This document shows positions 1-39,641 of a stretch of DNA of 39,641 bases, piece after piece. The DNA comes from a virus. The notes beneath the pieces were generated by a model. The model did no database searches and was not told the origin of the DNA. It saw only the letters and a program-made list of their open reading frames with translations. The DNA is taken from the IMG/VR virus record IMGVR_UViG_3300025156_000428; one strand, given 5' to 3'. Positions within the stretch are counted from its first letter, which is position 1. Every line of letters begins with the position of its first letter. The position numbers and the translations under genes were made by a program.

Positions 1-99
1 CTTATATATCCCCCCCTCTTCCCTTTCTCCTCTTCCCATTCCCCATCCCACTTCTTCCAGATTACAGCATCTTCCAGATTAGACTACACCCACCCACCA

Positions 100-780
100 C
101 CCTAGGAGAGGAGGAAATGCAGATCTTTGGTTGTATGTGGAAATGCAGATTTGTTGTTTGTTTTTGTTTGTTTCTTTCAGCAGTATGTTTGTATGTATGC
201 AGTATGTATGCATTTGTTTCAGAATGTGAGAATGTGAGAGAAGAGAGAAGAGAGAAATGCATTTGTATTTGCTTTGTTTCTATGAAACAAACATTCTGCA
301 AATACATTTGCATATTTGCATACAGGAAATATTTGCATTCAATGAAAGAAGGAGAGAGAATGTGAGAAAGAAGGAAATTGTATTTGTATGTTCTTTGTTT
401 CCTTATTGCATACAGGAAAGAAGAGATTGTAACAAAAGAAAGAAGGAAATGTTTGTTTCTTTCACTATGACATTTGTATGCAAATAAAACAAACAAAGAA
501 AGAATGTAATGCTTTCTTTCACTAAAGGACAGAACCTAACATTTGCATATTACATTCTTTCATTGCATATTGTTCCTCTCACATTCAGAAGGAGTGAGAG
601 AAGAGAATGAAAGAAATTGTCTCATGAGAAGAGAGAAACAAACAAAACAAGGAAGGGGATTGTTTCTTTCACAATGATTTTGTCTTATTTGCATTTCACA
701 TCAACGAGAATCAACAAAGCACTCTGGCAAATATCACAAATCCTGCTGAATGTGTTTTGTTTGTCTATGACGATCTGAGG
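100..780. repeat. Patchwork of short direct and inverted repeats; candidate origin/control region
   Basis: Recurrent motifs in both orientations: TTTGTTTCTTTCA, ATTTGCAT/ATGCAAAT, ATTTGTAT, GAATGTGAGA, GAAAGAAGGAAAT, TTGCATACAGGAAA, GAAATGCAGAT; no credible ORF. Confidence 0.6.
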
Positions 781-927
781 TGCATTAGAGAGCAAAATTT
801 GGAAGGGATACTGCACTGCCTGCCCCTCCCCCATACCCCCACCCCAATATCGCCGCACACTCAGAATTGCAATTTCCTCTCATTTGCGAATAAATGGGCA
901 TAGACGAACAAAAGTCATCTCCAAGTA

Positions 928-1125
928 TCATAAGTCTTGCAGAAGGTGTTTCGTTCAATCTCGTTGATCTCAGGTGCAAATAAGGCGAAATTTTGGGATG
1001 GCAATTGCCCTGATTTTGGAAGTGCCAGAATCCCAGCTCTGTGATTGTTACCCATTTGGATAACACTCGCGCAGAAATGAACGAGAACAAATGGAAGGTC
1101 TCCACACGATTCATAAGTCTTGCAG
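928..1125 (+). repeat. 15-bp direct repeat TCATAAGTCTTGCAG (928-942, 1111-1125)
   Basis: Two exact copies 183 bp apart, with degenerate similarity extending upstream (GAACAAA...TCTCCA). Confidence 0.75.
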
Positions 1126-1316
1126 CACGAGTTTTGTTTGCGAGAGGTGTGTTTCTGTGCGTCTGAGGGGATTTTGTGAGTGAGCACATACCCCAGATTT
1201 TGGCACCTCACTTGTGGGAGATGGGAGGCAGGTTGAAAAAGTGTGAAATTGCACCTCTTGTTTTTGCCTCAGAAGGATAATTTTTTCTGAAAATAAAAGA
1301 GGAAATTCATACTATC

Positions 1317-1580
1317 TCACAAACTCTCAACTGCCTCAATCATATCAATCAATGCGAGTGCCTCTCCTGCTTTGTTGAGAAATAGCTCATTGAAGAATGG
1401 AATTGCTCTCTTTTCATCAGAGAGCCTTTTGAGAATGGAGGCAGTAATGCGCAAACGATGATGCAGAATTTTCAGTGCTGTTTTCTTTCCTTCATATCGC
1501 AGAATATGACGGATGTATGGATGCAGTTCTGTGACTGTGGTGAGATAACCACTCAAGATGAAAACAATTTCATTTTCCAT
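1317..1580 (-). CDS. Hypothetical protein, 87 aa
   Basis: ORF track; plausible amphipathic helical composition; on the genome's coding strand. Confidence 0.55.
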   Translation of the reverse strand: MENEIVFILSGYLTTVTELHPYIRHILRYEGKKTALKILHHRLRITASILKRLSDEKRAIPFFNELFLNKAGEALALIDMIEAVESL

Positions 1581-1607
1581 AATTCATCACTTTTTGGAAT
1601 TATTCAA

Positions 1608-1644
1608 AACAAAGAAATAGGAAAAAATAAAAGGGAAGAGGAAA
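1608..1644 (-). terminator. T-rich archaeal-type terminator after the basic-protein operon
   Basis: Minus strand reads TTTCCTCTTCCCTTTATTTTTTCCTATTTCTTTGTTT directly after the stop at 1645. Confidence 0.5.
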
Positions 1645-2031
1645 TTAGGCAACATTCATTGCTGTTGGCTCAACATCTGTCGTTCTGACAAATATCTTCA
1701 CTCTCCGAGCATCTCGTGGCAGCTCAACAATTTTTGTGTTTGTCACAGTTGCTCTTGACACTCTATATCGTGTTCTGCCTCTCCTTGCGGTGAATGCTCT
1801 GCGTGGATTTTCGTATGTGATTTTCAATCCATACACTCTTCTCCCAAATCGGTTTGTGAATCTTCCTCTCTCAATTTTTGTCACTGTCCCTGAAACATAC
1901 ACTCTCTTGACATGAGGTTTCCATCTCACCTTTCCTCCTCTTACTCTGTCTCTGCTTTCATAATAGACAAAAAGAGCTCTTGTTTTGCCTCTGTATTTTG
2001 CTGTTGTTGGTCTATATTTCATTTCATACAC
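1645..2031 (-). CDS. Very basic Arg-rich beta-strand protein, putative nucleic-acid binding, 128 aa
   Basis: GGAGGTG RBS; overlaps the upstream stop; R/K-rich (KRVYVSG...RFTNRFGRRVYG...TARRGRTRYRVSRA). Confidence 0.75.
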   Translation of the reverse strand: MYEMKYRPTTAKYRGKTRALFVYYESRDRVRGGKVRWKPHVKRVYVSGTVTKIERGRFTNRFGRRVYGLKITYENPRRAFTARRGRTRYRVSRATVTNTKIVELPRDARRVKIFVRTTDVEPTAMNVA

Positions 2032-2428
2032 CTCCCTTCAGATCACTTCTGTTCTGACGATATTCATAATACACCTTTCCACTTCTGCTGCTTCTTTTGC
2101 CAGGTGACAGTGCTTTTAGTTTCTTGTCTCGTGCAAGGTTTTTGCTTTTTCCTGTCTGGCGCTGAGCTGGTTTGATTGTTTTTCCAGTCTTTTTTCCTTT
2201 CTTTCTTTTGCTTCTTTTAACTGTTTTTCTGACATTTCTTTTATTTGTTTCTCTCAGAAAATCTTTGATGACTTTGATTTTTGTTCTTTCATATATGTTT
2301 AGAGGTGCTCTTTTTGCAATTCTTTCTAACTCTGCTCTTGTTAATCGTTTGATGAGCTGCTTTCCATGAAATTCACCAAGCTTCTCTGGAGGAATTTTCA
2401 TCAGTTCTTTTGTTGTTGTCATTTTCAC
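2024..2428 (-). CDS. Very basic Lys-rich protein, putative DNA-condensing, 134 aa
   Basis: KRSKRKKGKKTGK tract and C-terminal RDKKLKALSPGKRSSRSGKVYYEYRQNRSD; coupled to its neighbours. Confidence 0.75.
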   Translation of the reverse strand: MKMTTTKELMKIPPEKLGEFHGKQLIKRLTRAELERIAKRAPLNIYERTKIKVIKDFLRETNKRNVRKTVKRSKRKKGKKTGKTIKPAQRQTGKSKNLARDKKLKALSPGKRSSRSGKVYYEYRQNRSDLKGGV

Positions 2429-2748
2429 CCAATTCTCTCATCATACTTCTTTCCACTGATGCCCAATTTCTCCAATTGTCTGTTGGCTACTCTCGCTGTC
2501 TTTGCATATTCTCTCTTTGCAGCACTTCTCATCTTTGTCAGCTTTCCTCTGAATGCATTTCTCCATGCAGGAGAGAAGGTGAGAGTGTAGAGGTATAGGG
2601 AGCGGCGGACAAGCTCAGTGATTCTGGCTCTGGTCTTTGCTCTCTTGATTTGCTCTCTGATATGACAGTTGATTGCTCTGATGTCTTTGATAGATTCAAC
2701 TGTACCATAGATGTGGTGTTTACTCCTTTTCAAGACAGGACACTTCAT
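2425..2748 (-). CDS. Basic alpha-helical protein, putative DNA-binding, ~107 aa
   Basis: GGAGGTGA RBS upstream of ATG 2748; R/K-rich helices. Confidence 0.75.
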   Translation of the reverse strand: MKCPVLKRSKHHIYGTVESIKDIRAINCHIREQIKRAKTRARITELVRRSLYLYTLTFSPAWRNAFRGKLTKMRSAAKREYAKTARVANRQLEKLGISGKKYDERIG

Positions 2749-2753
2749 AAGAA

Positions 2754-2831
2754 TCACCTCCTTCTTCTTACTCTTCTTGTTCTCTTCTTCCTACCACCCC
2801 TCCTTCTTCTTGTTCTTTTTCTTCTTGCCAT
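2754..2831 (-). CDS. Protamine-like 25-aa peptide MARRKRTRRRRGGRKKRTRRVRRRR (absent from ORF track)
   Basis: Hand-translated ATG(2831) to TGA(2754); preceded by GGAGGTGAGAAA; its last codons and stop form the RBS of the next gene; 18 of 25 residues are R/K. Confidence 0.8.
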   Translation of the reverse strand: MARRKRTRRRRGGRKKRTRRVRRRR

Positions 2832-2835
2832 TTTC

Positions 2836-2967
2836 TCACCTCCTTTTTCTCTTTGATTTTGGTGAGATGAGGTAGCGTTTACATACAGGGCATTCCTTTG
2901 GCTTCTCCACTCTTGGCATCCATTCATACCCGCAGTGCGGGCATCTCACGCGCCTCATTTTCATCAT
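2836..2967 (-). CDS. Small C4 zinc-finger protein, 43 aa (absent from ORF track)
   Basis: Hand translation MMKMRRVRCPHCGYEWMPRVEKPKECPVCKRYLISPKSKRKRR; CxxC-x13-CxxC pattern typical of small archaeal virus zinc fingers. Confidence 0.8.
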   Translation of the reverse strand: MMKMRRVRCPHCGYEWMPRVEKPKECPVCKRYLISPKSKRKRR

Positions 2968-2980
2968 CCTCCATTTGTCA

Positions 2981-3010
2981 TTATTATATTAATAATATTA
3001 TATAATTATC
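2981..3010 (-). promoter_or_regulatory. AT-only promoter/operator region for the basic-protein operon
   Basis: Minus strand GATAATTATATAATATTATTAATATAATAA with a TATA-like TTATATA about 35 nt upstream of the first ATG. Confidence 0.55.
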
Positions 3011-3119
3011 TCCCCCCAACAAAACCTCACGCATAAATGGACATAGACAAACAAAATGAGAGGGGGAAGTGTTGGGATACTTGACAGGCAAGTTTTGTTT
3101 GTTCTCGTTGATTTCTACG

Positions 3120-3320
3120 TTAGTCAATTGGGATGCCCACTTTCTGTTCTATGACTTCAATGGTCTTTCTCACACCTTGCACGAGATTGCCTCTGCCTCG
3201 TCGCCAGCGGAAGATCACCTTTCCTGTTTCCTCGTCTCGGATGACAACCTCAATTGAGTATGGCACATTTGCCTTTTCCAACACTTCTTCAATTTCCTCT
3301 CTTCTCATTTTCATTTCCAT
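3120..3320 (-). CDS. Hypothetical protein, 66 aa
   Basis: ORF track; GAGGTGA RBS; charged composition. Confidence 0.65.
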   Translation of the reverse strand: MEMKMRREEIEEVLEKANVPYSIEVVIRDEETGKVIFRWRRGRGNLVQGVRKTIEVIEQKVGIPID

Positions 3321-3327
3321 TTTCTCA

Positions 3328-3531
3328 TCACCTCAGAAGTGAGACAATACCAACTATCACCATCACAAAGAACAGTAATACAGCAACATAAGGCAGCACT
3401 GTTGTGAGAGCAGGAATTGTCGCAGAAACATTTGTTGTGGTTGTTGGTATCTCTTCCCATCCTGCTGAAAGGAAGAAGACTGCCATTGCTGCTATTATTA
3501 CCAATATTAGTGCACTAATCATGTTCATCAC
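3328..3531 (-). CDS. Small two-TM protein, capsid-like hairpin (putative minor virion protein)
   Basis: Two hydrophobic helices separated by a Thr-rich loop PTTTTNVS that contains an N-glycosylation sequon. Confidence 0.7.
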   Translation of the reverse strand: MMNMISALILVIIAAMAVFFLSAGWEEIPTTTTNVSATIPALTTVLPYVAVLLFFVMVIVGIVSLLR

Positions 3532-4115
3532 AACTCACCTCCTTCCCAATTCCAAAAATCTTGTTCCCATTTTGGCTTCTTTTTCAGATTTGTGACAGAG
3601 ATTTTTAACACCTCCATTATCAACAATATGAAAGTTATGACAAATACAAACAACAAAAGATATGACAGTGGTGCAGCATAATAGATGCTGTATTTGTATG
3701 TGAATGCTGTGAATATGAGTGAGAAGATGGATGTGATGATCCTTGTTGTGGAGGTTGTTGCAAATACAATCATCAGCAGTGAGAAGGTGATCAGGAGGAG
3801 TATCATGAAAAATGAGAACGGTGGAAGTGTTTGTGCAATGTCAACTGCATAATCACTCTCATTTGAACAATTTACCACTTTTATCATGTGCAGCTCATTT
3901 TCATTGATGTTGCTCAGCAGATATTCTCCTGATGGTGAAGTGGATGTGAGAGCCTGCTCTCCATCAATACTTACATTCACAGCACTGCAATTCTCACAGT
4001 TCCATTTCCACAGAATGTATGTGGAACCCAGTTCCTTTTCAATTGTTATGGATGCTGCTGCACATTGTGAGAGGATGATGAATGCAGTGATAATGGCAAG
4101 AATCATTTTTCTCAT
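3528..4115 (-). CDS. Membrane protein with signal peptide, beta-rich ectodomain and 3 C-terminal TMs, 195 aa
   Basis: N-terminal signal (MRKMILAIITAFIILSQCAAA), NxS/T sequons, hydrophobic C-terminus. Confidence 0.75.
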   Translation of the reverse strand: MRKMILAIITAFIILSQCAAASITIEKELGSTYILWKWNCENCSAVNVSIDGEQALTSTSPSGEYLLSNINENELHMIKVVNCSNESDYAVDIAQTLPPFSFFMILLLITFSLLMIVFATTSTTRIITSIFSLIFTAFTYKYSIYYAAPLSYLLLFVFVITFILLIMEVLKISVTNLKKKPKWEQDFWNWEGGEL

Positions 4116-5365
4116 TCTCTACCACCTCCTCTCATAATAAGAATTATGACAATGGCAAATATGATCCCCGCTCCAAGTCCTAACACGAGTCCTTCATCCA
4201 TACTGTCTTTTTTCCTTTCTTCTTGCATTTCAATGATTACCTCTTCTCCTCCCCCTTCCTCCTCTTTTTCTGTGAGAGAAATTTCCCAGTCAATCGGTTT
4301 TGTTGGAGTGAACTGAATTTGATATGTTTCATATCCTTCTTTCTCCACAAAAAGAGTATGTGGTGAATAGTCGGTGAATGAAGGCTTATAATATCCTCTT
4401 GTTATGATTTGTTCTGGAATTTGTCCATTTACATCTGTGATTTTTTCAAATATCAGATTGTTATTTTTGTCATATACCTTCACAGTTGCACCACCAATTG
4501 GATTTCCATTTTTATCAACAACTTTCAGGTTGAATGTGTATTGGCGATAAATTTTTCCACTGCTCCATATGAGAACAACACCCCAACCACATTCTGTATC
4601 AATTGCATATAGCTCACCATCAAACATGAAGCCATAGAAATCAGTGTCCACATTCAGCATTTTGTAGTTTCTGATAGTTATTGTATCATCTATCAAGCTG
4701 AGCTCCACTCCTCTTTCACAGTCAGATATCATCACATCATCTGCATATGTCGGAGACATAAGAGGGCCTTTTGAAGATGATTGCCAGTTTGTTCTGTAAA
4801 TATCAACAGGTAGAACCTGACCATAGATGGCTGTGTGTATTATGTTACAGTTCCAAATTTTATGTCCGCTTCCCGCCGTTGTCACATAAAGCACAGTTGA
4901 GGTTTTTGCTGTGATTGTTGTTGAGTATAATTCCAGAGTTCCTTCCTGAATATCAATGATGTTCTTTTTATTTGATGTTGTATAGAGATAGCAACCATCT
5001 TTTGTTGTTCTCTTCTCTTCGTCAACTACCTTGCCAAGTCTTAGGTGTCCATATTTTTTGATTATTATGAAATCACCATTGACTGTATGTGAGATTGATT
5101 TGTTTGCATCAATGAGCCAGGCCTCATGACTTCCATCTCCAATCTGAAGTTTGCACCTGAATTCGTATTGGTTATCATCTTGCTTATCTACAACATTCCA
5201 TCCATTAGAAACATCAGCTTGATAAATATCCTCAAATGTGCATGGTGAACTCTCAGGGAAATCTGAGATGATTATTGTGCCGCTACTGTATGTGATACTA
5301 CCTGCTTTACAGATTCCACCGGTAAATAAAAGAAAAGCAATTATCAGAAATATTCTCTTCATCAT
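4112..5365 (-). CDS. Surface protein: beta-helix-like region, carboxypeptidase-regulatory-like Ig domain, C-terminal TM anchor, 417 aa
   Basis: Signal peptide; FNLKVVDKNGNPIGGATVKVYD...TDVNG motif; acidic linker; terminal TM followed by a basic residue. Confidence 0.7.
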   Translation of the reverse strand: MMKRIFLIIAFLLFTGGICKAGSITYSSGTIIISDFPESSPCTFEDIYQADVSNGWNVVDKQDDNQYEFRCKLQIGDGSHEAWLIDANKSISHTVNGDFIIIKKYGHLRLGKVVDEEKRTTKDGCYLYTTSNKKNIIDIQEGTLELYSTTITAKTSTVLYVTTAGSGHKIWNCNIIHTAIYGQVLPVDIYRTNWQSSSKGPLMSPTYADDVMISDCERGVELSLIDDTITIRNYKMLNVDTDFYGFMFDGELYAIDTECGWGVVLIWSSGKIYRQYTFNLKVVDKNGNPIGGATVKVYDKNNNLIFEKITDVNGQIPEQIITRGYYKPSFTDYSPHTLFVEKEGYETYQIQFTPTKPIDWEISLTEKEEEGGGEEVIIEMQEERKKDSMDEGLVLGLGAGIIFAIVIILIMRGGGRE

Positions 5366-5366
5366 A

Positions 5367-6014
5367 TCACCTCCTTGCTTTTATCACAGTGTATAACATT
5401 CCTGCAATTGACACCACTAAGAGTGTGTATGCAATGTGTTGCGCAGAAGGTGGAAGCATTACTATCAGAGCACTACCACAAATCATTCCAATGATTGATG
5501 GTAGTGTGACATCCTCCTGTCTGATCCAGTATGCGAGGAAGATTCCACCAAAGAACATTGCCCAGAATATGTCTGTGAGAAGGGTTGTGTAGATGGAAGG
5601 AATGGTAGTGGAGAGTTTGGAGATGTTGAGTATGTCAGCGCCTTGCATGAGCTCATCATATTGTGATGTAAAATTCTTTTTCTCCAAATCAACGCTCTTC
5701 TCAGATGAGAAATTAAGCACAGAAGTGCAATTTGCATTGTCACATGCTTTCACATAATATGTTGTGTTTTGTTTGATGAATAGTGCTGTGATTGTATATG
5801 TGCCATTTCCCTGATGAGAATATGCGTATGAAAATGTCTGAGGAGAGGTGCCAATGAAAATGTAACCACTACTGGTGGCGTTGGCAATCTTGATTTTAAT
5901 GACTGATGATGACGGAGTGGAGATTTTTGTGATATTGATTGCCTGCGCTGTCATTATGAGAGATGCAAATGCAAGAAAAATGCAAACTCCTTTCCACCAT
6001 CTTCTTCTCCACAT
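5367..6014 (-). CDS. Virion membrane protein (signal peptide, Ig/FN3-like ectodomain, 3 C-terminal TMs), 215 aa
   Basis: Hydrophobicity pattern, multiple sequons, YYVKACD beta-strand. Confidence 0.7.
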   Translation of the reverse strand: MWRRRWWKGVCIFLAFASLIMTAQAINITKISTPSSSVIKIKIANATSSGYIFIGTSPQTFSYAYSHQGNGTYTITALFIKQNTTYYVKACDNANCTSVLNFSSEKSVDLEKKNFTSQYDELMQGADILNISKLSTTIPSIYTTLLTDIFWAMFFGGIFLAYWIRQEDVTLPSIIGMICGSALIVMLPPSAQHIAYTLLVVSIAGMLYTVIKARR

Positions 6015-6021
6015 TTTTTCC

Positions 6022-6399
6022 TCACTCCATATATTTCACACTCCTTCCACTAAGGAATTGTATTAGTGCCCACATATATACCAGATACACCACTCCCTGA
6101 AGGAGAAGGGCAATCTCACCAGGAACACCAAGTGTGTTTGTGAGTGGGAAATAGATGGCAACAATGGCAACAATCATTGTGAAGAACATTGTGACGGCTC
6201 TGAATAGCAAATCAGTTGCAAGCATGATCTGGTCAAAAATTGATTGATTCTGTGTTTCATTCTCAATTGTGTGCAAATCCCATTGCGTATCAACCGCAGA
6301 AGGATCAACATATGTGGTTGAGAAAACATCTATTGCTGCTACAAATCCGATTGATGCTTCCAAACATACAAGAAAAAGGAGAATATCATATGCTCTCAT
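6022..6399 (-). CDS. Membrane protein, 125 aa (putative virion component)
   Basis: Three hydrophobic segments; GGAGGTG RBS. Confidence 0.7.
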   Translation of the reverse strand: MRAYDILLFLVCLEASIGFVAAIDVFSTTYVDPSAVDTQWDLHTIENETQNQSIFDQIMLATDLLFRAVTMFFTMIVAIVAIYFPLTNTLGVPGEIALLLQGVVYLVYMWALIQFLSGRSVKYME

Positions 6400-6400
6400 T

Positions 6401-9400
6401 TCACACTCCCACCTCCTTCTCCCTCTTGCTCATGTATGCCAGAATTCCAAGACAGAGTGCAATGATGATTATGCTCATGTTTGGTAGCCATCCGATATAT
6501 GCGAAAATGAGTGCAAAGATTGGAATGACAATGTATCCAAACTTCACCGTTATGAATGAGAACAATGCAGTAAGGAACATTAGCAGGGCAACTGCAATCC
6601 ATACACAATATTGTTGGTCAATTCCGATGTCAAGCCACCATTGAATTGTGATTATCCTGTTCCTTGCTACCGTGCCAAATTTGGAATGATAGGCACTGAA
6701 TCCCCACAGATACTCTTCTCCTGCTTTGTATGGCACTATGTAATGAGTTGAGATGTTTGACTGATTCGTGAAATTCTGCATGTAGAGGAGTGTTGTTGAG
6801 TTGTAAACATAGAAGGTGAGATTTTGTGTTTGATTCAGCAAATCATTGTAAACGAGGGAGAGATTGAGCTCATCATCTTCCTTCTCGTATGAGAGGTTGA
6901 ATTTCACATAGTCTTCTGACTTCAGCGTTTCTGTGCCAGCTCCTGTGATGATAATGCGGTAATAGTCTGATTTTGGATAGATGCGCATTGTTTCATTGAT
7001 TCCATTTCCTTGCACCTTCACCTCATACTCCACATTTTCCATCATTACCATTGTGCAGGCTCCTCGTGAGTCTGTGGTGCAATTGATTGTTTGATTCTCA
7101 TAATAGATTGCGCTCTCATTTCTCAGTCCAAATAAGGAGAAGAGCCAGTCCCAGCTCCCTGTGGTTGTTGAGAGAGGAGTTGCTGTGATTTGCACATTTG
7201 TGTATGGATTGCCAAAGACATTGACAACTTGGAACTCAACTTGGTGTGGTGGATATGAGATACCAACACCTTCTCCGCCTGCTGCTTCTGCTGAAAATGG
7301 AGTGAGATATGCTGTATAGTTTTTGCTCTCTAAGACGGCAACATAATCAAGTGAGCTGTAATAACCATCAGCACTCACCTCAACTTTATGGATGCCATAG
7401 TCAACTGTGAATGTCACACTGCCATTTTCTGTCTCAGCCATTCTGTTATCATCCAATACCACCTTAAAATCAGTGATTGTTGCATGTGTTGATGCATCTT
7501 TCGCCTTTACTGTGAGTGTGAGGATTGGATACAAAAGTATGTAGACATATTCAACCTCTGTTGGATCAACTGTGACTGTGAGTGGATCACATGGTTTGTA
7601 TCCCTCCTTTGAGGCATTGAGTGTGAATGTTGTTGTCAGATATCGTTCATAGTCAATGTGATATTCTGTATGATTGCTCATATTTCCTCCTTCAAGCACC
7701 TTAATTTTTCCATTGATATAATCAATCTCATAATCAGTTCCACGAATGTATGGAGTTTCATCACTCAGGTTTGTAACTCTCTCAGTGTTTGCTGCAATGC
7801 CATTATGTGAGAGCAGAACCCATGTGTCATACTCGGAGGAGTTGAAAGTTTCGTTGATCACATTCTCAGTGTCCATACTTTCATTGTCAAGTAACAGCTC
7901 AAAGTATCCATGAGCATTTGTTTGGAGTGTTGTATTCCATCCTGTCTCACTTTCTATGAATATGGTTGCATTTGACACATTCTGGAAGGTTGGAAATGAT
8001 TGCACCAATCCAACAATCGCTGGTGAATTGTTGAGTGTTGGTATCAGGAACAAATCTGTTCTGTAATATCCTGTGATGATTGGTGTGAATGTGAAATTGT
8101 TATGCACAAAACCTTCCTTTGATGCATTTACTCTGATTGGTTCGTCTGCTTCATAACCTCCAAACTCATATTCAGCAGTTGTTGAGTTTGTCAGTCCTTC
8201 ATTTGAGGTGCCTGTTGTTGGCTGCTCTACTTTCACATATGTCTCTGGGAGAATTGTCATATTCCTTGCATTATAGCTCACTCCACCGACTTTCACCTCC
8301 TCTGCGACAACAGCAGTATCGTATGCTTCTTCCCATTCAAATCCTGTGTCTTTCTCAGTGATTTTGAGAACTGCATAATAGACTCCCTCACTGAGAGATG
8401 AGGTCTCAACTTCTTCTGTGTGTTGTTGAGATTTGATTGTCCACTCCTTCAGAATGTTTCCATAGATGTCCATTATTACTCCTTTGTAAATGAGATCAGC
8501 ACTCATGTCTGATATGTTTGATGTCACTCTCATAATCTCTCCTTTTGCATAATTCTCCTTGTCAAATGTGATTGTGCCTTGTGTTCCAATTTCAGCAGTC
8601 ACAAAGTCATAAAAGAAATAATCTCTTGTCAGCACTTCATCATCTCGTTTCAGCTCTGCGACATACAATCCATATGCATCATTTCGTGGATCATCACTGA
8701 AGAATGTTTCTGAGATGTTAATTGCATAAATTCCCCAATATGGATCAATTGAGTCCTCAACCACAACCTTTCCTGTGCTGAGATGCTTCACAAGAATTTT
8801 GTTTGCTGGTGTATCAATCCATCCTCCACTTACATAGAGAATGTTCATATGAGATGAGTTTTTGGTATAACCATCTTTATCAATAACACCACTTCCTGCT
8901 GGAGAGTCCCAGTTTCTCACAACTTTCCAGTCATATGGGATGACATCAATGATATGTGCTTTGTAGTTTGTGGCAGCTGCAAAGTATGATGTGCTGCTGT
9001 GAATCCAATCACCTGTTGCTTTATATTCAATTTTAATCTTGTATATCTTTCCTGTCTTTTGACAGATCTCTCCTTTATATGTTCCATTGAGATACCATGC
9101 AATAGAATTTCCACTTTTCACTATTTCAATTCTTCCAAACTCGTTCTTTGGCAAATCTTTATAACAAGTGCCACTACCTTCTATAAATAACCAACATCGT
9201 ATATAGTTTGGTGTGTATCCACTTCTCTCAAGATGAACAAATGACCAGTAATTAGAGGGCATTCCATTCCTTCTTTCCACCTCCACTTCTCCAGAAGAAT
9301 GGCCAGTCAGATAAAGCGTGTGAATATCTCCTCTTCGTGTAGTAACGCCATGACCAGCATAATATTGAAATGTGCAAACCCAATCACCAAGCCCATCATG

Positions 9401-9505
9401 AAATTTATCAACGAACCACTCCTTTTCCTCATCAGCAGATGTGATATGTGAAAAAAGAAGAAAAGATAATACAACTATCACAGCTACAACTATCTTATTC
9501 ACCAC
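6401..9505 (-). CDS. Large virion glycoprotein/adhesin (VP4-like of spindle-shaped viruses), 1034 aa
   Basis: Signal peptide, serial beta-sandwich-like repeats, very many NxS/T sequons, three C-terminal TM helices; position in the structural module. Confidence 0.75.
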   Translation of the reverse strand: MVNKIVVAVIVVLSFLLFSHITSADEEKEWFVDKFHDGLGDWVCTFQYYAGHGVTTRRGDIHTLYLTGHSSGEVEVERRNGMPSNYWSFVHLERSGYTPNYIRCWLFIEGSGTCYKDLPKNEFGRIEIVKSGNSIAWYLNGTYKGEICQKTGKIYKIKIEYKATGDWIHSSTSYFAAATNYKAHIIDVIPYDWKVVRNWDSPAGSGVIDKDGYTKNSSHMNILYVSGGWIDTPANKILVKHLSTGKVVVEDSIDPYWGIYAINISETFFSDDPRNDAYGLYVAELKRDDEVLTRDYFFYDFVTAEIGTQGTITFDKENYAKGEIMRVTSNISDMSADLIYKGVIMDIYGNILKEWTIKSQQHTEEVETSSLSEGVYYAVLKITEKDTGFEWEEAYDTAVVAEEVKVGGVSYNARNMTILPETYVKVEQPTTGTSNEGLTNSTTAEYEFGGYEADEPIRVNASKEGFVHNNFTFTPIITGYYRTDLFLIPTLNNSPAIVGLVQSFPTFQNVSNATIFIESETGWNTTLQTNAHGYFELLLDNESMDTENVINETFNSSEYDTWVLLSHNGIAANTERVTNLSDETPYIRGTDYEIDYINGKIKVLEGGNMSNHTEYHIDYERYLTTTFTLNASKEGYKPCDPLTVTVDPTEVEYVYILLYPILTLTVKAKDASTHATITDFKVVLDDNRMAETENGSVTFTVDYGIHKVEVSADGYYSSLDYVAVLESKNYTAYLTPFSAEAAGGEGVGISYPPHQVEFQVVNVFGNPYTNVQITATPLSTTTGSWDWLFSLFGLRNESAIYYENQTINCTTDSRGACTMVMMENVEYEVKVQGNGINETMRIYPKSDYYRIIITGAGTETLKSEDYVKFNLSYEKEDDELNLSLVYNDLLNQTQNLTFYVYNSTTLLYMQNFTNQSNISTHYIVPYKAGEEYLWGFSAYHSKFGTVARNRIITIQWWLDIGIDQQYCVWIAVALLMFLTALFSFITVKFGYIVIPIFALIFAYIGWLPNMSIIIIALCLGILAYMSKREKEVGV

Positions 9506-9807
9506 TCTTCCTCACCTCCTTCTTCCTGATATGTGTATTTGTGCTTCTTCACAATGTATTTGAACAACCACACAAACAGCAGTATGATGAGGATAAGTGG
9601 AAGTTGGAAGAAAACATTCACCAAATTTGGAACTACTGAGAGTGCTTGTGCAAATGGTGATGTTTCGTCAATGCCAATGTTTGTCAGTGGTGGTAGGATT
9701 CCACACATTATTGAGCCCAAGAGAAAGAAGTTGATGATTGCAATAACAAGGGAAATCATTACAGCAAATACAGCAGCTCCAATTCCTTCTCCTTCATCAT
9801 CAATCAT
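9499..9807 (-). CDS. Two-TM capsid-like minor structural protein, 102 aa
   Basis: Hydrophobic helix-loop-helix architecture like the MCP. Confidence 0.65.
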   Translation of the reverse strand: MIDDEGEGIGAAVFAVMISLVIAIINFFLLGSIMCGILPPLTNIGIDETSPFAQALSVVPNLVNVFFQLPLILIILLFVWLFKYIVKKHKYTYQEEGGEEEW

Positions 9808-10076
9808 GTTACCTCACCACTCCTCTTTTCAATTGCCCTTTTGATGAGCCAGACAAGCAAGGCAAGAAAGCCAAAAAAGGGAAATGCATACCAAGCGTTG
9901 AAAAGCCAGTTCATCACTTGCATCTGGGAAGGTGTCCATGAGGTTGTGTCTGAAATCAATGGTATGGCATTTTTGATGTCCTGCACAACAGGAGAGAGGA
10001 AAATATAGGCAAATGCAAGCATTACCACAAGCACAGCAAATACGGCAATTTCCCCTGCCTGTCCTTTGTTGTTCAT
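9804..10076 (-). CDS. Two-TM capsid-like minor structural protein with class III-like signal (MNNKG/QAGE), 90 aa
   Basis: KG-Q followed by a hydrophobic helix; second TM near the C-terminus. Confidence 0.7.
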   Translation of the reverse strand: MNNKGQAGEIAVFAVLVVMLAFAYIFLSPVVQDIKNAIPLISDTTSWTPSQMQVMNWLFNAWYAFPFFGFLALLVWLIKRAIEKRSGEVT

Positions 10077-10309
10077 TTTCTCCTCCTTGCAAGCTCCTTT
10101 ACATTTTTTATTTCTTCTATTTCTTCATTTTCCTTTTTCTCTTGTTCATCTTCCTCAACAATGCCATATATGGACTGATACATGAGAGCAAGTGCAAAGT
10201 TTAGCGCTTGTCTTTCCATCTCACTTACAGTTGCACTCTCTGCCAGATTTTGTAAGAGAAAGAAATACCCTATTGCAATATCCCTTTCTGGGAGTTGTGC
10301 TTTCTTCAT
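10073..10309 (-). CDS. Hypothetical protein, 78 aa, acidic/basic coiled C-terminus
   Basis: Translationally coupled to both neighbours. Confidence 0.7.
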   Translation of the reverse strand: MKKAQLPERDIAIGYFFLLQNLAESATVSEMERQALNFALALMYQSIYGIVEEDEQEKKENEEIEEIKNVKELARRRK

Positions 10310-12414
10310 TTTCTCCTCCCAAAGGTTTTGATGAGTTGAGTAGGAGTTGAGATTGGTGTGACACGCAGGAATTTGTCTGCTTCTTCCATTGCACTTGTTT
10401 TTCTGAAAGCAAACTCCTTTCTCTTTCTCCTTCTTTTCTGTGTTTGTATTGTCTCTGATGGAAGAAGGAAGAATGTTGGACTTATGCTTTTTCCAGTGAC
10501 TCCTCCTATTTTGGCAACAGCTCCTGAAGGTGTCACCATACCTCTTGGCATTTGTGGAAGAATTGATGATGGTGATGTAGATGGTGTAAAGACATGAGTT
10601 GGGAATGATGGAGCTGACTTCCCTGTGGTTGCAGAGGGAGAGGTTGGAGCTATGGAAGCTGTGGCTCTTACAACACTTTTACTTATTCCTTTGCTTACAC
10701 TTTTACTCATTAGTCCTGAGCTTTTCACACCAACTGAAAAGGAGGTGAGAGGGCTTTTTATTGATGATGACACTGTGTATAGAGAGGGTGATTTCAACAA
10801 AGACAGAGATGGTGATATTGCAACTGATCTTCCTGCAACACCAAAGGAGGATTTCATTAATTTACTCACATTTACACCTTCAAATGCTCCAAGTTCAATT
10901 TTCACTCCTTTCTGTCTTTGTGCCTGTCTCCACATTCTTCTTGCTTCTTTTGCAATATCTCCTCCCCAACTCTCAATCCATCTCTCCAGTCTGAATTCCA
11001 ACTCTCTCGCTCTTCCATATTTGCCAAGCATTCTCAACCTCTCTACTGTTGCCTTTCCTGCAAAGAAATAATCATAGATGTCCTTCACTCTTCCTGCATG
11101 TGCTGGTGCTATGAATCCCTTTACCTCCTTAAATTCAACGGGTTTTGCTCTCAACTCCACTGCTCCACTGAGCTTCCTCAGTGCTTGCTCAGAAAGTGTT
11201 GTTGTTCTGATACCTTCTTTTGTTTTGATGAGTTTGCCTGTTTTGAATCCATATGCCAAGAAGCCTCCTTCTCGCGGTAAGATTCCTCCTTTTACTGAGG
11301 TTTCGCCAAAACCAATTGGATGGATGTCAAACAGTTTTTCACCTGTTCTTCTCACAATGATGCTCTCTCCTTCCATTGTTACCACTTGTCTGCCTGCTCT
11401 TTTATTTATTGCCTCAACCATTTTTCTTGCAAATTTAGCAGGATTTCTCACTTGCACATCTATGTCACGAGGTGTGCGTGGGAGTGCTTTCACACCAATC
11501 TCTCTCCCTGCAGCTTCCTGCATCACACTGCCATACAATCTTGCTTTTGCTCTCTTCAGTTCTTTGATCACAACCTCACTAGTGCCTCTGGGAAGTTCGT
11601 GCCCCTTTTCTACAACACCTCTGATCACAGTCCCAAGCTCACGAGGTTTCACCTTTACGCCTTTAATGATTTGTTGTGAGCTGATTCCCCATTCCATCTT
11701 TCCCATTTCTGTTGGTGCTTTTCTCTGCATGTATTCAAGAGCGATTGATCGCTCAAAAGGTGTCTGTGGCACATATGCCTCTTCACTCAAAATCTCGGCT
11801 CTAATCTTTGGTTTGCCGAGTGAAATTGGTTTGGTTATGCTTGGTTTGCCAGCACTCACGAGAGGTTTGAATGTTGCCTCACCATGCAATCTCTTTATCT
11901 CAATCCCAAGTGCTCCAACCCTTCCCTTCGGAAATTCTGCTGTTGTAATTTTTGGTCTGACAGGTAACTTGCCATAGGCATAAGGAACAAGAAGTGATGT
12001 TGCAGTCTCAGCAGCAAATTCATATGGACGTCTTCTCACATACTGTGATATCTCACCAATTTCTCTTTTCAGTCCTGAAGGCGAGGCAACTCCCTTAAAT
12101 CCCATTCTCAGCATTGGTATGCCTGTTAATGCCAATGGAGTTCTTACAACACCACTTATAACTCCTCTCTTCACTTGTTCTGTTGGAGCCAAAGAAGTTG
12201 AAGGAGCAACTGTTCTAATTATTGGTCTTGCTATTGCAGTTTCATATCCTCTTTCAAGTCTTTCACTGAGTTTCCATGCAAATCCTGAGATGTATTGTAA
12301 TGATTTGAAAATCCTCTCTGGTGTTGGCACCTGAATTCTTCCTGTGAAATGCCAGACAGGCACACCTTCTCTTCTCAGCTCCCTCCTGATGTCTTCAATC
12401 ATCATACTCACCAA
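10306..12414 (-). CDS. Large basic protein with central AbiEii/MenT-like nucleotidyltransferase signature, 702 aa
   Basis: LYGS(295-296)-x20-DID(317-319), later LSEQALRKLSGA and RVKDIYD(443-448); Ser/Pro-rich C-terminal third. The ORF is solid; the function is an inference. Confidence 0.55.
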   Translation of the reverse strand: MVSMMIEDIRRELRREGVPVWHFTGRIQVPTPERIFKSLQYISGFAWKLSERLERGYETAIARPIIRTVAPSTSLAPTEQVKRGVISGVVRTPLALTGIPMLRMGFKGVASPSGLKREIGEISQYVRRRPYEFAAETATSLLVPYAYGKLPVRPKITTAEFPKGRVGALGIEIKRLHGEATFKPLVSAGKPSITKPISLGKPKIRAEILSEEAYVPQTPFERSIALEYMQRKAPTEMGKMEWGISSQQIIKGVKVKPRELGTVIRGVVEKGHELPRGTSEVVIKELKRAKARLYGSVMQEAAGREIGVKALPRTPRDIDVQVRNPAKFARKMVEAINKRAGRQVVTMEGESIIVRRTGEKLFDIHPIGFGETSVKGGILPREGGFLAYGFKTGKLIKTKEGIRTTTLSEQALRKLSGAVELRAKPVEFKEVKGFIAPAHAGRVKDIYDYFFAGKATVERLRMLGKYGRARELEFRLERWIESWGGDIAKEARRMWRQAQRQKGVKIELGAFEGVNVSKLMKSSFGVAGRSVAISPSLSLLKSPSLYTVSSSIKSPLTSFSVGVKSSGLMSKSVSKGISKSVVRATASIAPTSPSATTGKSAPSFPTHVFTPSTSPSSILPQMPRGMVTPSGAVAKIGGVTGKSISPTFFLLPSETIQTQKRRRKRKEFAFRKTSAMEEADKFLRVTPISTPTQLIKTFGRRK

Positions 12415-12437
12415 TTATAATATTATTATCTCACCGT

Positions 12438-12454
12438 TATATAAATAGCCTTTC
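12438..12454 (-). promoter_or_regulatory. BRE-TATA promoter for the structural operon
   Basis: Minus strand GAAAGGCTATTTATATA about 25-40 nt upstream of the 702-aa gene. Confidence 0.65.
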
Positions 12455-12472
12455 ATCATAACATGTTCCACC

Positions 12473-13153
12473 TCAGACATCAAACTCCGCTCTCTCATCT
12501 CTCCTTCCCTTTGTGAGAAACTGCTCCAGATTTTCAATTGCTTCTTCCAGATATTGTTCTCTCATTTGCAGATATTGACTGTAAACATCATTAGGAATGC
12601 GCAAGTTGTAGTAATCTTCAAACACTTTTTTCACTACCATTTTCCCACTTGGAAGCAAATAGGAGGTATAACCAACTGCAACCCTGTTATCCTTTGGCAA
12701 TCTCATCACTTTTATCCTGTAAAATTCATAACCTCTGATTGCTTTCAGCAAATTTTCTGGATTTGGTGTTGTGATGAGAAGTGCCTTAATTGCCAGTCCC
12801 ACCACATCAAACAAATTCTGCAAATACTCTGTGAGCTGTCTGCTTCTGAAGAAGAGGTATTTTGAGCCGTGGACACCTGCATCATCCCAACAAATCACTT
12901 GCTTCTTCTCCTTTCTTGTTTTGATTGCTGCAATGAGATCATTGAGAGTGAAGAAAACATTGCTCAGAACTTTGTCCCAATCACGATAAAAGTCATACAT
13001 CACAAGCAGTGAATACATAGTCTTTCCACTTCTCTGCATACCGTAGATGATTCCTCCGATCATATCAGGACGACTTGCTATGATTCTGGAAAAAGCAAAC
13101 ACATATTTTTCATTTGAAAGAAGTTTCCATTTCTCAAATGGATTCTCACTCAT
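12473..13153 (-). CDS. P-loop ATPase (morphogenesis/genome-packaging type of spindle-shaped viruses), 226 aa
   Basis: Walker A GMQRSGKT, Walker B VICWDD; lies in the structural module. Confidence 0.8.
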   Translation of the reverse strand: MSENPFEKWKLLSNEKYVFAFSRIIASRPDMIGGIIYGMQRSGKTMYSLLVMYDFYRDWDKVLSNVFFTLNDLIAAIKTRKEKKQVICWDDAGVHGSKYLFFRSRQLTEYLQNLFDVVGLAIKALLITTPNPENLLKAIRGYEFYRIKVMRLPKDNRVAVGYTSYLLPSGKMVVKKVFEDYYNLRIPNDVYSQYLQMREQYLEEAIENLEQFLTKGRRDERAEFDV

Positions 13154-13533
13154 ACAATTCCACCTCCTTTTAGCACTGACTGTTCTTCCACAAGCAGCAA
13201 GCCAACCTCATCCATCTTGTCAATCACACACTGAATATACTCTCTGACATATTCCACAATTGCCTCTCTTCTGAGTTTTGCATATGTCTCCATTCCAAGC
13301 TTATTTCTCATTCTCATCATTCTTCTCACCTTTCTTCTCATTTCTTGCTCTTGTTTCTCCATCATAGCATCAATTTCCAGTCTCCATGTCCGCTTCAGCA
13401 ACACTTTGAGATTCTTTAGTTCTTCAAATCCATCACCACCTGCATCAATGGCATCCATTACTCGCTGAATCTGAATGAAAATGAGATGAGGATAATTGAT
13501 TTTTGTGATGTATTTTTCCTCATTTTCATTCAT
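13150..13533 (-). CDS. Helical/coiled-coil hypothetical protein, 127 aa
   Basis: ORF track; coupled to its neighbours. Confidence 0.7.
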   Translation of the reverse strand: MNENEEKYITKINYPHLIFIQIQRVMDAIDAGGDGFEELKNLKVLLKRTWRLEIDAMMEKQEQEMRRKVRRMMRMRNKLGMETYAKLRREAIVEYVREYIQCVIDKMDEVGLLLVEEQSVLKGGGIV

Positions 13534-14161
13534 AGATTTTCTTAATCACCGTCCTTTCCACTTTTTCTTCTTCGTCTTTCTTCTCGTTGAATCTTCTGAG
13601 AGCAACAGCAAGCTCATTGAGAAGCTCAGGAGGAAGGTTTGACACTGCTGAGTGAGCCAACATTTTCTCCTTTCTCTTTCTTCTGTTTGCCAGAGCATTT
13701 TTGACCTTTGTGAGAATGTTTGGTTGATTCTGTCCCATCCTCTTCTTCAGCTGTTTCACCACTTTCCTGCAATTTCGTGCACTACATATGTATATCTCCT
13801 CACTGCCATCCACAACATGAACCTTTCCTCGTCCATCAATGGCAAGTGTTTTTGCATCAACACATAGCGATGGATTTTGATTGATTTTTGTGATGACACC
13901 AAACACGCTCATTACATCAATTTTTCCTTTATCAATGCGAATGGCTCTCCATGAGTTTGAGAGGGGGATAAATTTCACCATCGCATCATTACCTCTCCTT
14001 ACCTCCTCTTCAACATTCACTCTCTCATCACCTCCCTTTTCTTCATTTTCAATTTCTTTCTTCACATTATTTTCCTGTGTTCTCTGATGCACTCTCATAT
14101 GCAGATGCAGAGCAGTTTTTGCCACTTCTTTTCCACAGATTTCACATTTCACCTTTTCCAT
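13526..14161 (-). CDS. C2H2 zinc-finger-containing protein, ~211 aa
   Basis: CEICGKEVAKTALHLHMRVH near a likely ATG at 14161 with a GGGGTGA RBS. Confidence 0.7.
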   Translation of the reverse strand: MEKVKCEICGKEVAKTALHLHMRVHQRTQENNVKKEIENEEKGGDERVNVEEEVRRGNDAMVKFIPLSNSWRAIRIDKGKIDVMSVFGVITKINQNPSLCVDAKTLAIDGRGKVHVVDGSEEIYICSARNCRKVVKQLKKRMGQNQPNILTKVKNALANRRKRKEKMLAHSAVSNLPPELLNELAVALRRFNEKKDEEEKVERTVIKKIYE

Positions 14162-14166
14162 GACCA

Positions 14167-15000
14167 TCACCCCATGAATGTATGCGTGAGAATGAACAAC
14201 ACACCAAGACCAAGACAACCCAAAAATATCATCATGCCATATTTGATGTAATCTTTTACCTCACTTCCCAGACTTTCTCTGATGGCACTTTCCAGAACTG
14301 CCTTTGTGTGAGCTATGTTTGCTGAGGTGTATGCGCTGACATTGTCAATTGCATTCACTACAATTTGATATGTGAAAAGTCCATCATTCAATTTCATTCT
14401 CTCAATTTCACTTCTATGTTTTTCAATGAATTTGATCAGGTCAATCATTTTCTGCACCATTTCCTCGTTGTCAAGTCCACTCTCTTTTAGTGTCTGTCTC
14501 ATTGCCTCATCCTCACTCAGTCCATATTTTCCAATGTAATTTTCATATCTGCTGATAATGAAGATGGCAATATCTTCAATTCCATTTATGTCAATTTTTC
14601 CCTTTTCTTTCAAATATTGTTTGAACTGTGACAGTGCAACTGCCTCTCTCGTTGCAATTGATTCTGGAATGTTCATGTAATAATGAAACACAGGAATGTT
14701 TCCTTCCCATTTCTCAACTGTTGCAGTGCTTCCTTTGAATTTGATGCCTGCGTCTGCCACATACCAATAATTTGTTGTGCTTGGATTTAGTCTTTTTTCC
14801 TCCTTTGGGATATATGCTCTCACAATGCCTTCTGGATAGTGCACCAAAGCAATTGGCTTCTTCTCTCGTCTTGCCTTCCAGAAAATGAAGGCTTCGGGAG
14901 CATATTTCTTGATTGTGAGAGCAAACATCAACATTCCCATAGATGCTATGAGGGCCCAGAAAAAAATTCCAATAAACAGTCCCTCAGGAACCATCAACAT
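14167..15000 (-). CDS. Membrane protein with N- and C-terminal TMs, 277 aa
   Basis: Hydrophobic termini around a soluble core; GGAGG RBS. Confidence 0.75.
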   Translation of the reverse strand: MLMVPEGLFIGIFFWALIASMGMLMFALTIKKYAPEAFIFWKARREKKPIALVHYPEGIVRAYIPKEEKRLNPSTTNYWYVADAGIKFKGSTATVEKWEGNIPVFHYYMNIPESIATREAVALSQFKQYLKEKGKIDINGIEDIAIFIISRYENYIGKYGLSEDEAMRQTLKESGLDNEEMVQKMIDLIKFIEKHRSEIERMKLNDGLFTYQIVVNAIDNVSAYTSANIAHTKAVLESAIRESLGSEVKDYIKYGMMIFLGCLGLGVLFILTHTFMG

Positions 15001-15003
15001 TTT

Positions 15004-15615
15004 CTATCTCCTCCTTCTGAAGAAGGGAAATGAGAAGAATGATGAGTGAGATTGAGGTGAATATTGTCTCAATCTTTCTCTCAGTTCAAATTCATCAGGT
15101 CTTACTTCCTCTCTTGCTACAATCTGTCGTTGTGAGACAAGTGCAATTCTTTCAAATCCATCTACAGCTCTCATCAGTTTTGCCTGAAATTTGATTGAGA
15201 TCAGGTTCACAGCATGATGAAACTCTGGTGTCAAATCAAACCTTGTCAGTCCAAGTGGAAGGTCGGCATCAATTAGAGATTTCTGAATGAGAAGGCGCTT
15301 CAGGTCTCTTTCACCTCTCAGACGTGTAATTGCAAATTCTTTGTGAAGGAGAGTATATGCATAGAGCACAAGCTTTTCCTTTGCTCTCACAGAGAGGGAG
15401 GAGGTTATTATGTATTGTGCTATTTCCCTTGTTGTTGCATCCTTCAGCAGAGCATCCAGAAAGCGTACAAACTCATTGTCAAACAAAACCTCATCTGTCT
15501 GAACTCTGGGAGATGGTATCTTCTCTGTTGTTGGTGAAATCTCATCAATGATATCATCTGCATCTTCTTCATCAAATTCTTCAATTTCTTTTTCCTCTTC
15601 TTCCATAAGTGTCAC
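15004..15615 (-). CDS. Hypothetical protein with acidic N-terminus, 203 aa
   Basis: GGAGGTGA RBS; ORF track. Confidence 0.75.
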   Translation of the reverse strand: MTLMEEEEKEIEEFDEEDADDIIDEISPTTEKIPSPRVQTDEVLFDNEFVRFLDALLKDATTREIAQYIITSSLSVRAKEKLVLYAYTLLHKEFAITRLRGERDLKRLLIQKSLIDADLPLGLTRFDLTPEFHHAVNLISIKFQAKLMRAVDGFERIALVSQRQIVAREEVRPDEFELRERLRQYSPQSHSSFFSFPFFRRRR

Positions 15616-15830
15616 CTCCCTTTCAGTTGCACAACATAATTGCTGCCTAATTTGACAATTCTGACCTTGTTTTCTTGTTCTAATTCTTCAACAAGTGACT
15701 TTGTATATGAAGGAGAAATGTGACAGACTCTAGCAAGCATTGCTACTGATGCAATTTTTCCATCCAATAATTCAAGAACTCCAAGAATTTCCTTTTTCTT
15801 CTTTTCCCTCTCCTCTTTTTTCACTCTCAT
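15612..15830 (-). CDS. Winged helix-turn-helix DNA-binding protein, 72 aa
   Basis: ILGVL...ASVAMLARVCHISPSYTKSLVEELEQENKVRIVKLG wHTH pattern. Confidence 0.75.
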   Translation of the reverse strand: MRVKKEEREKKKKEILGVLELLDGKIASVAMLARVCHISPSYTKSLVEELEQENKVRIVKLGSNYVVQLKGR

Positions 15831-15836
15831 TTGTCA

Positions 15837-16067
15837 TCACCTCTCCAAAATCTCCTTTATCAACCACTCCCTTAAGTCACCATATGAGGTATGAAGTCGC
15901 TTGATTTCATCCTCTAACTCTCTTGCTGCATCTCTCACATCTATCTCTGTTGCATCACCATCTATGAATGCAGAAAACCACCACCTTAACTCCTTCACAC
16001 GAGCAAGAATTTGATGTGTCACTTCCTCTATCTCCAGCATACTCCTCTCAAACTCCTTCTCTCTCAC
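15837..16067 (-). CDS. Small helical protein, 76 aa
   Basis: GGAGTGA RBS; amphipathic heptads. Confidence 0.65.
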   Translation of the reverse strand: MREKEFERSMLEIEEVTHQILARVKELRWWFSAFIDGDATEIDVRDAARELEDEIKRLHTSYGDLREWLIKEILER

Positions 16068-16073
16068 TCCTAC

Positions 16074-17498
16074 TCACCTCCTCTCACAAATCAACACCTC
16101 ATCCTCACTCCACTTCTCCAATCTTGCTATATGTTTTTGTCCATCATGATGTTTTGCCTCCTTTATTATTATGTCTCCTTCTGAGCTGAGAGGAATGAAT
16201 TGTTGAGCATAGAAACAACACAGGCAATAATTTGCCCACCACTCTTCTTTGTCAGCTGCAAAGACAATTTTCTCATTGTTGTGATTTTTGAGATATGAGA
16301 AGACATTGCATTCTCTTTCACTGACTGAAAACTGACTCATGTGATAGAGATTTGTGATAGAACTTCCTATGAGTATCAACAGAACAAGCATCAATGCAAG
16401 GATATTTTTCTCTGTTTTTCTGAATGCATAGATGTAAAGAATAGTGAAAACAAGAGCAAATGGAACAATTGCTGAGAATTGTGCAATGAAGAGAAGTGAA
16501 GTAACACTTGCATTTACAATGTCCATTTTTGCAAGACACGGCAGAAAGAAGACAAGATAAGGAATAACAGCTGTGCATATGTTTCTCTGAGTTTTTGAAG
16601 TTTGCACCACATCAAGAACTGGAATCAGAAGCAGTGGAATCAAACACTCATAATATCTACCATGCATCAATGGCAGTTTGCTTGCGACAGCAACCAATAT
16701 TGTGTATGATGCACAGAGGATAATCAAGTCTTTGTATTTTTTCCACTGCAAATTGAGAAGGGCTGGAGCTGTTGCACAACTCAGGTATGTGAAAGCAAGA
16801 AAGAGTTGAACATATGATGAAGATGATGAAAGAGAAGGAGAATAGTGATATCCTGTTGCTTCTCCAGTCTCATTCAAACATAGGAGGAAATGAATTGAGA
16901 TGAGAGATATGGCAATGAGCAATGGAATAATTGATTTTCTTCTGAATTTCCAAATCATAAACGGAATTAATGCAACGCCAATTACCTTTGTCAGTGCTGT
17001 CAAACCAATGCCAAATCCTGTTTTCATCTCTTCTTTTCTCAGAATCCAGAGCACTGAGTATGCAAAGAGGAGGAAATACAAATTCTCACTCATCCACACG
17101 AATGAGTATGTCAGCGAGACAGGAGCAAATACTGTGATTGCAGAAACAATGAATGCTCTCCTCTCATTCAAATACATTTTTGCAATTTCAAATACAGGAA
17201 AAATAAGAAGAGAGGAGAGGATTGCATTTATCACCAAACCACTCATGTATCGTAAGTTCACATCTGCAATCAATGTGAGTGGAGAGAGGAGAAGTGGATA
17301 GAGTGGTGGATATTGTGCTCCGAATGTTTTTCCATGAAGGATGTATGTCTGATTTGTCCAGATTTCCTTTGCCTGAAGGAAATAGAGTGTCTCATCCATG
17401 ACGATCAATGGATGAGAGAAAGCAACAAAAGATATGATAGCAATCTTAGTAAGCACTGCTATTGTGAAAAGACACAGCAATTTTCTCATGAACACCAC
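16074..17498 (-). CDS. GT-C-fold integral membrane glycosyltransferase (PMT/ArnT-like), 474 aa
   Basis: About 11-13 TMs; DE motif after TM1 (MDETLYFLQAKEI), YPPLYPLLL, SENLY, ALTKVIG motifs. Confidence 0.75.
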   Translation of the reverse strand: MVFMRKLLCLFTIAVLTKIAIISFVAFSHPLIVMDETLYFLQAKEIWTNQTYILHGKTFGAQYPPLYPLLLSPLTLIADVNLRYMSGLVINAILSSLLIFPVFEIAKMYLNERRAFIVSAITVFAPVSLTYSFVWMSENLYFLLFAYSVLWILRKEEMKTGFGIGLTALTKVIGVALIPFMIWKFRRKSIIPLLIAISLISIHFLLCLNETGEATGYHYSPSLSSSSSYVQLFLAFTYLSCATAPALLNLQWKKYKDLIILCASYTILVAVASKLPLMHGRYYECLIPLLLIPVLDVVQTSKTQRNICTAVIPYLVFFLPCLAKMDIVNASVTSLLFIAQFSAIVPFALVFTILYIYAFRKTEKNILALMLVLLILIGSSITNLYHMSQFSVSERECNVFSYLKNHNNEKIVFAADKEEWWANYCLCCFYAQQFIPLSSEGDIIIKEAKHHDGQKHIARLEKWSEDEVLICERR

Positions 17499-17713
17499 CT
17501 CAACACCAGATATGTGAGAACAATGACAAGAGCTGTGTATGCACAGAAAGCTGCTATTTTGACAAATGTCTTCATCACAAGATACATTGAGAGGACTTTC
17601 TTGATTTCTCTTGCTGCTTCATATTTTGTTCTCACTGTTTTGAATGCATCACTTGAAATTTCAATAACTAAATTTCCATTACGCCAGTAAGATCTCACAA
17701 ATTTTGATCTCAT
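17486..17713 (-). CDS. Small membrane protein, 75 aa
   Basis: C-terminal TM; ORF track. Confidence 0.6.
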   Translation of the reverse strand: MRSKFVRSYWRNGNLVIEISSDAFKTVRTKYEAAREIKKVLSMYLVMKTFVKIAAFCAYTALVIVLTYLVLRWCS

Positions 17714-17782
17714 TTCTCCAAAGAAATAGAAAAGAAAATGGGGAGATGATATAATGAGGAGTGGAGGGGAGGCAGTGCTGAT

Positions 17783-18091
17783 TTACCTCCTCCTGCCACC
17801 AAAAGCACCGAGCATGTGCGCCATGATTATCCCTGCGATTATCGCAACGACGACCACAACTATCAACGGAAATGTGCTGTTCATTATGTTCACAGCACTG
17901 TTCATCGCAGTGTTAAAGGGACTGTCACTTGAAAGAGAGGTGGCATCATAGATTGTTGATGCTATGTAGACTCCTATGACACAGACAACTACTGTTGCTA
18001 TGATTGCACTGGCAAGAGAGACAATATCAGAAACTCCTCTCTTCTCTCTAAGCTTTCTCCATATGGAGACGAGCTTTTCCCTCATTTTCAC
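17783..18091 (-). CDS. Major capsid protein of spindle-shaped virus type (two hydrophobic helices, cleavable basic leader)
   Basis: Basic leader ending KRG/VSDIV, two long hydrophobic helices, NST sequon, basic C-tail GGRRR; own promoter and T-rich terminator. Confidence 0.75.
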   Translation of the reverse strand: MKMREKLVSIWRKLREKRGVSDIVSLASAIIATVVVCVIGVYIASTIYDATSLSSDSPFNTAMNSAVNIMNSTFPLIVVVVVAIIAGIIMAHMLGAFGGRRR

Positions 18092-18140
18092 CTTGTCCCT
18101 TTCACATCACCTCCCTCCACAACAATATATATGAGCCTTG

Positions 18141-18158
18141 CTATTTAAATACTTTTCG
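18141..18158 (-). promoter_or_regulatory. BRE-TATA promoter of the MCP gene
   Basis: Minus strand CGAAAAGTATTTAAATAG, a consensus archaeal BRE plus TATA. Confidence 0.75.
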
Positions 18159-18175
18159 GTCATCTTAAACAAAAT

Positions 18176-19942
18176 TTATGTTATCGTTGCAATAAGTGTC
18201 TCAAGTGGTCTCTCACATTCAACAATTTTTCCATGCCAATATTTCTTGATGTATGTGTGAACAAGTCTATCTGGTGACCACACTTCTACCCAGTCTTCCA
18301 TATGTCTCAACCCTCTTCCCACATACTGAATCAAGTTTCTTCTCATCATATCATGATAATATTCCCAGAATACTCCTTCACCAACATAATTTCTGATTGC
18401 CTGAAGAATTGGAGAGCTCAAATCAGAAAAAGGACACTTCAATAACACAACACTTCTGCACAGATCATCCTTTAAGTCAACTCCTCTTGTCATTGTTGTT
18501 GAATATATTGCCTCTTCCACTTTTACACTCTTCTGTTTTTTGACTGCCTCACGAATTTGTGTTGGAAGATATTTGAGAGCATGAACCTGCACGAGTGTGG
18601 GAGGTGTTGCTGATTTTATCATTTTTTCCACAGTGTTCCAATACTTTGCCTTGAATTGTTCGTCATGCCATTTTTTCACATTTATTGTCTCCTCACAACC
18701 ACATTTCATCAGTCGTAGCTCACCTGGATTCTGTGACTCTCCAATTACTATTCCAAAATTTTTCAGTCCATAGAAGTCACGGAGCACTTCTTCACTCTGA
18801 AGTGTTGCTGACATCATCAGAATGTGTCTTGCTGAGTTTTCAAGCAACTTCCTCATCACAAGTTTCATATTTGGAACAAAGAAAGTAATTCTCTCACTCT
18901 CAACAACTACATACAAAGCATCTGAAAATTGCAGGAGAAAATCAAGCGTCTCACTCCCACCATGCACTTCACGATGCAAATCAGCAAAATATCTAAGAAA
19001 TTTAATATCACAATCTCTTGCTCTTCCACGATACCTCTTTCTGAGAAGTTCCATAAATTTGTCTTCAATGTCATTCATCCATTCATAAAGTTTTTTCACA
19101 TGTTTCATAACATTTGCCAGTTCCTGGAGAGCTGCAAGAGGAGAGTGCTTTCTCCTTGCATCCTTTTCATATTCTTTTATTGCTTCTCTCATCTTTTTGA
19201 GAGTAAAATAAGATATGCTCTTCTCAAATGTGAGACTGTCTAAGAGCAAATCACACTCGTCAATCACCTCAATATCCCGCAGTGGTTTTCGTCCTGTTGC
19301 AAGTGTCTCTGTGAGCCACATTGCAGAGTTCATCACAATCACATCACTCTCAGCATATGCCTTAAACTGTTTGTAGTATGTGCAAATTTTCTTCCCTCTT
19401 CTCAGCACAAATCTTTTTGTCTTATCACATGCAAGATACTCCAAACTCTCATATTCACATTCCAATTCTTCCTCTGCTGTCTCCTTAAATTTTTTATGAA
19501 CAATTGATGAGAAGAAAGGACAGTGCTTAGCAGCATCAACTCTCCTCTCACCTTTTGAGAGAGAACGAGTGCATGGCAATTCACGATTTGATGCAGAGCA
19601 TTTTTTCAGAAGACATCTGAAATTGTCTCTTCCTTTGATTTCGTCAATCCTCAGAAAACTCTTGCCAGATTTGATCTTAAACCTGTTTCGTTTGCAATAG
19701 TCATCTGCATACTGCTTCTGTAAAACTTTGGTTGGCACAACTACAATTCCCCCCCTCTTAAAATGAGAAATAAGATTGAGAGCAATTGCACTCTTTCCAG
19801 TTCCAACAGCTCCTTGCAGAAATACAATTCTTTTTCCTTCCTTAAACATATCAAGAATCTCCTGAACAACATCCTCTTGCGTCCTGCCATCAGAATAAAT
19901 AAGAGGAGGAACTAATCCTCCATCACGATACAGGTTCCACAT
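18176..19942 (-). CDS. XPD/Rad3/DinG-family SF2 helicase, 588 aa
   Basis: Walker A GAVGTGKS, Cys-rich region (RCL..CS..LPC..CPF; putative Fe-S), IDECD motif II, MSATL, RGVD, QYVGRGLRH motif VI. Confidence 0.85.
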   Translation of the reverse strand: MWNLYRDGGLVPPLIYSDGRTQEDVVQEILDMFKEGKRIVFLQGAVGTGKSAIALNLISHFKRGGIVVVPTKVLQKQYADDYCKRNRFKIKSGKSFLRIDEIKGRDNFRCLLKKCSASNRELPCTRSLSKGERRVDAAKHCPFFSSIVHKKFKETAEEELECEYESLEYLACDKTKRFVLRRGKKICTYYKQFKAYAESDVIVMNSAMWLTETLATGRKPLRDIEVIDECDLLLDSLTFEKSISYFTLKKMREAIKEYEKDARRKHSPLAALQELANVMKHVKKLYEWMNDIEDKFMELLRKRYRGRARDCDIKFLRYFADLHREVHGGSETLDFLLQFSDALYVVVESERITFFVPNMKLVMRKLLENSARHILMMSATLQSEEVLRDFYGLKNFGIVIGESQNPGELRLMKCGCEETINVKKWHDEQFKAKYWNTVEKMIKSATPPTLVQVHALKYLPTQIREAVKKQKSVKVEEAIYSTTMTRGVDLKDDLCRSVVLLKCPFSDLSSPILQAIRNYVGEGVFWEYYHDMMRRNLIQYVGRGLRHMEDWVEVWSPDRLVHTYIKKYWHGKIVECERPLETLIATIT

Positions 19943-19943
19943 C

Positions 19944-21731
19944 CTATATCACCTCTCCAACTCCAAATTTCCTTCTCCTTTTCCACTCCTCCTTTTTTCC
20001 TCTATTCCATGCATGAACAGGCGAGTAATACCCAACAACTCTGGAAAACACTTCACATTCAGCTCCACAGCTTTCACACTTCAATAGTTCTCCATGATAT
20101 CGTCTTGAACAAACACGGCAGACTGAATAGGTTGGTGTCAATGTATAGTATGGTAGTGTGAATTTCTCACAGAGCCATCTGATGAGGTTTGGCACAATTT
20201 CTATGCATTGATCCTCAGGAATGCCCTCTCCCAAATATACATGAAACACGGTGCCACCTGTGTATAATACCTGAAGCTCCTGTTGATGCAGAAGCATCTC
20301 AATCAAATCAAGATCACAATCTACTGGCAATTGTGTTGAGTTTGTGTAGAATGGTGTTTTTCCTCCTCCTGATACAAATATCTTCTTCCCAAATCTTTTT
20401 CTGTCAATCTTTGCCAGACGATAGGAGCAACCCTCTGCTGGCGTTGCTTCAAGATTGTAGAGGTGGCCTGTCTCCTCTTGAAATTCCCTCACTCTCATCT
20501 GAATATGCTTCAGCACTCTCACTGCAAACTCTTTTCCATCATTATCTGCAATTGAGCATCCAAGAAAGTTCTGACACATCTCCTCTCCTGCGACAACTCC
20601 GATTGTTGAGAAGTGATTGTTGAGTGTCTGAAGGTATTGCGCTGTGTATGGGAAGAGGCCTTGCTTGAAATTCTCTTCCACAACTCTCCTTTTGAGCTCC
20701 AGTGCCTCTTTTGCAATCTCCAATCTCTCATCCAAGAGCTCAAAGAAATCACTCTCATCATTTGTGAGAAATCCAATCTGAGATAGATTTATCGTGACAA
20801 CTCCAATTGAGCCTGTGCTGTCATTGTAGCCAAACAACCCTCCTGTCTTTTTTCTCAATTCTCTGAGATCCAAATTCAACCGACAACACATTGAGCGGAC
20901 ATCCTCAGGATTTATTCCTCCACTGATGCAGTTTTGGAAATAGGGGACGCCAAACATTCCTGTTGCCTTTGCAAGCACCTCTGCAAATCCATTGACCCAG
21001 TCAAAATCTCTTGTGATATTGTATGTTGGAATTGGAAATCTGAAAATTGCTCCATCAGCATCTCCTTCCACCAGCACTTCCAGAAATGCCTTGTTTATCA
21101 TCTCTCTTTCCTCTGTGAATTCATCGTAAGTCCTGTCTTGTGCCTCTCCACCAACTATCGCTGCCACGCTCTTTAGGTCAGTTGGGATGGTGATATCAAA
21201 TGTGATATTTGTGAATGGTGTTTCGTGCCCAAACCTCAGAGCTACATTCAGTCCAAACACAAACTCCTGAATTGCTTGCTTTACCTGTCTATATGAGAGT
21301 TTGTCGTAATGAATGAATGGTGCAAGGAGTGTGTCAAAGGAGTTTACTGCCTGCGCACCTGCCCACTCCTGACTGATAACACCTATGAAATTCAATAGCT
21401 GACCCAAAGCAGATGTGAGGTGCTTTGGAGGTTTTGATTTCAGTGTTCCTTTTCCACCATAAAATCCCTCTGTGAGCAGCTGCAAGAGATTCCAACCACT
21501 GCAATATCCTCCTATTCCATGCCCCAAATCATGGATGTGAATTGCTCCATCCAAATGTGCTTCTCTCACTCGCTCTGGATAAATGGAAAGAGTGTGCTTT
21601 GCAATTGCCTTCTCTGCTATGTATGTCTTCAGTCCTCCAATTGATGGAATCCTGTTTGCGTTCTCATTTATCCTCCATGTCTTCTTGCTGACATATTCAT
21701 CTACAACCTTCATTCTTTCCACCTCCAACAT
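19944..21731 (-). CDS. nrdD: Anaerobic (class III) ribonucleoside-triphosphate reductase, no ATP cone
   Basis: HIHDL..GYC, SMCCRL, NLEATPAEG, C-terminal CxxC-x9-CxxC zinc site and glycyl-radical loop SRVVGY; likely start ATG at 21713. Confidence 0.95.
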   Translation of the reverse strand: MLEVERMKVVDEYVSKKTWRINENANRIPSIGGLKTYIAEKAIAKHTLSIYPERVREAHLDGAIHIHDLGHGIGGYCSGWNLLQLLTEGFYGGKGTLKSKPPKHLTSALGQLLNFIGVISQEWAGAQAVNSFDTLLAPFIHYDKLSYRQVKQAIQEFVFGLNVALRFGHETPFTNITFDITIPTDLKSVAAIVGGEAQDRTYDEFTEEREMINKAFLEVLVEGDADGAIFRFPIPTYNITRDFDWVNGFAEVLAKATGMFGVPYFQNCISGGINPEDVRSMCCRLNLDLRELRKKTGGLFGYNDSTGSIGVVTINLSQIGFLTNDESDFFELLDERLEIAKEALELKRRVVEENFKQGLFPYTAQYLQTLNNHFSTIGVVAGEEMCQNFLGCSIADNDGKEFAVRVLKHIQMRVREFQEETGHLYNLEATPAEGCSYRLAKIDRKRFGKKIFVSGGGKTPFYTNSTQLPVDCDLDLIEMLLHQQELQVLYTGGTVFHVYLGEGIPEDQCIEIVPNLIRWLCEKFTLPYYTLTPTYSVCRVCSRRYHGELLKCESCGAECEVFSRVVGYYSPVHAWNRGKKEEWKRRRKFGVGEVI

Positions 21732-22078
21732 TCGTCACATACATCCCCTTCAACAAGCTCCCTTCCAATATCTATGAGAGAATGAGCAGGAAATTTTGAT
21801 GCATATTCCTTTCCACACCTGTTGCATTTTCTGATGAGATAGAAGGTGATATCAGAGAAGAAAGGACATTTGCTTTCTCTTGCCTTGAATTTCAAATCAT
21901 CACAAACAATTATCACATCAGAATCAGAAACAACAACCCTTTCAGGCACAGCACTGAATTTCTTGAAGAATTCAATTCTTGCTCTCTCAATAAATTCTTC
22001 TCTCTTCTTTTTCTCAAATGCTTCCTCCTTATCCTTATATTCCAAATATGCACTCTTTGCCCTTTCATACAAACTCAT
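21710..22078 (-). CDS. Zinc-binding hypothetical protein, ~122 aa
   Basis: ATG 22078 after GGAGGTGA; CNRC...CDEC. Confidence 0.7.
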   Translation of the reverse strand: MSLYERAKSAYLEYKDKEEAFEKKKREEFIERARIEFFKKFSAVPERVVVSDSDVIIVCDDLKFKARESKCPFFSDITFYLIRKCNRCGKEYASKFPAHSLIDIGRELVEGDVCDECWRWKE

Positions 22079-22127
22079 CCATATCACCTCCTTCAAAAAT
22101 GGGAAAAATAAAAGGAAAGGAGGGAAA

Positions 22128-23174
22128 TCAACAAATATGCACTCTGCCCTTCGCAGGTGGTGTGTAGTGTGGATATGAGAAGAAATAGTCAAGCATATCG
22201 TTGGGATACTCACCAGGCTTCCTGCCATAATCATTGTCATTGGTTGGTGGACTTATATGCCAGGGGATATCATCTTTGTAGTGGTCATAACTGAACATGA
22301 TTGTCACGGGACTCTCACGCACATCATAAACTGAGAGCAGGTCTTTGTAGTAAACCCATCCTTCCAGCCTGAATCCTCTGAGTGCCTCCTTAAGCACAAA
22401 TCCATATGTCTCATTGTCAATCTCCCTTACCACATAGCCTTTACCCTCATAGGGATCGTAACTGTATCTGCCAAGCAGAGGGAGACCTTCCCACGAATTA
22501 TTGAATGGAATTTGCTCATAATTGTGATAGACTGTCTCTATATTCTCCTCGTGAAGCTCCAAATCCTCTTTATCGCATGCTATGACTATCGCCTGCATAT
22601 GATAGCGATTCTCGCAATACACGAGTGTGAGTGGAATGTTGAATCTGCCTTGCCACTTCATGTTGTATGTCTCTGGCAATCCAGCAAGACAGTCACAATA
22701 TCTTCCGTCATAGGCAATTCTGAGTTGATTTGCGTAGTTACCACAGGCTCCTCGTTTGGGAAATGAGGCATGCCTGCGCTCAATTTTGTAAATCCAATCC
22801 ATTCGCTCTGAGACATTGCACCTATCCCAGTGCGCAGGAAGATGATCTATTCGCCCAATGAAATACCAAACCAACTGTTTCACATCTTGCAGTGTTACCA
22901 CTCCATCACCATCCACATCACATGCATCTACTGTTGCATTTGGATCTTCTGTGAAATAGTATGCTGTTTTGTTGTTCGGAGATTTTGCAATCTTTCGGCA
23001 AATGTCAATGTCTATTTGATTCACTACTCCATCATTATTTGCATCTCCACTCCCATAATACCGTGAATGTGAGAAATTGGAATATGTAAATGTCTCTGTT
23101 GGATCAAATGCACTTACTGTTGAGACTAACAAAAAGAAAAATATAGATACAGCAAAACAAATATGCCACCTCAT
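22128..23174 (-). CDS. Secreted dockerin-domain protein with putative transglutaminase-like Cys domain, 348 aa
   Basis: Signal peptide; duplicated Ca-binding loops GDANNDGVVNQID and DVDGDGVVTLQD; GACGNYA and a downstream His (YHMQAIV). Confidence 0.7.
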   Translation of the reverse strand: MRWHICFAVSIFFFLLVSTVSAFDPTETFTYSNFSHSRYYGSGDANNDGVVNQIDIDICRKIAKSPNNKTAYYFTEDPNATVDACDVDGDGVVTLQDVKQLVWYFIGRIDHLPAHWDRCNVSERMDWIYKIERRHASFPKRGACGNYANQLRIAYDGRYCDCLAGLPETYNMKWQGRFNIPLTLVYCENRYHMQAIVIACDKEDLELHEENIETVYHNYEQIPFNNSWEGLPLLGRYSYDPYEGKGYVVREIDNETYGFVLKEALRGFRLEGWVYYKDLLSVYDVRESPVTIMFSYDHYKDDIPWHISPPTNDNDYGRKPGEYPNDMLDYFFSYPHYTPPAKGRVHIC

Positions 23175-23180
23175 TCTTTC

Positions 23181-23597
23181 TCACCTCCTCACAATTCCCT
23201 CACCTTGATAACTGCCATTGTATGTTGAGGCAGAATCAGCTCTGAAGAAAATTGCCTGCACAACTCTGAAACCTTTATCTAAAAAGACCTCAATGGTTTC
23301 CTTGATTGTGTCAGGTGCAAAGATCGTAATGACGGGTTTTCCATGATATCCTGGGTCACATACTCCGCACTGCACAATGAATCCGAGTCTGAACATTGTG
23401 CTTCTCGGGAATAAGAGAGCAAAGACATCTTCTGGCAGATGCATCTCCTCATTCAGACGCACAACTTTCCATCTCTCCCCTTCTGAGAATGTGACTGCCT
23501 CACTTATTGACAAATCAATTCCTACCTGTTGGACTTTTGTATGCTCTGAGGGAACTAACCACCCTTTTCTCAACACATCACATGGATTTATTTGCAT
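23181..23597 (-). CDS. dut: Trimeric dUTPase (dCTP deaminase-like fold), 138 aa
   Basis: GIDL, PRSTMFRLG, GVCDPGYHG, QAIF motifs; I see no catalytic Glu after DPGY.G as expected for dCTP deaminases. Confidence 0.75.
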   Translation of the reverse strand: MQINPCDVLRKGWLVPSEHTKVQQVGIDLSISEAVTFSEGERWKVVRLNEEMHLPEDVFALLFPRSTMFRLGFIVQCGVCDPGYHGKPVITIFAPDTIKETIEVFLDKGFRVVQAIFFRADSASTYNGSYQGEGIVRR

Positions 23598-23926
23598 TTT
23601 TCATTACCTCCTATAAATTCTTCCACACTCACAACTCTCAATTCTTTCTTATTTCCATTCTTTGTCCAAATCCACACCTCCGACTCACATTTGTGAATTT
23701 GGGAGAAATTGTGAATTCTCCACAACTGCTCCTTCTCCCTTTGTGAGGGATGCCATGCATTCTTCCTTGTTCCCTTCACCTCCACAATCTTCACCAACCT
23801 TCCTTTTTGGAGAATGAGGAAATCAGCTCCAAAACTGCCAATTGCCACCTTTATCACATTGTCTTTTCCATACCGTTCCACAAGCATCTGTTTTGTCCTG
23901 TATTCATCACCATATCCTTTTCTCAT
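23588..23926 (-). CDS. hjc: Holliday junction resolvase (archaeal Hjc-type PD-(D/E)xK nuclease), 112 aa
   Basis: KGYGDE, GADFLIL, VEVK motifs. Confidence 0.8.
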   Translation of the reverse strand: MRKGYGDEYRTKQMLVERYGKDNVIKVAIGSFGADFLILQKGRLVKIVEVKGTRKNAWHPSQREKEQLWRIHNFSQIHKCESEVWIWTKNGNKKELRVVSVEEFIGGNEKCK

Positions 23927-24590
23927 TTTTCACAGGTATTTTTGCCTTGTGAGGACAATCATCTGGTCTTGCCTTCCCTTCTGGGCATACACCAAAATTC
24001 ACACCTCTGCATCCAACCAAATTAAAAATCTCTGGTGCAACTTTTCTGCAATGATCCAACATTTGTCTTGCAATCTCTCTGAGTTCAGGTGATGCTCTTA
24101 CACATAATCGCAAGCCAAGAAAATTTATCAAACTTCTCGCATTCATTGTGAGAATGTATTGCGTCTCAGTGCATAGTGGAAGAATGTAACGAGCAATCTC
24201 CTTTCCATATTTGGTTTTGAGAATGTCATAGTAATTTTGTGTAAAGCGAGCAACTGCCTCAATGATTGTAAGCAAAGAAAGTGTTCCCTCATTTGAGTGG
24301 TTTTTGAGTGGGGGAAGAATTACCTGAAAACCGCTCTCATCACAATACCTCGTGCTTCTTGCTGTGTGTGATGCAATTCTATGTTCAAGTATCTCACGAG
24401 ATGCAGCAATTGAGCAGGTGATTTTGAATGTGAAAACAATGTGCTCAAGCACTGATGAATAATCTCGTCTCACAATCACCTTCAGAGGCACCTCTTTTCC
24501 ATCACTGATTTCCAGCACCTCTCTCATTGCATTTTCTGGGTAATAATAGCTCAGCAACTCAACCTCAGGTGTTTTCATCATCTTCTTCAT
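23907..24590 (-). CDS. thyX: Flavin-dependent thymidylate synthase, 227 aa
   Basis: SVLEH.VFTFKI, SIAASREILEHRIASHTARSTRY (RHR-x-S variant), EIARYILP, MNARSLINFLGLRLC..A.PE.R. Confidence 0.92.
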   Translation of the reverse strand: MKKMMKTPEVELLSYYYPENAMREVLEISDGKEVPLKVIVRRDYSSVLEHIVFTFKITCSIAASREILEHRIASHTARSTRYCDESGFQVILPPLKNHSNEGTLSLLTIIEAVARFTQNYYDILKTKYGKEIARYILPLCTETQYILTMNARSLINFLGLRLCVRASPELREIARQMLDHCRKVAPEIFNLVGCRGVNFGVCPEGKARPDDCPHKAKIPVKNEKRIW

Positions 24591-24783
24591 CTCCTATCAC
24601 CTCCTGCAATAGCTTCAACAGCAACCGAATCTCCTCATATGTGAATGACTGTTGATAGATCCAAAATCTCTTTATCATTCCATCGTTGTAAAGAATGGAA
24701 AGAAAGGGAGTGCCTGCACCATAGACATATTCAATCTTTGTATCGTTGTCCTTCAGCTTATAACTCCTCACTCTCAATTCCAT
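24565..24783 (-). CDS. Hypothetical protein, 72 aa
   Basis: ORF track; overlaps both neighbours. Confidence 0.55.
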   Translation of the reverse strand: MELRVRSYKLKDNDTKIEYVYGAGTPFLSILYNDGMIKRFWIYQQSFTYEEIRLLLKLLQEVIGDEEDDENT

Positions 24784-25069
24784 TCAGATCACCAAGTCTG
24801 AGAAGGGCATACCCGCAAATATCAAGCCATGCGTCTTTTTTCACTTCCTCGCTATTAGTGTTGGCAATTCTGCAAATCTTGTCAAGCACTCTGATGAGGA
24901 GAGCTGCATCATCATATTGCTCTGGCAGGACGCCGTACGGATACAGAACTGAGAGGATTTCACTGACTTTTCTGAATGCACTGCCATATTGTTTGTTCTT
25001 GTCTTTCACAGTTTTCACAACACATGCAGCAACAAACTCCAACTCTTTCTTTTTCATTTCCAACTCCAT
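24758..25069 (-). CDS. Nmad1/DUF1599-like (MazG-fold) nucleotide-modification-associated protein, 103 aa
   Basis: KNKQYGSAF...DKICRIAN...DAWLDICGYALL pattern. Confidence 0.65.
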   Translation of the reverse strand: MELEMKKKELEFVAACVVKTVKDKNKQYGSAFRKVSEILSVLYPYGVLPEQYDDAALLIRVLDKICRIANTNSEEVKKDAWLDICGYALLRLGDLNGIESEEL

Positions 25070-25072
25070 CTT

Positions 25073-25366
25073 TCACACCTCCTCCTCACTTCTTATTTTC
25101 ACACCAACTGCCTTCTCAATGTCCCACTCATATGCCTTCAGTCTCCATACCTGAAAGCCCACTTCTCTTAGCACTTTCTCCATTTCCTCTATTTTCTTTG
25201 CATCAGCAATGCGAATGTATGCATAAACAAGTGGCCGTGTCGTCTTTGTTGGCTCTGCAATGATTTCTCCCTCCTCCGTGATGCAGAAGACAAATCGGTC
25301 TGGTGTTGCCACCTCTGCAATCCAGCGCTTGAATTCTTCCAGACTTCCAAATACTTTTCTCGGCAT
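25073..25366 (-). CDS. Hypothetical protein, 97 aa
   Basis: GAGGTGA RBS; ORF track. Confidence 0.7.
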   Translation of the reverse strand: MPRKVFGSLEEFKRWIAEVATPDRFVFCITEEGEIIAEPTKTTRPLVYAYIRIADAKKIEEMEKVLREVGFQVWRLKAYEWDIEKAVGVKIRSEEEV

Positions 25367-25375
25367 TTTATCACC

Positions 25376-25528
25376 TCATTCACTCAGATAGTATAGCAAT
25401 GCTACTGCCAAAAGAAAGTCAATAAGAGCAAAAATAATTGCTGGTGGAAAAAGAATGGTATTTATGCATTCTGCAATACCATAAATTATAAGCCATATCG
25501 TAGCAAATGTATAAACTACCTTTCTCAT
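25376..25528 (-). CDS. Small two-TM membrane protein, 50 aa (absent from ORF track)
   Basis: Hand translation MRKVVYTFATIWLIIYGIAECINTILFPPAIIFALIDFLLAVALLYYLSE. Confidence 0.55.
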   Translation of the reverse strand: MRKVVYTFATIWLIIYGIAECINTILFPPAIIFALIDFLLAVALLYYLSE

Positions 25529-25582
25529 CTTGTTGTCAGTTTCCACTTTCTCACACCTTCCATCATAAATAAAAAGAAAAAA

Positions 25583-26386
25583 TCAGTATTCATCAATTCT
25601 CGGTGCAATCAAAAACACTGCATTTGTGCCACTCAGTCCATTGTAGTCAATCTCAACAGGCTGAATCTCCTTTGAGAATTTGCATGTGACGATTCCATCC
25701 TTGTCACACACTGAGAGAACTTTCTGCAAATATTCGTATGAGAGCATAACCTTATGCCCTTCATCTTCTTCCTCAAAGTCAAACATTGTCGTGACTTCAT
25801 ATTCACTGCTATATTGAGTTACACTGACATTATTATCATGACACTTGAAGACAACATCAACTCCTTTCATCACAAGTGCCTTTCTTAATTCTGCTACCTT
25901 CAGCTCATATTCAAAGTCATAATCATACTGTATTTCAATCTCCAAATTTTTACTTACTTTCACCAGCTTAGAATAGTCCTTTGATTCCCTGTAGGAGAGA
26001 AGAGGTGCTTTGATCTTCATTGACTGTGTCTTCATTGTCATTTTGTCCTTTGTGATCTTCACCTCCAGCTCATCCTCTCTCACCTGTGAGAGAAGCTTGA
26101 TGATTTCATCTGCTTCAATGCAGATCTGCCTCTCAGCAAGCTCTGTTGTAAAGAAATAATCTGTTGTGAGGAGCGCAACACTCATCATCACTGATCCAAC
26201 ATCAGTATTCATTGCACAAAGCCCATTCTTAGTCACATTGACAAAAAGCTCTCCAATTGTTCCCTTTATGCTTGCAATGTTCAGAAATTCAAGAAGTGTA
26301 TCCCTTGACACATCAAACTTTATCGTTGGCACTTCCTCTTTTTCCTTCACTACTTCTCCCATTTCCTCAAAATTTTCTTTCTCCAT
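25583..26386 (-). CDS. pcna: PCNA-like DNA sliding clamp, 267 aa
   Basis: Acidic; pattern LFVNVTKNGL.AMNTDVGSVMMSVALL, Y.LQKVLSV, F.IAPRID typical of PCNA; adjacent to PolB. Confidence 0.8.
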   Translation of the reverse strand: MEKENFEEMGEVVKEKEEVPTIKFDVSRDTLLEFLNIASIKGTIGELFVNVTKNGLCAMNTDVGSVMMSVALLTTDYFFTTELAERQICIEADEIIKLLSQVREDELEVKITKDKMTMKTQSMKIKAPLLSYRESKDYSKLVKVSKNLEIEIQYDYDFEYELKVAELRKALVMKGVDVVFKCHDNNVSVTQYSSEYEVTTMFDFEEEDEGHKVMLSYEYLQKVLSVCDKDGIVTCKFSKEIQPVEIDYNGLSGTNAVFLIAPRIDEY

Positions 26387-26399
26387 TCTTCACACCTCC

Positions 26400-28604
26400 T
26401 CAAAACAGTTTTGCCTGCTTCTTATTCTCAAATATATCAAAAATTGGCTCAAGCCTTCTCAAAATATTTACTTCTTCCATTCTCTTCCAATCTATCAAAA
26501 TTTCCATATCACTGAAGTTCATGTCTTCATTAAACACAAACACATCTGTTGGTGGAAGTCCTCGCACCCCTTTCACATAGAGCATTAACACTTTGTCACC
26601 AACTGTGAAATTTGCTCCAAGATATTTGTTTGCATACAACGCACCTCTGATGTGAGGAGCATTTGCATCATAGTCCGAGAGAGGTTTATGAATGCCCTTC
26701 GGAATAGCAATCTCTGTCATGTCTCTCTTTCTCATCTCCTCTCTCTTTGCATTCAGAAAGTCAACCAACTTCTCTCTTGAGGCACCATCATACAACACCA
26801 TTCTGAACAGCTCATCCATCATCTCACGAGTGAATAGAGAATAGTCTGTTCTGACACTCTCAAACCCTCTCACTGTCATGTAGTCACATTCACCTCCTTC
26901 ATACACAACTCTCATGGCATATCGCTTCTTCACTCCAGTAAGCAGAATTTTTCCAACATATTTTTCAAATTTCAGCTTCAGTTCAACATTCTCAACTCCA
27001 TACTTTGTCCTGAAATGTCTTGCAATTTCATTGTTTAATACTTCCTGAAACTCTGAAACTTTCTCAAATGGTATTTGCACATAAATGCTATCAGTGTCAG
27101 AAAGCACAACTCTATATCCATGATTTGATGCAATCTGCTTTGCAACTGTTATTCCCTCCCTTCCAAGTGCTGTGATTGCCTCTGCAATTTCCACTCTAAA
27201 CAAACGAAAGCCACTGAAGCCAAACACACCATAGACAGCGTTTGTCAATCCTTTTATTGCCTGCTTCCGCAGATTTAGGGAGTGATATTCCTCACTTCCA
27301 GCAGGAACTTTTTGCAATTGTCCCTCAATTTCATCTCTCATTCTGAAAAACAGTGAGAGTAAATACTGTGCAATTCCCTTCTGTTTTCTCACTTTCACTT
27401 TCTTTCTGCCTGTATCAATTTCCAGTTCTCCCCCCTCTGACAAATTCTCAGGTGAGAGAAAGAATGTATGAATAATATTGGGATAATAACGAGAGAAATC
27501 AAAGACAGCAACATTCTCAAAGATGCCCTTTCCATAGACATCCACAATTGCCCCTTCATACTTCTCCTCTTTGTTTCTGTCAGTTTTTGTGGGAAGTATC
27601 AGTCCCATTTCATGGGCAAGTCTCAGCAACTGAGTATCAATCAACACAGAATAAGAGAAACACTTTTCAATACTCTCAATTCCAACTGCTGTTTTCAATG
27701 TGAAAAAGAATTTGAATATGCTGTGCTTCTCATCAATTCTCTTCACATCTCTGACATCATCACGATTGTATTCAAGAAACTTTTGCCTGTCCTTCTCCCA
27801 CAGATGTCTGACATCTGCAAAAGTCTCTCGTTTCTCTCCAAATTCAATCTCAACAATACGCTTTAGACTGTATGAAGGTTGATGATAGAGTTTTTTGTAT
27901 GCCTCATACAAATCAAATGTCTCAAAGAAAGAGTTGTCAAAATGAATGTCATAATGTTCAAATCTCTTCAGCAAATATGGCAAGTCATATTTTATGATGT
28001 TCCACCCTGTGAGAATGTCTGGCTTCAGTCCCTCTATCATCTGAGCAAAGAATCTGAGCATTGCCTCCTCTGACTTGAATGAAAGAACTTTCCAGTTTTT
28101 CTTCCTCATCTTAATACTGTCAACTACAAGTGTGTAAATCACATCTGATTTGTTTGTTGTGAATGAAAGTGCAACAATTGGCTCTGTTGCCTTTTCTGGT
28201 TCAATGAACTTCTCTGAAATAACCTCAATATCCAAATACAACACCACAGGTTCAACATTAACTTCAGCAGGTTTAATCTCTTTCCAACTCACAGTGCCAA
28301 ATTGCGGAAATTCCAATCCTGATTTGATATTTGTGTCAATCAGAAACCTTCGCACGAATGGAATGTCTGCCTCATATGTTTTCTCATATTTTTCTCGCTC
28401 CTTTGGCACATCAGATGGATCATTCACCACAACCTTTCTTACTGCCTCTCCAAACAAGCTTCTGTGCTCTCCATTTTCAGATGGAACATAAAAATATGGA
28501 AAGAAATCATCCACAATTACCTTTCCTTTCCTTCCATCCTCAGCTCTGACCCACATTACAATCCTTCTTCCATGTCTGTGAATTGTTGCAATCACCCCTT
28601 TCAT
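26400..28604 (-). CDS. polB: Family B DNA polymerase (RNA-primed type) with 3'-5' exonuclease, 734 aa
   Basis: ExoI DIE, ExoII GWN...YD, ExoIII YN..D; motif A DFSRYYPNI, B K.LTNAVYG, C SDTDS; C-terminal PIP-like QAKLF. Confidence 0.95.
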   Translation of the reverse strand: MKGVIATIHRHGRRIVMWVRAEDGRKGKVIVDDFFPYFYVPSENGEHRSLFGEAVRKVVVNDPSDVPKEREKYEKTYEADIPFVRRFLIDTNIKSGLEFPQFGTVSWKEIKPAEVNVEPVVLYLDIEVISEKFIEPEKATEPIVALSFTTNKSDVIYTLVVDSIKMRKKNWKVLSFKSEEAMLRFFAQMIEGLKPDILTGWNIIKYDLPYLLKRFEHYDIHFDNSFFETFDLYEAYKKLYHQPSYSLKRIVEIEFGEKRETFADVRHLWEKDRQKFLEYNRDDVRDVKRIDEKHSIFKFFFTLKTAVGIESIEKCFSYSVLIDTQLLRLAHEMGLILPTKTDRNKEEKYEGAIVDVYGKGIFENVAVFDFSRYYPNIIHTFFLSPENLSEGGELEIDTGRKKVKVRKQKGIAQYLLSLFFRMRDEIEGQLQKVPAGSEEYHSLNLRKQAIKGLTNAVYGVFGFSGFRLFRVEIAEAITALGREGITVAKQIASNHGYRVVLSDTDSIYVQIPFEKVSEFQEVLNNEIARHFRTKYGVENVELKLKFEKYVGKILLTGVKKRYAMRVVYEGGECDYMTVRGFESVRTDYSLFTREMMDELFRMVLYDGASREKLVDFLNAKREEMRKRDMTEIAIPKGIHKPLSDYDANAPHIRGALYANKYLGANFTVGDKVLMLYVKGVRGLPPTDVFVFNEDMNFSDMEILIDWKRMEEVNILRRLEPIFDIFENKKQAKLF

Positions 28605-28610
28605 CTTGCA

Positions 28611-29597
28611 TCACCTCCACAAATAACCATTTCCACACCTTTTGCATCTCACATATTTTCTCAGTTTTGAGCAAGAAAGAGGGAAATATTTGTGTTGAAA
28701 AATATGATGAATCTGATAACGAGTTCTCTCAATATCAAAATCATCCCAGAATGAAAAATAGCGTGTGAAAATCCTCACCACATCCTCCTCACTGAATCCA
28801 GCTATCATCAACTCAGAAACAAAATCCACTCTCAGCAAATGTGATGGCTCTGGATCTGAGAGAAGTTTTTCAATAACACATTCTCGCACAAACTCTCTTA
28901 TTATGTCTATATCCACCTCCCCAACTTCATCTGTATACACAGAAAATTTCCTCTGCTGCTCTTGTTGATGTGATATTTGCACTTCATCAGCAATGTCAAT
29001 TACAGTCCTTTCATCCCTCACAATCTCATCAATATCTCTGAGTGTCCTTGACATTCTCATAATGCCAAGCATATCATATCTTGCAAGTTCCTCTTGTGTG
29101 AGAGGAATTGCATAGTGCCGTAACGAATGAAGTGTGTTTGGAACACGGAGCATTCCACGCACATTTCCGTGAAAGTGGGGATCCACAAACTCAACATCTT
29201 TTGTAAGCTCCAGACATAACAACCTTGTGATACATTTTGCAAATGCCTCACTTAGCTGTTTTGGTGAGAAGAAGACATAAACATGAAATCCTTTCCTTCC
29301 ACTGAACACAATAACAGGTTGCAAATCCAAATTGTTGAGTATTGAGCAAAGTTTTACTGCAACTTTCTTTGCTGTGAAAAGAGATGGAGCATCAATGTCA
29401 AATGCTATTCTGTCAACAGTCACAGTTTCATTGTCAACCGCATAAATCCCTGCATATACTTCTCTCTGCTCCTTTCTTCTCCTTTCAATTTCATCAAAAA
29501 ATTCTGTTGATGTGTATGTCCTTCTCTGAAAGAACTGAGAGTGTGGAACACCAAGTTCTCGTGGAAAAAATGGATAAAAGAGGAAATCACTGTGCAT
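28611..29597 (-). CDS. priS: Archaeo-eukaryotic primase catalytic subunit with C-terminal PriL/PriX-like extension, 328 aa
   Basis: FDIDA, FSGRKGFHVY, RGMLRVPNT motifs; Cys-containing helical C-terminal domain. Confidence 0.85.
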   Translation of the reverse strand: MHSDFLFYPFFPRELGVPHSQFFQRRTYTSTEFFDEIERRRKEQREVYAGIYAVDNETVTVDRIAFDIDAPSLFTAKKVAVKLCSILNNLDLQPVIVFSGRKGFHVYVFFSPKQLSEAFAKCITRLLCLELTKDVEFVDPHFHGNVRGMLRVPNTLHSLRHYAIPLTQEELARYDMLGIMRMSRTLRDIDEIVRDERTVIDIADEVQISHQQEQQRKFSVYTDEVGEVDIDIIREFVRECVIEKLLSDPEPSHLLRVDFVSELMIAGFSEEDVVRIFTRYFSFWDDFDIERTRYQIHHIFQHKYFPLSCSKLRKYVRCKRCGNGYLWR

Positions 29598-29611
29598 TCT
29601 GAATCACCTCT

Positions 29612-30643
29612 TCAGAGCATTGATGGAAGCACTACCTTTGATTTGTCCTGCAATATTGTGAAGAAGTCTGACTTGAAAACATCTGTCACATCAATTATTG
29701 CATCATTAGGAATAATGTTGTCATATTTTGAGGTCAGAACTTCCACCAAGTATCTCCTCTCTTTCCTCTCAACTTTCAATGCAATATCTGTTTCATATTT
29801 CACTGCATCAACCCATGCTGGCTCCTTCCTCTTCTGTCTGACCTCCCCATTCACAATTTCTTCCTTCTCAGTCAGATATACAGTGTAAATCACACCTTTT
29901 CTTGCAATATGATATGTAAGATTGAAAATGTTGCGGATATACCAATTGCGCTCTCCCCAGATCTTGAAGAAAATGTCTTTCTGTGGCGTGTCAAATGCCT
30001 GAAGTTTGTTGTGATATCGTGCAGTGTATTCTGCAATTCTTGAAAAGTTTTCAAAATTGTCAAGAACGATCCAGTCAATTTTCCTTCCTTGAAATTCTGA
30101 ATTGTTCTGAAGGATGTGCTCAAGCAATTTCACAATGCAATCATAGAACTTTGCAGATGCCTCTGTGATTTGGTCAAATACAACTGCATTTGCAAGATAT
30201 TTGAGGCAGGAAGCAATGATTATATTGTTGTCATTGTTATAGAGTGTTTTCTTCACAACAAAAGATTTTGTGTCAAATGGAATGCACAGCTTTACTCCAT
30301 CAAAGCTGAATGCAAGTGTTGTCTTTCCACTACCTTTTTCTCCTGCAATCAGAAACACAAGCTTTTGTGTGTCCTCATCCAGCTCAATATCATAACCTGC
30401 AATGTTCACCTTTTGTGCCTCCTTTATCACTCCTTTTTTCACAGTTTCTTCTATCACCTCTTTCACTCTCTCCTGTTGCAACAGCTCCTTTTCTGTGTCT
30501 GAGCTTTCTGTTGGTTGAATCTGTGAAACAGAGGGAGAAGGTTGCGGCAAATCCTCTACTGGCTCCTCCTCTCCTTTCTTTTCTTCTTTCTCCTTCTCAC
30601 CAAGCAGATCCTTAATCATCTCATCCAAATCTGCCATTCTCAC
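29612..30643 (-). CDS. AAA_24/Sak4-like (RecA-fold) ATPase, putative recombinase, 343 aa
   Basis: Walker A GEKGSGKT, Walker B WIVLD; acidic disordered N-terminus; next to the SSB-like gene. Confidence 0.65.
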   Translation of the reverse strand: MRMADLDEMIKDLLGEKEKEEKKGEEEPVEDLPQPSPSVSQIQPTESSDTEKELLQQERVKEVIEETVKKGVIKEAQKVNIAGYDIELDEDTQKLVFLIAGEKGSGKTTLAFSFDGVKLCIPFDTKSFVVKKTLYNNDNNIIIASCLKYLANAVVFDQITEASAKFYDCIVKLLEHILQNNSEFQGRKIDWIVLDNFENFSRIAEYTARYHNKLQAFDTPQKDIFFKIWGERNWYIRNIFNLTYHIARKGVIYTVYLTEKEEIVNGEVRQKRKEPAWVDAVKYETDIALKVERKERRYLVEVLTSKYDNIIPNDAIIDVTDVFKSDFFTILQDKSKVVLPSML

Positions 30644-30654
30644 ATTTCACCTCC

Positions 30655-31500
30655 TCACTCAATCATCCACATGTTACAGGCATTTGCAAACAACTTACCA
30701 TCATTTCCTCGTTGAATTGTGCCTAAAAATTTGCAAATATCTCCCTCATTTACAATATCAAATCGCTGATGAAGCCAAACTGTCATTCGTGATGAGAGAA
30801 CAACAGAGTTTCCTTCTTCATCTTGATATAGTTCCTCTCCCACTGGCAGTGTTTCGTCACTCACCTCAACAAGAAGATAGGAATTTCCTTTTCTACTTAC
30901 TCCTTTTCTTTTTCTCTCAACAATTGCTGTGAACAGAATCAATTTTCTCACTGGATCTGGAATCTGTCCCCTATCACTATCACATCGTTTCTCTCTGCTC
31001 ACTGCCTCACTAAGTCCATTCAGCTCCACAACATTCCAGAATTTCTGAATGAAAGAAATTTCATCTGCTATGTTTGTTGTCTTCAGAAATTCAGCAGATG
31101 TATAAATTTGCATCCTCCCATTATCTCTGTATGAGACAGAATAAACACTGAAAAACTCAATATCATCAATGAATTTTTGATATTTCTGTGGAACTGTCAG
31201 CACAAATGGCTTAACACTTGCCTTATCATTACCTTCCAATGCAAATCCAACAACATCCGTGCCGTATCCTCGTTCCACAAACACTCCAATTGGGATGAAT
31301 GAAATTGTTGTGCTCACTCTCAGTTTCATCAATTCCTGTCGTGTAAAGAGTAGGGCGATTTTCTCTCTTTGTCCAGCAGCATATTTCATAACTCTCTCAT
31401 CTTGCATATATCTGTTGAATATCTCTCTTACCTTCTCAACATCTGCATTAAGCTGTGCTGCCAATCCTTCCAATCTTTTCTCAATATCCATTTTATTCAC
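30655..31500 (-). CDS. Putative OB-fold single-stranded DNA-binding protein, 281 aa
   Basis: Helical N-domain then beta-rich segments (KGVSRKGNSYLLVEVSDET...MTVW...GDICKFLGTI); replication context. Confidence 0.55.
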   Translation of the reverse strand: MNKMDIEKRLEGLAAQLNADVEKVREIFNRYMQDERVMKYAAGQREKIALLFTRQELMKLRVSTTISFIPIGVFVERGYGTDVVGFALEGNDKASVKPFVLTVPQKYQKFIDDIEFFSVYSVSYRDNGRMQIYTSAEFLKTTNIADEISFIQKFWNVVELNGLSEAVSREKRCDSDRGQIPDPVRKLILFTAIVERKRKGVSRKGNSYLLVEVSDETLPVGEELYQDEEGNSVVLSSRMTVWLHQRFDIVNEGDICKFLGTIQRGNDGKLFANACNMWMIE

Positions 31501-32186
31501 CCCCTCCTGATCCTCATACCATTCAATACTCTCAGATCTTTTTTCATATCATCACAAACTTTCAAAGCAAAAACAAAAGCAAGAGCATGAAATCCTTGCA
31601 AATGCTGAGCTGAAACATCCAATAATTTCTCTGCAACTTCATTTGAATAACCAAGCCTGCTGAAATCTCCAGAGGTCAATGCCTTCTCAAATTCTTCTTC
31701 CTCACTCATATCAAAGTATCCATCACTCATTCCTTTTCTGATTAGTTCTGCTTGTCTGAAATCTTTGACTGGAACAAAATTAACATCTGCAAATTCTGGC
31801 TCACTGACATATATCACCTTTGCAACTCCCTTTATACACTCCATTCTTCGTGATAATTCATTTGCAGTGAGAACAACTGGAACCTTTATTTGTGATTTGA
31901 GAGTATTGCACAGCTCCTTTATGTGAGCAAATCCATCCACCTCATCCAATAACAGAATTGTTGGTGTCAGTGTTCCATTCTGTAACTGCACCTTTATCAG
32001 CTGAACAATACTTGTATCACGACAGAGTGATGAATTAATCTCACTCACCTCCATGTCCAACTCATGAGCCACATCATACACCAGAGATGTCTTTCCCACT
32101 CCTGACTTCCCATAAAGCAGAACTGGTTCCTTTGCTTTGACAGCTCTCTTCACCTCTTCTCGCACTTCCTCAATTCTCATCTCCAC
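31497..32186 (-). CDS. Replication factor C large-subunit-like AAA+ ATPase (short), 229 aa
   Basis: LLYGKSGVGKT, EINSS, LLDEVD, LTAN, DFRQA motifs. Confidence 0.7.
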   Translation of the reverse strand: MEMRIEEVREEVKRAVKAKEPVLLYGKSGVGKTSLVYDVAHELDMEVSEINSSLCRDTSIVQLIKVQLQNGTLTPTILLLDEVDGFAHIKELCNTLKSQIKVPVVLTANELSRRMECIKGVAKVIYVSEPEFADVNFVPVKDFRQAELIRKGMSDGYFDMSEEEEFEKALTSGDFSRLGYSNEVAEKLLDVSAQHLQGFHALAFVFALKVCDDMKKDLRVLNGMRIRRG

Positions 32187-32857
32187 ACCTCCTCAAAACA
32201 CTTCCAATACCTCTGCTGAAGGCAATACACTGAGAATTCACACTCACTACATACCTTTTCATCCTCATTCCTCTCAAATTCTCCTCTCAGAATCTTTTTC
32301 ACAATCTCTTGAAGTCTCCTCTCTGCATCCTCTGTTTCAATGACAAGTTCACGACCACTGCCAAGTAAAAGGAAAATCACTGTGTCAGCATTTGCTATAT
32401 GCTTATAAATTGCTCCCTGCACTTCATAGTTTTTGTTGAAGTATGATGAGACTTTCCAGTCAACCACAATTCTCTTCTCTTCCTCGTCAGAAAACACTGC
32501 ATCACAGATACCTATGAAATATTGTGTTTTGTGCTCTTGCTCTACCTCAACAATTCTCCAATTTCTCTGAATTCTTCTCTCCTCAAATCTCAGAAAGTTC
32601 TTGAAATATCGCTCATGTTCATTTGCTCCTGTGATTTGCATCAATACCTGAAACGGCTCTTTCCTTCTGTTGAGAACAGTATCATCTTCAAGCAATTTCT
32701 GATAATACCTTGCAATAACCTCATGAATGAACTCTCCTCGCTTGATATGTGATGGCAAAACTATCTCAATTTTTGGTGCTCTCTGTTTCTTCAGCAGAAA
32801 TGAATGTGGGCATTTCAAATATCTGTAAATATCACTAAACGAAAGAGGAAAGAACAT
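32177..32857 (-). CDS. Cas4-like PD-(D/E)xK exonuclease with Fe-S cysteines, 226 aa
   Basis: YLKCP, G..IH, GICD, VDWK, Q..IY, C-terminal CxxC-x5-C. Confidence 0.85.
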   Translation of the reverse strand: MFFPLSFSDIYRYLKCPHSFLLKKQRAPKIEIVLPSHIKRGEFIHEVIARYYQKLLEDDTVLNRRKEPFQVLMQITGANEHERYFKNFLRFEERRIQRNWRIVEVEQEHKTQYFIGICDAVFSDEEEKRIVVDWKVSSYFNKNYEVQGAIYKHIANADTVIFLLLGSGRELVIETEDAERRLQEIVKKILRGEFERNEDEKVCSECEFSVYCLQQRYWKCFEEVWR

Positions 32858-32863
32858 CTCATC

Positions 32864-33799
32864 TCACCTTCTTGAGTGAAGCACTCTGATGGTGTCAGCA
32901 ACAAACGCAGAGAGTTGAACAAGTGGGTTGCACTCTTCATTGATTCCCTGTTCTGCATATGCAAGTGATTTGTAAATCAGCAACTTTGAGAAAGGTGAGA
33001 TTTCCAGCTCCTCAATTTCATCAAACAGAACCTCAACAACCTTTCTGCCATCTGCCTGATGTGTGTAAAACAGCGATTTAAGCGTGAAATATGCCTTCTG
33101 CCAATTTCCATCAACGCAGGCATTTAACACCTCTTTTGCAAGTGATACTCTTGTGGCTTCCTCTGCTATGTATGAGACAAATGCTTCATAGTCCATTTTC
33201 TTCAACATTTCAACATAGTTCAATGCACTCCTCGCATCTCCCTTTGCCACCTTTGCAATTAACTGCACAATTCTCTCGTCATTTCTCACCTTCTCATTCT
33301 TCATAACATCTCTCACAATTTCTGCAATTGCATCGTCTTTCAGCACTGAAAAACGGAGGACTGCAAAGCGTGATTTGATTGCTGTAATAATTTTGTGCTC
33401 ATAGTTTGCTGTCATTATGATGCGAGTTGGCATATTCTTCTGAATTGCAATTTCACTCAACCGTCTCAATGCAAATTGTGCGTCTTTGGTCATTTGGTCT
33501 GCTTCATCCAACAACAGAATTTTTGGTGATGCAGAGAACAGAATTGTCTTAATCTTCTCACGCACAGTATCAATTCCCCGCTCATCGCTTGAATTCATCT
33601 CAACAACATCAACATCAAGATGATTTGCAAATGCATATGCTGTTGCTGTCTTTCCCACTCCACTTCTTCCCACAAACAAGAAATGTGGAGATGACTGTAT
33701 TGATGAAATTGATTTCAACAGTCTGACAATTCTGTCCTGTCCTTTGATTTCATCCAAACTTGATGGACGATACTTTGTAAGAAGTGTGTAATTATCCAT
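32864..33799 (-). CDS. rfcS: Replication factor C small subunit (clamp loader), 311 aa
   Basis: KYRP..LDEIKGQ, GRSGVGKT, NSSDERGID.VREKIK, LDEADQMT.DAQ.ALRR, SRF sensor, GDARSALN. Confidence 0.92.
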   Translation of the reverse strand: MDNYTLLTKYRPSSLDEIKGQDRIVRLLKSISSIQSSPHFLFVGRSGVGKTATAYAFANHLDVDVVEMNSSDERGIDTVREKIKTILFSASPKILLLDEADQMTKDAQFALRRLSEIAIQKNMPTRIIMTANYEHKIITAIKSRFAVLRFSVLKDDAIAEIVRDVMKNEKVRNDERIVQLIAKVAKGDARSALNYVEMLKKMDYEAFVSYIAEEATRVSLAKEVLNACVDGNWQKAYFTLKSLFYTHQADGRKVVEVLFDEIEELEISPFSKLLIYKSLAYAEQGINEECNPLVQLSAFVADTIRVLHSRR

Positions 33800-33800
33800 C

Positions 33801-34154
33801 CTATTTCACCTTCCTTCTGTGTAGAATAACCCCAACCTCAATTGCACTTCCATTCAGTTGTCTCACAGTTGTATTTGATATTTCTGCTATCCTCTGAACA
33901 AGCACTGCATATACACACCAAAACATCTTTGAAATTCTGTCTCCTCCAACTGCACTGATAAAGACATCCTCATCATGCTCCAATACATGAAGTGTGGCAG
34001 CTATGTATGCTGATCGGGGTTTCTTTGCAACTTTTATCCATTCTATCTCCTTCTTTGCAGAACAATTTGGACAGATAAATGTGACATGTCCAAATTTGTT
34101 ATCATATCTTACATTCATTTCAACAGAGCAAATCTCACACTTCACCTCAATCAC
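33801..34154 (-). CDS. Zinc ribbon fused to an Alba-like chromatin domain, 117 aa
   Basis: CEIC..CPNC followed by IKVAKKPRSAYIAATLHVL..EDVFISAVGG.RISK, matching the Alba consensus I.IGKKP..NYV.A.......EI.IKARG.AISK. Confidence 0.7.
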   Translation of the reverse strand: MIEVKCEICSVEMNVRYDNKFGHVTFICPNCSAKKEIEWIKVAKKPRSAYIAATLHVLEHDEDVFISAVGGDRISKMFWCVYAVLVQRIAEISNTTVRQLNGSAIEVGVILHRRKVK

Positions 34155-34749
34155 CTCCTATTCTCATTTGTTTTTGCTTCTGTTCCTTATATGCAGCAAT
34201 TACAACAACACCTCTCTTTCTCAACCTCTTTACCCAATCTTTGTTCAAGTCCTCAACCTTCACCAACACCTCAACCCTTCTCACAATGAAAGCATAGAAA
34301 ATCGCTGGCTCTTTGTTTTTCCATGCTTTTCTATGTGCCAGCAAAACCTTTGTTCTGCCAATTTCCAGATTTTTTGGAAGAGATGGAACAAGCTTTGAAA
34401 TTCCAAGCTTTTCTGCCTCACGAACAAAAGATTGAGGTGAGTAAAATCGCTCTCCTACCCACATCAAGCCATACATCTCTCCTTGTTTTGGATGACATAT
34501 ATAACAATACTCATCACACTCACATTCATTGTGATCTCCTGCATATCCTTTCCAATCTATCCACTGAAATCCTCTGTGAAATTTAATGCCTCCTCCGCAA
34601 ACAGGGCATGTTATGAGTTTGAATGGCAATCTGTCACAGGGAGCTGAAATTCCATCTCCACACAAGTAATAGAAAACCTTGTTCTCTGATGATATCTTCC
34701 TATATCCACATCCTCGTCTTTCTTCTCCATAGTAAACCTCAACACCCAT
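34147..34749 (-). CDS. Cys-rich hypothetical protein, ~200 aa
   Basis: RGCGYR..CDRLP..CPVC..CYICHP..WVGERFYSP; likely ATG 34749. Confidence 0.7.
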   Translation of the reverse strand: MGVEVYYGEERRGCGYRKISSENKVFYYLCGDGISAPCDRLPFKLITCPVCGGGIKFHRGFQWIDWKGYAGDHNECECDEYCYICHPKQGEMYGLMWVGERFYSPQSFVREAEKLGISKLVPSLPKNLEIGRTKVLLAHRKAWKNKEPAIFYAFIVRRVEVLVKVEDLNKDWVKRLRKRGVVVIAAYKEQKQKQMRIGGD

Positions 34750-34789
34750 AATCATCACCAGAAGGAAAAAATAAGAAAAAGAACACAAA

Positions 34790-35161
34790 TTATTCTTCCT
34801 CTATTTCACTGATGTATCTCTGCAAATCACTTGGTGACAAAATCACAAGGAGATCATCGCCATCTCGTCTTGCTTTGAGTCCAAGCTGCTGTCTCACAGC
34901 ACGTGAAATGCGCTGAGCTGTCATTTTGTATGATGGAAGTTTGCCACTTTTTGATCTCTCAGCAATCTCAGTTACTGTCTTCTTCTTGAAGCGTAATCTC
35001 ACACATGCCCGCTTGGATGTTGATGCTGCTATCTTGCGTGCTGTATCAATGTTCTTTTTGATTGACTCTTTTATCTTCTTTTCAACAATGTCGGAAATGA
35101 TATCATAATTCCACTTGCCAAGTTCTCCTCCTGTTGTGACGGGCTCAAAAATTACTTCCAT
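34790..35161 (-). CDS. Basic hypothetical protein, possible DNA-binding, 123 aa
   Basis: GGAGGTGA RBS; ORF track. Confidence 0.65.
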   Translation of the reverse strand: MEVIFEPVTTGGELGKWNYDIISDIVEKKIKESIKKNIDTARKIAASTSKRACVRLRFKKKTVTEIAERSKSGKLPSYKMTAQRISRAVRQQLGLKARRDGDDLLVILSPSDLQRYISEIEEE

Positions 35162-35412
35162 TTCTCATCACCTCCATTGCAATACATAACAATCTCATCA
35201 TATATATCTTTTATGTGATGACAGGCTTCTTCAACAGTCCAGTCTATGATTATGCTTCCCCTGACAACTCTCCTCTCTCTGACAAAGAGAGAAACCTCAT
35301 GACAGAACGGGCAAGAGGCAACATAGCAGTCAACGCAACCATTACTTGCTACATGCTCAAGTGGAGTATATCTTACTTCCATCTTACTCACCTTCTCCAT
35401 TGTCATAACCAC
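35152..35412 (-). CDS. Zinc-binding hypothetical protein, 86 aa
   Basis: CVDC, CPFCH, CHH. Confidence 0.6.
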   Translation of the reverse strand: MVMTMEKVSKMEVRYTPLEHVASNGCVDCYVASCPFCHEVSLFVRERRVVRGSIIIDWTVEEACHHIKDIYDEIVMYCNGGDEKWK

Positions 35413-35554
35413 AGAAAGGACAGATCGCTGTAATTACAAATCCTCCACCAACTCTCCACTCTGGACTTGCTTTGGCTCCACAGATACAGTCCCACTCACA
35501 GAGGACAAATTCATGACCACATTGGCAACATACTATATGTGGTGCATCACACAT
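35384..35554 (-). CDS. Cys-rich zinc-finger protein, ~56 aa
   Basis: GGAGGTG RBS before ATG 35554; CCQC, CIC, CPFC. Confidence 0.6.
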   Translation of the reverse strand: MCDAPHIVCCQCGHEFVLCEWDCICGAKASPEWRVGGGFVITAICPFCGYDNGEGE

Positions 35555-35631
35555 CCAAACCACCTCCCATCTTTTGGGGTGAGAACTTATCGCTCTCACC
35601 CTTTCAAAAGATAGAGGAGAGGAAGAAAAAA

Positions 35632-35832
35632 TCACAATGTGCATTTTCCAAATTTGTAGAATGGACAATCTCCACAGTCAATTGGATTTGGCTTTCTCAA
35701 TGGATTTGGGATGTAATCTCTGCATGTCAGACATGGTGATTCTGAGGGGAAGATCCATGTTTCGTGAGGATTGAGGGCACAGTAATATCCTCGCCAATCA
35801 CAGCATAATCGGCAACAGGGGATTAATCCCAT
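35632..35832 (-). CDS. Cys-rich metal-binding protein, 66 aa
   Basis: CCRLCC..C..CLTC..CGDC..C; GGTGA RBS. Confidence 0.6.
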   Translation of the reverse strand: MGLIPCCRLCCDWRGYYCALNPHETWIFPSESPCLTCRDYIPNPLRKPNPIDCGDCPFYKFGKCTL

Positions 35833-35833
35833 C

Positions 35834-35965
35834 TCATCTCACCATACTGAGTTGTCTGTCAATTTCTCTCAGTTGTGTTCTGAGGTGTTCACGGTATTCT
35901 GGTGAGAGCCATGTATAGGAGAGTGCTTTCAGATATTTTTCTCTCAGAAAGATGAGCTCATTCAT
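35834..35965 (-). CDS. Small helical protein, 43 aa (absent from ORF track)
   Basis: Hand translation MNELIFLREKYLKALSYTWLSPEYREHLRTQLREIDRQLSMVR; fills the gap and has a GAGGTGA RBS. Confidence 0.6.
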   Translation of the reverse strand: MNELIFLREKYLKALSYTWLSPEYREHLRTQLREIDRQLSMVR

Positions 35966-36569
35966 CCCTCATCACCTCCATTCTTTCTTTCCATTTCTCC
36001 TCAATTTTCCTTTCCAGCTGCTCTATTGCCCTTATTCCACGTTCACTTCTGCGAACTTCAAGAAGCCATGCGCAACAATTGAAGCAAAGTCCAACCCATT
36101 CATACTCTGCACCTTCATAACCATTTGACCTGAGAAGCACTGGAATGTCCTCACTGACTTTGAACTTGAATGTTTGTGCATATCTGTCATTTTCCATCTG
36201 TTCGTATTCTTCCTCACCAACTGGATATGGAAGATCATAACTAGCACTGCGAACAACATACCAATTGCAACCAGCGTATTCTATGTAAAACCAACCACAA
36301 AGAAGTGATGAGTTAATTTTCCTTGTGCATGCAAGAAGTTCCTTCACCTCTTCTTCAAATTCAGAAGGTGTGCATTGAATCACAGCTCTTCTCTTCATAT
36401 CAGCTCCTCTCGTTGCTGTCAATATTTCTCTCCAGACGCCAGGAGTGGTCGGAGCAATAGTATGAGCAAGCGCTTTTGCAGCAGCTATCTCGTCAGGAAA
36501 TTCTCTCTCTTTATATTTCCTATATTCTTCCTCAAATTCTGGCATTCTCAACCACCTCAGAAGCACCAC
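35958..36569 (-). CDS. Hypothetical protein, 203 aa
   Basis: ORF track; charged composition like its neighbours. Confidence 0.7.
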   Translation of the reverse strand: MVLLRWLRMPEFEEEYRKYKEREFPDEIAAAKALAHTIAPTTPGVWREILTATRGADMKRRAVIQCTPSEFEEEVKELLACTRKINSSLLCGWFYIEYAGCNWYVVRSASYDLPYPVGEEEYEQMENDRYAQTFKFKVSEDIPVLLRSNGYEGAEYEWVGLCFNCCAWLLEVRRSERGIRAIEQLERKIEEKWKERMEVMRDE

Positions 36570-36985
36570 AACTCAATTTTCTTTTCCTTCTTCAACCTCT
36601 CTATCCTCACATCCTTCCTCTGCTCTCTCTGCTGCTGGTGGTTGTAGTATCGGAGGAAATTGCCCCTTACCTTTCTGCCATTCCCACTCAATTTGCTCAA
36701 CTGCTTGCATGCCTCAAATGCAAAGTGGTAATCTACCTCTTCCACCTCACCTTTCTTCTCCCCTGCTCTGAACTTGCGGAATGCCACTTTTGTCTCTGGG
36801 AAGAGGAAGTATGTAATGAGTGGTTTGTTGTCCTGGAACACTGTCAGCTCCAATCTACCTATCCTATTCATCCTATTCACATCCATTCCACACATCCACC
36901 TCCTGGGGTGACAGCTTTTCTTCACTGTCACCCTTTCAGGAGAAAAGAGAGGAAAAAACAGATTATAAAGCTCTTTAATATCCAT
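36557..36985 (-). CDS. Hypothetical protein, 142 aa
   Basis: ORF track. Confidence 0.6.
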   Translation of the reverse strand: MDIKELYNLFFPLFSPERVTVKKSCHPRRWMCGMDVNRMNRIGRLELTVFQDNKPLITYFLFPETKVAFRKFRAGEKKGEVEEVDYHFAFEACKQLSKLSGNGRKVRGNFLRYYNHQQQREQRKDVRIERLKKEKKIELWCF

Positions 36986-36997
36986 AAAAGAAAAAAT

Positions 36998-37357
36998 TCA
37001 CACATCTTTTCGTCTAAAAGTGAATGCAAGTCCAGCAATGAAAATCTCTTTGTAAAGAATATCACTGAAGAGTCTTCGTCTTAACAGCTTTAGAATCGTG
37101 TCTGTGTTTTTGTGTCTCTTCGCAAGAAAGAGTCTCTTTTTTAGTGCTATGATTTCATAACTTTTCTCTCGCTCTCTTATCTCTATGTCTGAGCTGAAAC
37201 GCTTGAGCTCTATATTGTGACGAGGTAGATTTTCAAGCAGCTCAAGAAGCCCATCGTCTATTTCATTGATCATTACTGAAAATGGGTCAGTCTCTGTCTC
37301 TCCAGCTTCCTTTACGAGCTCAAGCTCGTATTCTATGTCCTCAATATTTAAGCTCAT
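36998..37357 (-). CDS. Hypothetical helical protein, 119 aa
   Basis: GGAGGTGA RBS. Confidence 0.7.
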   Translation of the reverse strand: MSLNIEDIEYELELVKEAGETETDPFSVMINEIDDGLLELLENLPRHNIELKRFSSDIEIREREKSYEIIALKKRLFLAKRHKNTDTILKLLRRRLFSDILYKEIFIAGLAFTFRRKDV

Positions 37358-37399
37358 CCTCTCACCTCCCTTCTATCGTGCAATCCTCTGTCAGATCCT

Positions 37400-37428
37400 G
37401 TGAGGGCGGGGCTTCCCCTCCCCACTCA
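37400..37428. other. GC-rich intergenic hairpin TGAGGGCGGGG-CTT-CCCCTCCCCACTCA
   Basis: Imperfect inverted repeat in an otherwise GC-poor genome. Confidence 0.45.
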
Positions 37429-37578
37429 TCGCAGCAGCACTCTATTTTCGTCGTTCCACACAACGTACTCCACATTCCCCAACTGTTCTGTTGTGACTCC
37501 GCAGAATATACCACAGTGCTCTGGATTTTTTTGCAAACCACAGCTTACCCACTTTCATCCACTCTATTCCATGTCTTA

Positions 37579-37803
37579 TCATTCACCACACCTCCTCTCA
37601 ATCTCCTCCCTGATTATTTGATGCAACTCCTGAATCCTCTGCCTCTCCTCATCTGTGAGGTAATTGTCAACAATGAGAGAAAATGGAAATGCACTGAAAT
37701 CAATGCCCTCTCGCTCTGAGACTCTCCTTATGATTTCATTCAGCTCCTTCTGTGCTCTTGCAAGTCTGTTCAGTTCTCCTTTCCATATCCATATTTGTTC
37801 CAT
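37579..37803 (-). CDS. Hypothetical protein, 74 aa
   Basis: GGGGTGA RBS; helical. Confidence 0.7.
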   Translation of the reverse strand: MEQIWIWKGELNRLARAQKELNEIIRRVSEREGIDFSAFPFSLIVDNYLTDEERQRIQELHQIIREEIERRCGE

Positions 37804-37809
37804 CCTTAC

Positions 37810-38253
37810 TCACCCCCTTATTATGTCTCCTGTCATTGGCAGTATTCCTTCCTCCATAATTGCCATCAGAAACTTCTTCTGCAATCCTGAGACTCTGGCA
37901 TTGGCAACTGTCTTGTCAAATTCGTAGCTGAGGAAGCGGTCAAAGAATTCATCGTATGTCATCTCTGATAACTCAAATATCCTCTGCACGGATTTTCTTC
38001 CCTTCTCATTCACACGCACATACTGATACTTGGGCGTTATGTATCTGAATGCTCCTCTCTGCTCCACCCTGAACACATGGTTTTCATATACCACTGTTCC
38101 TCTCGGCATTGTTGGCTGTTTTATCAGCACCCACTTCTTTCTCTTCTTCTCCTTCCTCTCTTCTCTCCTCACAGAGCCGTTCCCATTCTCACGCTCATTC
38201 CACACGCTCTCATACAACCTCTCCAGCTCATCTATCTCACACATCTCACACAT
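37810..38253 (-). CDS. Hypothetical early protein, ~147 aa
   Basis: Likely ATG 38253 after GGAGG; first long ORF after the promoter at 38486. Confidence 0.65.
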   Translation of the reverse strand: MCEMCEIDELERLYESVWNERENGNGSVRREERKEKKRKKWVLIKQPTMPRGTVVYENHVFRVEQRGAFRYITPKYQYVRVNEKGRKSVQRIFELSEMTYDEFFDRFLSYEFDKTVANARVSGLQKKFLMAIMEEGILPMTGDIIRG

Positions 38254-38485
38254 CCCTCCTATCCAAATCACCTCCCCCCTCCATATTGCAGGAGGAGTGT
38301 GGGGAGGAAATAAATTGAAAAAGAAGAGGAAGGAAAGGATGTTTGTTTTGCATTCACTCTCACTGACTGAGAGCACATCACAAGCATCAGAGCTGGGTTC
38401 TGCTCTGCCACTCCCATCCTGCCCACCTCAGTGGGGGTGCTTTCCCCTCCACCCCACCTCATCTATTCATCTATACTTTGAGTGG

Positions 38486-38526
38486 CTATTTAAATGCTTT
38501 GTTCATTGAAAGAAAAATTTCAATGA
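38486..38526 (-). promoter_or_regulatory. TATA box with an adjacent 9-bp inverted repeat (operator or terminator)
   Basis: Minus strand AAAGCATTTAAATAG; TCATTGAAA(38503-38511)-GAAAAA-TTTCAATGA(38518-38526). Confidence 0.6.
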
Positions 38527-38533
38527 GCGAAAC

Positions 38534-39223
38534 TTATATCAATGGCTCATCATCAATCTCTTCCTTTTCTGATTTCTTCCTTTCTCTCTTTTTCTCATAC
38601 AATCCCTGCTTTATCAGATACTCCCTTAGTGAAAAATAATTCACTTGAAGAATTTTTGAAATTGCAGAAAGACTTAGTCCAAGCTGCAAATATTTTTTCA
38701 CATCTCTTATCTGTTTCTGCGTGAGAGAAAATGGTGGACGACCAATCAGCTTTCCTTCAGCTCTTGCCCTTCTCATCCCTTCATATACTCTCTGCCTTAT
38801 CAGCTCTCTCTCCCTCTCTGCTACCCATGCAAAAATCGTGAGAATCAGATTTCTCACACTCTCATCTTGTGCATTCAAAAATTGCTCTTTCTCACTGACA
38901 CTGAAAACTCTCACACCAAGCTCTTTCTCAAACTTTCTGATCATCGTCACTGTATCAAACATATCTCTGCCAATCCGTGAGATCTCATACACATACAGAT
39001 TGATTTGTTCATCATTGTTCTGCTGCCTGATCCCATGAATGAATGCCAACATTTCGTTGAATCCTTTCCTCTTCTTTGCTGGAATTGCCCCACTCACTCC
39101 GACATCCATGAAAAATTTGATTTCCTTGTCTTCTCCAAGAAATCGCCTGATTGCCAGCACCTGATTCTCAGGTCTCTCCTCAACTCTTGATACTCTCACA
39201 TAACCAATGTGCACCACCATCAC
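38534..39223 (-). CDS. Small serine recombinase (resolvase/invertase family) with C-terminal HTH, 229 aa
   Basis: GYVRVS catalytic motif, D.GVSG, R.GFNEML, ISRIGRD, ERELIRQRVYEG...AEG..IGRP, terminal HTH. Confidence 0.92.
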   Translation of the reverse strand: MMVVHIGYVRVSRVEERPENQVLAIRRFLGEDKEIKFFMDVGVSGAIPAKKRKGFNEMLAFIHGIRQQNNDEQINLYVYEISRIGRDMFDTVTMIRKFEKELGVRVFSVSEKEQFLNAQDESVRNLILTIFAWVAERERELIRQRVYEGMRRARAEGKLIGRPPFSLTQKQIRDVKKYLQLGLSLSAISKILQVNYFSLREYLIKQGLYEKKRERKKSEKEEIDDEPLI

Positions 39224-39238
39224 ATATCACCTCCCTAT

Positions 39239-39334
39239 TTTGATAAAAGGTTTGTAAGCAAATAAAAATATTTCTTGAAAAAGCCATTTTGATCGGGTCT
39301 CAAAAATAATTCAAAAAAGGGGTCTTTTATCAAA
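39239..39334. promoter_or_regulatory. Nested inverted repeats upstream of the resolvase (res-like site)
   Basis: TTTGATAAAAG(39239-39249)...CTTTTATCAAA(39324-39334) enclosing TTTTGA-TCGGGTC-TCAAAA (39287-39305). Confidence 0.55.
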
Positions 39335-39507
39335 TTGCAGAAAAGAGAGAAAAGGAAATAAAGCAAGAAGAGAAGGAGAATAAGCTGTATCTCTTCTCTC
39401 ATTTGTTTTTGAGATGGAGTGACGAAAAAGTATGAAAAATGTGATTTTCATACAGGTGTGCAATTGTTATGAATTTGCCCATTTGGACAGTAGCACACAA
39501 ACATGTG

Positions 39508-39607
39508 AGTAACAACTTTCATGCTGTTTTGTGTTACTGCATCACTGTCTCATCTGCTTCACACATTTTGTTCTCACAGTAACAACATTTTGGTAGTAAC
39601 AACTTTC
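39508..39607 (+). repeat. Iteron-like direct repeats AGTAACAAC(TTTC) x3 plus an inverted GTTACT
   Basis: Copies at 39508-39520, 39578-39586 and 39595-39607; GTTACT at 39533-39538. Confidence 0.65.
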
Positions 39608-39641
39608 TTGCAAAGTGTGGAACTCCCCCTTCCCCTTGCCC

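Follow-up and report, generated by a model that had tools for sequence, protein, structure and literature searches.

The basic-protein operon and its genomic setting

The stretch of viral DNA analysed here (IMG/VR virus record IMGVR_UViG_3300025156_000428, 39,641 nucleotides), referred to as the window, carries five co-oriented ORFs on the minus strand at positions 1645-2967. A sequence-only reading had described them as a unit of five genes for highly basic proteins, and this description is upheld: all five ORFs are present, the genes are real and tightly coupled, and their products are charge outliers. The genes and the adjoining features are as follows.

1317..1580, minus strand: orf87, downstream neighbour of the module, not basic (pI 8.1)
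1622..1632, minus strand: TTTTATTTTTT tract, 13 nt past the stop codon of r125, a candidate archaeal oligo-T terminator as read from the sequence
1645..2022, minus strand: r125, core gene 2, Arg-rich all-beta protein, net charge about +26
2024..2422, minus strand: k132, occupant of a variable slot, with a helical N-domain, a Lys-rich linker, and a conserved tail of about 55 aa ending ...GKVYYEYRQNRSDLKGGV
2425..2748, minus strand: h107, core gene 1, basic helical-bundle protein, net charge +20
2754..2831, minus strand: Arg-rich microprotein, 25 aa, with 15 Arg and 3 Lys (72% K+R) and no Asp or Glu
2836..2967, minus strand: Zn-ribbon protein, 43 aa, more likely 40 aa from an ATG at 2958, with a C-terminal KSKRKRR tail
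2980..3009, minus strand: A/T-only run of 30 nt, lying in the gap of 152 nt before the start of the Zn-ribbon gene, a candidate archaeal TATA/operator region
3120..3320, minus strand: orf66, neutral protein of 66 aa (motif ...VIFRWRRGRGNL) whose position upstream of the module is conserved

The r125 ORF spans 1645-2031, and because its homologues begin at the ATG at 2022, we consider this to be the likely start (125 aa). The Lys-rich ORF spans 2024-2428 and likely starts with the ATG at 2422, resulting in the 132 aa of k132.

Almost all long ORFs of the window are encoded on the minus strand. One half of the window codes for a family B DNA polymerase (PolB), a primase, RFC-like ATPases, an XPD-like helicase, and NrdD. 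The opposite half codes for large CarboxypepD_reg-bearing proteins, membrane (TM) proteins, and tail-like proteins. Judged by its sequence, the window represents an Itzamnaviridae-like spindle virus of ANME-1 archaea: it has proteins in common with Methanophagales virus PBV082 and shows the split into a structural and an enzymatic arm. PBV082 is the type pletoitzamnavirus, is predicted to be spindle-shaped and to have ANME-1 archaea as hosts, and its genome consists of these two arms (PMC9894754).

The module closes the block of structural/adsorption genes. In relatives, it is followed by a gene that matches the serine-recombinase gene at 38534-39223 of the window, and the record thus behaves as a permuted circle. 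On the circular map, the module is positioned just upstream of a repeat region (100-780) and of this recombinase gene. In every case, the module comes after adsorption/tail-like genes, whether the contigs are 22-26 kb or 37-49 kb long. This fits the structural arm, which demi- and pletoitzamnaviruses have in common (PMC9894754). The adsorption proteins adjoining the module are acidic (pI 4.2-5.0). Among the related loci (designated by L numbers), L010, L006, L011, and L001 have orf66 before the module, and L018 has a more distant version. Conservation of orf87 is restricted to the closest relative, L010/L022, and this protein matched no family in the Pfam and PHROGs scans.

Gene coupling, charge, and flanking signals

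The intergenic spacers within the operon are only 1-5 nt long. A Shine-Dalgarno (SD) site precedes each of the genes, and matches to GGAGGTGA with a length of 5-8 nt are found at four of the five starts. The last codons of both the Zn-ribbon gene and the microprotein gene are AGG AGG TGA, which double as the GGAGGTGA SD of the following gene; the one formed by the microprotein gene provides h107 with a perfect SD at a spacing of 4. Arg-Arg-stop is thus encoded as AGGAGGTGA at two gene junctions, and the same is seen in the distant relative L018. Part of the terminal Arg content is therefore forced by the overlap of AGGAGGTGA with the next SD. The use of SD strength as a proxy for protein abundance was rejected because strong SD sites occur genome-wide.

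No other protein of the window is as cationic as the five operon products (pI 10.5-12). Their net charge per residue is 0.18-0.35, compared to values of at most 0.12 for nearly all other ORFs of the window. We estimate the chance that the most basic ORFs are contiguous to be of the order of 1e-5. One set of the five proteins amounts to a charge of about +109, so that by simple arithmetic, which serves as a plausibility figure only, ~700 sets would neutralise the 79,282 phosphates.

No other A/T-only run in the window comes close in length to the one at 2980-3009, which includes GAGATAAT followed by the palindrome ATAATATTAT. Elsewhere in the window, the exact palindrome together with this prefix occurs only at 12413-12429, upstream of the gene for a 702-aa structural protein. 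The operator-like motif that the two sites share hints at a possible co-regulation of the operon with structural genes. L010 and L021 have a nearly identical A/T-only element, and L006 and L001 have a TATA-like TTTTTAA(A) at the same place. At the other end of the operon, the TTTTATTTTTT tract is kept in L010 and is missing in L006, where the next gene starts after 27 nt. Of the AT-only promoter and T-rich terminator that had been proposed, both sequence elements exist, and we treat them as a putative promoter and a putative terminator. A scan for bacterial-type promoters and terminators was uninformative, the virus being archaeal. The five genes had also been called self-contained, which holds in this sub-lineage but not in relatives, where a different gene stands in fourth place and the unit extends into additional genes.

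A conserved two-gene core

The gene order orf66, Zn-ribbon, microprotein, h107, variable gene(s), r125 is found in L001/L002, L006, L009/L010, L011, and L021. In all of these loci, the block from orf66 to r125 comes after tail-like genes. A distant lineage (L018-L020) has h107, an unrelated Arg/Gly-rich 36-aa peptide, a basic 83-aa protein, and r125, and is devoid of the Zn-ribbon gene. On the 47-kb contig L004, adjacent h107 and r125 genes are the only genes within 12 kb that are in common with the window. In four virus lineages, h107 and r125 lie side by side. They are also the best-conserved genes of the region in both distant lineages (52% and 47% identity in L018, as compared to 28-39% for their neighbours). 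The neighbourhood is conserved in many related viral contigs, but what had been seen as five components is better described as a two-gene core with exchangeable accessories.

For h107, 42 close homologues were found, among them protein EJNHJLOP_00010 from Methanophagales virus PBV082 (70% identity). The h107 profile detected 189 clusters at E<1e-3 (106 at E<1e-10). Thirty of the 173 short members of the h107 family have a pI below 8. For r125, we found 29 homologues in a set of 5.8 billion proteins and 260 matching metagenome stretches. Few of the K/R positions of r125 are invariant, yet the overall charge is maintained, as is expected for non-specific binding of a polyanion.

Structure prediction with AF2 resulted in confident models for both proteins, yet neither led to a recognisable relative fold. 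The h107 model (pLDDT 87, pTM 0.79) consists of four helices, and fold searches (PDB Foldseek, VIA) returned generic helical bundles only, with a best Z of 9.1 to designed proteins. The r125 model (pLDDT 82.6, pTM 0.71) has eight strands, four of them with 10-13 residues, and is unmatched in the PDB (Foldseek E>=0.48; best VIA Z 3.7) and in BFVD.

Sequence searches were similarly unproductive. Scans of the five proteins and of a bacterial fusion protein (see below) against Pfam, PHROGs, NCBIfam, and PADLOC gave nothing above noise except generic zinc ribbons. For h107, no family from these four collections scored meaningfully, the sole row being PADLOC PDC-M01B (E 0.046, 11 bits). No match was obtained when the sequences of the PDB were searched with profiles A1, A2, and A3, or when h107 and r125 were compared by tblastn to 50,697 phage and archaeal-virus records. 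The ESM Atlas provided no usable lead for r125 or the bacterial fusion, and IMG/VR scans with r125, a 417-aa neighbour, A2, and A1 retrieved no relatives. A scan of species genomes yielded a single MAG contig.

The longer proteins matched by the h107 profile carry an r125-like C-terminal domain. Some have two h107-like domains followed by one r125-like domain (h-h-r; P0078, P0087, P0107, and P0164; 357-368 aa), others have one of each (h-r; P0104, P0142, and P0156; 225-262 aa). In a third type of fusion, an h107 paralogue is inserted in a k132-type protein (P0116, P0231-P0233). The three types represent independent fusions. P0087 and P0107 are encoded among bacterial housekeeping genes (sigma-70, MnmG, and RarA; rpoB/rpoC, RecG, and FakA). 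One member of the fusion cluster, WP_166031134.1, is from a cultured thermophilic bacterium, Thermosulfuriphilus ammonigenes. In the bacterial h-h-r homologues, an h107-like domain (E about 1e-23) and an r125-like domain (about 1e-20) are present on one chain. These bacterial fusions have an overall pI of about 6, with neutral helical domains and a basic beta domain (net +9 to +13). A strongly basic h-domain is confined to the viral version. The core family is not specific to viruses, as it also exists as fused, near-neutral chromosomal genes in bacteria.

Zn-ribbon protein, microprotein, and variable slot

The Zn-ribbon protein has the two Cys knuckles of a generic zinc ribbon, CPHC (residues 9-12) and CPVC (residues 26-29). 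Matches to zinc-ribbon families from Pfam and NCBIfam are many, all of them below the cut-off. The protein is 74-97% identical in L010, L006, L011, and L001, all of which keep the four Cys residues. It is absent in L018 and L004.

The 25-aa microprotein is protamine-like: it is short, more than half of its residues are Arg and occur in clusters, and acidic residues are absent. This likeness is one of composition and does not imply common descent. The peptide is identical in L021. The version from L010 has a GTG start, three synonymous and five conservative changes, and no indel. Synonymous and conservative changes without indels indicate that the ORF is genuine and translated, although it is derived. 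In 38 related loci, this position is mostly occupied by a protein of 36-43 aa with an N-terminal MARRRR and a conserved helix motif, ...SEIMSKVARGVRLTRKEREYLKRRR, and the all-Arg form of 25 aa is restricted to the window and its two nearest relatives. The term "protamine-like peptide" is thus adequate with respect to composition, but the peptide is a degenerate, lineage-specific form of a longer conserved microprotein. No Pfam family was found for it or for its relatives of 36-78 aa at E values up to 10. The ribosomal protein eL41, also a 25-aa Arg/Lys peptide, resembles the microprotein, but this identity was rejected: Pfam gave no Ribosomal_L41 match, and the helix motif of the relatives is unlike eL41. 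Microproteins of 25-43 aa are overlooked by some gene calls (L009/L010), yet they are conserved parts of the operon.

Between h107 and r125, the 51 related loci have a gap of 210-1500 nt that codes for 47 distinct proteins. These belong to at least eight unrelated types and are mostly polycationic, while the loci around this slot are otherwise 70-94% identical. The following types were seen.

k130 type: the occupant in the window
Lys-rich low-complexity type: 86-122 aa, ending KRRKRR
Type with a poly-basic N-terminus: 101-105 aa
Short type: 63-70 aa, ending KKRKRR
Larger proteins: only a ...YYEYRQNRSD tail in common
Neutral type: 56 aa, in many relatives

In this comparison, k132 appears as one interchangeable slot occupant. 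It has 16 homologues, and its tail is also found on proteins with other N-domains or with an inserted h107 paralogue. There was no match for k132 in Pfam or the PDB, and a literature search did not find the tail motif. The slot proteins matched no known defence or anti-defence family. The hypervariable polycation slot may record charge tuning or an arms race.

A possible role in organising the viral genome

Gene fusion and conserved adjacency are good evidence that h107 and r125 work together, whatever their function. As both are made as a single polypeptide in other organisms, the core unit, consisting of the helical bundle h107 and the Arg-rich beta-sheet r125, is most likely one complex. 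The operon would be a late or structural-arm unit of an itzamnavirus-like spindle virus which encodes a set of nucleic-acid-binding proteins. The viral core partners, far more positive than their bacterial relatives, come with exchangeable polycations: the Zn-ribbon protein with its KRKRR tail, the Arg-rich microprotein, and the slot for Lys/Arg-tailed proteins. This set would coat the viral DNA and neutralise its charge, either while the virion is assembled or within it.

The best single reading is that the structural arm encodes a complex which binds nucleic acid and coats or compacts the viral DNA, given the conserved charge, the basic r-domain, the positive viral h-domain, the polycationic accessories, and the constant linkage to structural genes. 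We propose it tentatively, as a reading with a substantial chance of being correct, though short of probable. Against it speak the neutral 56-aa protein that occupies the slot in many relatives, the absence of a recognisable relative for either core fold, and the part of the terminal Arg content that the SD overlap imposes. The sequence-only reading had suggested a "viral chromatin". Polycations as extreme as these are indeed to be expected of nucleic-acid binders; a location in the virion, the displacement of histones, and the condensation of DNA are conjecture. Packing in the virion cannot be the ancestral role, since in bacteria the homologues are encoded singly on the chromosome, amid housekeeping genes, and have a pI of about 6.

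A first alternative is that the proteins bind nucleic acids in the infected cell and are not packaged. They might be regulators of transcription or replication, or remodellers of the host chromatin or nucleoid, expressed from their own promoter beside a resolvase and a repeat-rich putative origin. The promoter-like element in the intergenic region and the place on the circular map just upstream of the repeats at 100-780 and the serine recombinase at 38534-39223 would fit, as would the fact that Zn-ribbons and small helical proteins are typical of viral regulators (PMC10541130) and that the bacterial homologues are cellular, in one lineage beside rpoB/rpoC. However, a charge of +20 to +33 on ~100-130 aa and a peptide with 72% K+R are far beyond what is usual for sequence-specific regulators, the search for HTH, RHH, or wHTH signatures was negative, and linkage of the module to structural genes holds in every lineage that has them. 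We thus regard this alternative as unlikely, but as one to be taken seriously.

The turnover of the slot is the starting point for a second alternative, in which the proteins are packaged and ejected like the internal proteins of phage T4, with h107 and r125 as a DNA-associated scaffold and the slot as co-injected anti-defence cargo. Cargo that counters host defences would explain the rapid turnover of the slot (47 distinct proteins, at least eight unrelated types) among 51 loci which are otherwise 70-94% identical, and most slot proteins have polybasic tails that would ride on DNA. Against this, neither a capsid-targeting signal nor a maturation protease was identified, known defence and anti-defence families gave no match to any slot protein, and spindle viruses have no known mechanism for the ejection of DNA cargo. 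We consider the second alternative less likely than the first.

We assign a still lower probability to a set of RNA-binding or ribosome-associated proteins that mimic small ribosomal proteins and thereby tune translation or protect viral RNA. Size and charge are similar to those of ribosomal proteins, a Zn-ribbon with a basic tail is reminiscent of eS27 or eL37, and bacterial homologues are encoded near rpoBC, RtcB, or MnmG in different lineages. The resemblance of the three-helix bundle to bS20 consists of weak Foldseek rows for h107 (TM 0.41-0.49, E>3), and these are at noise level, as are the fold matches in general. No ribosomal family from Pfam or NCBIfam was found (S27e only at E 0.064), the longer relatives of the microprotein are unlike eL41, and a single type of ribosome is an unlikely target for a family which both bacteria and archaeal viruses possess.

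Equally improbable is incidental charge, with the proteins being assembly chaperones, scaffolds, or binders of acidic capsid, tail, or lipid surfaces and their basic tails resulting from thermophily and SD codon overlap, for although two junctions here and in L018 have Arg-Arg-stop encoded as AGGAGGTGA, the adjoining adsorption proteins are acidic (pI 4.2-5.0), and 30 of 173 short h107-family members have a pI below 8, the SD overlap accounts for only two residues per protein, and the charge is spread along whole sequences and kept despite sequence change.

Returning to the coating of viral DNA, a bolder version can be formulated. h107 and r125 could represent a previously unrecognised two-part nucleic-acid-binding fold, an alpha bundle on a beta sheet, which is fused in thermophilic bacteria and split in several lineages of archaeal viruses, where it would serve as an itzamnavirus chromatin scaffold with an exchangeable cassette of Lys/Arg-tailed "linker" proteins. 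We consider this proposal speculative and give it a small chance of being correct. If true, this would mean that spindle-shaped virions package the viral genome by a new type of mechanism, with the two-part fold and its exchangeable linker. How the DNA (40-70 kb) is organised in the flexible capsid of large spindle-shaped archaeal viruses is poorly understood. The module provides candidates that can be expressed, namely a conserved unannotated gene pair with confidently predicted but unmatched folds. The module may plausibly code for basic core proteins of the virus which are built from unannotated families.

Comparison to known systems

With respect to chromatin proteins (histone fold, Alba, Cren7/Sul7d, MC1, HU/IHF), h107, k132, and r125 have no Pfam match, the best VIA Z for r125 is 3.7, and h107 has generic helical rows; a missing fold match does not exclude membership in such a family.

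Virions of SSV1 contain the basic DNA-binding protein VP2 together with the host protein Sso7d (PMC9608457, PMC9351363). In the literature consulted, VP2 is the only named viral protein that binds DNA in the virion, and it is reported to be patchy among relatives and dispensable (PMC9608457, PMC9351363). It resembles the proteins described here as a small, very basic protein from a spindle-shaped archaeal virus which is thought to organise the packaged genome. In contrast to VP2, the module consists of several genes with a strongly conserved two-gene core. Searches gave no indication of homology to VP2: the three larger proteins have no PHROGs match at E<=0.1, and the tblastn searches with h107 and r125 were empty.

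Adenovirus has the core proteins VII, V, and Mu, several polycations including an Arg-rich peptide of ~19 aa, which condense ~36 kb of dsDNA. The genome size is similar to that of the window, and the logic would likewise be multi-component. However, adenovirus is a eukaryotic virus and its proteins are processed by a protease; neither a protease nor a processing site was seen here, and the BFVD search with r125 was empty.

The internal proteins IPI-III of phage T4 are small and basic and are encoded in a hyperplastic locus among conserved structural genes. They have a capsid-targeting peptide that is cleaved, and they are injected. The slot between h107 and r125 is likewise a hypervariable locus for small basic proteins (at least eight types in 51 loci). 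It differs in that there is no sequence similarity (PHROGs), and neither a protease gene nor a shared N-terminal signal was recognised.

True homologues of h107 and r125 are the bacterial h-h-r proteins of the WP_166031134.1 type. These differ from the viral pair in having two helical repeats and one beta domain on a fused chain of ~360 aa, a pI of about 6, and a chromosomal housekeeping context. As a natural fusion in a cultivable bacterium, this protein is amenable to genetic study.

Genome form and upstream elements

A serine recombinase (resolvase) is encoded at 38534-39223 of the window (minus strand) and has 73% sequence identity to the gene which follows the basic module in the related viral contig L006. 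The window therefore has the appearance of a complete genome, circularly permuted. When read as a circle, a repeat-rich region (100-780) lies between the basic module and the recombinase gene.

Two A/T-only runs, longer than any others in the window, have GAGATAAT and the palindrome ATAATATTAT in common. They are located as follows:

12413-12429, A/T-only run, directly upstream of the minus-strand block of the 702-aa structural gene
2980-3009, A/T-only run, directly upstream of the minus-strand basic operon

This shared element may represent a late promoter or operator common to the structural gene and the basic operon.

Basic proteins and related genes beyond the module

Outside the basic module, only one ORF of the window is of comparable basicity: a 51-aa ORF at 21913-22068 (minus strand), with a pI of 11.9 and a net charge of 0.22 per residue. 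A 176-aa ORF spans the same region (21710-22240), and the small ORF is possibly not a real gene.

In L021, a close relative of the window, the full-length gene for the Arg-rich all-beta protein r125 is immediately followed by a second, truncated paralogue (3120-3398, 92 aa). In the L001 lineage, the stretch downstream of the module (L001:6760-8184) encodes two proteins, 110 aa and 358 aa long, which share the terminal motif ...RYDVEGVDTP.... The motif SEIM.KV..G..LT..EREYL of the Arg-rich microprotein recurs in this 358-aa protein and is thus a reusable module.

Fusions of two repeats resembling the helical-bundle protein h107 with an r125-like domain were also encountered. One such gene (protein P0078, L007:1380-2561) shares a 3.2-kb contig, too short for interpretation, with a convergent gene for an RtcB RNA ligase. 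Fusion proteins of 358-364 aa are encoded on bacterial contigs (L012:9754-10848 and L015:10001-11077); their genes are chromosomal in thermophilic bacteria (e.g., WP_166031134.1 from Thermosulfuriphilus ammonigenes). With no Pfam domain in the proteins and no conserved neighbours of their genes, they constitute an unnamed bacterial family.

Follow-up and report, generated by a model that had tools for sequence, protein, structure and literature searches.

A 25-codon open reading frame encoding an arginine- and lysine-rich peptide on the minus strand of a viral metagenome contig (positions 2754-2831) is very probably a real gene. Its sequence, its outlier composition, five distinct homologous ORFs, the pN/pS ratio of its reading frame and an alignment broken by a single 54-nt gap identify it as a core-less short form of a family of small basic proteins resembling gp11 of Methanophagales virus PBV082. 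The reading that we favor, held tentatively, is that it is a translated small gene, the second cistron of an operon of basic proteins and a derivative produced by a 54-nt deletion, and that its product may act as an accessory nucleic-acid-binding polycation that aids DNA compaction.

The window analyzed here is the whole 39,641-nt metagenome contig. Its long ORFs all lie on the minus strand and include genes for a family B DNA polymerase, a primase, an RFC-like clamp loader, NrdD and an XPD-like helicase. We assign the contig, from its gene content and homologies, to a relative of PBV082 (Itzamnaviridae), a virus of ANME-1 archaea. PBV082 is the type of the genus Pletoitzamnavirus, is predicted to be spindle-shaped and to infect ANME-1 hosts, and has a genome divided into a 'structural arm' and an 'enzymatic arm'; the paper describing it makes no mention of basic or DNA-binding proteins (PMC9894754). 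With reference to this arm layout, the peptide gene is located where the structural half of the genome ends, and the other products of its operon are also very basic. No terminal direct repeat and no tRNA were found in the window. Deposited phage and archaeal-virus records yielded no match to 12 kb of sequence (megablast) or to the 107-aa protein encoded next to the peptide (tblastn), and IMG/VR scans with that protein and its alignment returned no relatives.

The ORF runs from an ATG at 2831-2829 to a TGA at 2756-2754 and comprises 25 codons plus the stop. Its product, MARRKRTRRRRGGRKKRTRRVRRRR, of about 3.3 kDa, contains 15 arginines and 3 lysines in 25 residues (72% R/K). A previous sequence-only reading of the contig had given the same coordinates and peptide sequence, and re-reading the window confirmed them. 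The perfect ribosome binding site claimed in that reading is also present, in the form of a Shine-Dalgarno-type site, GGAGGTGA, at 2836-2843 on the minus strand, separated from the ATG by the four bases GAAA. The TGA inside this site is the stop codon of the upstream 43-aa Zn-ribbon ORF, and in our synteny listing nearly all relatives carry GGAGGTGA similarly placed ahead of the homologous gene. A second copy of GGAGGTGA at 2754-2761 (minus strand) is formed by the last two arginine codons of the peptide and its stop, and serves the next gene, whose ATG at 2748 follows after five bases. The coupling to the next gene that had been proposed is therefore visible in the sequence on both sides of the peptide, at the Zn-ribbon stop and at the ATG at 2748. 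The two copies of GGAGGTGA constitute direct repeats 82 nt apart that flank the peptide ORF.

The composition of the peptide sets it apart from everything else encoded in the window. Among 2528 start-to-stop readings of at least 20 aa in the six frames, the peptide ORF has the highest K/R fraction, 0.72, followed by a runner-up at 0.43, and it alone contains a 25-residue stretch with at least 60% K/R. The tract encoding it is 90% purine and a second frame is open as well, so that an open frame by itself is weak evidence for a gene. The ORF had been described as missed by ORF calling, and the called proteins on record for this contig indeed lack the 25-aa product; a cluster look-up showed that these records include the 107-aa neighbor and do not include the 25-aa, 57-aa or Zn-ribbon products.

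We considered several other readings of the same region. A 57-aa reading that starts at the ATG at 2927, and that was called by gene callers in two relatives (P0043, P0045), was rejected, as it runs out of frame across the conserved Zn-ribbon gene and its extension is broken at locus L014. There the upstream extension is out of frame with the peptide, whose start is GTG, and comparison among the loci thus identifies the 25-codon reading, not the 57-aa reading, as the conserved one. A read-through or frameshift fusion with the Zn-ribbon protein was rejected because the spacing differs between short forms (4 and 5 nt) and long forms (6 nt), and also because a second in-frame stop is present in some relatives. 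The F/L-rich ORFs that run antisense, on the plus strand (2650-2856 and 2711-2875) are the complement of the purine tract across three conserved genes and were likewise discarded.

The Zn-ribbon gene (2836-2967, minus strand) is the first gene in the operon of small basic proteins. Its product of 40-43 aa carries the motif CPHC...CPVC and a basic tail ending in KRKRR, and has weak Zn-ribbon matches in Pfam. The gene is conserved upstream of the slot occupied by the peptide gene in most loci whose sequence extends that far. Three in-frame ATGs directly follow a GGAGG in this gene (window 2956-2972, minus strand). The third, at 2958, is likely the true start, giving a protein of 40 rather than 43 aa, given the spacing and the comparison with L014 and L095. 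Further upstream, an A+T-only stretch read from the sequence (2980-3009, minus strand) is likely to be an archaeal TATA-type promoter of the operon.

Downstream of the peptide and coupled to it is the gene for the 107-aa protein (2425-2748, minus strand), which homologues, alignment and an AlphaFold2 model describe as a basic helical protein conserved in all relatives. It has 42 homologues, PBV082 among them, and its model consists of four helices (pLDDT 89), for which Foldseek found no fold match below E 0.001 in PDB or BFVD. The protein has invariant Cys3, His12 and Cys28 near its N-terminus, a possible metal site. Antisense to this gene, at 2651-2720 on the plus strand, lies a weak C/D-box snoRNA-like Rfam match (23.5 bits against a gathering threshold of 48, E 0.09) that is most likely due to chance. 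No recognizable DNA-binding fold was found in any operon neighbor in Pfam, PHROG and Foldseek searches.

In order to determine what related viruses encode at this position, we assembled a synteny sample of 13 loci obtained by exact protein look-up and 80 loci obtained by a metagenome scan with the alignment of the 107-aa family, and listed the content of the slot between the Zn-ribbon gene and the gene of 107-110 aa. About 70 related metagenome loci contain a conserved gene of 35-43 aa directly after the Zn-ribbon stop and behind GGAGGTGA, representing 41 distinct proteins with the consensus MARRRRKxxRRTKMSEIMSKVARGxRLTRxEREYLKRRR. The copy in PBV082 is 38 aa long and is annotated as hypothetical protein gp11 (YP_010772768.1). 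The layout of this gp11-like family is an Arg-rich arm followed by a helix-loop-helix and an RRR tail. In the family core I, M, K, G, L, T and REYL are invariant. The 26-codon core is represented by 48 distinct DNA versions, with 13, 12 and 23 variable positions at codon sites 1, 2 and 3, respectively, and a pN/pS of 0.27, from which we conclude that the gene of 35-43 aa is real and under purifying selection. AlphaFold2, run with the family alignment, modeled residues 1-12 of the long form as disordered and residues 13-23 and 29-38 as helices (mean pLDDT 82).

Variants of this gene occur in some loci. Tandem two-unit versions occupy the slot at L068:1252-1485 and L085:268-513, while at L030:1347-1483 a frame break splits the gp11-like gene into ORFs of 19 and 26 aa, by either decay or sequencing error. 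A profile search of 1.84 billion representatives recovered 22 relatives of the family (proteins P0046-P0067), none of which contains a named domain in Pfam or PHROG. The majority are small and contain one or two 'IMSKVxxGxxLT' helical units bordered by Lys/Arg tails. A few are longer: the helix-loop-helix unit 'IMSKVxxGxxLTxxE' makes up the C-terminal portion of proteins of 181-348 aa, and it recurs in a 474-aa protein whose gene lies among the head genes of a 157-kb tailed-virus contig (L097), six genes downstream of that for the portal.

Searches for known relatives of these proteins were negative. neither the peptide, the long form and the tandem forms nor the other slot genes and operon proteins had a usable match in Pfam, PHROG or PDB sequences; the model of the long form had no Foldseek match below E 0.001 in PDB or BFVD; and ESM Atlas look-ups gave no usable match. 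The core of the long forms bears some likeness to the actin-binding WH2 motif (IMEKVRKGKKLTK, e.g. L004:2882-2992), which we rejected as a candidate, since the lone PDB profile match was to Spire at E 0.64 and the long forms match no Pfam family. The likeness is probably due to chance, arising from an amphipathic helix plus G..LKK.

The 25-aa form is limited to a sub-lineage in which the 107-aa protein is 88-93% identical to that of the window; the cluster look-up points to additional 107-aa proteins from this sub-lineage on contigs of 1-7 kb. It is found in five distinct DNA sequences (the window, L014, L095/L096, L010/L015 and L094) and in two gene contexts, one consisting of the Zn-ribbon gene, the peptide gene and the 107-aa gene, and the other of the Zn-ribbon gene, the peptide gene, a 121-aa gene and a 109-aa gene. 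The sequence-only reading had proposed looking for an in-frame Arg-rich ORF at the syntenic locus of related viruses, and such an ORF exists: the 25-aa ORF itself in the four other sequences of the sub-lineage, and a longer homologue starting with MARR(R/K) in the wider set of about 70 loci.

The peptide gene shares most features of the gp11-like family. It follows the Zn-ribbon stop, with GGAGGTGA and 4-7 nt preceding an ATG or GTG start; it encodes the N-terminal M-A-R-R arm, which is rich in Arg/Lys and comprises 9-17 residues across the family, and the DNA of this arm aligns with that of the 43-aa form; and it ends with the C-terminal RRR and the stop that form the GGAGGTGA of the next gene. 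Absent from the peptide is the helix-loop-helix core. In the DNA alignment, the short form corresponds to the 43-aa variant through the Arg-rich arm, lacks one 54-nt in-frame block of 18 codons, and rejoins it at the RRR-stop. The missing block is the helix-loop-helix core (IMSKVxxGxxLTxxEREYL). This indicates that the short form is a core-less derivative of the longer gene rather than an independent invention, and, since the core is absent, a truncated derivative rather than a full member of the gp11-like family.

Additional small genes, of no named function, make the slot a hot spot. These encode proteins of 93 aa (L007-L009, L066-L067), 87 aa (L030, L034, L045, L062, L077, L091), 84 aa (L061) and 121 aa (L010, L011, L094). 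Basic tails are found on several of them, and depending on the locus they occur beside the gp11-like gene or in its place. Nearly every slot gene ends with Arg-Arg-stop spelled AGGAGGTGA, so that its C-terminal residues double as the ribosome binding site of the next gene. Such junctions are located at 2836-2845 and 2754-2763 (minus strand) in the window and are alike in L001-L096, and as a result each small gene is flanked by direct repeats of 8-10 nt.

A comparison of two loci illustrates how the peptide gene can be lost. L011 and L010 share 99.1% identity in the Zn-ribbon gene, 99.7% in the 121-aa gene and 96.1% in the 109-aa gene, and precisely the 82 nt that separate the two GGAGGTGA repeats are missing from L011, whose Zn-ribbon stop thus serves the next gene directly. 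The absence of the ORF despite near-identical flanks indicates that the peptide gene is not essential and is accessory. Because the difference between the two loci is an exact 82-nt deletion between repeats, it suggests that slot cassettes are gained and lost by recombination at the Arg-Arg-stop junctions.

These observations could be taken to mean that the ORF is a relic, in which function was lost with the deletion and the 25 codons are kept for the two ribosome binding sites and for handing ribosomes on, by translational coupling, from the Zn-ribbon gene to that of the 107-aa protein, the peptide itself being inert. The short form is missing the conserved folded core, the GGAGGTGA signals of the adjacent genes determine where the ORF begins and ends, L011 lost the ORF with no other change, and a stretch of 90% purine with a second open frame stays open easily. 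We nevertheless regard this explanation as unlikely. A pure spacer is unnecessary, as the L011 locus demonstrates that the Zn-ribbon stop can directly serve the next gene, and in L014 a start codon (GTG) is retained for the peptide, whereas the out-of-frame extension upstream of it is disrupted. The five short-form sequences contain no indels, although the length of the homologous arm varies among the long forms.

The pattern of substitution in the short forms also speaks against a relic. The peptide ORF is 86-97% identical in nucleotide sequence among the five short forms, similar to the flanking genes, and 14 sites vary. Seven of these are at codon position 3, all synonymous; three are at position 2, all Arg/Lys exchanges; and four are at position 1 (ATG/GTG, T/A, G/S and T/S). 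At the 18 R/K codons there are 0, 3 and 6 A/G transitions at positions 1, 2 and 3, respectively, and in these nine transitions no basic residue is lost. A change between A and G at position 1 of these codons would give Arg to Gly or Lys to Glu, and the chance of finding zero position-1 changes among nine is about 0.026 for the count on five short forms. The Nei-Gojobori pN/pS summed over pairs of these five sequences, with 14 variable sites, is 0.18 in the peptide frame, whereas the two other frames give 1.42 and 0.51; the changes follow a codon pattern that only the Arg/Lys frame shows. Within this small sample of five sequences, the codon pattern favors translation and selection for charge. 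Together with the ribosome binding site, the coupling and the syntenic homologues, this fits the original impression that the ORF looks like a real gene. The GG hinge that had been pointed out in the peptide, on the other hand, is not conserved, and SG occupies its place in the four other short forms.

Under the reading that we favor, the peptide would be an accessory polycation derived from a folded ancestor. The ancestor was a 35-43 aa protein of the PBV082 gp11 type, with a disordered Arg-rich arm, a helix-loop-helix and an RRR tail, from which a single in-frame 54-nt deletion took out the folded core; arm and tail remain as a polycation of 25 residues, 18 of them with basic side chains. 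Ribosomes would arrive via the GGAGGTGA that closes the Zn-ribbon gene, and the last codons of the peptide provide the next gene with the same site. The peptide would most likely bind nucleic acid non-specifically, through electrostatic interactions, and as one of several basic proteins from this operon it would help to neutralize and compact viral DNA as an accessory, not an essential, factor. We infer this mechanism of DNA binding and compaction from composition, disorder and genomic context, and translation of the peptide, its binding to DNA and any presence in the virion are to be read in the same way. The wider family, which likewise joins helical units with basic tails, supports this reading. 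A genome of at least 39.6 kb could be fully neutralized only by about 4400 copies of the peptide, each carrying 18 charges; given this number, the peptide could be only one contributor.

The strictly conserved folded core of the ancestral family argues for a specific partner over generic charge, and this is the part that the short form lost. A specific regulator has to be considered, namely an arginine-rich-motif peptide comparable to lambda N or to the lentiviral Tat and Rev arms, which would bind a given RNA hairpin or DNA site and control viral or host gene expression instead of packing DNA. Arginine-rich motifs match the peptide in size and composition, the gene is co-transcribed with that of the Zn-ribbon protein, and the helix-loop-helix conserved in the long-form relatives is fit for specific recognition. 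The deleted part, however, is the likeliest source of such specificity. In addition, the non-basic positions drift (T/A, G/S, T/S), which fits constraint on composition rather than on specific sequence, and no cognate RNA element was found, an Rfam scan of positions 1500-3500 giving one weak, sub-threshold match of chance level on the other strand. This role is quite improbable for the short form.

It is very unlikely that the polycation is directed at the host, where it would target ribosomes, chromatin or the envelope in the course of shut-off, counter-defense or lysis. Arg-rich peptides are generally able to bind nucleic acids and membranes, and the variable cassettes of the slot are typical of accessory genes for host interaction. 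Nothing specific favors this role, no defense-family match was found in the Pfam and PHROG scans, and the peptide gene sits among conserved genes adjoining the structural half of the genome. Finally, it is hardly credible that the purine-rich tract goes untranslated and exerts its effect as RNA or DNA (an unstructured standby region for ribosomes would be one example), the open frame being incidental: stops are rare in purine runs and gene callers report no 25-aa ORF on this contig, but the start and ribosome binding site lie at the position used by the clearly coding homologue in about 70 loci, and an RNA-level purine tract would not be expected to change with the three-base periodicity observed in the short form.

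The accessory-polycation reading bears on how DNA is organized inside the hydrophobic, expandable capsid of spindle-shaped archaeal viruses, which is poorly understood. The patchy and dispensable VP2 of SSV1 is the only described virus-encoded candidate for this role. The analysis delineates, in the Itzamnaviridae of ANME-1 archaea, a conserved and unnamed family of very small basic proteins, one lineage of which appears to keep under selection a 25-residue, 72% Arg/Lys remnant that is a concrete and synthesizable candidate for DNA binding or condensation. The peptide also provides an example of a functional micro-gene overlooked by gene callers on this contig, and the 'Arg-Arg-stop' junctions show how small genes may come and go as cassettes. 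If the peptide is inert, the locus still shows a coupled operon that tolerates the decay of one cistron.

In comparison with known systems, the closest homologue of the peptide, as judged from alignment and synteny, is PBV082 gp11. Together with its relatives of 35-43 aa, gp11 shares with the peptide the slot between the Zn-ribbon gene and the gene of 107-110 aa, the start consisting of GGAGGTGA and ATG, the MARR(R/K) arm and the RRR-stop tail that doubles as the ribosome binding site of the next gene, and the genes can be aligned at the DNA level. The difference lies in the 18 codons of the family-invariant helix-loop-helix core, which the peptide of the window lacks. Similar length and charge density are found in the arginine-rich-motif peptides of lambda N, Tat and Rev and in the 25-aa ribosomal protein eL41, which also bind nucleic acid; unlike the general binding proposed here, those recognize defined RNA structures or sit in the ribosome.

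Among spindle-shaped archaeal viruses, the closest functional analogue would be VP2 of SSV1. VP2 is about three times longer than the peptide and is not almost pure Arg/Lys. Basic, DNA-binding and located in the virion, it occurs patchily among relatives and is dispensable on deletion, and the host protein Sso7d is also found in the virion (PMC3367457, PMC9608457). Both VP2 and the peptide are small basic proteins of spindle-shaped archaeal viruses, VP2 is thought to aid DNA packaging, and its patchiness parallels the loss of the peptide gene in L011. In contrast to the peptide, which is known here from sequence alone, VP2 belongs to a crenarchaeal virus and has a proven location in the virion. 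The sequence-only reading knew of no protamine-type peptide described in such viruses; our full-text literature searches found no paper describing one in an archaeal virus, but VP2 was already known as a basic DNA-binding protein of their virions.

Protamines and protamine-like viral core proteins, such as fish protamines, baculovirus P6.9, adenovirus VII and Mu, are very short and unstructured, consist of 60-70% clustered Arg, and condense DNA electrostatically (PMC12159748, PMC6163548). The likeness claimed for the peptide holds for composition, with 15 R in 25 residues, for its very short length and for the modeled disorder of the homologous arm. It does not extend to a family match, as no Pfam family was found at E up to 10 and no PDB chain was matched, and the low complexity of the peptide makes homology hard to test. 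Differences include the lack of phosphorylatable Ser clusters in the peptide, its archaeal host and its origin by deletion from a folded protein. Adenovirus Mu/pVII differs further, in that the peptide has its own start codon and no Gly-Gly precursor processing, GG being present in the window alone. It is doubtful that ANME-1 spindle-shaped viruses package their DNA with polycations of their own, and that one lineage, by deleting the core of a helical DNA-binding protein, has cut such a protein down to a 25-residue peptide with 18 basic residues as a convergent counterpart of protamine and Mu. If virus-encoded packaging of this kind is true, prokaryotic viruses would have their first example of a genome-condensing peptide of the protamine type. 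A protamine-like, DNA-condensing role of the peptide itself is plausible in view of its composition and context.

Follow-up and report, generated by a model that had tools for sequence, protein, structure and literature searches.

The 39,641-nucleotide stretch of viral DNA analysed here (IMG/VR record IMGVR_UViG_3300025156_000428, hereafter the window) originates from an Itzamnaviridae-like spindle-shaped virus, the host of which is ANME-1 archaea, and carries in its morphogenetic gene block a large gene for a strongly basic, modular protein. Structural modelling confidently predicts that residues ∼219–504 of this protein fold as a pol-beta nucleotidyltransferase (NTase), one that carries the motifs of DUF1814/AbiEii/MenT; comparison with related viruses revealed that the NTase cassette is repeatedly exchanged for, or combined with, a second domain, here called X. 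We consider the chances to be about even (∼0.5) that the protein serves an accessory role in host manipulation or counter-defence, with an active NTase or X as cargo and with ends that are tied to the virion or to the assembly machinery. Almost nothing is known of host takeover by spindle-shaped archaeal viruses, and nearly all of their proteins are unannotated; the published descriptions of this gene block that we consulted list an MCP, an ATPase and an adhesin only, with no mention of a nucleotidyltransferase. A large, positionally conserved gene beside capsid-like genes would thus gain an enzymatic identity.

The ORF lies at 10306..12414 on the minus strand and specifies 702 aa when counted from the TTG at 12414, which is residue 1 in the numbering of all motif residues given below. 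The first-pass annotation was correct in treating this ORF as real; the plus strand at this location is full of stop codons. A 299-aa antisense ORF at 11078–11977 (+) was rejected as a genuine gene, as its length is not kept in homologues (217, 124 and 104 aa in low-GC homologues, and 571 aa in a haloarchaeal locus, the latter attributed to high GC) and as the minus-strand frame displays deep protein homology. The database version of the protein has 698 aa and begins at 12402. Within the 58 bp gap upstream of the gene we found TTTATATA, an archaeal TATA-box-like element (12438..12445, −) that occurs once in the whole window; because of its upstream position, as read from the sequence relative to the start codon, the true start is likely the ATG at 12405 or 12402 rather than the TTG at 12414. 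The existence of a dedicated promoter, as originally suggested, is therefore plausible. The accompanying proposal that this is the first gene of a virion operon holds in so far as the gene resides in the morphogenetic block, but the upstream ATPase gene (12473–13153) belongs to this block too.

The protein begins with an N-terminal anchor (N-anchor, residues 1–143; 11986..12414, −), which is kept in all three architectures encountered and is 97 % identical to that of an allele lacking the NTase (P0030). This is followed by an exchangeable cassette (residues ∼144–677; 10384..11983, −), delimited by blastn breakpoints, that comprises a beta-sheet, the NTase, a Ser/Pro-rich region and a basic helix. 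The sheet consists of three long beta-strands (residues 152–199; 11818..11961, −; pLDDT about 90), behind which lies the two-lobed NTase domain with its leading helices (residues ∼219–504; 10903..11760, −). The Ser/Thr/Pro-rich region (residues 507–652; 10459..10896, −; 41 % S+T+P) is predicted to be disordered, and such a region also follows the NTase in distant homologues. A basic helix (KRRRKRKEF) and a conserved tail form the C-terminus (together 10309..10458, −), with the tail of ∼24–25 residues (10309–10380) being common to NTase-less alleles. All segments are basic, giving the whole protein a net charge of +64, in agreement with the initial description of a basic N-terminal part and a disordered Ser/Pro-rich tail.

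Each of the motifs reported in the first-pass annotation (hGS, DhD, KLFDIH, KLxGA and RxKDxYD) was found at the position it had given. Motif I, LYGS (residues 293–296, with G295 and S296; 11527..11538, −), terminates strand beta-1, and in motif II, RTPRDIDV (residues 313–320; 11455..11478, −), R313 lies four residues ahead of D317-x-D319. KLFDIH (residues 360–365; 11320..11337, −), located on a beta-strand, supplies H365 and the third carboxylate, D363; it is followed by the motif III helix, LSEQALRKLSGA (residues 407–418; 11161..11196, −), and by motif IV, GRVKDIYDY (residues 441–449; 11068..11094, −), which contains the +DxxD pentad K444-D445-x-x-D448. The NTase-domain family comprises 88 cluster representatives, each a large protein (600–2900 aa) on an archaeal-virus-like contig, and from these we aligned 42 homologues of 20–90 % identity. 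Residues D317, D319, Q410 and K444 were invariant in this alignment, whilst G295, S296, R313, D363, H365, R413, K414, R442, D445 and D448 were conserved in at least 90 % of sequences. The spacing between GS and DxD is 20 residues (canonical 9–13; 15 in AbiEii, PMC3985639), and the motifs had initially been suspected of arising by chance; conservation of the GS, DxD and KD residues down to 20 % identity rules this out. The domain is 77–90 % identical to its counterparts in three relatives (P0022, P0004 and P0003), in which the N-terminal part reaches just 59–62 %, and by this measure the NTase is the best-conserved part of the protein. The domain is probably active. A pattern scan of IMG/VR matched one locus.

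The AlphaFold model of the NTase domain (pLDDT 90.3, pTM 0.85) follows the order alpha-beta-alpha-beta-alpha-beta, in which GS follows strand 1, strand 2 bears DxD, and D363 is part of a strand further along. In model numbering, strand E48–50 precedes G51 S52 and helix H52–61, D317/D319 map to strand E74–78 and D363 to E116–122. The features that define the pol-beta superfamily are accordingly present, namely hG[GS] linking strand 1 to helix 2, and DhD together with a third carboxylate; moreover, the best structural matches of the model were all NTases. Structure prediction had been put forward as a check on the proposed fold, and it returned a two-lobed pol-beta NTase with high confidence. 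When the ESM Atlas was searched by shape, we retrieved a phage poly(A) polymerase (PAP)-like NTase (TM 0.78 over 150 residues, normalized by the matched model) and an AbiEii-labelled cluster (TM 0.50/0.50 over 187 residues), whilst ESM features placed the domain with Poly_A_pol_cat clusters (0.95).

Sequence searches with the protein and the domain against Pfam, PHROGs, PADLOC and the PDB did not recognize the NTase. Pfam yielded no match at E ≤ 0.001 for any of the 42 family members, and under relaxed settings the best matches involved single members (E 0.02–0.07). A PDB profile search using the NTase family yielded low-complexity noise only, and tblastn of the NTase protein against the phage collection found nothing. 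In an hhalign comparison of the viral NTase profile with 21 archaeal AbiEii proteins the four motifs were colinear and in register over 200 columns; the score was not significant (P 0.12; reached by 7 of 200 column shuffles), and a reversed control scored equally high over 12 columns. The viral NTase would define a new, deeply divergent MenT/AbiEii-like branch that is missed by current profile libraries.

The exchange of the cassette is seen most clearly in two near-isogenic loci (L037 and L038), which by blastn share 92–95 % DNA identity with the window over >20 kb, interrupted cleanly at 11984..10383. No DNA homology exists between the 1.6 kb window cassette and the 1.5 kb that stand in its place in these loci, whilst the flanks are about 94.6 % identical. 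At the protein level, the first 143 and the last ∼25 residues of the near-isogenic alleles are the same, and the NTase and Ser/Pro tail are replaced by the unrelated domain X; P0030, for example, shares just its two ends with the window protein. The NTase-less alleles have an Arg/Lys-rich region in place of the NTase cassette. Other proteins, including P0009 and P0014, contain X and the NTase in tandem. In a tree of the N-anchor the three architecture types are interleaved, and well-supported branches force at least 3–4 changes per type. The suspicion that other domains are swapped in at this locus was thus well founded; however, the N-anchor search recovered types A, B and C only, with the NTase and X as the only cargo modules, which led us to reject a wide cargo or toxin repertoire. 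For X itself we obtained nothing from Pfam even at E 10 and no match for its profile in the PDB, and ESM features offered sub-threshold leads to ART-PolyVal and Tox-ART-HYD1 (0.79–0.80). Being swapped among close relatives, the NTase gives the impression of cargo that can be exchanged and not of a fixed part of the structure, and exchangeability of this kind is the mark of a function whose turnover is driven by conflict.

The surroundings of the gene are by comparison stable. Upstream is a conserved 226-aa P-loop ATPase (phrog_5484; 12473..13153, −), probably the spindle-virus morphogenesis ATPase, the assignment of which to the morphogenetic block is supported by published work (bioRxiv 10.1101/2021.07.29.453957). 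Downstream are a 78-aa acidic, non-membrane protein (10073..10309, −), the start of which overlaps the stop codon of the big gene, and two hairpin proteins of 90 aa (9804..10076, −) and 102 aa (9499..9807, −), each with two hydrophobic helices and capsid-protein-like, the former being supported also by synteny. These are followed by a conserved 1034-aa protein with CarboxypepD_reg/Ig-like repeats, a putative adhesin (6401..9505, −). The same arrangement of ATPase, big gene, small genes and ∼1000-aa repeat protein also occurs in PBV082, in a 31 %-identical relative, on a haloarchaeal contig and in an integrated provirus; in distant lineages, too, the big gene is therefore flanked by the ATPase and by two-helix capsid-like genes.

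With respect to function, we propose that the NTase domain would act as a Mg-dependent enzyme that, without a template, adds NMPs taken from NTPs to the 3′ ends of RNA (host tRNA or mRNA), an activity suggested by its resemblance to MenT toxins and to the poly(A) polymerases of viruses. The conserved ends of the protein may anchor it in the virion or the assembly machinery, and the NTase or X cargo might then contribute to accessory host manipulation or counter-defence, possibly after delivery with the genome. Counting against this proposal are the non-significant profile–profile score with AbiEii, the failure of sequence models to detect the domain, the dispensability of the NTase in near-isogenic viruses, and the recovery of just two cargo types with no co-varying immunity gene. 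Furthermore, infection by spindle-shaped viruses is typically chronic, with no lysis (PMC8491892), a lifestyle that fits poorly with a growth-arresting toxin of the MenT type. The idea is directly testable, as Nitrosopumilus spindle-shaped virus NSV1 is in cultivation and the NTase domain is compact.

Of the other explanations, it is possible, although we would not expect it, that the protein is never delivered and instead works within the cell in morphogenesis or expression, tailing viral transcripts in the manner of a PAP or nucleotidylating a viral or host component that assembly or extrusion requires, with its ends docked to the ATPase and capsid machinery. The Poly_A_pol_cat assignment is in keeping with this, as is the location of the gene directly after a morphogenesis-type ATPase and its translational link to the next gene. 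Near-isogenic viruses nevertheless do without the NTase, which is therefore dispensable for making particles and does not perform an essential step of assembly or expression. In addition, giant-virus PAPs have tandem NTase domains whereas a single one is modelled here, and the DUF1814-specific motifs point to the MenT/AbiEii lineage instead. A purely structural or genome-condensing protein, in which the NTase is an inactive, exapted scaffold and the charge of +64 together with the Ser/Pro- or Arg-rich regions binds DNA, would account for the basic nature of all segments, for the Arg/Lys-rich region of NTase-less alleles and for the adjoining capsid-like genes. Inactive enzyme relics normally lose their catalytic residues, though, whilst here each of them (G, S, D, D, D, K, K, D and D) is either invariant or retained in at least 90 % of sequences, with homologues down to 20 % identity included, in what is also the most conserved portion of the protein; as such, we find this explanation improbable.

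The probability that the NTase is one half of a toxin–antitoxin or addiction pair, with the 78-aa protein as antitoxin, stabilizing a provirus or excluding rivals, is very low. The DUF1814 motif set, the translational coupling of the small gene and the occurrence of relatives as integrated proviruses would suit such a pair. The 78-aa protein, however, shows 97 % identity in a virus devoid of the NTase, and its gene is conserved also beside X-only genes; the gene and the NTase do not co-vary, so that it is no dedicated immunity gene, and the partner or immunity role suggested for it in the first-pass annotation had to be dropped. A predicted complex of N-anchor plus C-tail with the 78-aa protein scored 0.01, giving no answer either way. 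No immunity gene co-varying with the cargo was found at the locus, and Pfam and PHROGs detected no AbiEi/MenA-like domain in the neighbouring genes, whilst the control archaeal AbiEii loci did possess the paired upstream gene. The archaeal AbiEii proteins of these control loci are also stand-alone proteins of ∼250–290 aa, unlike the NTase studied here, which is embedded in proteins of 600–2900 aa; a toxin–antitoxin pair is thus already disfavoured. The earlier interpretation consequently survives in its NTase domain, morphogenetic block and cargo swap, and fails in its immunity partner.

The known proteins most informative for comparison are the DUF1814 toxins (AbiEii, MenT1–4/TglT and JHP933; PF08843), which contain four motifs in the same order as the viral NTase. 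The marks of this family are a motif II Arg, long I–II spacing, a motif III Lys and a motif IV +DxxD (Dy et al., 2014; PMC3985639). In AbiEii the motif II Arg is R63, upstream of D67xD69 (PMC3985639), and the viral NTase likewise has an Arg before DxD (R313-x3-D317). The viral +DxxD aligns to R-D-x-x-D of AbiEii, and in hhalign the Lys of K414-L-S-G-A aligns to the AbiEii Lys of motif III, which is defined as KLxAaxxR with the Lys between hydrophobic residues on a C-lobe helix. The viral I–II spacing is similarly longer than canonical, albeit 20 rather than 15 residues. Differences include the trailing Arg of motif III, which in the viral NTase is at +8 instead of +7 and is not conserved, an extra beta-hairpin between motifs III and IV, and the lack of a match to the PF08843 Pfam model (best relaxed E 0.056, one member). 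DUF1814 toxins are moreover encoded on bacterial chromosomes or plasmids, in contrast to this NTase of an archaeal virus.

The giant-virus PAPs (Mimivirus/Megavirus polyadenylate synthase, 4wse/4p37; PF19244) and phage PAP-like NTases resemble the domain in shape and ESM features, as described above, and were taken into account as viral, template-independent RNA 3′-end enzymes, from which a like activity may be inferred here. There was again no match to the Pfam model (PF19244; best E 0.069, 1 of 42 members), and the C-lobe of the viral NTase, with motifs III and IV, is closer to DUF1814 than to PAP. Foldseek searches of BFVD with the NTase model returned two large proteins of spindle-shaped archaeal viruses, like the window protein, at probability 1.0: A0A5P9U643 (E 3.3e-7) and A0A514K2U2 (E 8.8e-6), a 1125-aa 'IgA FC receptor' protein of a Nitrosopumilus spindle-shaped virus that matches at the structure level only (with a low TM, 0.24). 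The finding suggests a gene common to Itzamnaviridae and Thaspiviridae; pPolB apart, the NSV1 proteins have been described as having no relatives in other viruses (PMC8491892).

With regard to architecture, a parallel is provided by the virion proteins of phages. Polymorphic or 'polyvalent' phage virion proteins, such as MuF–toxin fusions, combine conserved ends with an exchangeable enzymatic middle and are encoded in the structural block. Here, Pfam and PHROGs detected neither MuF nor another known packaging domain, and the protein differs further in having two cargo modules and no co-varying immunity gene. It nonetheless shares with them its conserved ends, repeated cassette exchange among close relatives and a location in the structural gene block. 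More tentatively, several spindle-virus lineages (Itzamnaviridae, Thaspiviridae, and proviruses of methanogens and haloarchaea) might package and deliver a modular carrier with an exchangeable MenT/PAP-like NTase and/or X, the latter perhaps ADP-ribosyltransferase-like, as cargo that would modify host RNA or defence components. If so, the protein would be the first archaeal-virus counterpart of the phage polyvalent and MuF–toxin proteins, and the product of an unrecognized hallmark gene linking virus families.

Nearly all genes of the window, a single complete contig of 39,641 bp, lie on the minus strand, with an RFC-like clamp loader, a primase, a family B polymerase, NrdD and an XPD-like helicase encoded at ∼18–39 kb, in a region devoted to replication and nucleotide metabolism, and a morphogenetic block below ∼13 kb. 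Within the latter, the ORF reported in the first-pass annotation at 10306–12414 is indeed present on the minus strand, and its residue numbering is right if the TTG at 12414 is taken as residue 1. The 58-bp intergenic gap between this gene and the upstream ATPase gene contains a TATA-box-like element (TTTATATA, 12438–12445) that occurs nowhere else in the window; its position suggests, at the level of sequence, that an ATG at 12405 or 12402 is a likelier translation start than the TTG. The encoded protein is basic along its entire length (net charge +64), with a stretch of 41 % Ser/Thr/Pro at residues 507–652 that is disordered in the structure model, followed by a basic helix and a conserved C-terminal tail. 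Among named relatives, the closest (66 % identity) is a protein annotated as hypothetical in Methanophagales virus PBV082, the type of Pletoitzamnavirus; this virus of ANME-1 archaea is lemon-shaped and has a 48.9 kb genome (PMC9894754). PBV082-like homologues carry a Pro-rich N-terminal extension of ∼90–100 residues that is absent from the window protein (alignment A1). We also observed a 299 aa antisense ORF (11078–11977, plus strand) over the region encoding the nucleotidyltransferase (NTase) domain; as its length is not kept in low-GC homologues (217, 124 and 104 aa), it is probably spurious and was rejected as a gene.

The sequence libraries searched with the protein or its domain recognised no NTase domain. 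Nevertheless, the NTase proposed in the first pass is supported by motif conservation and by predicted fold. Among 42 aligned homologues (20–90 % identity), D317, D319, Q410 and K444 are invariant, whilst G295, S296, R313, D363, H365, R413, K414, R442, D445 and D448 are ≥ 90 % conserved. An AlphaFold2 model generated from the family alignment (pLDDT 90.3, pTM 0.85) has the strand–helix order of a classical NTase. Foldseek comparison with the PDB gave weak E-values, none better than 0.01, with pol-beta NTases as all of the leading matches; the first 21 of the matches listed were NTases, and MenT3 aligned over 173–179 residues covering both lobes. A shape search of the ESM Atlas likewise pointed to NTases: a cluster labelled AbiEii (TM 0.50/0.50) and a phage PAP-like NTase, whose TM of 0.78 is normalised to the matched model. 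The domain is a well-folded, conserved NTase with an intact set of catalytic and NTP-binding motifs, and forms the most conserved portion of the protein. In one distant homologue (P0037, L001:10001–13552), NTase motif III is separated from motif IV by an in-frame insertion of ∼130–190 residues with an HNH-like stretch, 'LQFHHIV'; genes nearby on this contig and on contig L042 carry NUMOD3 motifs. The insertion may be of the homing-endonuclease type.

An exhaustive HMMER search with residues 245–525 identified 88 cluster representatives, from which the 42 aligned homologues were drawn, in proteins of 176–2876 aa (most 400–2900), the domain lying mid-protein in full-length members. Family members also occurred in MAGs assigned to Methanosarcinales, Methanoculleus, Methanoregula, Halobacteriales and Woesearchaeota, and structural matches to the NTase model in BFVD included a 1125 aa protein of a Nitrosopumilus spindle-shaped virus (E-value 8.8 × 10−6) and an unnamed 1041 aa protein (3.3 × 10−7). 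A few members (L005, L009 and P0057) lie on 1.6–3.7 kb contigs in bacterial MAGs ('bacterium', Wenzhouxiangella, Anaerovoracaceae), which are probably binning errors and not evidence of bacterial hosts.

In the first homologue search, some matches spanned just 20–27 % of the query. One such homologue, P0030 (665 aa), has only residues 1–142 (97 % identity across the first 140) and the last ∼24 residues in common with the window protein, and P0038 and P0040 likewise share only both ends. The P0030 locus is identical in position, and the contigs that carry it match the window in the order and size of their genes and are 92–95 % identical to it over > 20 kb by blastn, with a sharp break at 11984–10383 (residues ∼144–677). 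The replacing segment encodes a ∼270-residue unrelated module, here termed domain X, and then an Arg/Lys-rich region. The check for domain swapping at this locus suggested in the first pass therefore gave a positive result: near-isogenic viruses carry X instead of the NTase. Domain X (L037:10433–11260, residues 145–420 of P0030; also inside P0009, P0014, P0016, P0021, P0022 and P0024) is homologous to an insertion in 1045–1117 aa relatives carrying X and NTase in tandem, giving three architectures: NTase only (type A; the window and PBV082), X plus NTase (type B) and X only (type C). These types are interleaved on the tree of the N-terminal part, where well-supported branches force at least three to four changes per type. 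Furthermore, the nearest relatives of the two parts differ: for the N-terminal part it is a type C protein (97 %), and for the NTase it is P0003 (90 %), whose N-terminal part is just 62 % identical. The cassette has been exchanged repeatedly. A search with the N-terminal part alone found no fourth architecture. Domain X has enzyme-like invariant polar residues (T38, R40, H70, S92, K95, Y98, E200, E214 and R230; alignment A4) within local patterns VWHA, S.TKG.YV.P and [LV][EQ]VEA, which by eye resemble the H-Y-E/[QE]xE signature of ADP-ribosyltransferases; ESM features gave ART-PolyVal and Tox-ART-HYD1 as leads (0.79–0.80, below threshold), and Pfam and PDB searches returned no support. A second cassette difference from these 92–95 % identical relatives lies at 5689–5975 (L037:16325–18540), where a 215 aa membrane protein (5367–6014) corresponds to an 858 aa DUF2341 protein, probably a swap of host-recognition modules.

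Around the exchanged cassette, the gene order is conserved: P-loop ATPase (phrog_5484), the large gene that carries the cassette, a small acidic protein, two ∼90–100 aa proteins with two hydrophobic helices and a ∼1000 aa repeat protein. This order is kept in PBV082, a 31 %-identical relative, a Halobacteriales contig and an integrated provirus adjoining an integrase, and in more remote viruses X-only proteins also take this pre-capsid position. ATPase, two-helix major capsid proteins (MCPs) and adhesin constitute the morphogenetic module of spindle-shaped viruses (bioRxiv 10.1101/2021.07.29.453957). The gene holds a fixed position within the morphogenetic block. Any of three two-helix proteins (17783–18091, 9804–10076 and 9499–9807, minus strand) could be a His1/SSV1-type capsid protein; itzamnaviruses have two MCPs according to the literature, and the pair kept in distant relatives is that directly downstream of the NTase gene. 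One relative (L044:1–2898) is integrated in a 177-kb contig beside a phage-type integrase and an ArdC-N/MPTase-PolyVal gene, so viruses of this group can exist as proviruses and carry polyvalent-protein-type anti-restriction domains elsewhere. The 78 aa protein encoded directly downstream (10073–10309, minus strand), for which a partner or immunity role had been proposed, is not hydrophobic, and its gene overlaps the stop codon of the NTase gene. It is 97 % identical in an NTase-less virus and conserved beside X-only genes; being retained irrespective of the NTase, it does not behave like an NTase-specific immunity gene.

We infer that the NTase is enzymatically active and has an accessory, conflict-related role; its resemblance to MenT, CCA-adding enzymes and PAP suggests RNA 3′ ends as the putative substrate. 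A simple lethal toxin is disfavoured, both because known spindle viruses have a chronic life style (PMC8491892) and because near-isogenic viruses do without the NTase; a modulating role, or counter-defence selected by some hosts, fits better.

The fold and chemistry of such NTases are already known; in the literature consulted, we found no mention of the family, its viral setting or its cassette behaviour. Four marks define DUF1814/AbiEii proteins (Dy et al., PMC3985639): hG[GS]; a motif II that includes an additional Arg and follows at an unusually long spacing of 15 residues; the Lys motif KLxAaxxR towards the C-terminus; and the +DxxD pentad, which is specific to the family. The viral family has R313-x3-D317-x-D319, a motif I–II spacing of 20 residues, K414-L and K444-D445-x-x-D448. 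When the viral NTase was compared by hhalign with an alignment of 21 genuine AbiEii proteins from archaea, the four motifs fell in register over 200 columns with a score that was not significant (P 0.12) and was reached by seven of 200 column shuffles. As such, the viral NTase is not a member of AbiEii as defined by Pfam, and we treat it as a new family of the pol-beta superfamily that combines DUF1814-type active-site motifs with a PAP-like N-lobe.
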